This document shows positions 1 to 56,345 of a DNA stretch of 56,345 nucleotides, piece by piece. Each line of letters begins with the position of its first letter. Positions within the stretch are counted from its first letter, which is position 1. The DNA comes from a bacterium. GTDB taxonomy: Bacteria > Bacillota_I > Bacilli_A > RF39 > UBA660. The position numbers and the translations under genes were made by a program. A model generated the notes under the pieces. That model was not told where the DNA came from. It saw nothing but the letters and a program-made list of their open reading frames with translations, and made no database searches. The stretch covers positions 1 through 56,345 of the forward strand of contig JAUNSN010000003.1 of assembly GCA_030539175.1 (NCBI GenBank). Reading direction: 5' to 3'.

Positions 1-9615: not shown

Positions 9616-11676
9616 CTATTTTTGTTTTACAAGTATTTTTTTAGGCTCGTTATAGATATACAATTTATGCTGAGCTCTAGTACATGCAACATAATACAAA
9701 TTTTTTTCGTTTTCATCATAATCTTTTGGTGTATCATTGCAAATTATTGCACCATCAAATTCCAAACCTTTAGATAAATATGCAGGAATTATAATAATAG
9801 GTTTTTTTACATTTGATGAAGACGATGAAATTAATTGAATACTTTCATCATCGTTAATCATTTTGCATAATGTTTTTGCTCTTTTTAAATCTCTTGTTAT
9901 TATTGCAATTTTAACTAATTCCTCCTTAGTCATTTTATTAATATCTTGTAATAATAGAGGTATAAGACTAGCTTTTTCCACATTTTTTATATCAACAAGC
10001 ATATTATTATTTTTTCTTATTGAACAAACATTATTTAAGCCTAATATTTTATTCGAGTATTCTATTATTTCTTCACTAGATCTATAAGTCTTGTTTAATT
10101 CCAAATATTTTGAAGTTGGAATTAAAGAAACTAAACTTTCTAATGTGTTACTCTTTGAATATGGATTAATCGTTTGATTTATATCTCCTAATATTGTAAA
10201 CGATGAATTTTTAAAAACTTTTTTTAATATTTCTATTTGAAAAGGGGTATAATCTTGGGCTTCATCAATAACAATCTGTCTGATACTATTATCAAATGGA
10301 AAGCCTTTTATTGCGAAATGAATATACAACAAACCAACAACATCTTCGTAATTAATCATATTTCCTCTAATTTCATTATAACCTTTAGACTTCAAAAAGC
10401 AGTTATAAAATTCAAGTAGATTGATTAATAATCCAATTTTTTTAAGTAAATAACTTCTAACATTTTTAACATTTTTTTTAATTGAAACACCCGCTTCAGA
10501 ACATATATATTTGGAAATTTCTTCGATTCTATCAATAATGGCTCCCTTATTGTAGCGAACTAGGAATAACTTTTTTAAAATATCATTAGAAAATTGTTTC
10601 TCTCCGAAAATTAAACCGTTTCCAAAATCTATATTATTCAAATAATCTTTTATGTATTGTTCTAAATCACTTTTATAAGTTGTACACATCTTATATTCAA
10701 TATCAGGCGATGCAAAAATACGTTTAGAATAAATTCTATCCAAATATTCACTAAAATTTTCAATTTTCTTATGCAATTTTAAATGACAACTAGCAAATTC
10801 ACTAAATGTTAGCTTTTGGACATTCTCTTCGCCTAATTCTGGTAATACATCAGAAATATAATCAGAAAAAACATTGTTTGGTGAAAAAATCAAAATATTA
10901 TTAGAATGCAAATTTTTATCTTTATATAATAAATAAGCAATTCGATGCAACGCAACTGAAGTTTTTCCTGAACCAGCAACTCCCTGTACAATGAGATATT
11001 TATCTTTATCATTTCTTATAATTTCATTTTGTTCACGTTGAATAGTGCTAACAATATTTGTCATTTTTTCGTTGGCTGAATTAGATAAAATTTCTTGTAA
11101 ATAATCGTCATCAATATTTATATCGCTTTTAAAACATCTTATAATTTCGCCATTTTCAATTTTAATTTGCATCCTAGTCAATATTTCTCCTACAATTAGT
11201 CCTCCTGGAGTATCATATTGGGCATTTCCTAATTCATAATTATAAAACAAACTTGAAATCGGTGCACGCCAATCAAAAACATAAAAACTAGCATCATCAT
11301 GTATAGAACACATACCAATATATATTTCCTCAGTTTCTTTATATTTATTATTTTTAAAAACTAGTTTTGCAAAGTATGGATTGCTTTTTGCTTTTTCATA
11401 TTTACTAATTAATTTTATTCTTTCGTTTGTAAGTTGTACATTTTGATTTACTTCATACAATGCAGCACCCATTTCTAAATCTGTATAATCTGTTTGATTA
11501 TCCCACATAAATTTTTTTATATTATTTATGTTTTCTTTATCATATTCAATAGATTTATTCTTTTGGGCAATTATTTCAGCTAATATTTTTTTCACAATTA
11601 ATAAATACTCTTTCTCTCTTTTTAATTCCTTTTCACTAATATTCATTTTTCTATCATTTTCCCTTCTATATGACAC
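9616..11676 (-). CDS. helD: UvrD-like helicase, HelD (helicase IV) type
   Basis: Walker A VQGVAGSGKTSVALHRIAYLLY, VIDEAQDY, and C-terminal LSKGLEFD/YVACTRAQHKL motifs of superfamily 1 helicases, with a long N-terminal extension as in HelD. Start is uncertain: GTG at 11676 or ATG at 11646. Confidence 0.8.
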   Translation of the reverse strand: MSYRRENDRKMNISEKELKREKEYLLIVKKILAEIIAQKNKSIEYDKENINNIKKFMWDNQTDYTDLEMGAALYEVNQNVQLTNERIKLISKYEKAKSNPYFAKLVFKNNKYKETEEIYIGMCSIHDDASFYVFDWRAPISSLFYNYELGNAQYDTPGGLIVGEILTRMQIKIENGEIIRCFKSDINIDDDYLQEILSNSANEKMTNIVSTIQREQNEIIRNDKDKYLIVQGVAGSGKTSVALHRIAYLLYKDKNLHSNNILIFSPNNVFSDYISDVLPELGEENVQKLTFSEFASCHLKLHKKIENFSEYLDRIYSKRIFASPDIEYKMCTTYKSDLEQYIKDYLNNIDFGNGLIFGEKQFSNDILKKLFLVRYNKGAIIDRIEEISKYICSEAGVSIKKNVKNVRSYLLKKIGLLINLLEFYNCFLKSKGYNEIRGNMINYEDVVGLLYIHFAIKGFPFDNSIRQIVIDEAQDYTPFQIEILKKVFKNSSFTILGDINQTINPYSKSNTLESLVSLIPTSKYLELNKTYRSSEEIIEYSNKILGLNNVCSIRKNNNMLVDIKNVEKASLIPLLLQDINKMTKEELVKIAIITRDLKRAKTLCKMINDDESIQLISSSSSNVKKPIIIIPAYLSKGLEFDGAIICNDTPKDYDENEKNLYYVACTRAQHKLYIYNEPKKILVKQK

Positions 11677-11712
11677 TCATAACGAAAATCTTTATTATAT
11701 AAAACAATTAAT

Positions 11713-12609
11713 TTAATATAAAACTGGCAAATTCTTCATTATCAAAGCTATCAATTTTTGAATTTTTAAAATGTAATTCTCATTATCAATATTCATTAAA
11801 TAAAAGTGAATATAGGCATTGATTAAACACCATTTTAAAAGATCCTTATCAAAGGTTGTAACTTTTTGATACCCTTGCAAAAAGTTAAAAACATCTTCCC
11901 AATTATCCATAAAAACTTGTGTCGGTCTTAAAACAATTGCCCAAGCAATATCTTGTTCTTTTAATCCCTTTCCACTATATTCATAATCAAGAACACCTAC
12001 AATTTGTTCTTTTTTCCATAAAATATTTGCATAATGAAAATCACCATGAATAAATGAATTGTATTTAATATTCGGTTTATTATCACGTAAATATTTAATA
12101 TAATTTTCAGCGAACGCATCCGTTTTTCGATAAAAATTCTCCTTAGGAAAATCATTTATCGGCCTTTGTTTTGCTACATCAAACTTTAAATATGGAATTT
12201 GGTGTATTTTTGCTAACTCTTTACCATACTTTTCTAAAAAATTTTTACGTCTTACGATATAGCTTTTTTTATTTATAAATTCTGATAATCTACGACCATT
12301 AACTTTTTCTAAAACAATATATTTTTTTTCATTAATTATTCCATGCTCAATTATAGGTGGCATTTTTTCATAATAACCATTATTTTTTAGTAAAGAAATA
12401 TTCTTTACCTCAGCAGCAAAATCAGCCATTTTACTTCGTTCTATTTTTATAAAAAGAGGTACACTCCTTTCATTATATATACATTTACATTCTACAACAT
12501 CATTACCAGCTGGCAAATAATTTATTATTTTTTGAAGTTGGATCTTTTTAAAACTAATTTCCTTTGGATTGATTTCCAACTCACGCCATTTTGGATATAT
12601 CATTTTCAT
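11713..12609 (-). CDS. APH/choline-kinase-fold phosphotransferase
   Basis: Catalytic loop FIHGDFHYANILW and metal-binding VLDYEYSG. Strong RBS AAGGAGG overlaps the end of the upstream PP2C gene. Confidence 0.8.
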   Translation of the reverse strand: MKMIYPKWRELEINPKEISFKKIQLQKIINYLPAGNDVVECKCIYNERSVPLFIKIERSKMADFAAEVKNISLLKNNGYYEKMPPIIEHGIINEKKYIVLEKVNGRRLSEFINKKSYIVRRKNFLEKYGKELAKIHQIPYLKFDVAKQRPINDFPKENFYRKTDAFAENYIKYLRDNKPNIKYNSFIHGDFHYANILWKKEQIVGVLDYEYSGKGLKEQDIAWAIVLRPTQVFMDNWEDVFNFLQGYQKVTTFDKDLLKWCLINAYIHFYLMNIDNENYILKIQKLIALIMKNLPVLY

Positions 12610-12618
12610 AAGTCCTCC

Positions 12619-13479
12619 TTAAATCCTTCTAGTTAAAATTGCAACACTCATATTATCATCTCCACCTAATTTTTCATTGTAATACTCTTCTGAAGATAAC
12701 TTATTATTTAATGAAAAATTATTGATACTATATTCTATTATATTTCTGGGTTTATCAAAGAAACTTGAATTATCTATAATTCTTTTTAAATCGTTATCAG
12801 AAACAGAATCAGTAATGCCATCTGTAAACAAGAAAATATTATCATATTGGTTATTGTTTAAACTTATAGTTTCTATTGAAAGCAATTTTTTGGTACAACC
12901 TAACCTAGATATTATCAAATTATTCTCTTTATGAAATCTAATATCATCTTTTTTTTGAATTGTTCCATTCATATACTTAAGCCAAGCAATAGAAGCATCA
13001 TTAGTAATTTGGACAAAATGATTATTAAATTCGGTATATATCCTTGAATCACCAATATTTATAAAAAATGTTTTTACAGAAGATACAATGGCAAGTGAAA
13101 GTGTCGTTCCACCAGCATTACATGTATGCCTAATGTTAATATCAATCCAATTCATTAATGTTTTTAATTCTTGTAAAATTTCTATTTCGGTATAATAATA
13201 TGAAAATGGAGCATTAACAAACCAGTTTATAATATTATACACAGCTATATTACTAGCTTTTCCACCAAAATCCAAACCGCCCATACCATCTGCAACTGCT
13301 AACAATTTAAAATTTTTATTACTTGGATGTTCCATTATTAGTATAGAATCTTCTTGATTTTTTCTTCTTCCAATATGAGAACTAGCACACATATTTTTCA
13401 AATAATAATTTATACTTTTATAATTTTGTTGCCTGTTATTTATAATATCATCAACACATGAAAAAAATCTTTTTTGCAT
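12619..13479 (-). CDS. PP2C-family Ser/Thr protein phosphatase
   Basis: GRRKNQEDS, LAVADGMGG, LFTDGITD and GGDDNMSVAIL, the PP2C metal-binding motifs. 10 nt downstream of the rSAM gene. Confidence 0.85.
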   Translation of the reverse strand: MQKRFFSCVDDIINNRQQNYKSINYYLKNMCASSHIGRRKNQEDSILIMEHPSNKNFKLLAVADGMGGLDFGGKASNIAVYNIINWFVNAPFSYYYTEIEILQELKTLMNWIDINIRHTCNAGGTTLSLAIVSSVKTFFINIGDSRIYTEFNNHFVQITNDASIAWLKYMNGTIQKKDDIRFHKENNLIISRLGCTKKLLSIETISLNNNQYDNIFLFTDGITDSVSDNDLKRIIDNSSFFDKPRNIIEYSINNFSLNNKLSSEEYYNEKLGGDDNMSVAILTRRI

Positions 13480-13489
13480 AACTCACCAA

Positions 13490-14752
13490 TTAAAAAGTGT
13501 ATGGTAAAGAAGCCATATCGAAAGAACGACAACTTTTTGCACCATTTTTGCATTTATATAAAGGGCATCCTCCAAAACAATCTGGTAACATCTTGCATTT
13601 TATACATTCAGGATCTGCGAACGCTGACATACAACTTTTATACCAAGCAATTACTCTTTCTGGTTTTAAAATAATTTTACCATTGTTATCTATTTTTCCA
13701 ATACAAGCATCAGTATATCCAATATCATTAATACATTTCCAAATGCTTAAGTCGGGCATTAAATAAAACATTTTTCTATCACCACAAGCTTCACAACTTT
13801 GATAATTATATTTTTCTCTTAAAACATTAAACCCTAAATTGTCTCCTATTTCAAAATAAGGCTTTAATTCGGTAATATTGTTCAAGTTTTGTTCTTTATA
13901 AGAATGCGTATTATAAATAATTCTAAACATCAAATAAATATGTTTTCTAGTATTTTTATTAATTTGTTCTAATGTACATTTTATTTTATCTACATTAGTA
14001 TTATTTAAATTTATTCTTAAAATGAATTTAAAATTTTCCAAGTTCGTAGTTAACGGGACTAATGTATTGATTTTATCAATTAAAAAGTCAAATGAAGGTG
14101 CTCCGTTTTTAAATATTCGCATAGTATCATGATTTTCTTTATCAGAATCAATAGTAATTTGCAAAGCATACAAATTATGTTGTAACAATTTGACCAAAAT
14201 GCTTTCGGTTAATAGAGAACCATTAGTGACAATGCTTGTAAAATATTCATAATTTTTTATATTAGAATCATTTTTTACCCAGTTAAGAAATTCCAGGCAT
14301 TCATCTACAAAAAGCAAAGGTTCTCCTCCAAATAAACTAATTTGCACATGATTATGTATTTGAAAATTTTTTTCAGCATATTTTTTTAAAACAGCAAAAT
14401 ATTTCTTTATATTTTCCTTTCCACAACTATAACCCTTTTCACAACAATATGGACATTTAAAATTGCATGCCAAAGATGGAACTAAAATAATATTAAAAAA
14501 GTCTGTTTCAAAAAATTTTTGTTCATATATATACTTTATTTCGGAAAATTCATCTCTATCGTCATCAACAATAAATCCATTTTCATATAACATTTTCTTT
14601 TCTCTTACATTAAGTTTATTAAAATTATCTATATCTTCAATAAAACTAACATCGGCATTTTTTTCTAAAAAAATACTCGCCTTAGAAAAAGCATTATAAA
14701 TTAACACATTTTCAGCATATTTTTTTATTAAATTGTATTTACTTATTTTCAT
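13490..14752 (-). CDS. radical SAM enzyme with C-terminal SPASM-like Cys-rich domain (peptide maturase type)
   Basis: LACNFKCPYCC (CX3CX2C), GGEPLL, and C-terminal CEACGD..WKCIND..C..CIKCKMLPDCFGGCPLYKC. About 95 aa precede the cluster motif, where an RRE could sit. RBS GGAGGG. Confidence 0.88.
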   Translation of the reverse strand: MKISKYNLIKKYAENVLIYNAFSKASIFLEKNADVSFIEDIDNFNKLNVREKKMLYENGFIVDDDRDEFSEIKYIYEQKFFETDFFNIILVPSLACNFKCPYCCEKGYSCGKENIKKYFAVLKKYAEKNFQIHNHVQISLFGGEPLLFVDECLEFLNWVKNDSNIKNYEYFTSIVTNGSLLTESILVKLLQHNLYALQITIDSDKENHDTMRIFKNGAPSFDFLIDKINTLVPLTTNLENFKFILRINLNNTNVDKIKCTLEQINKNTRKHIYLMFRIIYNTHSYKEQNLNNITELKPYFEIGDNLGFNVLREKYNYQSCEACGDRKMFYLMPDLSIWKCINDIGYTDACIGKIDNNGKIILKPERVIAWYKSCMSAFADPECIKCKMLPDCFGGCPLYKCKNGAKSCRSFDMASLPYTF

Positions 14753-14770
14753 AAACCCTCCAAATATTAA

Positions 14771-14790
14771 AAAAGTGAATTATCACTTTT
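14771..14790 (-). terminator. weak hairpin immediately after the precursor stop (possible partial terminator or attenuator)
   Basis: AAAAGTGA-4 nt-TCACTTTT, a perfect 8-bp AT-rich stem. On the minus strand it is followed by TAATATTT and then the rSAM RBS. Confidence 0.3.
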
Positions 14791-14910
14791 TTAATTAGCA
14801 ATACAAAATCCATTGCCTGTACATGCACATGCATCTAAATTATTAAGAACTGATATTTCTTTTTCTTCATCCATAGATTTTCTTATACTTGTATATGCGT
14901 TTGGTTTCAT
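14791..14910 (-). CDS. 39-aa Cys-rich precursor-like peptide MKPNAYTSIRKSMDEEKEISVLNNLDACACTGNGFCIAN
   Basis: First gene behind the promoter at 14957..14985 and 38 nt upstream of the rSAM gene. Charged leader-like N-terminus, three Cys in the last 13 residues. No strong SD; alternative starts are GTG at 14934 (47 aa) or ATG at 14874 (27 aa). The 79-aa track ORF would start upstream of the promoter. Confidence 0.6.
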   Translation of the reverse strand: MKPNAYTSIRKSMDEEKEISVLNNLDACACTGNGFCIAN

Positions 14911-14956
14911 TTTATTTAATTTTAAGATTTTCACTATTCCATTTCTCTTTATAAAT

Positions 14957-14985
14957 ATTTTAATAGAACGAATAAAAAAAGTCAA
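14957..14985 (-). promoter_or_regulatory. sigma-A-type promoter TTGACT-17 nt-TAAAAT for the peptide/rSAM operon
   Basis: Read on the minus strand: the -35 element is at 14980..14985 and the -10 at 14957..14962, with an exact 17-nt spacer, about 45 nt upstream of the ATG at 14910. Confidence 0.55.
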
Positions 14986-15038
14986 GAATTGTATGGTAAT
15001 TGTATTCACAAAAAAGGATAAACACCGCACTAAATGTA

Positions 15039-15067
15039 TTGCTATAAATAAATTTATCAGTTATAAT
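15039..15067 (+). promoter_or_regulatory. divergent promoter TTGCTA-17 nt-TATAAT for the 15088 gene
   Basis: The -35 element is at 15039..15044 and the -10 at 15062..15067. A GGAGG RBS follows, 9 nt before the ATG at 15088. Confidence 0.55.
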
Positions 15068-15087
15068 TAAAATGGAGGCAAGACAAA

Positions 15088-15474
15088 ATGAGTAAAGTAA
15101 AAATTACATGTAATAATAATTACAAATTTCATTCATATAATGGTTATTCATATCATAGTAAGGGTTGTAATAAAGACTTTTTTGTCGATATAAATAATAT
15201 TTCTCCCTATATAATTAATAGTCCCTGTGACAAACTTACTATTTTAGTTGTACCATGCCCTTATTGTTATGAAATTATTGAACTATCTAATTTAACAAAA
15301 GATCAACGAGATAAAATATTACAAACATCCAAAGATATTGATCCATATATACAAACTAGTATATTAGATTTACAAAGAGATAAATATAATATTAAAAAAC
15401 TATTAACAACCGTATCAGAACAACTAGAAAATCAACAAAAGCATTATACAAAACAATTAAAACAACCAAAATAA
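15088..15474 (+). CDS. small Cys-containing protein of unknown function (possible zinc-ribbon plus coiled-coil tail)
   Basis: Good RBS and promoter. Cys at ITC, KGC, SPC and CPYC. The C-terminal third is K/Q-rich and helical-looking. Confidence 0.6.
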   Translation: MSKVKITCNNNYKFHSYNGYSYHSKGCNKDFFVDINNISPYIINSPCDKLTILVVPCPYCYEIIELSNLTKDQRDKILQTSKDIDPYIQTSILDLQRDKYNIKKLLTTVSEQLENQQKHYTKQLKQPK

Positions 15475-15484
15475 TGGTTGTTTT
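15459..15484. terminator. bidirectional hairpin between convergent genes
   Basis: AAAACAACCA-6 nt-TGGTTGTTTT, a perfect 10-bp stem spanning both stop codons. Confidence 0.5.
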
Positions 15485-15947
15485 AATACTTACTGGCACT
15501 ATTTATAAGTAAGTTATAAATATTTATTGTACAAATTAAATTTAATCTCTTTATTCGTAAATCTTGACTATATATTTTAGCAATTTCACTATCTAATTGA
15601 TGCTTTTTTAGTACTTCAATATACATATCTATATAATTATCTAAGAATACTAAATAATTATTTCTACTAACCATTATATTATTAATATCTTCTTTTATTA
15701 TAGCATTATAATCATTATCTATCTCAATATCTAAAATAACATAATCATTATTACTAATACCATCAAATATTTTACGATAATTATCAAAACTCAAATAATC
15801 ATTAAATGTTATATCATAATTTCTATATCCATTACTAATATCACTTTCTTCATTAAAAACTAATTTACTATTATTTTTATGAAGCCAAGAGTAACAGCAA
15901 ATACTAAACAAAAAAACAATTATAAGAGACAATATTTTTATTTTCAT
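15483..15947 (-). CDS. hypothetical exported or membrane-anchored protein
   Basis: N-terminus MKIKILSLIIVFLFSICCYSW looks like a signal peptide. No recognisable domain. Confidence 0.5.
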   Translation of the reverse strand: MKIKILSLIIVFLFSICCYSWLHKNNSKLVFNEESDISNGYRNYDITFNDYLSFDNYRKIFDGISNNDYVILDIEIDNDYNAIIKEDINNIMVSRNNYLVFLDNYIDMYIEVLKKHQLDSEIAKIYSQDLRIKRLNLICTINIYNLLINSASKY

Positions 15948-15984
15948 ATTATCACCCTATAATTATTATTAGCAATTTTATAAA

Positions 15985-16419
15985 TTAAATTCTTTTAACT
16001 TTAGTTAATTTATTAATACGAGAATTAACCATTTCCATACATTCATCAAATAACAAAAAATTCTTAGTTGCAGCGACTAAACTTAAATTACTATTTTCAT
16101 CTTTAACATCCAATATCATCGTACCATCCTGCTTTTCGTAGTGTTCATATACTAAATCACTTGCTAATTCTAATAATTGTTTTATTAACCATTTAGCATC
16201 ATTCTTTTGTATATTAAAATATAAAGCACAATAATTATTTTCTTTTTGAGAATTTGTAGACAAATTACCAGCTTCTATTAAAACTTGACGTTCTTCATGA
16301 ATATATTTAAAAGCAATTCCTAAATCTGAAGTTTTAAAACATATATCAAATAAAGGAAGAATTTGAAAAAACTCTCTTCTAACCAAATTAGTTGAACTCA
16401 AACTCACATTTCTCAACAT
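15985..16419 (-). CDS. hypothetical cytoplasmic protein
   Basis: 144-aa ORF preceded by GGGAGGTG. No recognisable motif. Confidence 0.5.
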   Translation of the reverse strand: MLRNVSLSSTNLVRREFFQILPLFDICFKTSDLGIAFKYIHEERQVLIEAGNLSTNSQKENNYCALYFNIQKNDAKWLIKQLLELASDLVYEHYEKQDGTMILDVKDENSNLSLVAATKNFLLFDECMEMVNSRINKLTKVKRI

Positions 16420-16528
16420 AGTTATAAATCACCTCCCATAACTAATATTTTATATTAAATAGAATAACTATACAATAGTTACATTAACATTTATTATATA
16501 AAATACATATAATATGGTAGGTGATAAT

Positions 16529-16732
16529 ATGTTTTTAAATATTATAAATTTTTTAAAGTTATGTGTTGGTTGGCGATTATTTTGTTTTGTAATATCTTTA
16601 GTACTTACTATTGTCGTTCTTTATCAAGCGATATTAACAGTATTTTTCACTATTAAACTAAATGCTTTTATACTTTTAATTGAATATGTTGCCTTACTTT
16701 GTTCAACTGGTTATACTATTTTCGGATATTAA
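16529..16732 (+). CDS. small hydrophobic protein (two predicted TM segments)
   Basis: ATG at 16529 follows GGTAGGTGA. The product is almost entirely hydrophobic. Its 3' end overlaps the convergent 16703..17593 gene. Confidence 0.35.
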   Translation: MFLNIINFLKLCVGWRLFCFVISLVLTIVVLYQAILTVFFTIKLNAFILLIEYVALLCSTGYTIFGY

Positions 16733-17593
16733 TGCTAAGGTCTTATATAAATAATCAATTGATTTTCTTACCTTTTTACATAATTCATATTGACTACCAG
16801 TAAGAGAAATTTTATCAGGTATACAAAGTATAACAAAGAGTAATAGTTTTTCTTCTTCCATTAATGGATATATACTTTCATAATACTTAAATATTTCGTT
16901 AAAATCAAAATCTAAATAATGTTTTTTATAAAGAACATATATATCATATATTGGCATATCAATTTTACTTTTTTCCCAACTGATAAAATAACTTTTATCA
17001 TTTTTTATATAATGTTCTAATTCTAAATTATTATGAATATTTACTACTCTTTGTCTTCTTTTATCTTTAATTAACTTATACCATTTTTCTAACGTTTTCT
17101 TACTATAATCAATAGATTCATATATTATATTAATATTTCTAGCAATCAAATAACTAACTGGTGACATATATACTTCGCTTTCAATTATATTAATAATATC
17201 AGTATAATAATTATATAAGTATTCAATATTCTTTAATAAATCTTCATATATCTTCTTATAATCATCAATATCCACTTCTTTATAAAAGGTAGTCTTACTA
17301 TGTAACATTGCCATTAATTTTACTAAATCTAATATTTTTTGTTCGCTAGGTTCATCATAATCACTAATATACTCAAATACATCATATTCTGGATCATTAA
17401 TTATTTTATCAGGATAATAATTAAAAGCTCGAGATTTTAAATAATTATAAACTGCATCTATGTTATTATTCTTTTTCTTTTTTATAACATATTTTCCCTT
17501 GTTAGTATCAAGTATACGAACATCTTTTTTTTGTGTGTATCTATTTAATTCTAACTTATATTTGTTTAAAAAATCTTTAACACTATTCATCAT
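16703..17593 (-). CDS. CotS/YsxE-family spore-coat kinase-like protein (degenerate catalytic loop)
   Basis: VNIHNNLELEHYI sits where kinases carry HGDxxxxN, and ISWEKSKIDMPIYDI is an IDWD..P..D-like motif. Overlaps the spoVID-like gene by 11 nt, matching the Bacillus spoVID-ysxE order. Confidence 0.5.
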   Translation of the reverse strand: MMNSVKDFLNKYKLELNRYTQKKDVRILDTNKGKYVIKKKKNNNIDAVYNYLKSRAFNYYPDKIINDPEYDVFEYISDYDEPSEQKILDLVKLMAMLHSKTTFYKEVDIDDYKKIYEDLLKNIEYLYNYYTDIINIIESEVYMSPVSYLIARNINIIYESIDYSKKTLEKWYKLIKDKRRQRVVNIHNNLELEHYIKNDKSYFISWEKSKIDMPIYDIYVLYKKHYLDFDFNEIFKYYESIYPLMEEEKLLLFVILCIPDKISLTGSQYELCKKVRKSIDYLYKTLALISENSITS

Positions 17594-18329
17594 TACTATA
17601 AGGAATTATTAATTTATCACCTACCTTTATTTCCGTTAAATCATTATAACTAGCAAGTATTTCTTTAGTAACTTTATATTTTTGTAAAATATTATCTAAA
17701 TTGTCTTTTTCTTTTACAATATATACTTTATATGTAACAAAAGTCTCATTATTATCAATATTTTCAAAAACATCAATATCTACTACATCATCATTTGCAT
17801 TATTCACTTTTTCTTCTAACTCCAAATCTAAATTAACGACATCTTTTTTCTTAAAAACTACACTCATATCTTCTTCTAAATCAAGACATCTATTATCCTC
17901 TTTATCTTCTTTTATGTTATCTATTTCTTCTATCTTATTGGTTTCCTTTATTATTTTGTCTTTTTCTAAATTATCCCGAGAATCAGACATAATATCAGTA
18001 TTTTTAAGTTCAGCACCCTCAATATATACATCAATATTAACTTTTAATATATCGTTATTAATTATCTCATAATAAAAATCTTCTATATCAATAACCATAT
18101 TATTAATATCAAATCTTGAATCCATCGCTATATCAAATGGTAACGTAAAACTAAATGGTTCTTTGTTAATACTAGCCTCAGTCATTTTATAATCTCCGCT
18201 AATATGAAATTCACCACTTATAAGACTATCTTCTTCTAAAGAAAGAGTATGTTCTAGGGAAATGCTAGTAATTTCTGTAATTTGTGTTTTAAACTTTAAC
18301 TCTTTTTTAAAGGGAATAACTTTTTTCAT
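17583..18329 (-). CDS. SpoVID-like sporulation protein (N-terminal SPOCS-like region, acidic middle, C-terminal LysM)
   Basis: C-terminal YKVYIVKEKDNLDNILQKYKVTKEILASYNDLTEIKVGDKLIIP is a LysM motif. The N-terminus ITSISLEHTLSL..ISGEFHISGDYKM resembles the SpoVID N-domain pattern. Confidence 0.55.
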   Translation of the reverse strand: MKKVIPFKKELKFKTQITEITSISLEHTLSLEEDSLISGEFHISGDYKMTEASINKEPFSFTLPFDIAMDSRFDINNMVIDIEDFYYEIINNDILKVNIDVYIEGAELKNTDIMSDSRDNLEKDKIIKETNKIEEIDNIKEDKEDNRCLDLEEDMSVVFKKKDVVNLDLELEEKVNNANDDVVDIDVFENIDNNETFVTYKVYIVKEKDNLDNILQKYKVTKEILASYNDLTEIKVGDKLIIPYSNDE

Positions 18330-18376
18330 AATTCACATCCTTTCACCTAAAGGTATGTTTTAATATGAAAAATAGA

Positions 18377-18401
18377 ACAAAAAAAAGAGAATAATTTCTC
18401 T
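18377..18401 (-). terminator. intrinsic terminator after pnp
   Basis: On the minus strand: AGAGAA-ATTA-TTCTCT followed by TTTTTTTGTT. Confidence 0.45.
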
Positions 18402-18431
18402 AATTAATTATAAACATTTATAAAATATATT

Positions 18432-20555
18432 TTATTTTAAAAGTTCTTTTCGTGATAAATTCAATTTACCTTTCTTGTCATAACCTGTTGCTTTAGCGAT
18501 TAATTCATCACCTACTCTAACAATGTCTTTCACTTTTTCAACTCGTTTTTTATCAAGTTGTGAAATATGAATTAAACCCTCACATCCTGGCCACAGTTCA
18601 ACAAAACAACCAAAGTCTTCTATTTTAACTACTTTACATGAATAAACTTTACCAATTTCTACTTCACGAACAACATCTTCAATCATTTTCTTAGTTTTAT
18701 CAATAATACTTTGATCACTATGATATATAATTACTCGACCATCATCTTCTATATCAACTTTTACCGCCATTTTATCATTAACTGTTTTAACATTACTACA
18801 GTCTAAAATAATCTTTGTAATCATTTCACCACCGCGACCGATAACATCCTTAATTTTTTCTGGATTAATATTTATTTGTTCAACTTTAGGAGCATATTTG
18901 CTTAAAGATTTTCTTGGAGTACTAATGACATTACTCATAACCTCAAGTATTTGTAGTCGTGCTTCTTTAGCTTGTTTTAATGCTTCTAACAATATCTGAC
19001 TTGTAACACCTTTAATCTTAATATCCATTTGCATTGCACATATTCCATTTTTAGTACCTGCAACTTTAAAATCCATATCTCCCATATGATCTTCTAAACC
19101 TTGAATATCAGTTAATACTTTATAATTATCTCCATCACTCATTAATCCCATAGCAATACCAGCAACCATTTCCTTTATTGGTACCCCTGCAGCCATTAAC
19201 GACAAACAACCAGCACATATACTTGCTTGTGATGAAGAACCATTACTCTCTAATATTTCAGAAACTACACGAATAGTATAAGGAAATTCTTCTTCCTTAG
19301 GAATAACTTGAAGCAAAGCTTTTTCTCCTAATGCACCATGACCAACTTCCCGACGTCCAGGTGGGCCATATCGCCCTGTTTCCCCAACAGAGAAAGCTGG
19401 AAAGTTATAATGTAACATAAATCTCTTTTCTTCTTCTAAACCTAATCCGTCAAGTATTTGATGTTCACCTAATGCTCCAAGCGTAGTAACAGACAAGCAT
19501 TGGGTTTGACCTCTAGTAAACATAGCCGAACCATGAGTTTTTTCAAACAAGTCAATTTCTGCCGACAAATCTCTTAATTCGTCCATTGCTCGACCATCTG
19601 GACGTATTCCCTCATTTAAAATTAAATCTCTTATAATATGCCCCTCAGTCGTATTAAGAACATTTTTAACTTCTTTTATCAATGTAGCTAAATCTTCACT
19701 ATCGTGATACTTTTCTTCAAAATATTTTTCCGTATCAGCATATACTTGCTCAACTGTTTCATACCTTTTTATTTTTTCTTTTATCATTATTGCTTCTCTT
19801 AATGGTAAAGAACAAAAATCTATTATTTCTTTCTCTAAATTTTCATCAATACTCTTTAATTCAACAACAACTTTTTCTTTACCAACTTTTTTCCTAATAT
19901 CTTCTTGAAATTCTACTAAAGAAATTATTTGTTGATGACCAAACATAATCGCATCGACAACATCTTCTTCACTTGTTTGTTCACAACTTGCTTCAACCAT
20001 ATTAATTGCATCCATAGTACCAGCCACCGTTAAATTAATATCACTTTTTTCAAGTTCCTCAATACCAGGATTAATAATAAATTTATTATCAACACGCCCG
20101 ACAGTAACACCAGCAACAGGCCCTAAAAAGGGAATATCACTAATTGTTAACGCCAAAGAGCTACCAAACAAAGCTGAAAGCTCAGGAGAACAATCTTGAT
20201 CAACTGATAAAACAGTATTAATAACTTGAACTTCATTACGAAAGCCATCCGCAAACAAAGGTCTTATCGGTCTATCAATTAATCTAGCTCCTAAAGTAGC
20301 ATTCTCTGTCGGTCTCCCCTCTCTTTTTATAAAACCACCAGGTATTTTACCAACTGAATATAATCTTTCTTGATAATTAATAGTTAGAGGAAAAAAGTCA
20401 GCATTAGACTTATTTTTACTCATAACAGCAACTGATAAAACTGCCGTATCTCCATATCTAACCAATACTGAAGCATTAGCTTGTTTAGCCATACCACCAA
20501 CCTCAACTATTAAATCTTTACCACATAATTCATACTTAAATATATTTTTTTCCAT
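18432..20555 (-). CDS. pnp: polyribonucleotide nucleotidyltransferase (PNPase)
   Basis: 707 aa with two RNase PH-like domains, KH ([10 protein letters not shown]) and S1 ([20 protein letters not shown]). Directly downstream of rpsO. Confidence 0.95.
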
Positions 20556-20606
20556 TTTCTACTCCTTTGCTAAAATAAAAGCACAAGTAAAACAAGTGCT
20601 TATTAA

Positions 20607-20876
20607 CTATTTTCTAAGTCCCAATTTTTCAATAAGAACACGATATCTTTTAACATCTTTTTTAAACAAATATTGTAATAAACTTTTTCTTTTATTAACT
20701 TGAGCAATTAAACCACGTTTTGAATGTTTATCTTGTTTATTTGCTTTTAAATGTTCTGTCAAAGAATTAATGCTATGAGTTAAAATAGCAATTTGTACCT
20801 CAGGTGAACCTGTATCTTTTTCATCCTTAGCAAATTCTTTTATAATGCGTTTCTTATCTTCTTTTTTTACAGCCAT
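20607..20876 (-). CDS. rpsO: 30S ribosomal protein S15
   Basis: 89 aa with [25 protein letters not shown] motifs. Confidence 0.95.
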
Positions 20877-20960
20877 AAATTTTTCCTCCTTATATTAGTT
20901 TCACCTATTACCTAGAAAAACGACTGAGGTGCGATAATCCCAAGAAATAGGAACAATTAT

Positions 20961-20989
20961 ATATTACATTATTTTTTATATTTATGCAA
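20961..20989 (-). promoter_or_regulatory. rpsO promoter TTGCAT-17 nt-TAATAT, followed by a structured leader
   Basis: Read on the minus strand. The leader (20880..20955) contains mutually exclusive pairings CCTATT/AATAGG and CACCT/AGGTG next to the SD, compatible with S15 autoregulation. Confidence 0.45.
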
Positions 20990-20997
20990 GTTATTTC

Positions 20998-22344
20998 TTA
21001 AATATTTAATCGTCTCTTAGTATTTATACTATTTAATGATTTTTTATTAAACTTTCTTTTTCGAATATTTAATATTATCATAACAATTAATCCACTAACA
21101 AATATAGCATTTATTATTATTAATATTAATATTAATAGATTGGACTTATCTAATTGCTTAGTTAAAATATCAACAATATTCTCATTATATCTTTGCAAAG
21201 TATTATTTTCTATATCATAAGAATACCAACCCTTTTCGTTAGTTTCAACATTAACTCCATATACTAAAGCAAACTTATCTGTATCCTTAATCTTAAAAGC
21301 ACTAATAATAGTATCTAACACATTAATTGATGTCTTCTTATACATCTCATTTATATCTTCAACTAAAGCATCTTCAATAATATAAAGAGTAATATTACCT
21401 GTCTTTATCTCTTTATATTGCATAAATGAAGAACTTTCCTCATCATAAATAAACCATAATATCTTGCCACTTTCATCTTTTAATAAAACTAATTTAATTC
21501 CAATAATAGTGTTTTCATAAGCTAAAACATCTTCATCATTTATATTAACAGTAGTTTCCGTATAATAACTAGGAACTTCTACTTCAGTTTTTTTTCTAAT
21601 AACCGTATATTGTTTATTATCTACAGTTACAACTACAGGGTTTAACTCTTTAACAGTAGCCTTTATAGTATATACACGTGTGTTACCATTTTCTGCCGTA
21701 ACAGTTATATTAATATTATTAACACCATCAGTAACATCTAATTTACCCAACCCCTCTACATCAGCACGACTATCCTCTGCTTTACCACTAACTTCAATAG
21801 ATGTCGTACCAGCCTCTAATTCAACCTCATATTCCATTGTTTCTTTGGCAAATTCTGGAGAAATTTCAACACCAGCAATTGCCAACTGACTAAGATAATT
21901 ATTAGAAGAATAAGACGCTTGCACTTCTGCTTGCGTTAATATCTTAACAGAAGTCGATCCAGCTGACTTTAATATTTCTTGCTCAGATTCATAATCAATA
22001 ATAGAACCATTTTTTATACTTACAGTAGCCGATCCTGAGGCAGTAGCCACAAAAGTATAACTATATGAAACTGATTTTTTAGAACCATTACCATAATCAA
22101 CTATATGCGGTGTAGCATTTGATGAAGTTAGTCTTAACTTCGATGAATCATAATTCAAACTATATTCCCACGTCCCAAGAGGAGCATTCGAAGAAACTGT
22201 AACTGTCACATTAAAACTTTTACCAACTACTACTGATGATGAAGAAGTATTTACACTAATATACCCATTAGCTGCACTTACTTCTTTAATTCCACCAAAA
22301 CACATAAATAATGCAATTAAACATAAAACTATTTTCTTTTTCAT
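20998..22344 (-). CDS. C-terminally membrane-anchored surface protein with an N-terminal cohesin-like module and a cadherin-like beta-sandwich domain
   Basis: Signal peptide. GKSFNVTVTVSSNAPLGTWEYSLNYDSSKLRL fits a cohesin-type pattern. NYLSQLAIAGVEISPEF..YEVEL..NINITVTAENGNTRVYTIKATV is cadherin-like. A TM segment LLILILIIINAIFVSGLIVMIIL is followed by a basic tail. Confidence 0.6.
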   Translation of the reverse strand: MKKKIVLCLIALFMCFGGIKEVSAANGYISVNTSSSSVVVGKSFNVTVTVSSNAPLGTWEYSLNYDSSKLRLTSSNATPHIVDYGNGSKKSVSYSYTFVATASGSATVSIKNGSIIDYESEQEILKSAGSTSVKILTQAEVQASYSSNNYLSQLAIAGVEISPEFAKETMEYEVELEAGTTSIEVSGKAEDSRADVEGLGKLDVTDGVNNINITVTAENGNTRVYTIKATVKELNPVVVTVDNKQYTVIRKKTEVEVPSYYTETTVNINDEDVLAYENTIIGIKLVLLKDESGKILWFIYDEESSSFMQYKEIKTGNITLYIIEDALVEDINEMYKKTSINVLDTIISAFKIKDTDKFALVYGVNVETNEKGWYSYDIENNTLQRYNENIVDILTKQLDKSNLLILILIIINAIFVSGLIVMIILNIRKRKFNKKSLNSINTKRRLNI

Positions 22345-22354
22345 TTTATCACCA

Positions 22355-24655
22355 CTATTCTATTGTTATATTACCAAGAATATGTTTTTGTACTCTTAGT
22401 AAATCAACCAAAGTAACATTATTATCATTATTAACATCAGCAGCTTTCCAATAAGCCCCATCTAAATTAATAGATTTTAGTAATCGCTTTTGAATGCGTA
22501 ATAAATCAACCAAATTTATTGTCCCATCGCCATTATTATCACCCAATACAACAGCAGTATAATTTTTAGATTTATTATTACTATTAATTGTTACAACATC
22601 ACCAGTTGCGAAATTACCACTAGCTTTAGTCCCACCATTTTTATCCCTTATCGTAATATTGGATTTATTCTCAATACTAGTAATTTTTGATTTAAAATCA
22701 CCAATAGATGATTTAATAGTCAAACCAGTTATATAATAATCATCATGCTTATATGAACTTTTATTCATGATATCATCAGGGTTTAAAGAAGTAACAACTG
22801 GTATATTAGTATCAGTATTTTTATCACTATCATCAATATCAGGAGTTGAACCAGTATCAGTATTTGGAGTTGAGGATGTATTTTTAACAAAAACAATTGA
22901 ATAAGTTCGACTAGTATTATTTTCCGCAGTCACAACAATATTAGCAGTAGTTCTCGTTGAATTTAACGATATTGTACCTGTACCACTTACATTAGAAGAA
23001 GCACTAATCTTCGTCGCTCCCACAGTTACACTAGATGTTGAAGCATCAACACCATATTCATAAGTAGTAACATCTTGAGTAAAATTTTCTAACTTAATCC
23101 CATTAACAGAAATGCTTGATAAATAATTATTACTATTAGCACTTTTCGTTAAAATAGTTTTTTCTGGCATATTACTATAATAAGGAATATAAAAGACTAA
23201 GTTTTTATCTAATATTGATAAATCAACATATGAATTATAAGTCTTTATTGCTTCACTACGCGGTGCCATAATATTAGTCATATACTGATAAGTATATTTA
23301 GTATGAGTAGCAGTAGGTGCAACATTAAACCTTTGAAAATAAGTTGTATACTGCCCAGCATTAATATATTTAGAAGCTAAATAATTCATTCCGCCTTCAA
23401 TTGAACTTTCTCTTGTTTTCCAAGGACGTCCATATGACGTTTCCGTACCATTTTCACCACCATTTGCCCATATTAACCCAGCTATTGCTGGCCGTTTATA
23501 AGCAAATGCGCCAATATTATAAAAATTATAAATTCCAGTATAAGTTTGTCCATTACCTTTTTTATAAACGCTATCATATTCATAAACAAAACTCTCGCCA
23601 GTTGAAGCAACAGAACTATAACCTATTTCTTGTCTAACTCGAGAAGCCGAATGAATAGGACTTATATTGTATTTACTAGCTCCACTCATAAACGAAGATG
23701 CCAAAGATGAATAACTAGTATCAGCAATTATCTGATTTACCGCTTCAACTGTTTGATAACTTGACTGGTAAGACCAATCCTCAAACATCATAATACTCTT
23801 TTCACTTAAATTATTTCGAGGATCCATATAATAAGCAACCGTATTACTATTAGCCGCATACCACCCTGGTTCAATTTGATTATAAGTATCATTTGATGAA
23901 TTATAAGAACCATCCGCTAAAGAATAGTACCCCTTATCATAAGAAGAATATATCAAACTAGTTCCTACATAACTCTCAGCTGTTACTGATGCTTCCCAAT
24001 CTAAAGAAGTATTAATTGCTTTAAATATCCAATTAGGATACTTTGCATGAAGAACAATTAAGCTACCCCAATAAGTTGTTGGAAAACCTTGATTTTGTAA
24101 ATAAGATTTGAAAGATGTAGCTTCCGAATTCGATAATAAAGATGATGGATCAGTCGTAACAAAATCACCAGTTATATATGCAACATCATCATGAATCAAT
24201 ATCTTATACCAATTATTACTATAAGAAATTATATTTACTCTATCACCAACATTTAAAGTTTCCATAACACTAGAAGACGTAGAAGGCGAAGTACGAACAT
24301 TTACCTTTGTTCCAGTAACATATCCAACTTGCAAATTATCATTTACTGAAACCCCAGTATCAGTAGATAAAGAAACAAATTCTCCACATATATATGCAGT
24401 TTGATTATTATAATTAATTTGAAACCATTTAGAACATGAGTTATTAGCTCCAACACTTGTATTTGTAACCGTTAATTTTGTTCCACTATTAACACTAGTA
24501 ATAACATTAGATAAACTATTAGTATCAGTTGAAGTTCTAATTCTTACTCCATTACCCGTTACAGTAGCTGATATAGAAGCCAATACAGGACTAGAAAAAG
24601 CAAATGATGATACTACTAAAGATATAATCATAATATAATTAAGTATTTTTCTCAT
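22355..24655 (-). CDS. secreted peptidoglycan hydrolase: 2x SH3b, glucosaminidase, cadherin-like beta-sandwich, type I dockerin
   Basis: Signal peptide. SH3b patterns (GVRIRTSTDT..WFQINY; VNVRTSPSTSS..WYKILI). Glucosaminidase-like YNFYNIGAF and GQYTTYFQRFNV. C-terminal duplicated Ca-loop segments DNNGDGTINLVDLLRIQKRLL and DVNNDNNVTLVDLLRVQKHIL. Confidence 0.75.
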   Translation of the reverse strand: MRKILNYIMIISLVVSSFAFSSPVLASISATVTGNGVRIRTSTDTNSLSNVITSVNSGTKLTVTNTSVGANNSCSKWFQINYNNQTAYICGEFVSLSTDTGVSVNDNLQVGYVTGTKVNVRTSPSTSSSVMETLNVGDRVNIISYSNNWYKILIHDDVAYITGDFVTTDPSSLLSNSEATSFKSYLQNQGFPTTYWGSLIVLHAKYPNWIFKAINTSLDWEASVTAESYVGTSLIYSSYDKGYYSLADGSYNSSNDTYNQIEPGWYAANSNTVAYYMDPRNNLSEKSIMMFEDWSYQSSYQTVEAVNQIIADTSYSSLASSFMSGASKYNISPIHSASRVRQEIGYSSVASTGESFVYEYDSVYKKGNGQTYTGIYNFYNIGAFAYKRPAIAGLIWANGGENGTETSYGRPWKTRESSIEGGMNYLASKYINAGQYTTYFQRFNVAPTATHTKYTYQYMTNIMAPRSEAIKTYNSYVDLSILDKNLVFYIPYYSNMPEKTILTKSANSNNYLSSISVNGIKLENFTQDVTTYEYGVDASTSSVTVGATKISASSNVSGTGTISLNSTRTTANIVVTAENNTSRTYSIVFVKNTSSTPNTDTGSTPDIDDSDKNTDTNIPVVTSLNPDDIMNKSSYKHDDYYITGLTIKSSIGDFKSKITSIENKSNITIRDKNGGTKASGNFATGDVVTINSNNKSKNYTAVVLGDNNGDGTINLVDLLRIQKRLLKSINLDGAYWKAADVNNDNNVTLVDLLRVQKHILGNITIE

Positions 24656-24811
24656 TATCTATCGCCTCCAGCATAATTATATTATAGCAAACTTTGTTGA
24701 ATTTTGCGAGCAAATTTTGGTGTTTTATTATTATATTTTTAAATTACTGTAAACAAAAGAAAAAGCCACTTTTATAAAAGTGACTCACTTTAAAATGAAA
24801 GTTTTTTACAA

Positions 24812-25552
24812 CTACATTATTAAACCACCATCCACACTAATTATCGCACCAGTAGTATATAAAGATTCATTACTTGCCAAATGAACATATATCCCTTTTA
24901 AATCTTCAGGAGTTCCAACTCTACCAAGAGGCGCTGCATGTATCAGTTTTTGTTTCACTTCATCTGCAACATTATCACGCACCATATCAGTTTCAATAAT
25001 TCCAGGTGCAACAGCATTAACTCTAATGTTATAACGTCCCAACTCTTTAGCACATGTCTCCGTTATACCATTAATTGCAAACTTACTTGCCGTATACGCA
25101 ACTTGCATAACACCTCCATACAAGCTAATCATAGAACTAGTATTTATAATTGAACCACCGTTTTTAATCATATGTTTACCCACTTCTCTAATACATCTAA
25201 AAGTACCAGTTGCATTAACATTCAATACTCGCTCATATTCTTCATCAGTAGTTTCTAATATCGACTTTGCTTGTACTATACCAGCATTATTAACCAATAT
25301 ATCTATCTTTTTATATTTATCTATTACTTGCTCAACCATATTTCTTACATCACTACTGCTAGTAACATCAGTCCTAATAGTTAGTAATCTATCATTATTA
25401 TTTAACTTCTCTTTAGCATTATTTAATAATTCATCAGTTAAATCACATATTACTACATATGCCCCCTCTTCTAAATATGCCTCTGCTATTGCAAAGCCAA
25501 TTCCTTTCGCACCACCAGTTACAATAGCAACCTTATTTTCTAATTTTTTCAT
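24812..25552 (-). CDS. short-chain dehydrogenase/reductase (FabG-like)
   Basis: TGGAKGIG, NNAG and the YTASKFA catalytic motif. Confidence 0.85.
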   Translation of the reverse strand: MKKLENKVAIVTGGAKGIGFAIAEAYLEEGAYVVICDLTDELLNNAKEKLNNNDRLLTIRTDVTSSSDVRNMVEQVIDKYKKIDILVNNAGIVQAKSILETTDEEYERVLNVNATGTFRCIREVGKHMIKNGGSIINTSSMISLYGGVMQVAYTASKFAINGITETCAKELGRYNIRVNAVAPGIIETDMVRDNVADEVKQKLIHAAPLGRVGTPEDLKGIYVHLASNESLYTTGAIISVDGGLIM

Positions 25553-25576
25553 CTTATCATCCTCTTTCTTTTATTT

Positions 25577-26437
25577 TTATTCCACTATATAATCAATTAA
25601 TTTATAGCCATTATCTGTTTTCTCAAATGTATATGTATAAGTAGATAACTTATCTTTAATTGTTTCGTAGTTTTCTTCAAAATAAATATCTACTAAATTA
25701 TCAAAGTCACTCGAAGCATCACCAATTTTAGAAATGAGTGTCTCACGATTAGCCGCCCCATATATTAAATCATCTCCGTTCCCAAAAGCACTACCAGAAC
25801 TCCACACGCATTTATAAGCTATTTTATACTTATTATCATTAATATCAAAATTTGTCATCTTACATGTATATGGAAATAACGTACCTTCTCCACCATGACC
25901 GCCATGATTATATGTATATACACCAGTTGACTCATCATATGTATACATTATATGTTTCGCAGTTGAACTTTCATCTGGCCAATAATAGGCAATCTCGCAA
26001 AGAATATCTTCATGATTTAGACCCATATTACTGAGTGCAGTTTTGTTGAAGGCCAACTCAATTTCTTGACTGGTTATGGTATTAGGAAAGCCATTCCAAT
26101 CATTTGTTTGATCTAAATAACCAATTGCTACCCACAACTTCATCTGATTACTAATATCACTATGTTTAGTAACTCTAACCAAACTAAGCAATTCACCAAA
26201 CGAATATTTATTAGTTAATCCAACTAAATTTTCTAATTCTTCTTGAGTTGTAAATATTTCCATATAATCAACTTTTTTAGTATTGTCAACTATATCACCA
26301 TTATCGGATTTAGAATTATCTTGTCCTTTTTCAAAAAGACTTTTATAACCTATATACCCAACCATAGCAATTACAATAATTAATAATATTATTATAATTA
26401 CATATAATCCCTTATTACTGCTTTTATTTTCATCCAT
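25577..26437 (-). CDS. membrane-anchored protein, tandem paralog A
   Basis: RBS AGGAGTG and an N-terminal TM segment LYVIIIILLIIVIAMVGYIGY. The last 27 aa are identical to the end of the 26448..27344 product. Confidence 0.6.
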   Translation of the reverse strand: MDENKSSNKGLYVIIIILLIIVIAMVGYIGYKSLFEKGQDNSKSDNGDIVDNTKKVDYMEIFTTQEELENLVGLTNKYSFGELLSLVRVTKHSDISNQMKLWVAIGYLDQTNDWNGFPNTITSQEIELAFNKTALSNMGLNHEDILCEIAYYWPDESSTAKHIMYTYDESTGVYTYNHGGHGGEGTLFPYTCKMTNFDINDNKYKIAYKCVWSSGSAFGNGDDLIYGAANRETLISKIGDASSDFDNLVDIYFEENYETIKDKLSTYTYTFEKTDNGYKLIDYIVE

Positions 26438-26447
26438 TTTTTCACTC

Positions 26448-27344
26448 CTATTCCACTATATAATCAATTAATTTATAGCCATTATCAGTTTTTTCAAATG
26501 TATATGTGTATGTAGATAACTTATCTTTTATAGCATCATAATTAATATTAAAATAGTTATTAATATCTTCTTCTTTAATATCAACAATTAACTCATTAAC
26601 ATTATTTAATGCATCTATATAACTACCATAAAAGTTATTATCTTTATTTTTAAAGACATTTTTAAAAGATATAATATATTTATCATCCATCATTACTTTA
26701 AAATCGACTACTTTTCTTAATACTTTTTCTATTACAATATTATTATGCTCTACTTCAACATAACTATAAATATCTTTATTCTTGTTATATTCCCACATAA
26801 TATGATTATTTTTTTCAATAATTGACGTATAACAATAAATACTAGTATTAATAATATTTAACCTTGAAAAAGAAGTAGTATTAAAATATTCTTTTGCAGT
26901 AGTACCACTAAATTCTAAAAGTTGATTATCTTTTTTTAAATTTGAAGATACTAACCATAACAGATCTTGATTAGTAATATCATCATATTTTAATTTATCA
27001 TCTAATATAAATAACTCACTTTCAACAATATTATCTAATTCTTTAACAACAATAGCTTGTTCCTCAGACAAAGAAGAAGAATTATTATTTAAAATATCTT
27101 TTATAACTTTATCATAAACAATATAACTAACTAGTAATATTACAATAACCAATATAATAATTATAATGACACTATAGTTTCTTTTTGGGGACTTTTTTTT
27201 AATTTCTTCAGTCTTAATCTCTGGTTTTTCATCTTCATGCTTAATAGTTGGATTATTTAACTCATATACCAACTGACTACTAGACTTCTTTGTTTTACCA
27301 AAAGTTTCAGGATCATACAATACATTATTATCTTTATTATCCAT
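26448..27344 (-). CDS. membrane-anchored protein, tandem paralog B
   Basis: ATG at 27344 follows GGTGA. TM segment YSVIIIIILVIVILLVSYIVY. The C-terminal IKDKLSTYTYTFEKTDNGYKLIDYIVE is shared with paralog A. Confidence 0.6.
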   Translation of the reverse strand: MDNKDNNVLYDPETFGKTKKSSSQLVYELNNPTIKHEDEKPEIKTEEIKKKSPKRNYSVIIIIILVIVILLVSYIVYDKVIKDILNNNSSSLSEEQAIVVKELDNIVESELFILDDKLKYDDITNQDLLWLVSSNLKKDNQLLEFSGTTAKEYFNTTSFSRLNIINTSIYCYTSIIEKNNHIMWEYNKNKDIYSYVEVEHNNIVIEKVLRKVVDFKVMMDDKYIISFKNVFKNKDNNFYGSYIDALNNVNELIVDIKEEDINNYFNINYDAIKDKLSTYTYTFEKTDNGYKLIDYIVE

Positions 27345-27451
27345 CTTTATCACCATATCCAATAAAATTATATAATAAAGAAAAGATAAGTGTCAATAAA
27401 AGCAATCGTTTTTTCTTATTTTACATTATTTGCACTCATGTAATAATCTTT

Positions 27452-56345: not shown

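Follow-up and report, generated by a model that had tools for sequence, protein, structure and literature searches.

Why would a stand-alone kinase and a PP2C phosphatase be encoded directly behind a cysteine-rich peptide and a radical SAM/SPASM enzyme in the small genome of a gut bacterium? An initial annotation of the 56-kb window (the whole stretch of DNA analyzed, 56,345 nucleotides) had described four packed minus-strand genes as a candidate RiPP-type system of no known class. These genes and their intergenic gaps of 38, 10, and 9 nt were reproduced, and all of the quoted motifs (CNFKCPYC, GGEPLL, AVADGMGG, DGITD, GGDDN, HGDFHYAN, and LDYEYSG) are found in the translations. The unit does not, however, end at position 11713: a fifth gene (9616-11648), 64 nt downstream on the same strand, encodes HelD, the most distinctive co-conserved partner, which that annotation overlooked. 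The resulting five-gene operon on the minus strand runs from the precursor through the maturase, PP2C, and kinase to HelD, with the following features:

14957..14985, minus strand: sigma-70-like promoter TTGACT-17-TAAAAT upstream of the precursor gene, 10/12 matches
14791..14934, minus strand: precursor gene, 47 aa from GTG 14934, MKILKLNKMKPNAYTSIRKSMDEEKEISVLNNLDACACTGNGFCIAN, with more than 40 homologous small ORFs
14766..14795, minus strand: 13-bp hairpin ATTAAAAAAGTGA-TAAT-TCACTTTTTTAAT, with a short AT-rich stretch (ATATTT) behind it; overlaps the precursor stop
13490..14752, minus strand: radical SAM/SPASM peptide maturase, 420 aa, from domain matches and a structure model
12619..13479, minus strand: PP2C-type Ser/Thr phosphatase, 286 aa, predicted cytoplasmic, catalytic motifs intact
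11713..12609, minus strand: APH-fold (eukaryotic-like) kinase, 298 aa, with an HGDFHYAN catalytic loop and D208 in LDYEYSG
9616..11648, minus strand: class I HelD, about 676 aa from ATG 11646 (MNISEKELK), matched by NF041464, the fifth conserved gene

The pairing of a presumably cross-linked peptide with a kinase, a phosphatase, and a protein that rescues RNA polymerase is an uncharacterized combination that may control or resist such peptides. We found no description of the PP2C/kinase/maturase combination or of the precursor in the literature and no NCBIfam model for either, in line with the earlier view that no known class unites these genes. The locus lies far beyond chance, given the hundreds of homologs of each protein and the more than 40 loci that keep the small ORF upstream of the maturase.

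Each enzyme matches its expected profile: PF04055 (8e-11) and the SPASM model TIGR04085 (32.7 bits against a cutoff of 27) for the maturase, PF13672 (4e-16) for the PP2C, and PF01636 (5e-15) for the kinase. The maturase carries its cluster-binding CNFKCPYC motif at C96, C100, and C103 and a SPASM motif, CxxCx5Cx3C, at C383-C396 with invariant cysteines. Its predicted structure (pLDDT 90) returns CteB, TigE, anSME, SuiB, and SkfB in Foldseek searches. Its alignment with the thioether maturase CteB spans the whole protein and takes in a three-strand/three-helix RRE-like N-terminal domain (residues 1-80). The nearest solved structures in both sequence and fold are CteB (5WGG, 4.6e-21), TigE, SuiB, and SkfB. 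A CxxxCxxC radical SAM motif, a full-Cys SPASM domain, and an N-terminal RRE-like domain are likewise shared with CteB (SCIFF), PapB (freyrasin), SkfB, and AlbA, and a short Cys precursor lies directly upstream here as in sacti- and ranthipeptide systems. By analogy with these enzymes, we infer thioether chemistry for the maturase. Assignment as an anaerobic sulfatase maturase was rejected (TIGR03942, 48 bits against a cutoff of 349). None of the NCBIfam equivalog cutoffs is reached; CefB scores best at 170 bits against 600, followed by TIGR04463 (154/525), Clo7bot (142/600), PapB (78/340), and SCIFF (55/425).

The precursor had been read as a 39-aa peptide from ATG 14910. GTG 14934, eight codons upstream, yields 47 aa (MKILKLNK...) and is probably the true start, since most homologs open with MKI[IVL]K[VL]N at that position. 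The peptide consists of a leader followed by a C-terminal core, LDACACTGNGFC, and an IAN tail. DACxCTGN recurs in more than 40 small ORFs that precede related maturases, and independent gene callers place a 44-aa gene at this position in loci L164-L166. Both precursor and maturase are part of a broad family, bacterial and archaeal, whose DACxCTGN core is invariant and for which we found no published description. Compared with known sacti- and ranthipeptides, the C-terminal core here is very short, DACxCTGN(G)xC, with two or three cysteines. The locus is very probably a radical SAM RiPP operon, as first suggested from a Cys-core peptide adjoining a radical SAM/SPASM enzyme; it is a real, conserved cluster, for which we infer the chemistry and the roles of the kinase, PP2C, and HelD.

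The promoter reported upstream is present at 10 of 12 positions but, taken by itself, is weak evidence, since this AT-rich DNA contains many such matches (46 found versus 36.6 expected). Ribosome-binding sites precede the radical SAM gene (GGAGGG), the PP2C gene (GGTGAG), and the kinase gene (AAGGAGGA, overlapping the PP2C stop), and no terminator was detected in the 64 nt between the kinase stop and HelD. The hairpin between the precursor and maturase genes folds at -12.7 kcal/mol (51-nt stretch). A hairpin occupies the equivalent position in all 23 related loci that were folded, with differing sequences and a stem of about 10-16 bp that is longer in a few non-kinase relatives. It is likely an attenuator or mRNA-stabilizing structure between structural and enzyme genes and would probably hold precursor mRNA in excess over enzyme mRNA.

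Linkage of the maturase to the PP2C and kinase is conserved. In neighbor-joining trees of loci that are not phylogenetically independent, all kinase-linked maturases form one clade from gut Bacilli, extending down to about 47% identity. Relatives outside this clade have no kinase and carry the equipment of ordinary RiPP clusters: ABC exporters or another SPASM maturase. Near the locus lies a sporulation gene (YsxE-like), and relatives carry SpoIVA and SpoVIF; the two complete MAG chromosomes bearing relatives are about 1.3 Mb each.

The kinase model (pLDDT 92) superimposes on APH(3')-Ia with a TM-score of about 0.6, and the structures closest to it are of APH enzymes that act on small molecules and modify antibiotics. 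Among solved structures, sequence matches comprise the FN3K-like 3JR1, a putative fructosamine-3-kinase and the best match, and APH(3'). Thirteen of 33 dereplicated kinases stand alone at their loci, with intact catalytic motifs. They interleave with cluster kinases in the tree, and both kinds sometimes occupy a matching genomic locus (L001 versus L122, L119 versus L120). These observations argue against a kinase that serves the peptide alone. The PP2C is missing from 5 of 20 kinase-linked clusters, with a second radical SAM gene in its place in three, so the kinase/PP2C pair is not obligatory; on both counts, the initial interpretation needs revision. It is conceivable, if unlikely, that a lineage-wide kinase with another substrate (FN3K-like protein repair or a metabolite) is merely surrounded by a peptide/maturase/PP2C cassette and HelD, leaving a RiPP unit of precursor, radical SAM enzyme, and PP2C. 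The abundance and equal conservation of the orphan kinases, the fructosamine-3-kinase match, and the persistence of the kinase at the same locus while its neighbors change are all consistent with such an arrangement. It accounts poorly, however, for a five-gene order that stays constant across clusters whose outer flanks differ in a lineage with little synteny, for PP2C-kinase junctions of 1-nt gaps or 4-8-nt overlaps, with kinase start codons overlapping or abutting the stop of the PP2C or second radical SAM gene, and for the monophyly of the kinase-linked maturases, a clade with no kinase-free member among those with readable downstream sequence.

The PP2C is most similar to Stp1/IreP-type protein phosphatases (116 bits; 3e-15 to the Stp1 structure 5F1M), and its subfamily was seen solely inside the cluster, alongside the maturase. 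Conservation among 20 cluster PP2Cs is at least 95% at every one of R39, Q42, E43, D44, D64-G65, G143-D144-S145-R146, D220-G221, D224, and D275-N276. As judged from their sequences, the PP2C and kinase both retain their catalytic residues, a point in favor of the linkage.

The reading we favor, tentatively and as somewhat short of probable, is that the operon makes a small cysteine-cross-linked ribosomal peptide governed by a kinase/PP2C switch, with HelD acting on RNA polymerase. The RRE-like domain at the N-terminus of the maturase would bind the leader of the 47-aa precursor, and radical chemistry with auxiliary Fe-S clusters would link core Cys thiols to neighboring residues, by analogy with CteB and PapB-type enzymes. 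The links may be thioethers of the sacti- or ranthipeptide type, with Asp, Thr, and Asn as invariant candidate acceptors. The kinase and PP2C would then place and remove a phosphate on the peptide, where the core Thr is the only universal hydroxyl, for self-protection or activation and not for ring formation. Under this scheme, the kinase might neutralize the peptide as APH-family enzymes do aminoglycosides, viomycin, and capreomycin, and the producer-specific PP2C would reverse the modification. A phospho-switch or immunity role of this kind is possible but on the unlikely side.

Producers are protected by phosphorylation in the case of streptomycin (AphD kinase, StrK phosphatase) and of viomycin and capreomycin (Vph, Cph), and non-producers, too, can carry resistance kinases. 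Those antibiotic clusters resemble the present locus in harboring an APH-family kinase, and one of them adds a phosphatase that takes the protecting phosphate off again. Equally, the orphan kinases here may have a housekeeping function unrelated to the peptide. Their products are not ribosomal peptides, whereas here the product is a peptide and its phosphorylation is only proposed, and StrK is an exported alkaline-phosphatase-type enzyme rather than a cytoplasmic PP2C. Since kinase and PP2C both look cytoplasmic, they risk a futile cycle, which counts against the switch. Paeninodin-type lasso peptides are phosphorylated by an HPr-kinase-like tailoring kinase; in that case a RiPP cluster kinase acts on a peptide hydroxyl, as proposed here, but with a different kinase fold, a lasso scaffold, no phosphatase, and no radical SAM enzyme.

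The kinase might instead serve ring formation, phosphorylating the core Thr as a leaving group to yield dehydrobutyrine and then a (methyl)lanthionine-type ring, with the PP2C acting non-canonically or in proofreading. We know of no PP2C that acts as a lyase, and this enzyme keeps a canonical hydrolase active site. An APH-fold kinase with an intact catalytic loop and a single invariant Thr flanked by Cys would suit this route, and APH-like kinases are documented for class V lanthipeptides, for thioamitides, and for kintamdin (PMC9486802, PMC7794033, PMC9415263). The locus has a stand-alone APH-fold kinase and a Thr/Cys core in common with those systems (LxmK/TvaC plus a HopA1-like lyase) but differs in that the conserved unit contains no HopA1/LxmY-type lyase or cyclase, a PP2C is present, and the obvious ring-former is the radical SAM enzyme, not Michael addition. 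The single core Thr to which attention had been drawn is indeed invariant; it is equally so in many kinase-free relatives and hence provides no evidence for phosphorylation-driven chemistry. Together with the cluster-only PP2C and the close kinase homologs that persist without precursor and maturase, this speaks against a tailoring kinase dedicated to ring formation, which we consider decidedly improbable. A protective phosphate switch fits these sequence patterns better, and it also fits the antibiotic-modifying APH enzymes nearest to the kinase and the missing lyase or cyclase.

The kinase and PP2C could also leave the peptide untouched and regulate a protein (the maturase, HelD, or RNA polymerase), timing peptide production to, for example, stationary phase or sporulation. 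The protein-phosphatase affinity of the PP2C, the sporulation genes near the locus and in relatives, and the co-conservation of HelD lend themselves to signaling of this type. An APH/FN3K-like rather than Hanks-type kinase, with small-molecule kinases as its nearest structures, is an awkward partner for it, as are the 13 of 33 loci in which the kinase occurs without PP2C, HelD, or maturase and the PP2C-less clusters that retain the kinase, and we regard it as unlikely.

No exporter or leader protease is encoded in the conserved unit or the 56-kb window, so a secreted antibiotic remains a proposal. Sacti- and ranthipeptide clusters have an exporter where this one has PP2C, APH kinase, and HelD. 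The peptide could be an intracellular factor (a peptide-derived cofactor, a metal ligand, or an RNAP/HelD modulator) whose state is set by phosphorylation. Such a role would suit a core unusually invariant from bacteria to archaea, the small genomes, and two enzymes predicted to be cytoplasmic. Against it, the ABC exporters of the closest outside-clade relatives point to a secreted family product. Close relatives also differ in whether they have the peptide genes at all, a polymorphism to be expected more of accessory, competitive functions than of a cofactor; this reading, too, has a low probability.

HelD is an RNA polymerase recycling motor; in actinobacteria, HelR dislodges rifamycins from RNAP. 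The fifth gene encodes a bona fide class I HelD: it scores 496.8 bits on NF041464 (HelD_BACSU) against a cutoff of 419, and the copies in related loci all exceed that cutoff. Six related loci have another HelD paralog at the opposite side of the cluster. HelD adjoins the kinase in 16 of 20 radical SAM-linked loci and in none of 13 kinase-only loci (p=5e-6; loci not phylogenetically independent). In our favored reading, HelD would be co-acquired with the kinase and lost with the peptide genes, and would protect or recycle RNA polymerase. Its co-gain and co-loss with biosynthetic genes resemble those of a target-protection resistance gene, a likeness that bears on RNAP indirectly; the rifamycin-associated element regulating HelR has no counterpart here, and to our knowledge no other RiPP cluster contains HelD. 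From these hints, the peptide might target transcription, or HelD might be required while the peptide is being made, but the link to RNA polymerase is doubtful. If HelD gave immunity to an external peptide, non-producers should keep it; they keep the kinase but not a kinase-adjacent HelD.

The helicase also figures in a very remote reading of the locus as anti-phage defense, in which a viperin-like radical SAM enzyme and a UvrD-like helicase would work with the kinase/phosphatase pair. Weak PADLOC matches (pVip at 2e-15 on the radical SAM core, GajB/DRT helicase models on HelD, PD-T4-6 on the kinase) are of generic superfamily level, the radical SAM enzyme comes with a conserved precursor and with SPASM and RRE domains, and the helicase reaches 497 bits on the HelD model.

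The ORF listing places a small minus-strand ORF ending at 14791 ahead of three larger ORFs, and upholds the four-gene array of the initial annotation together with its intergenic gaps of 38, 10 and 9 nt:

13490-14752, minus strand, 420-aa ORF, rSAM maturase
12619-13479, minus strand, 286-aa ORF, PP2C phosphatase
11713-12609, minus strand, 298-aa ORF, kinase

Every motif quoted in that annotation is found in the translations, and profile searches returned Radical_SAM plus SPASM, PP2C_2 and APH domains, in agreement with its assignments. The gene junctions bear GGAGGG, GGTGAG and AAGGAGGA, the last of which overlaps the PP2C stop codon. A promoter-like TTGACT-17-TAAAAT lies at 14985..14957; similar matches are abundant in DNA of 22-26% GC, so this site taken alone is weak evidence for a promoter. 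The precursor and the extent of the locus had to be redrawn. Most homologous precursors begin MKI[IVL]K[VL]N, and in the window this motif can be reached only from GTG 14934; that start yields a precursor of 47 aa, MKILKLNKMKPNAYTSIRKSMDEEKEISVLNNLDACACTGNGFCIAN, instead of the 39 aa first proposed. Four genes also proved too few, as a fifth, encoding HelD, lies 64 nt past the kinase stop with no terminator detected in the gap, and the locus should be extended to include it.

Overlapping the stop codon of the precursor is a 13-bp hairpin (14766-14795), and all 23 related loci folded have a counterpart at that position, ~10-16 bp long, longer in a few non-kinase relatives (related loci without the kinase), and different in sequence. 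Bacteriocin operons usually hold precursor mRNA in excess via a hairpin between the structural and enzyme genes, and by analogy the hairpin here may keep the precursor message in excess over those of the enzymes. No regulatory RNA or riboswitch matched Rfam at E<=1 across 9300-16600. Directly upstream of the operon promoter is a divergent 128-aa ORF (15088-15474, plus strand) with CxxC-like pairs (CNNNY...GC, PCPYC). Because neither this Cys-rich ORF nor the ORFs at 15483-16419 have family matches or are conserved beside the cluster in other loci, we treat them as outside the unit.

The maturase carries an rSAM motif and a full set of SPASM cysteines. Its rSAM motif (C96-x3-C100-x2-C103, CNFKCPYC) is invariant in 31 homologues, PF04055 matches at 8e-11, and with 32.7 bits the SPASM model TIGR04085 exceeds its cutoff of 27. 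Of the SPASM cysteines, C320, C340, C383, C386, C392, C396 and C408 never vary among the homologues, and C323 is kept in at least 90% of them. The enzyme's sequence matches CteB, the thioether maturase for SCIFF, best among solved structures (4.6e-21), and a Foldseek search with the AF2 model (pLDDT 90 overall, >90 for residues 1-80) aligns the full length to CteB over 437 columns, followed by TigE, anSME, SuiB and SkfB. Residues 1-80 are predicted to form three strands and then three helices, arranged as in a RiPP recognition element; Pfam PqqD finds no match in the protein. An adjoining small upstream ORF that contains Cys and ends DACxCTGN is present in more than 40 loci with related maturases. 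Membership in the curated rSAM RiPP equivalogs, geopeptide and others included, was rejected, as all NCBIfam scores fall below cutoff: CefB NF038107 (170/600), TIGR04463 (154/525), Clo7bot TIGR04334 (142/600), PapB NF047865 (78/340), SCIFF TIGR03974 (55/425) and CcpM TIGR04068 (64/500). Three distant relatives, L014, L018 and L029, are likewise under every one of these equivalog cutoffs. The enzyme is also not an anaerobic sulfatase maturase, the alternative named in the initial annotation: TIGR03942 gives 48 bits against 349, and the conserved neighbors identified (precursor, PP2C, kinase and HelD or, in relatives, ABC exporters and a second rSAM enzyme) include no sulfatase.

An alignment of the 31 maturase homologues, run against GTDB with each species represented by one genome, recovered 78 loci. 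In the 34 closest, the small upstream ORF almost always ends (L/N)DAC-x-CTGN, then C or GxC, while more distant members carry an NQCxCTD..C core. The Asp, two Cys, Thr, Gly and Asn of the core are invariant. In one locus (L125) the core stops at ...DACKCTGN, which defines a minimal unit of two Cys with Asp, Thr and Asn; judged from sequence, such a core would fit thioethers from Cys to a side chain or to the backbone. Family members occur in Clostridia, Spirochaetes, Elusimicrobia, Izemoplasmatales, Methanothrix, Methanoperedens and a Nanoarchaeota MAG. The DACxCTGN or NQCxCTD core was seen with a maturase in the archaeal MAG loci L018, L022 and L024 and in L020 and L029-L034, whose hosts together are Methanothrix, Methanoperedens, the Nanoarchaeota MAG, Elusimicrobia, Anaerolineales and Spirochaetes. 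For a family of which we found no description, so short a core is unusually invariant across two domains. In L007, L145 and L147, and also in L012 and L015, a second SPASM maturase sits in the PP2C position and the core has four Cys (C-L-DACTCTGNC), the extra one two residues ahead of the Asp; the number of Cys in the core appears to track the number of maturases. The precursor has no family-model match even at E=1. Full-text literature searches, with subscription-only papers outside their coverage, returned no RiPP combining rSAM, kinase and PP2C, no core-motif strings and no paper on the nearest NCBIfam families. A preprint on archaeal bacteriocins was rejected as an account of the family, its topic being subtilosin. 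The DACxCTGN precursor family appears to be uncharacterised.

Clustering the neighbor genes of the 34 closest maturase loci, with annotation of representatives, separates two kinds of context. At 29-50% maturase identity the neighbors include ABC exporters (ABC_tran plus ABC_membrane), joined in some relatives by a ~320-aa protein of unknown family or a second SPASM maturase; in none of these relatives did the clustering find a kinase, PP2C or HelD. Proteins of ~290-340 aa with no Pfam or NCBIfam match lie downstream of the maturase in five non-kinase relatives (L016:11223-12218, L021:11196-12215, L025:10533-11483, L026 and L028:11399-12274), in L025 downstream of a second rSAM gene; where the sequence allows, they adjoin or precede the ABC exporter pair, and they may be partners such as a protease or an immunity protein. 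Where maturase identity is 47-72% and the sequence extends past the maturase, every locus belongs to a gut 'Bacilli' MAG of low GC; the related loci include two on complete chromosomes, which measure ~1.3 Mb. The order maturase-PP2C-kinase is constant in L001-L006, L008, L010, L011 and L017, the exception being L007 (maturase-second maturase-kinase). In a neighbor-joining tree all kinase-linked maturases form one clade whose sister consists of Clostridia loci without kinases. Since the linkage of maturase to PP2C and kinase is conserved and the enzyme is no sulfatase maturase, the in-silico objections that the initial annotation had raised against itself fall away. In one metagenome contig (L166:1816-3112) genes for a resolvase and an rve-type integrase precede the precursor gene by ~1.4 kb, a hint that the cluster can adjoin mobile DNA.

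The cluster is a real, conserved and apparently undescribed form of a known kind, the rSAM/SPASM RiPP cluster, and not something categorically new. The only conserved neighbors are the rSAM enzyme, PP2C or a second rSAM enzyme, the kinase and HelD. The accessory set of PP2C, APH kinase and HelD is distinctive, and we found it in no described RiPP class. Class V lanthipeptides and thioamitides share an APH-like kinase with it; their HopA1/LxmY-type phospho-lyase and cyclase are absent here. Anti-phage defence was rejected, as PADLOC matches are generic only (rSAM core, UvrD, kinase lobe).

The window PP2C matches PF13672 (PP2C_2) at 4e-16 and falls short of the Stp1 equivalog cutoff (116 bits against 230). 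Each of its metal-binding motifs, RxxxED, DGxGG, DGxxD and DN, is retained by at least 95% of the 20 cluster PP2Cs compared. This subfamily (at least 38% identity) was seen only inside the cluster, and paralogues at 32-36% identity are ordinary stand-alone PP2Cs.

The kinase (PF01636, 5e-15) has an APH fold with HGDxxxxN and the Mg-binding Asp invariant, and its nearest structural neighbors are antibiotic-modifying APH enzymes. Its distribution differs from that of the PP2C. Close kinase homologues outnumber close maturases in the database search, and the first two examined, at 55-58% identity, both stand alone. A kinase-centered scan of metagenome contigs gave 75 loci. Contexts were counted after dereplication at 95% identity, using only loci with enough flanking sequence.

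Genomic contexts of dereplicated kinases
maturase-PP2C-kinase-HelD: 13
maturase-second maturase-kinase-HelD: 3
maturase-PP2C-kinase: 2
maturase-kinase: 2
kinase alone: 13

Orphan kinases, which stand without a maturase, keep every catalytic residue and, in the kinase tree, are nested within most major groups of cluster kinases. Two same-locus pairs are telling, in that the kinase is present where the peptide genes are not. L001 reads P-type ATPase, precursor, maturase, PP2C, kinase, HelD, one more gene and ABC-F; L122 at the same locus has the same ATPase, 46 nt, then the kinase, NUDIX with other genes, and ABC-F. Likewise, L119 reads maturase, PP2C, kinase, HelD, rpsO, PNPase, and its counterpart L120 reads AMP-ligase, hybrid histidine kinase, kinase, one small ORF, rpsO, PNPase. 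The kinase is thus not dedicated to the peptide cluster. A ~600-aa neighbor pair of orphan kinases, considered as ABC transporters, proved to be an AMP-binding ligase and a hybrid histidine kinase/response regulator. The window holds such a pair ~40 kb from the cluster (52102-55841, an AMP-binding ligase adjoining a ~600-aa protein with a C-terminal receiver domain); L118, L120, L148 and L151 have this gene pair immediately beside their orphan kinase.

These contexts bear on whether the kinase phosphorylates the core Thr as a step in ring formation. Such tailoring would give the APH-like kinase the place it has in class V lanthipeptides and thioamitides; it is weakened by the single core Thr being invariant with or without a kinase, so that Ser/Thr content does not track the enzyme, by the lack of a lyase in the cluster, by the survival of close kinase homologues where the locus has no peptide genes, and by the absence of PP2C from a quarter of the kinase-linked clusters.

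HelD accompanies the peptide genes. The fifth gene scores 496.8 bits on NCBIfam HelD_BACSU NF041464 (cutoff 419), and the flanking copies tested elsewhere also pass (L001, 516; L005 upstream, 588; L005 downstream, 470). In nearly all kinase-linked loci HelD begins 7-71 nt past the kinase in the same orientation; other flanking genes vary between loci. It is adjacent in 16 of the 20 loci with a maturase and in none of the 13 kinase-alone loci (Fisher p = 5e-6 for the full set and p = 2e-4 for the kinase-centered sample alone, the loci not being independent), which ties HelD to the presence of the peptide genes and not to the kinase as such. This joint gain and loss suggests a role linked to production. 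Six loci have a second paralogue immediately upstream of the precursor, and these upstream copies form their own clade:

L005:5648-8182, upstream HelD paralogue
L006:7738-9735, upstream HelD paralogue
L008:7811-9769, upstream HelD paralogue
L009:744-2708, upstream HelD paralogue
L010:7754-9733, upstream HelD paralogue
L017:7739-9730, upstream HelD paralogue

HelD flanks both sides of the cluster in four of the six; L010 lacks the downstream copy, and in L009 the contig stops short of that site.

The pairing of a kinase found in producers and non-producers with an antagonist found only in producers resembles that of a resistance gene with its activator, a reading alongside which the structural kinship with APH antibiotic modifiers is cited. 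Phosphorylation-type precedents are streptomycin (AphD with StrK), viomycin and capreomycin (Vph, Cph). HelD fills the secondary and primary channels of RNA polymerase and HelR displaces rifamycins, which makes the polymerase an attractive candidate target. Combined, these elements would give a peptide, crosslinked by the rSAM enzyme and directed at RNA polymerase, whose activity is gated by phosphorylation and dephosphorylation of the single Thr. The APH-type kinase would be the inactivating immunity enzyme, retained also by non-producers, the producer-only PP2C would activate the phosphorylated peptide, and the HelD of the cluster would protect the target by clearing the polymerase of the peptide. 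In this complete form we regard the scheme as improbable. Kinase and PP2C both look cytoplasmic, and a futile cycle would be a risk; no exporter or leader protease occurs among the large ORFs of the window or in the conserved unit; HelD is not kept beside orphan kinases, which argues against HelD immunity; and the kinase may instead have a housekeeping role unrelated to the peptide. Weighing these counter-arguments, we consider it highly probable that the locus is an rSAM RiPP operon, a protective phospho-switch on the peptide possible though doubtful, and a polymerase-directed peptide with HelD immunity unlikely. The initial proposal of a RiPP system thus stands at its core, while its mechanism needs revision and its boundaries had missed HelD.

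Radical SAM RiPPs are a rapidly expanding source of new peptide chemistry and of effector molecules in the gut microbiome, and the locus should interest RiPP and microbiome specialists. The DACxCTGN family spans Firmicutes, Spirochaetes, Elusimicrobia, methanogen-related archaea and a Nanoarchaeota MAG. Should kinase and phosphatase act on the peptide, they would represent a new logic for RiPP control or resistance, and peptide phosphorylation would explain widespread 'orphan' APH-like genes of gut bacteria now annotated as aminoglycoside phosphotransferases. A functional tie of HelD to the peptide would suggest RNA polymerase as the target and extend HelR-type protection beyond rifamycins. 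A gated polymerase-directed peptide would be the first RiPP with phospho-prodrug self-resistance, and its cluster would be the first peptide cluster with an immunity gene of HelD type.

The window has further features of its own. GC skew stays strongly negative across 1-56345 (-0.12 to -0.44 per 2 kb), and the minus strand carries nearly all ORFs of at least 150 aa. The whole window appears to belong to one replichore, read against the leading strand. No tRNA gene was detected in it. At 16703-18329, a YsxE-like spore-coat protein of kinase fold (TIGR02904, 2.6e-28, below cutoff) adjoins a 248-aa protein whose C-terminus is LysM-like by eye. The pair resembles Bacillus spoVID-ysxE, and on this basis the small-genome host appears to sporulate. 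A 766-aa protein at 22355-24655 has bacterial SH3 repeats and, at its C-terminus, a type I dockerin domain, a combination not expected of a Bacilli MAG with a reduced genome.

Follow-up and report, generated by a model that had tools for sequence, protein, structure and literature searches.

A probable new family of radical-SAM-modified RiPP precursors with an invariant DACxCTGN core, encoded beside a CteB-like maturase

A short open reading frame (ORF) lying directly upstream of a radical SAM/SPASM gene raises the question of whether it encodes a peptide substrate for the neighbouring enzyme, and, if so, which peptide is made and what becomes of it. Such an ORF is present in the window considered here, i.e. 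the whole stretch of 56,345 nucleotides analysed from a bacterium of the UBA660 lineage (contig JAUNSN010000003.1, assembly GCA_030539175.1), and the entire finding lies on its minus strand. [quoted passage not shown] Comparison with related loci supports this reading, and the ORF is interpreted here, with a probability of about 0.8, as the precursor of an undescribed family of radical-SAM-modified RiPPs; that the peptide is modified by the adjacent radical SAM enzyme is something we infer from context. The positions of all features are collected in Table 1.

Table 1. Features of the precursor locus and its surroundings (positions of the window)
Feature	Position	Strand	Details and basis
Precursor peptide gene	14791..14934	-	47 aa + stop, VKILKLNKMKPNAYTSIRKSMDEEKEISVLNNLDACACTGNGFCIAN; GTG start read as Met
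Leader region, residues 1-33	14836..14934	-	conserved N-terminal motif (M/V)K-I-(I/V/L)-K-(V/L)-N; alignment
Core region, residues 34-47	14794..14835	-	DACACTGNGFCIAN; alignment, profile search, codon analysis
Conserved stem-loop	14766..14795	-	13 bp, ATTAAAAAAGTGA / TCACTTTTTTAAT, loop TAAT, then AAUAUUU
Sigma-A-type promoter of the precursor operon (predicted)	14957..14985	-	10/12 match to consensus
Radical SAM/SPASM peptide maturase (predicted), N-terminal RRE-like domain	13490..14752	-	420 aa; profiles, alignment, model
PP2C-type Ser/Thr phosphatase	12619..13479	-	286 aa; profile matches; gap <=10 nt, probably co-transcribed
APH/CotS-type phosphotransferase	11713..12609	-	298 aa; profile matches; gap <=10 nt, probably co-transcribed
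HelD, RNA-polymerase recycling motor	9616..11676	-	NCBIfam equivalog, 496.8 bits vs cut-off 419
Divergent gene without any family	15088..15474	+	128 aa; upstream of precursor
Terminator-like site	15456..15487	-	closes preceding minus-strand gene

The C-terminal stretch ...MKPNAYTSIRKSMDEEKEISVLNNLDACACTGNGFCIAN* is found in the minus-strand translation, ending at a TAA stop codon (14793..14791), and all three of the in-frame starts proposed earlier are present, namely GTG at 14934 (47 aa), ATG at 14910 (39 aa) and ATG at 14874 (27 aa). The NCBI entry corresponding to the ORF is a 47-aa hypothetical protein, Q4G04_00750 (P0121 in the profile-search set). The GTG is favoured as the best-supported start from the alignment of the leader motif, the position of the Shine-Dalgarno (SD) sequence and the column-conserved TTGAC -35 box of the promoter. 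Read from this codon, the N-terminus of the window peptide, VKILKLN, aligns with the N-terminal motif of the family (Table 1). In the relatives, AGGAGG is located 6-9 nt ahead of the start codon homologous to the GTG and pairs with the anti-SD at -9.6 to -16.4 kcal/mol. The corresponding stretch of the window has decayed (AAAGAGAAA vs AAAGGAGG in relatives), and the pairing computed is -6.6 kcal/mol for the GTG, against -1.8 and -2.5 kcal/mol for the two ATGs. The earlier remark that the gene has no convincing SD needs correction for the GTG, whose site is weak and degenerate though present; with a degenerate SD and a GTG start, expression of the precursor could be low in this organism.

The 39-aa peptide, which had been put forward as the headline form, probably begins eight codons too late. 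Both this start and the 27-aa one were rejected, since they lack SD pairing and would remove the N-terminal leader motif. Translated from the GTG, the leader counts seven K/R against five D/E; it is therefore charged, but not acidic, contrary to the earlier description. The boundary between leader and core is placed where invariance begins, no cleavage site being known. An antisense ORF on the plus strand (14813..15070) was also discarded, since variation is distributed over the codon positions in the way that suits the minus-strand frame.

The relatives of the maturase comprised 553 database homologues, a genome scan gave 78 loci, and the core motif was counted in 86 loci. The strict form, DACxCTGN, occurs once per locus in 33 of these 86, on the same strand as the maturase gene and 27-200 nt upstream of it, and translating the 86 in all six frames gave no further occurrence. 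These 33 are all the loci whose maturase is at least ~38% identical to that of the window, save one (L023, 38%), in which the motif is degenerate (DACQCTD). A conserved small ORF with three invariant Cys, whose absence would have refuted the original prediction, is thus found at the equivalent position in every other locus above this identity. Residues D34, A35, C36, C38, T39, G40, N41 and C44 are invariant across the family and the tail IAN is variable, the core consensus being D-A-C-x-C-T-G-N-(0 or 2 residues)-C with all three Cys kept. Beside more distant maturases (29-38% identity) lie peptides with a degenerate motif, Q-C-x-C-T-D-x-x-C-x-C, so that the invariant heart of the wider group is C-x-C-T. 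Bacilli, Clostridia, Methanothrix, Methanoperedens and a Nanoarchaeota metagenome-assembled genome (MAG) all share an unchanged core, and the gene directly downstream of the peptide invariably encodes an RRE/radical-SAM/SPASM maturase of a single orthologous group. A profile built from 25 family peptides retrieved 120 database proteins, every one unnamed or annotated as "hypothetical protein", with DACxCTGN present in 119. Furthermore, an independent metagenome scan, which gave no matches when seeded with a single PP2C sequence, returned one further operon with the same peptide, and otherwise generic PP2Cs, when repeated with a PP2C alignment. The coupling of an N-terminal leader motif to an invariant C-terminal block, co-inherited with the maturase, bears out the leader/core layout proposed for this peptide.

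A weak SD, a GTG start and the lack of Pfam and NCBIfam matches might suggest that the ORF arose by chance, or that it acts only as a regulatory upstream ORF within the 5' leader of the maturase transcript. The codon comparison argues decisively otherwise: the seven invariant codons occur in 28 distinct nucleotide versions, with a pooled pS of 0.79 (saturated) and a pN of 0.000, by which the ORF is shown to be under strong purifying selection at the protein level, being neither a chance ORF nor an RNA element. Amino-acid invariance despite saturated synonymous change, combined with the strong AGGAGG SDs of the relatives and the presence of the ORF across phyla, effectively refutes the non-functional reading, whose probability is negligible.

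Expression signals were evaluated on the same comparative basis. The -35 box TTGACT (14985..14980) is followed, after a 17-nt spacer, by the -10 box TAAAAT (14962..14957), with a predicted transcription start near 14950. In this AT-rich DNA promoter-like sites are as frequent as in shuffled sequences (21 vs 19.9), and a sequence match alone is therefore not acceptable as evidence of a promoter. When the 75 nt preceding the start codon are aligned for 15 loci, a TTGAC box shares one column in most of them, with a -10-like hexamer, often TGTGnTATTGT, about 17 nt after it and the SD beyond; in the window, as in L004, L005, L008, L009 and L017, 21-24 nt separate the end of the -10 box from the start codon. 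The promoter predicted from the window is consequently found in a position that its relatives conserve. The terminator-like site upstream implies, moreover, that the precursor operon needs a promoter of its own. The divergent gene was rejected as a part of the system, having neither an assigned family nor a homologue in any related locus.

Between precursor and maturase, a hairpin had been noted directly after the stop codon. It is real and conserved, but it extends over 13 bp instead of the 8 bp first described and overlaps the stop codon itself. It folds at -12.7 kcal/mol (z = -4.6), a stability that no sequence among 200 shuffles matches. Nearly all relatives carry a stem-loop directly 3' of the precursor stop codon, which in Clostridia takes the classical form of a GC-rich stem with a T run behind it. 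In 13 sequences of the Bacilli clade, pairing holds in 93% of the pair cells, compared with 49-61% on sliding the partner arm, and compensatory changes occur in five of ten stem pairs; the covariation score is 0.415, vs 0.17 or less, and is not reached by any of 500 shuffles. A search of Rfam with positions 14600..15200 gave only sub-threshold chance matches, and the stem-loop does not correspond to a known RNA family.

The window stem contains only two G-C pairs, has six U inside its 3' arm and is not called by a terminator scan of the window; for these reasons partial termination and 3'-end stabilisation between precursor and maturase appear the likeliest role. The element would let only some transcripts continue into the maturase, PP2C and kinase genes and would shield the short mRNA of the precursor, keeping the substrate in excess over the enzyme. 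Together with the conserved position of the promoter, it fits a separately tuned precursor cistron. A short precursor cistron with its own promoter and a stem-loop ahead of the biosynthetic genes is known from sboA-alb and nisA-nisB; compared with that layout, the present stem is AT-rich, overlaps the stop codon and has a conserved GTGA...TCAC core. This upper-stem sequence is kept across the whole Bacilli clade, an observation for which we offer no explanation; it could reflect a role beyond simple termination.

The gene that follows starts at an ATG (14752) behind a strong ribosome-binding site, GGAGGG (14761..14756). Its product matches the radical SAM domain PF04055 with 42.8 bits (cut-off 29.5) and, over residues 323-403, the SPASM model TIGR04085 with 32.7 bits (cut-off 27). 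The Cys of the CxxxCxxC motif (C96, C100 and C103) are invariant in 21 homologues, as are C320, C340, C383, C386, C392, C396 and C408, while C323 is nearly so. In the AlphaFold2 model (overall pLDDT 87.7), residues 7-81 form a domain of three strands (7-11, 15-20 and 26-30) and three helices (41-44, 49-57 and 68-81) with a pLDDT of ~90. This predicted beta3-alpha3 domain is of the RRE type, and no match to the Pfam PqqD model was obtained for it; in the model the barrel and then the SPASM region come after it. CteB (5wgg/5why) is the best full-length match among solved structures by both sequence and fold (437-column fold alignment), followed by TigE (8vpo, a cyclopropylglycine synthase), anSME, SuiB, ChlB and SkfB. 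As modelled, the architecture is that of a CteB-like, leader-dependent peptide maturase.

The maturase passes no named NCBIfam equivalog cut-off, its closest profiles being CefB (NF038107, 170 bits), TIGR04463 (154), Clo7bot (TIGR04334, 142) and PapB (78). The first three, which align at full length (residues 1-400), share with the present system the pairing of a short Cys-rich peptide, "very short Cys-rich" in the case of TIGR04463, with a radical SAM/SPASM enzyme. Their scores lie far below the equivalog cut-offs (525-600), and the models of their partner peptides do not match the present peptide even at E <= 10. To our knowledge, these three families are largely uncharacterised. Among characterised systems, the closest resemblance is to CteA/CteB of Clostridium thermocellum (thermocellin, a SCIFF-type ranthipeptide), with which the present pair has in common the RRE, radical SAM and full SPASM domains, a small Cys-rich precursor directly upstream of the enzyme and, in some lineages of the present family, a two-gene cassette without exporter or protease. 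The differences are considerable, since fold-aligned identity to CteB is only 16-18% and the SCIFF maturase model TIGR03974 gives 55 bits against a cut-off of 425; the SCIFF precursor, moreover, has ~45 aa, six Cys and the SCIFF motif, whereas the window peptide has three Cys in 47 aa, lacks the motif and carries a core unrelated to that of SCIFF.

Partial likenesses to two further systems were also considered. The window core contains N-G-F-C, which reproduces the spacing of NxxcA/NxxcB from Streptococcus orisratti, but N-[GSD]-x-C is confined to the Bacilli clade, most of the family having N-C directly, and no NxxcB model is among the NCBIfam matches of the maturase. With regard to freyrasin (PapA/PapB), which has a Cys-to-Asp thioether, the core offers an invariant Asp placed two positions ahead of a Cys; it lacks the repeated CX3D motifs of freyrasin, and the maturase stays well short of the 340-bit cut-off of the PapB model NF047865. 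Since all cut-offs are missed widely and the peptide motif differs, the maturase does not belong to the SCIFF, PapB, CefB, TIGR04463 or Clo7bot families; it is related to the characterised ranthipeptide synthase families (ScfB/CteB, PapB) while falling outside them.

The composition of the core offers an indication of the chemistry. In ranthipeptides, the sulfur of a Cys is joined by a thioether to the beta or gamma carbon of an acceptor residue, the known cases being Thr C-gamma for CteB, Asp C-beta for freyrasin and Asn C-beta for NxxcB (PMC8326336). The core described here places its three Cys alongside exactly these acceptor types, D34, T39 and N41, and the Cys-to-Thr thioether of CteB is a precedent for the invariant C-T pair of the family. 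On this analogy, the maturase would dock the leader, MKI(I/V)K(V/L)N, on its RRE domain and, with the 5'-deoxyadenosyl radical and the auxiliary clusters of the SPASM domain, would cross-link the core, most probably by thioethers that tie the three invariant Cys to carbons of its likewise invariant Asp, Thr or Asn, yielding a small, rigid polycyclic peptide with links of the ranthipeptide or sactipeptide type. That up to three thioether bridges form a compact polycycle is considered somewhat better than an even proposition, and sactipeptide-type C-alpha links or a non-sulfur reaction are possible.

The peptide may also be a substrate whose modification is not a thioether at all, such as a C-C or C-O cross-link, epimerisation, cyclopropanation or Cys oxidation, with the invariant Cys ligating an auxiliary Fe-S cluster or binding metal in the product. 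SPASM enzymes of close fold do perform varied reactions (cyclopropyl synthesis by TigE, C-C bond formation by SuiB, oxidation by anSME), so that the fold does not fix the chemistry, and in CteB a substrate Cys without a cross-link ligates the auxiliary cluster (PMC8326336). Against this stand the exact pairing of Cys with known ranthipeptide acceptors and the fact that the nearest NCBIfam families and the nearest structure act on Cys-rich peptides, with thioethers wherever the chemistry is known; a different modification is accordingly regarded as unlikely, and the thioether proposal is preferred.

Downstream of the maturase, the PP2C, the APH-type kinase and, after 36 nt, HelD complete the series of genes. 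In 13-14 loci of one Bacilli clade, with maturases 47-72% identical, the order peptide-rSAM-PP2C-APH is fixed with gaps of at most 10 nt, while HelD, adjacent in 14 loci, changes sides and is found downstream, upstream or on both. The clade consists of uncultured, low-GC, small-genome Bacilli of animal and human guts, one locus (L006) deriving from a 1.34-Mb chromosome. The catalytic motifs of the PP2C are invariant in an alignment of relatives, and the kinase keeps its own as well. In lanthipeptide pathways of classes III-V, kinases of the APH fold take peptides as substrates, and the two enzymes might analogously be tailoring or regulatory components, e.g. by reversible phosphorylation of the invariant Thr or of leader Ser/Thr, with HelD coupled to the system. 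This fixed arrangement is confined to a single clade, however, and vertical synteny can explain it; elsewhere the family lacks both genes. Orthologues of the kinase with 49-58% identity, equal to or above that of some operon copies, are found on their own in unrelated surroundings that contain no rSAM, PP2C or peptide gene, and relatives of the PP2C (36-37% identity) are likewise present where the maturase is missing. The role of the two as dedicated tailoring enzymes was downgraded once those orthologues were found, and appears improbable; PP2C and kinase are treated as probably co-transcribed neighbours whose link to the peptide is uncertain, and HelD likewise as a neighbour, not a demonstrated part of the system. 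Finally, PADLOC returned only superfamily-level matches for the operon proteins (viperin-like, UvrD-like), which are no evidence of a defence system.

On a broader scale, an all-against-all comparison of ORFs in 30 non-redundant loci identified the maturase as the only universal gene of the context. Eleven loci, almost all outside the Bacilli clade, have ABC transporters after the pair, and a second radical SAM gene recurs in several; a protein of ~320 aa without assigned function is found in five loci and an ACP-like protein of ~90 aa in two. The export-linked loci have the layout of ordinary export-type RiPP clusters, and since ABC exporters follow the pair in other lineages, the product is probably secreted; the operon of the window itself contains neither an exporter nor a protease. 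The contrary possibility is that the product serves an intracellular, housekeeping or cofactor-like function, as with SCIFF, PqqA and mycofactocin, and is not a secreted antimicrobial. Such a function would explain the invariance of the core across phyla and domains, the most unusual feature of the family and one that characterises cofactor-like or housekeeping peptides more than antibiotics. It would also suit the clade of the window, whose small genomes have no exporter, protease or immunity gene within the operon, and a Clostridia MAG (L079) in which the peptide-maturase pair stands alone among housekeeping genes. The exporters placed directly after the pair in 11 other loci, as in classical secreted RiPP clusters, and the lack of family-wide conserved downstream enzymes for cofactor processing speak against it, and an intracellular product is retained as a minority view of some weight beside the preferred reading of a secreted one.

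A more speculative extension, to which we give little credence, is that the DACxCTGN..C peptides constitute a class constrained across domains with a conserved target or a cofactor-like or metal-binding role, in this clade acting within the cell, switched by the PP2C and APH-type kinase and possibly acting on transcription, the last element deriving from the persistent linkage to one or two HelD motors and from possible target protection.

Regarding novelty, no model was matched by the window peptide in Pfam and NCBIfam, nor by ten family peptides in NCBIfam (E <= 10), and a full-text literature search for the motif retrieved nothing relevant, its scope being such that an earlier description in subscription-only papers is possible. 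The finding is that of a new peptide family within a well-known kind of radical-SAM RiPP system. What was a context-based guess becomes a defined and testable precursor family, with an exact motif, a start codon, a leader motif and a cognate CteB-like enzyme. The family has more than 100 members, from animal and human gut Bacilli, Clostridia, spirochaetes, Elusimicrobia and archaea, all annotated as "hypothetical protein", and the presence of DACxCTGN beside a radical SAM/SPASM gene provides a simple handle for their annotation and for the building of a family model. Moreover, the peptide is a compact three-Cys substrate for locating the carbon of Asp, Thr or Asn at which such enzymes react, and the invariance of its core across domains raises the question of a conserved target or role of the product.

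In the loci of the Bacilli clade, where the cluster includes PP2C, APH-type kinase and HelD genes, the hairpin that follows the precursor gene carries the same upper-stem sequence, GTGA...TCAC, in 11-13 of 13 loci, whereas its lower stem covaries freely. Judged from the alignment, this conservation exceeds what pairing needs, and the upper stem could be a protein-binding or processing site.

One member of the precursor family, among the database peptides, has a tandem double core (DACTCTGNCDACTCTGNC), and some clusters are extended by genes for a small ACP-like protein (~90 aa), another radical SAM enzyme and a protein of ~320 aa assigned to no family. The peptide-maturase pair is also present on contigs binned as Methanothrix, Nanoarchaeota and Candidatus Methanoperedens (L018, L022 and L024), with a peptide core identical to the bacterial one, and therefore reflects either cross-domain horizontal transfer or a binning error.

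HelD remains a neighbour of the cluster despite rearrangements. In one related locus (L084) the block of peptide, radical SAM maturase, PP2C and APH-type kinase genes lies between two HelD paralogues, which share 46% and 43% identity with the HelD of the window, and L085 is arranged likewise; in L009, L010 and L017, HelD is located upstream of the cluster, not downstream. The window's HelD is listed with a GTG start that has near-nil Shine-Dalgarno pairing (-1.3 kcal/mol), and residue 11 is the first that the HelD profile matches; translation probably begins ten codons further on, at the ATG at about 11646.

Upstream of the cluster, a 128-aa ORF encodes a protein whose N-terminal region is rich in Cys (C..C...C..PCPYC) and whose tail resembles a coiled coil; it had no match in Pfam, NCBIfam or PADLOC and no homologue among the related loci. 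The stem-loop at its end looks like a bidirectional terminator.

Features of the window and of related loci
Feature	Location	Strand	Remark
Hairpin upper-stem arms	window 14783..14786 and 14775..14778		columns 21-24 and 36-39 of alignment A3
Added-gene clusters	L025/L081 7257..7533		cited for these clusters
HelD	window 9616..11676	-	
HelD paralogues	L084 5772..7745 and 11032..13131		
128-aa ORF	window 15088..15474	+	divergent transcription, good RBS
Stem-loop	window 15456..15487		13 bp + T run, between convergent gene ends
154-aa gene	window 15483..15947	-	end convergent with 128-aa gene
LysM/SpoVID-N protein	window 17583..18329	-	followed by 296-aa protein
296-aa protein	window 16703..17593	-	
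Kinase orthologues	L086 7001..7885; L088 7001..7867; L090 5146..6027		

Further upstream, the gene of a LysM/SpoVID-N protein and that of a 296-aa protein without a Pfam match (together 16703..18329) are reminiscent of the spoVID-ysxE pair of Bacillus, and the organism seems to form spores, although the genomes of its relatives are small. In three loci, orthologues of the APH-type kinase, 49-58% identical to the window's enzyme, occur alone in unrelated neighbourhoods; in one of these (L088) spoVIF and spoIVA are nearby. The kinase gene could therefore be common to the whole lineage and possibly spore-related (CotS-like).

Follow-up and report, generated by a model that had tools for sequence, protein, structure and literature searches.

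How might a gut bacterium with a reduced genome keep a secreted wall-cutting enzyme at its own surface, and could two adjacent genes, one ending in a dockerin and the other beginning with a cohesin-like module, form such a device? The two genes lie on the minus strand, as do all features described below, of a 56,345-nt stretch of DNA that was analysed as a whole (the window) and belongs to a 1.29-Mb, 96%-complete draft metagenome-assembled genome. Gene A (22355..24655) encodes a secreted protein of 766 residues with the order SH3b-SH3b-GH73-cadherin-like-beta module-dockerin, and gene B (20998..22344) encodes a membrane-anchored protein of 448 residues with a single cohesin. Both reading frames are present where a preliminary description of this DNA had placed them, all peptide strings quoted there occur in A and B, and the distance of 10 nt that it gave is correct: the TAG stop codon of A is followed by the 10-nt spacer TGGTGATAAA (22345..22354), which contains an RBS-like GGTGA for gene B, and then by the ATG of B. 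Upstream of the pair, an intrinsic-terminator-like hairpin with a 10-bp stem and a T-run (24763..24786) ends the preceding SDR gene, so that A and B would begin their own transcription unit. Between this hairpin and gene A are an extended -10 promoter-like element, TGCTATAAT (24681..24689), a consensus match by direct reading with a putative function, and an RBS, GGAGG (24665-24669), which precedes the ATG of gene A at 24655. A SpoVID-like LysM protein is encoded 2.7 kb downstream of the pair, within the window.

Protein A begins with a cleavable signal peptide (residues 1-26, ending SSPVLA/S; 24578..24655), read from the sequence as a hydrophobic leader conserved in orthologues, and has no TM anchor. 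Two SH3b (SH3_3) domains follow (residues ~28-168; 24152..24574), matched by PF08239 in two stretches at 74.5 bits and, in a PDB sequence search, by the SH3b NMR structures 2krs, 2kq8 and 2kt8. The glucosaminidase domain claimed in the preliminary description (residues ~180-500; 23156..24118) escapes the Pfam glucosaminidase model, PF01832, which gives no match in A, yet it is recovered by other searches. As a single sequence, A aligns over residues 261-464 with the Atl glucosaminidase of S. aureus (6fxo, E=5.7e-6), and a family profile built from 50 A orthologues matches the GH73 structures SagB (6u0o/6fxp, E=5.7e-31), Atl (6fxo, E=2.6e-28), AtlE (4pi7, E=9.7e-25) and AcpA (5wqw, E=1.8e-21). 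The catalytic residue, Glu343 (codon 23627-23629), which falls opposite the Glu of LETGNG in the alignment to Atl, is invariant across 77 A orthologues, as is Y458 of YQYMTN, the Tyr of a YATD-like motif. On these profile matches the catalytic domain of A is a GH73 enzyme despite the Pfam miss, with cleavage of the GlcNAc-beta-1,4-MurNAc bond in peptidoglycan as its predicted activity. Next comes a cadherin-like beta-sandwich (residues 512-589; 22889..23122), which scores 20.5 bits on PF12733, under the cut-off of 24.2, although 36 of 50 A orthologues match this family. A Ser/Thr/Pro/Asp-rich linker then leads into a small beta module (residues ~621-700; 22556..22795) that has no family match in the Pfam scan and lies on the N-terminal side of the dockerin; T684 is invariant in orthologues.

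The C-terminal dockerin of A (residues 704-760; 22376..22546) is type-I-like and duplicated, as had been proposed. It scores 47.5 bits on Dockerin_1 (PF00404; cut-off 22.9), 52.1 bits in the genome-wide search, and matches the type I dockerin 2ccl_B (E=3.5e-6). Each of its two ~22-residue repeats consists of an EF-hand-like Ca2+ loop and a helix, the two helices being near-identical; the first loop, DNNGDGTINLVD, carries D1, N3, D5, N9 and D12, and the second, DVNNDNNVTLVD, carries D1, N3, D5, T9 and D12. Among orthologues, D706, D717 and D751 are invariant, and conservation reaches 90% or more at D710, D740 and D744. The identical residue pair occupies positions 10 and 11 of both repeats in ~60 of 77 orthologues, and because the dockerin is internally symmetric, it probably can bind in two orientations. 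The dockerin is kept in all 50 A orthologues scanned, while the SH3b and cadherin-like modules vary.

Protein B carries a signal peptide (residues 1-24, ending EVSA/A, read from the sequence) followed directly by the putative cohesin (residues 26-141; 21922..22269). In the genome-wide profile search this module scores 23.4 bits on PF00963, 0.7 bits under the cut-off of 24.1, and hmmscan of B lists BatD (21.6 bits) rather than Cohesin for the same residues. However, an orthologue that is 41% identical, P0060, reaches 32.1 bits on PF00963, about one third of the best 120 B homologues have a precomputed match to this family, and the best three PDB sequence matches of the B-family profile are cohesins. 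The AF2 model of B has a pLDDT of 92.2 overall and of ~96 over residues 26-141, which form the nine-stranded flattened beta-sandwich (jelly-roll) of cohesins. Its best Foldseek matches are the C. perfringens GH84C cohesins 2w1n (E=6.8e-8) and 2jh2, which superpose on the module with TM 0.64-0.65 and an rmsd of 3.5; further cohesin matches are 6kgc_A, 2xdh, 4dh2 and 5nrk (OlpC, ScaB and A. fulgidus cohesins). Non-cohesin sandwiches (TRAP-beta, CLIPPER and C3 MG domains) appear at similar scores, and by these model comparisons the beta-sandwich fold by itself is not exclusive to cohesins. Taking family profiles and predicted structure together, we assign the N-terminal module of B to the cohesin family. 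It is followed by a cadherin-like beta-sandwich (residues 152-230; 21655..21891; PF12733, 27.2 bits, above the cut-off of 24.2) and an all-beta stalk (residues ~236-386; 21187..21639) that is modelled by AF2 with 14 strands at pLDDT >=90 and has no match in Pfam or among PDB sequences. The protein ends in a hydrophobic TM helix (residues 403-425; 21070..21138) and a basic cytoplasmic tail, RKRKFNKK; AF2 places one long helix at residues 388-447.

The module assignments of the preliminary description thus stand, including the secretion of A, the cadherin-like modules and the signal peptide and membrane anchor of B. The Pfam searches it proposed give matches to PF00404 and PF08239, and to PF12733 above cut-off in B; PF00963 is positive only in orthologues, the window protein falling just short, and PF01832 is negative.

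As a surrogate for the AlphaFold-Multimer check that it had also proposed, we modelled a single chain, in the manner of a natural read-through fusion, comprising A698-766, a 28-residue linker and B25-145. The model reached a pTM of 0.78, a value read on its own, with pLDDT <50 in the linker and >90 in both modules, which suggests that the dockerin packs on the cohesin. Across orthologous pairs, divergence of the dockerin correlates with that of the cohesin (Spearman 0.43, partial r 0.39) and more weakly (0.13-0.22) with that of each remaining domain of the pair; dockerin position 10 and cohesin Y96 covary, but not significantly once phylogeny is taken into account (p=0.5 over 5 independent contrasts). 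Most likely, as judged from sequence and models, the cohesin of B binds the dockerin of A and would hold the hydrolase on the producer's own surface.

Comparison of genomes shows the two genes to be strictly coupled, both in position and in phyletic distribution. In all 77 assessable related loci, from different species, a GH73-dockerin gene lies directly upstream of a B homologue with a spacing of -8 to +25 nt, and the genes flanking the pair vary from locus to locus; this adjacency is far beyond chance. A survey of 201 genomes from this order found A in 139, each of which also encodes a full-length B; A by itself was not seen in any. The pair is missing from 55 of the 201 and is therefore not essential. 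The arrangement occurs in ~70% of the genomes sampled and is near-universal among gut Bacilli of this order. It had been described as unusual; it is instead common here, and a counterpart is in print for Ruminococcus bicirculans, as quoted below.

A genome-wide search returned one PF00963 candidate, namely B, and two dockerins, of which that of A is the stronger. The second, in a membrane protein on contig C38, could compete for the cohesin of B. A cellulosome was considered and rejected, given the one cohesin candidate, the two dockerins, the peptidoglycan hydrolase as cargo and no multi-cohesin scaffoldin. A is the sole GH73 found in the genome. At least six PBP transpeptidase matches and MurB are present, indicating that the cell has a wall, and four sortases are encoded, so the tether is not explained by the absence of another anchoring route.

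Several known systems resemble the pair in part. For R. bicirculans, Ze et al. 2015 (PMC4611034) quote Wegmann et al. [quoted passage not shown] As far as this quotation goes, that organism is, like the present host, a non-cellulolytic gut Firmicute with a minimal cohesin/dockerin set tied to GH73, whereas it belongs to the Clostridia and has a normal-sized genome, and the present pair occurs in a 1.3-Mb Bacilli lineage, in a genome that has a second dockerin. The cohesin-dockerin-GH73 pairing was thus already in print, by that quotation, and the present pair adds a case. The best structural matches of the B cohesin come from C. perfringens, where the GH84C/NagJ cohesin and the NagH FIVAR-dockerin (2w1n, 2jh2, 2ozn) likewise join glycoside hydrolases outside plant-cell-wall degradation, and the NagH dockerin construct (2jnk/2ozn) is among the matches of the A profile; there, however, the two partners are both secreted enzymes, which target host glycans and form soluble complexes, in contrast to the membrane anchor and peptidoglycan cargo of A and B. 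OlpA and OlpC of Clostridium thermocellum (3ul4, 4dh2), both found among the Foldseek matches of B, show that one type-I cohesin on a surface protein can take a single dockerin enzyme without a scaffoldin, although SLH modules fix them to the wall and their clients are cellulosomal enzymes, whereas B has a TM helix and shares an operon with a single cargo. The amylosome of Ruminococcus bromii (PMC4611034) is also a cohesin-dockerin assembly of a non-cellulolytic gut Firmicute, but with 26 dockerins and four cohesins devoted to GH13 starch degradation it is a nutritional multi-enzyme complex and differs from a one-enzyme tether. The closest solved relative of the A catalytic domain, S. aureus SagB, is held on the outer side of the membrane by its partner SpdC (bioRxiv 10.1101/2020.05.21.109470). 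A membrane-protein partner is common to both systems; yet SagB carries an N-terminal TM helix of its own, and its active site is rigidly oriented by SpdC, an 8-TM CAAX-protease-like scaffold, while A lacks a TM anchor and B is a single-pass beta-domain protein. A release complex of the SagB-SpdC type was examined and set aside, B being single-pass and only the catalytic domain of A being related. A precise ruler function for A and B is doubtful because the joint is modular and sits on a long flexible stalk.

The likely explanation, in our view, is that A and B make up a two-gene operon whose products place a peptidoglycan hydrolase on a tether at the cell surface. Both proteins would be exported via Sec signal peptides, and B would be held in the cytoplasmic membrane by the helix at its C-terminus, with the basic tail in the cytoplasm, the beta-domain stalk projecting outward and the cohesin as the outermost module. 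A, acting as an endo-beta-N-acetylglucosaminidase with two wall-binding SH3b domains, would plug its Ca2+-type dockerin into this cohesin. The enzyme would then stay on a long flexible leash at the producer's envelope instead of being lost by diffusion, and by cutting glycan strands there it could serve wall growth, the trimming of strands or the separation of daughter cells. The analysis shows the domain identities, the operon, the constant linkage and joint occurrence of the genes and a predicted packing of the two modules; the actual binding of A to B, its Ca2+ dependence, the enzymatic specificity and the physiological role are what we infer for this pair.

The same parts could also be linked in function without binding each other, with the B module a generic Ig-like or BatD-like spacer or wall binder and the dockerin of A either a Ca2+-binding stabiliser or directed to a partner elsewhere, such as the dockerin-bearing membrane protein on contig C38. 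The BatD listing, the sub-threshold PF00963 score, the non-cohesin sandwiches and the covariation that fades under phylogenetic control all lean this way; nonetheless we regard it as quite improbable, since B orthologues exceed the cohesin cut-off, the best sequence and structure matches in the PDB are cohesins, the fusion model scores well, the dockerin outlasts the SH3b and cadherin-like modules of A, A never occurs without B, and the only cohesin candidate of the genome adjoins the stronger of its two dockerins. A role in sporulation (mother-cell lysis, engulfment or cortex remodelling), the first of which the preliminary description had raised, fares worse and is highly improbable. The genome does encode SpoIVA (372.9 bits), the SpoVID-like protein lies nearby, and some GH73 enzymes of Bacillus act late in sporulation; yet the presence of the pair is independent of SpoIVA, at least 14 of the 20 SpoIVA-negative genomes listed keeping it and many SpoIVA-positive genomes (for example G004, G013, G016, G018 and G025-G027) lacking it, and TGCTATAAT reads, by consensus, as a vegetative-type extended -10 element.

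If A does dock on B, its target could still be foreign peptidoglycan, the complex serving as a miniature 'peptidoglycanosome' that lyses neighbouring bacteria or draws on wall debris in the gut as a source of amino sugars and muropeptides. Binding modules, enzyme and surface anchor follow the logic of the cellulosome and amylosome, cohesin-dockerin anchoring elsewhere serves the degradation of extracellular polymers, and the Ser/Thr/Pro linker, together with the several beta domains, would give a long flexible leash. Bensoussan et al. proposed a role in microbial competition for dockerin-linked lysozymes of the rumen (PMC6487960), and RF39-like lineages may depend on scavenged muropeptides (PMC10868615). 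Full-length glmS was not found in the 96%-complete genome, where the best match reaches 197 bits (cut-off 418), but is present in 14 of 14 control genomes; this absence is, however, taken from a draft assembly, and no MurNAc-6-P etherase (MurQ) was found in the genome, which leaves the salvage route without evident completion. Moreover, a sole GH73 in a reduced, wall-building genome fits housekeeping, and its nearest solved relatives, the autolysins SagB, Atl and AtlE, act on the producer's own wall. Foreign peptidoglycan is thus an improbable target, and we continue to favour a tether serving the producer's own wall.

That Gram-positive cells neither lose their autolysins by diffusion nor are killed by them is usually credited to wall-binding repeats, teichoic-acid targeting or TM anchors; the A-B plug, if true, would add a further, modular and reversible way to retain them. 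The cohesin and dockerin modules are compact (~115 and ~60 residues) and probably orthogonal, and may be of use for protein display. A more speculative proposal, which we think rather unlikely, is that the cohesin-dockerin joint sets the height of the GH73 domain above the membrane and so makes the pair a release and length-setting factor for nascent strands, a modular counterpart of SagB-SpdC, or else that the pair is an amino-sugar-harvesting surface 'peptidoglycanosome' in a lineage apparently without glmS; were either true, swapping the cohesin-dockerin specificity would rewire wall metabolism. In this gut lineage, which is large, uncultured and genome-reduced and has lost most other wall hydrolases, the pair is near-core, and this makes it a good candidate to supply the principal glycan-cutting activity of the cells.

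Gene A (22355..24655, minus strand; 766 aa) and gene B (20998..22344, minus strand; 448 aa) lie head to tail, with the TAG stop of A separated from the ATG of B by a 10-nt minus-strand spacer, TGGTGATAAA. Upstream, a terminator-like hairpin (24786..24763, minus strand) ends the SDR gene preceding A and is followed on the same strand by the promoter-region element TGCTATAAT and a GGAGG ribosome-binding site; because of these elements, A and B look like a separate two-gene transcription unit. Within the window, the pair is flanked by housekeeping genes, with ffh upstream and rpsO and pnp downstream. Directly upstream of the SDR gene, two tandem genes (25577-26437 and 26448-27362, minus strand) encode single-pass membrane proteins that have no Pfam match and finish in the same peptide, ...KDKLSTYTYTFEKTDNGYKLIDYIVE.

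Pfam searches of protein A recovered two SH3_3 domains (74.5 bits) and, at residues 704-760, a Dockerin_1 domain over its full length (47.5 bits against a cut-off of 22.9), bearing out the two SH3b domains and the C-terminal dockerin of the preliminary description. The dockerin contains two canonical Ca2+ loops, DNNGDGTINLVD and DVNNDNNVTLVD, and among PDB entries it is most closely related to a type I dockerin, that of C. thermocellum Xyn10B (2ccl_B). The Pfam glucosaminidase family PF01832 matched neither A nor any other protein in the whole genome, and the GH73 assignment of A is therefore based on PDB profile matches. In a PDB sequence search, residues 261-464 matched 6fxo, the glucosaminidase of S. 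aureus Atl (E=5.7e-6), and a profile built from A and 49 orthologues matched five solved GH73 enzymes, with E-values of 5.7e-31 for SagB (6u0o/6fxp), 2.6e-28 for Atl, 9.7e-25 for AtlE and 1.8e-21 for AcpA. Glu343 of A aligns with the catalytic Glu in the LETGNG motif of Atl and is invariant across 77 orthologues, as is Tyr458 in a YATD-like motif. The profile matches and the invariant Glu343 thus confirm the glucosaminidase domain originally proposed for A, PF01832 itself being silent.

Protein B begins with a signal peptide (...EVSA-A), followed by an N-terminal beta module (residues 26-141), a cadherin-like module, a beta-structured stretch of approximately 150 residues, and then a hydrophobic helix (403-425) with a basic tail behind it. 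The signal peptide and C-terminal membrane anchor originally described are both present, and B has the topology of a type I membrane protein whose N-terminal module is farthest from the membrane. Cadherin-like modules had been proposed for both proteins; that of B exceeds the Pfam cut-off (27.2 bits), whereas that of A is sub-threshold (20.5 bits). For the N-terminal module of B, hmmscan reported BatD (21.6 bits) and did not list Cohesin; in a whole-genome search with the cohesin family PF00963, this module is the sole match, at 23.4 bits, 0.7 bits below the cut-off. B has more than 1000 homologues, and a precomputed PF00963 match is on record for about one third of the top 120; an orthologue with 41% identity, P0060, matches PF00963 at 32.1 bits over residues 31-152. 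As a single sequence, B retrieved nothing useful from the PDB, and a 118-sequence B profile placed three cohesins on top (2y3n_A, 3l8q_A and 1tyj_A), albeit weakly (E=0.008-0.04). The AlphaFold2 model of B, computed with the 118-sequence alignment, has a pLDDT of 92.2, and its first-ranked Foldseek match in the PDB is 2w1n, a cohesin construct of C. perfringens GH84C (E=6.8e-8). This is followed by the cohesin-like module 2jh2 (TM 0.65, rmsd 3.5 over 134 columns) and, further down, by the OlpC and ScaB cohesins, C. acetobutylicum CohA2 and the non-cellulosomal cohesin of A. fulgidus. Non-cohesin sandwiches (TRAP-beta, CLIPPER and C3 MG domains) score similarly in Foldseek. The predicted fold by itself is not decisive; combined with the sequence evidence it is, and on these two grounds we consider the earlier cohesin assignment settled, given the P0060 match and the cohesins heading both the sequence and the structure searches.

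Three independent lines of evidence, namely position, phyletic pattern and genome inventory, show that A and B are a pair. We collected 80 loci with a B homologue from different species genomes, three of which are cut by contig ends. In all 77 assessable loci, the B homologue is immediately preceded by a same-strand ORF at a spacing of -8 to +25 nt, and every one of these ORFs contains segments corresponding to the GH73 and to the dockerin of A; the genes flanking the pair vary among loci. Of 50 A orthologues, all have the dockerin, but SH3b and cadherin-like modules are each found in 36. A further survey covered a sample of 201 genomes from the order to which this genome belongs, 0.6-1.6 Mb in size and with a completeness of 90% or more. 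A was found in 139 of them (E<=1e-40), all with full-length B, and both genes are absent from 55. The remaining seven have full-length B without A at this threshold (G047, G111, G144, G171 and G173 of genus g38, plus G127 and G187); their cargo is either much more divergent, replaced or located on unassembled DNA. B-family matches occur in 175 of the 201 genomes, approximately 146 of them full-length. In about 15 genomes (e.g., G021, G100, G115, G117 and G179), the six-frame B-profile matches include a single in-frame stop codon, mostly TAA and less often TAG or TGA, which may reflect matches overrunning the gene end or broken genes. The 1.29-Mb genome itself (GC ~26%) encodes one cohesin candidate and two dockerins, and the gene for the stronger dockerin lies 10 nt from the cohesin gene. 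Related loci come from human, mouse, rabbit, goat and sheep gut, in MAGs labelled uncultured Bacilli, Mollicutes, Tenericutes or Mycoplasmatota, as well as in Clostridium sp. CAG:594 and CAG:762. These origins, taken with the genome size, the GC content and the wall and spore genes, are consistent with one of the genome-reduced Bacilli orders treated in PMC10868615, possibly RF39.

To model the dockerin and cohesin together, a single-chain construct was derived from the natural junction (window:21910-22564, minus strand), with TAG and TGA read as Gly and TAAA read as one step. The resulting chain comprises A698-766, GWGG and B1-145, with the B signal peptide acting as a 28-residue linker, and its alignment combined unpaired dockerin and cohesin rows with 17 rows in which other loci pair the two modules naturally in frame. 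The AlphaFold2 model has a mean pLDDT of 86.7 (dockerin ~91, cohesin ~96, linker below 50) and a pTM of 0.78; multi-domain B alone reaches a pTM of only 0.59 despite its higher pLDDT. Because the pTM of 0.78 is attained despite 12% of the chain being disordered, with modules of 69 and 121 residues, the model indirectly suggests that dockerin and cohesin are held in a fixed mutual arrangement. Pairwise divergence of the dockerin correlates with that of the cohesin (Spearman 0.43), and the partial correlation is 0.39 once GH73, cadherin-like and stalk distances are removed; the values are 0.13-0.22 for the dockerin versus other domains of the pair and 0.17 for the cohesin versus its adjoining cadherin-like module. 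Positions 10 and 11, which in the two repeats of A are L715/V716 and L749/V750, are the usual recognition positions of dockerins, and internal symmetry at a dockerin is associated with a dual binding mode. In about 60 of the 77 A orthologues, the residues at these two positions are identical between the dockerin repeats (IL/IL in 25, IK/IK in 12, VL/VL in 5, and others). Mutual information is highest between cohesin Tyr96 and dockerin position 10, in both repeats (L715 and L749). Counted on a tree built from the remaining domains, this covariation amounts to only five independent contrasts and is not significant (p=0.5); it is suggestive only, and we did not count it as evidence.

The second dockerin protein of this genome (864 aa) is encoded on another contig (C38:8713-11883, locus L002, ORF 406-3000 of the locus, minus strand) and was detected by Pfam and a lineage dockerin HMM. 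A signal peptide and a 440-aa N-terminal region matching no named family precede its divergent dockerin (residues 444-500; 19.6-25.4 bits in Pfam, 32 bits with the lineage HMM), which is followed by a beta module, two cadherin-like modules and a C-terminal TM helix. The beta module is faintly cohesin-like (7 bits with a lineage-specific cohesin HMM), and this candidate second cohesin has no PDB sequence match; hhalign aligns the protein with B at a probability of 96, mainly via the cadherin-like part. The protein may be another client of the B cohesin, or it may carry a partner module of its own. A 555-aa open frame elsewhere in the genome (C17:8661-9761) contains four tandem PF12733-type repeats related to the modules of A and B, and surface proteins of this genome make repeated use of the cadherin-like module.

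The genome encodes at least six PBP-type transpeptidase matches and MurB, A is its sole detected GH73, and the nearest solved relatives of the A catalytic domain are staphylococcal autolysins, SagB first. Since the cell is walled, A is its only GH73 and its nearest relatives are autolysins, we favour a housekeeping role for the pair on the producer's own wall. After secretion, A would dock on the cohesin that tops the B stalk and would stay on the producer's envelope, where, bound to peptidoglycan via SH3b, it would cleave glycan strands as cells grow or separate. SagB, which trims or releases newly made glycan strands, is kept at the membrane by SpdC (bioRxiv 10.1101/2020.05.21.109470); A resembles SagB in the catalytic domain only, and A-B is otherwise not homologous to SagB-SpdC. 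The leash between enzyme and membrane, consisting of a Ser/Thr/Pro-rich linker and beta modules on both partners, is long and flexible, which makes a rigid, SagB-SpdC-like "ruler" less likely than simple retention. A tether substituting for missing sortases is ruled out, as the genome encodes four sortases.

Action of A on foreign peptidoglycan, in competition or scavenging, is improbable by comparison with this housekeeping role. Muropeptide scavenging has been suggested for RF39-like orders (PMC10868615), and full-length glmS, present in 14 of 14 control genomes, was not found here, the best match (C45:6368-7078, a 355-aa frame) covering model positions 135-382 only (197 bits against a cut-off of 418); this gap possibly reflects amino-sugar auxotrophy or a hole in the draft MAG assembly. 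However, MurQ was not found in the genome either, while MurB is present. We give still less credence, and very little in all, to the pair being a sporulation device, even though the organism is likely a spore-former, with SpoIVA in the genome (C76:8228-8935, 372.9 bits) and, just downstream of pnp, a SpoVID-like LysM protein (17583-18329, minus strand; SpoVID N-terminal domain sub-threshold at 23.1 bits). The pair is kept in at least 14 of 20 listed SpoIVA-negative genomes, and many SpoIVA-positive genomes lack it, so that its phyletic pattern does not track SpoIVA and the mother-cell lysis once suggested for it is not upheld. SpoIVA itself occurs in 177 of the 201 genomes of the order, which, at 0.6-1.6 Mb, would be very small for endospore formers.

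Outside cellulosomes, cohesin-dockerin pairs are already established for glycoside hydrolases of C. perfringens, in A. fulgidus and in the R. bromii amylosome. For the non-cellulolytic Ruminococcus bicirculans, genome analysis has reported one cohesin and one dockerin linked to a GH73 enzyme (Wegmann et al. 2014, cited through Ze et al. 2015, PMC4611034). A cellulosome is ruled out for the A-B pair. Dockerins on putative lysozymes have been described in rumen metagenomes (Bensoussan et al. 2016, PMC6487960), and our literature search turned up no experiments on such a pair or on an autolysin bearing a dockerin. A-B is a further case of an already known kind of pair, known from sequence. The present analysis contributes a Bacilli lineage whose genomes carry the pair as a near-core feature, a phyletic coupling in which A never occurs without full-length B in the 201-genome sample, and a predicted docked model of the dockerin with the cohesin.
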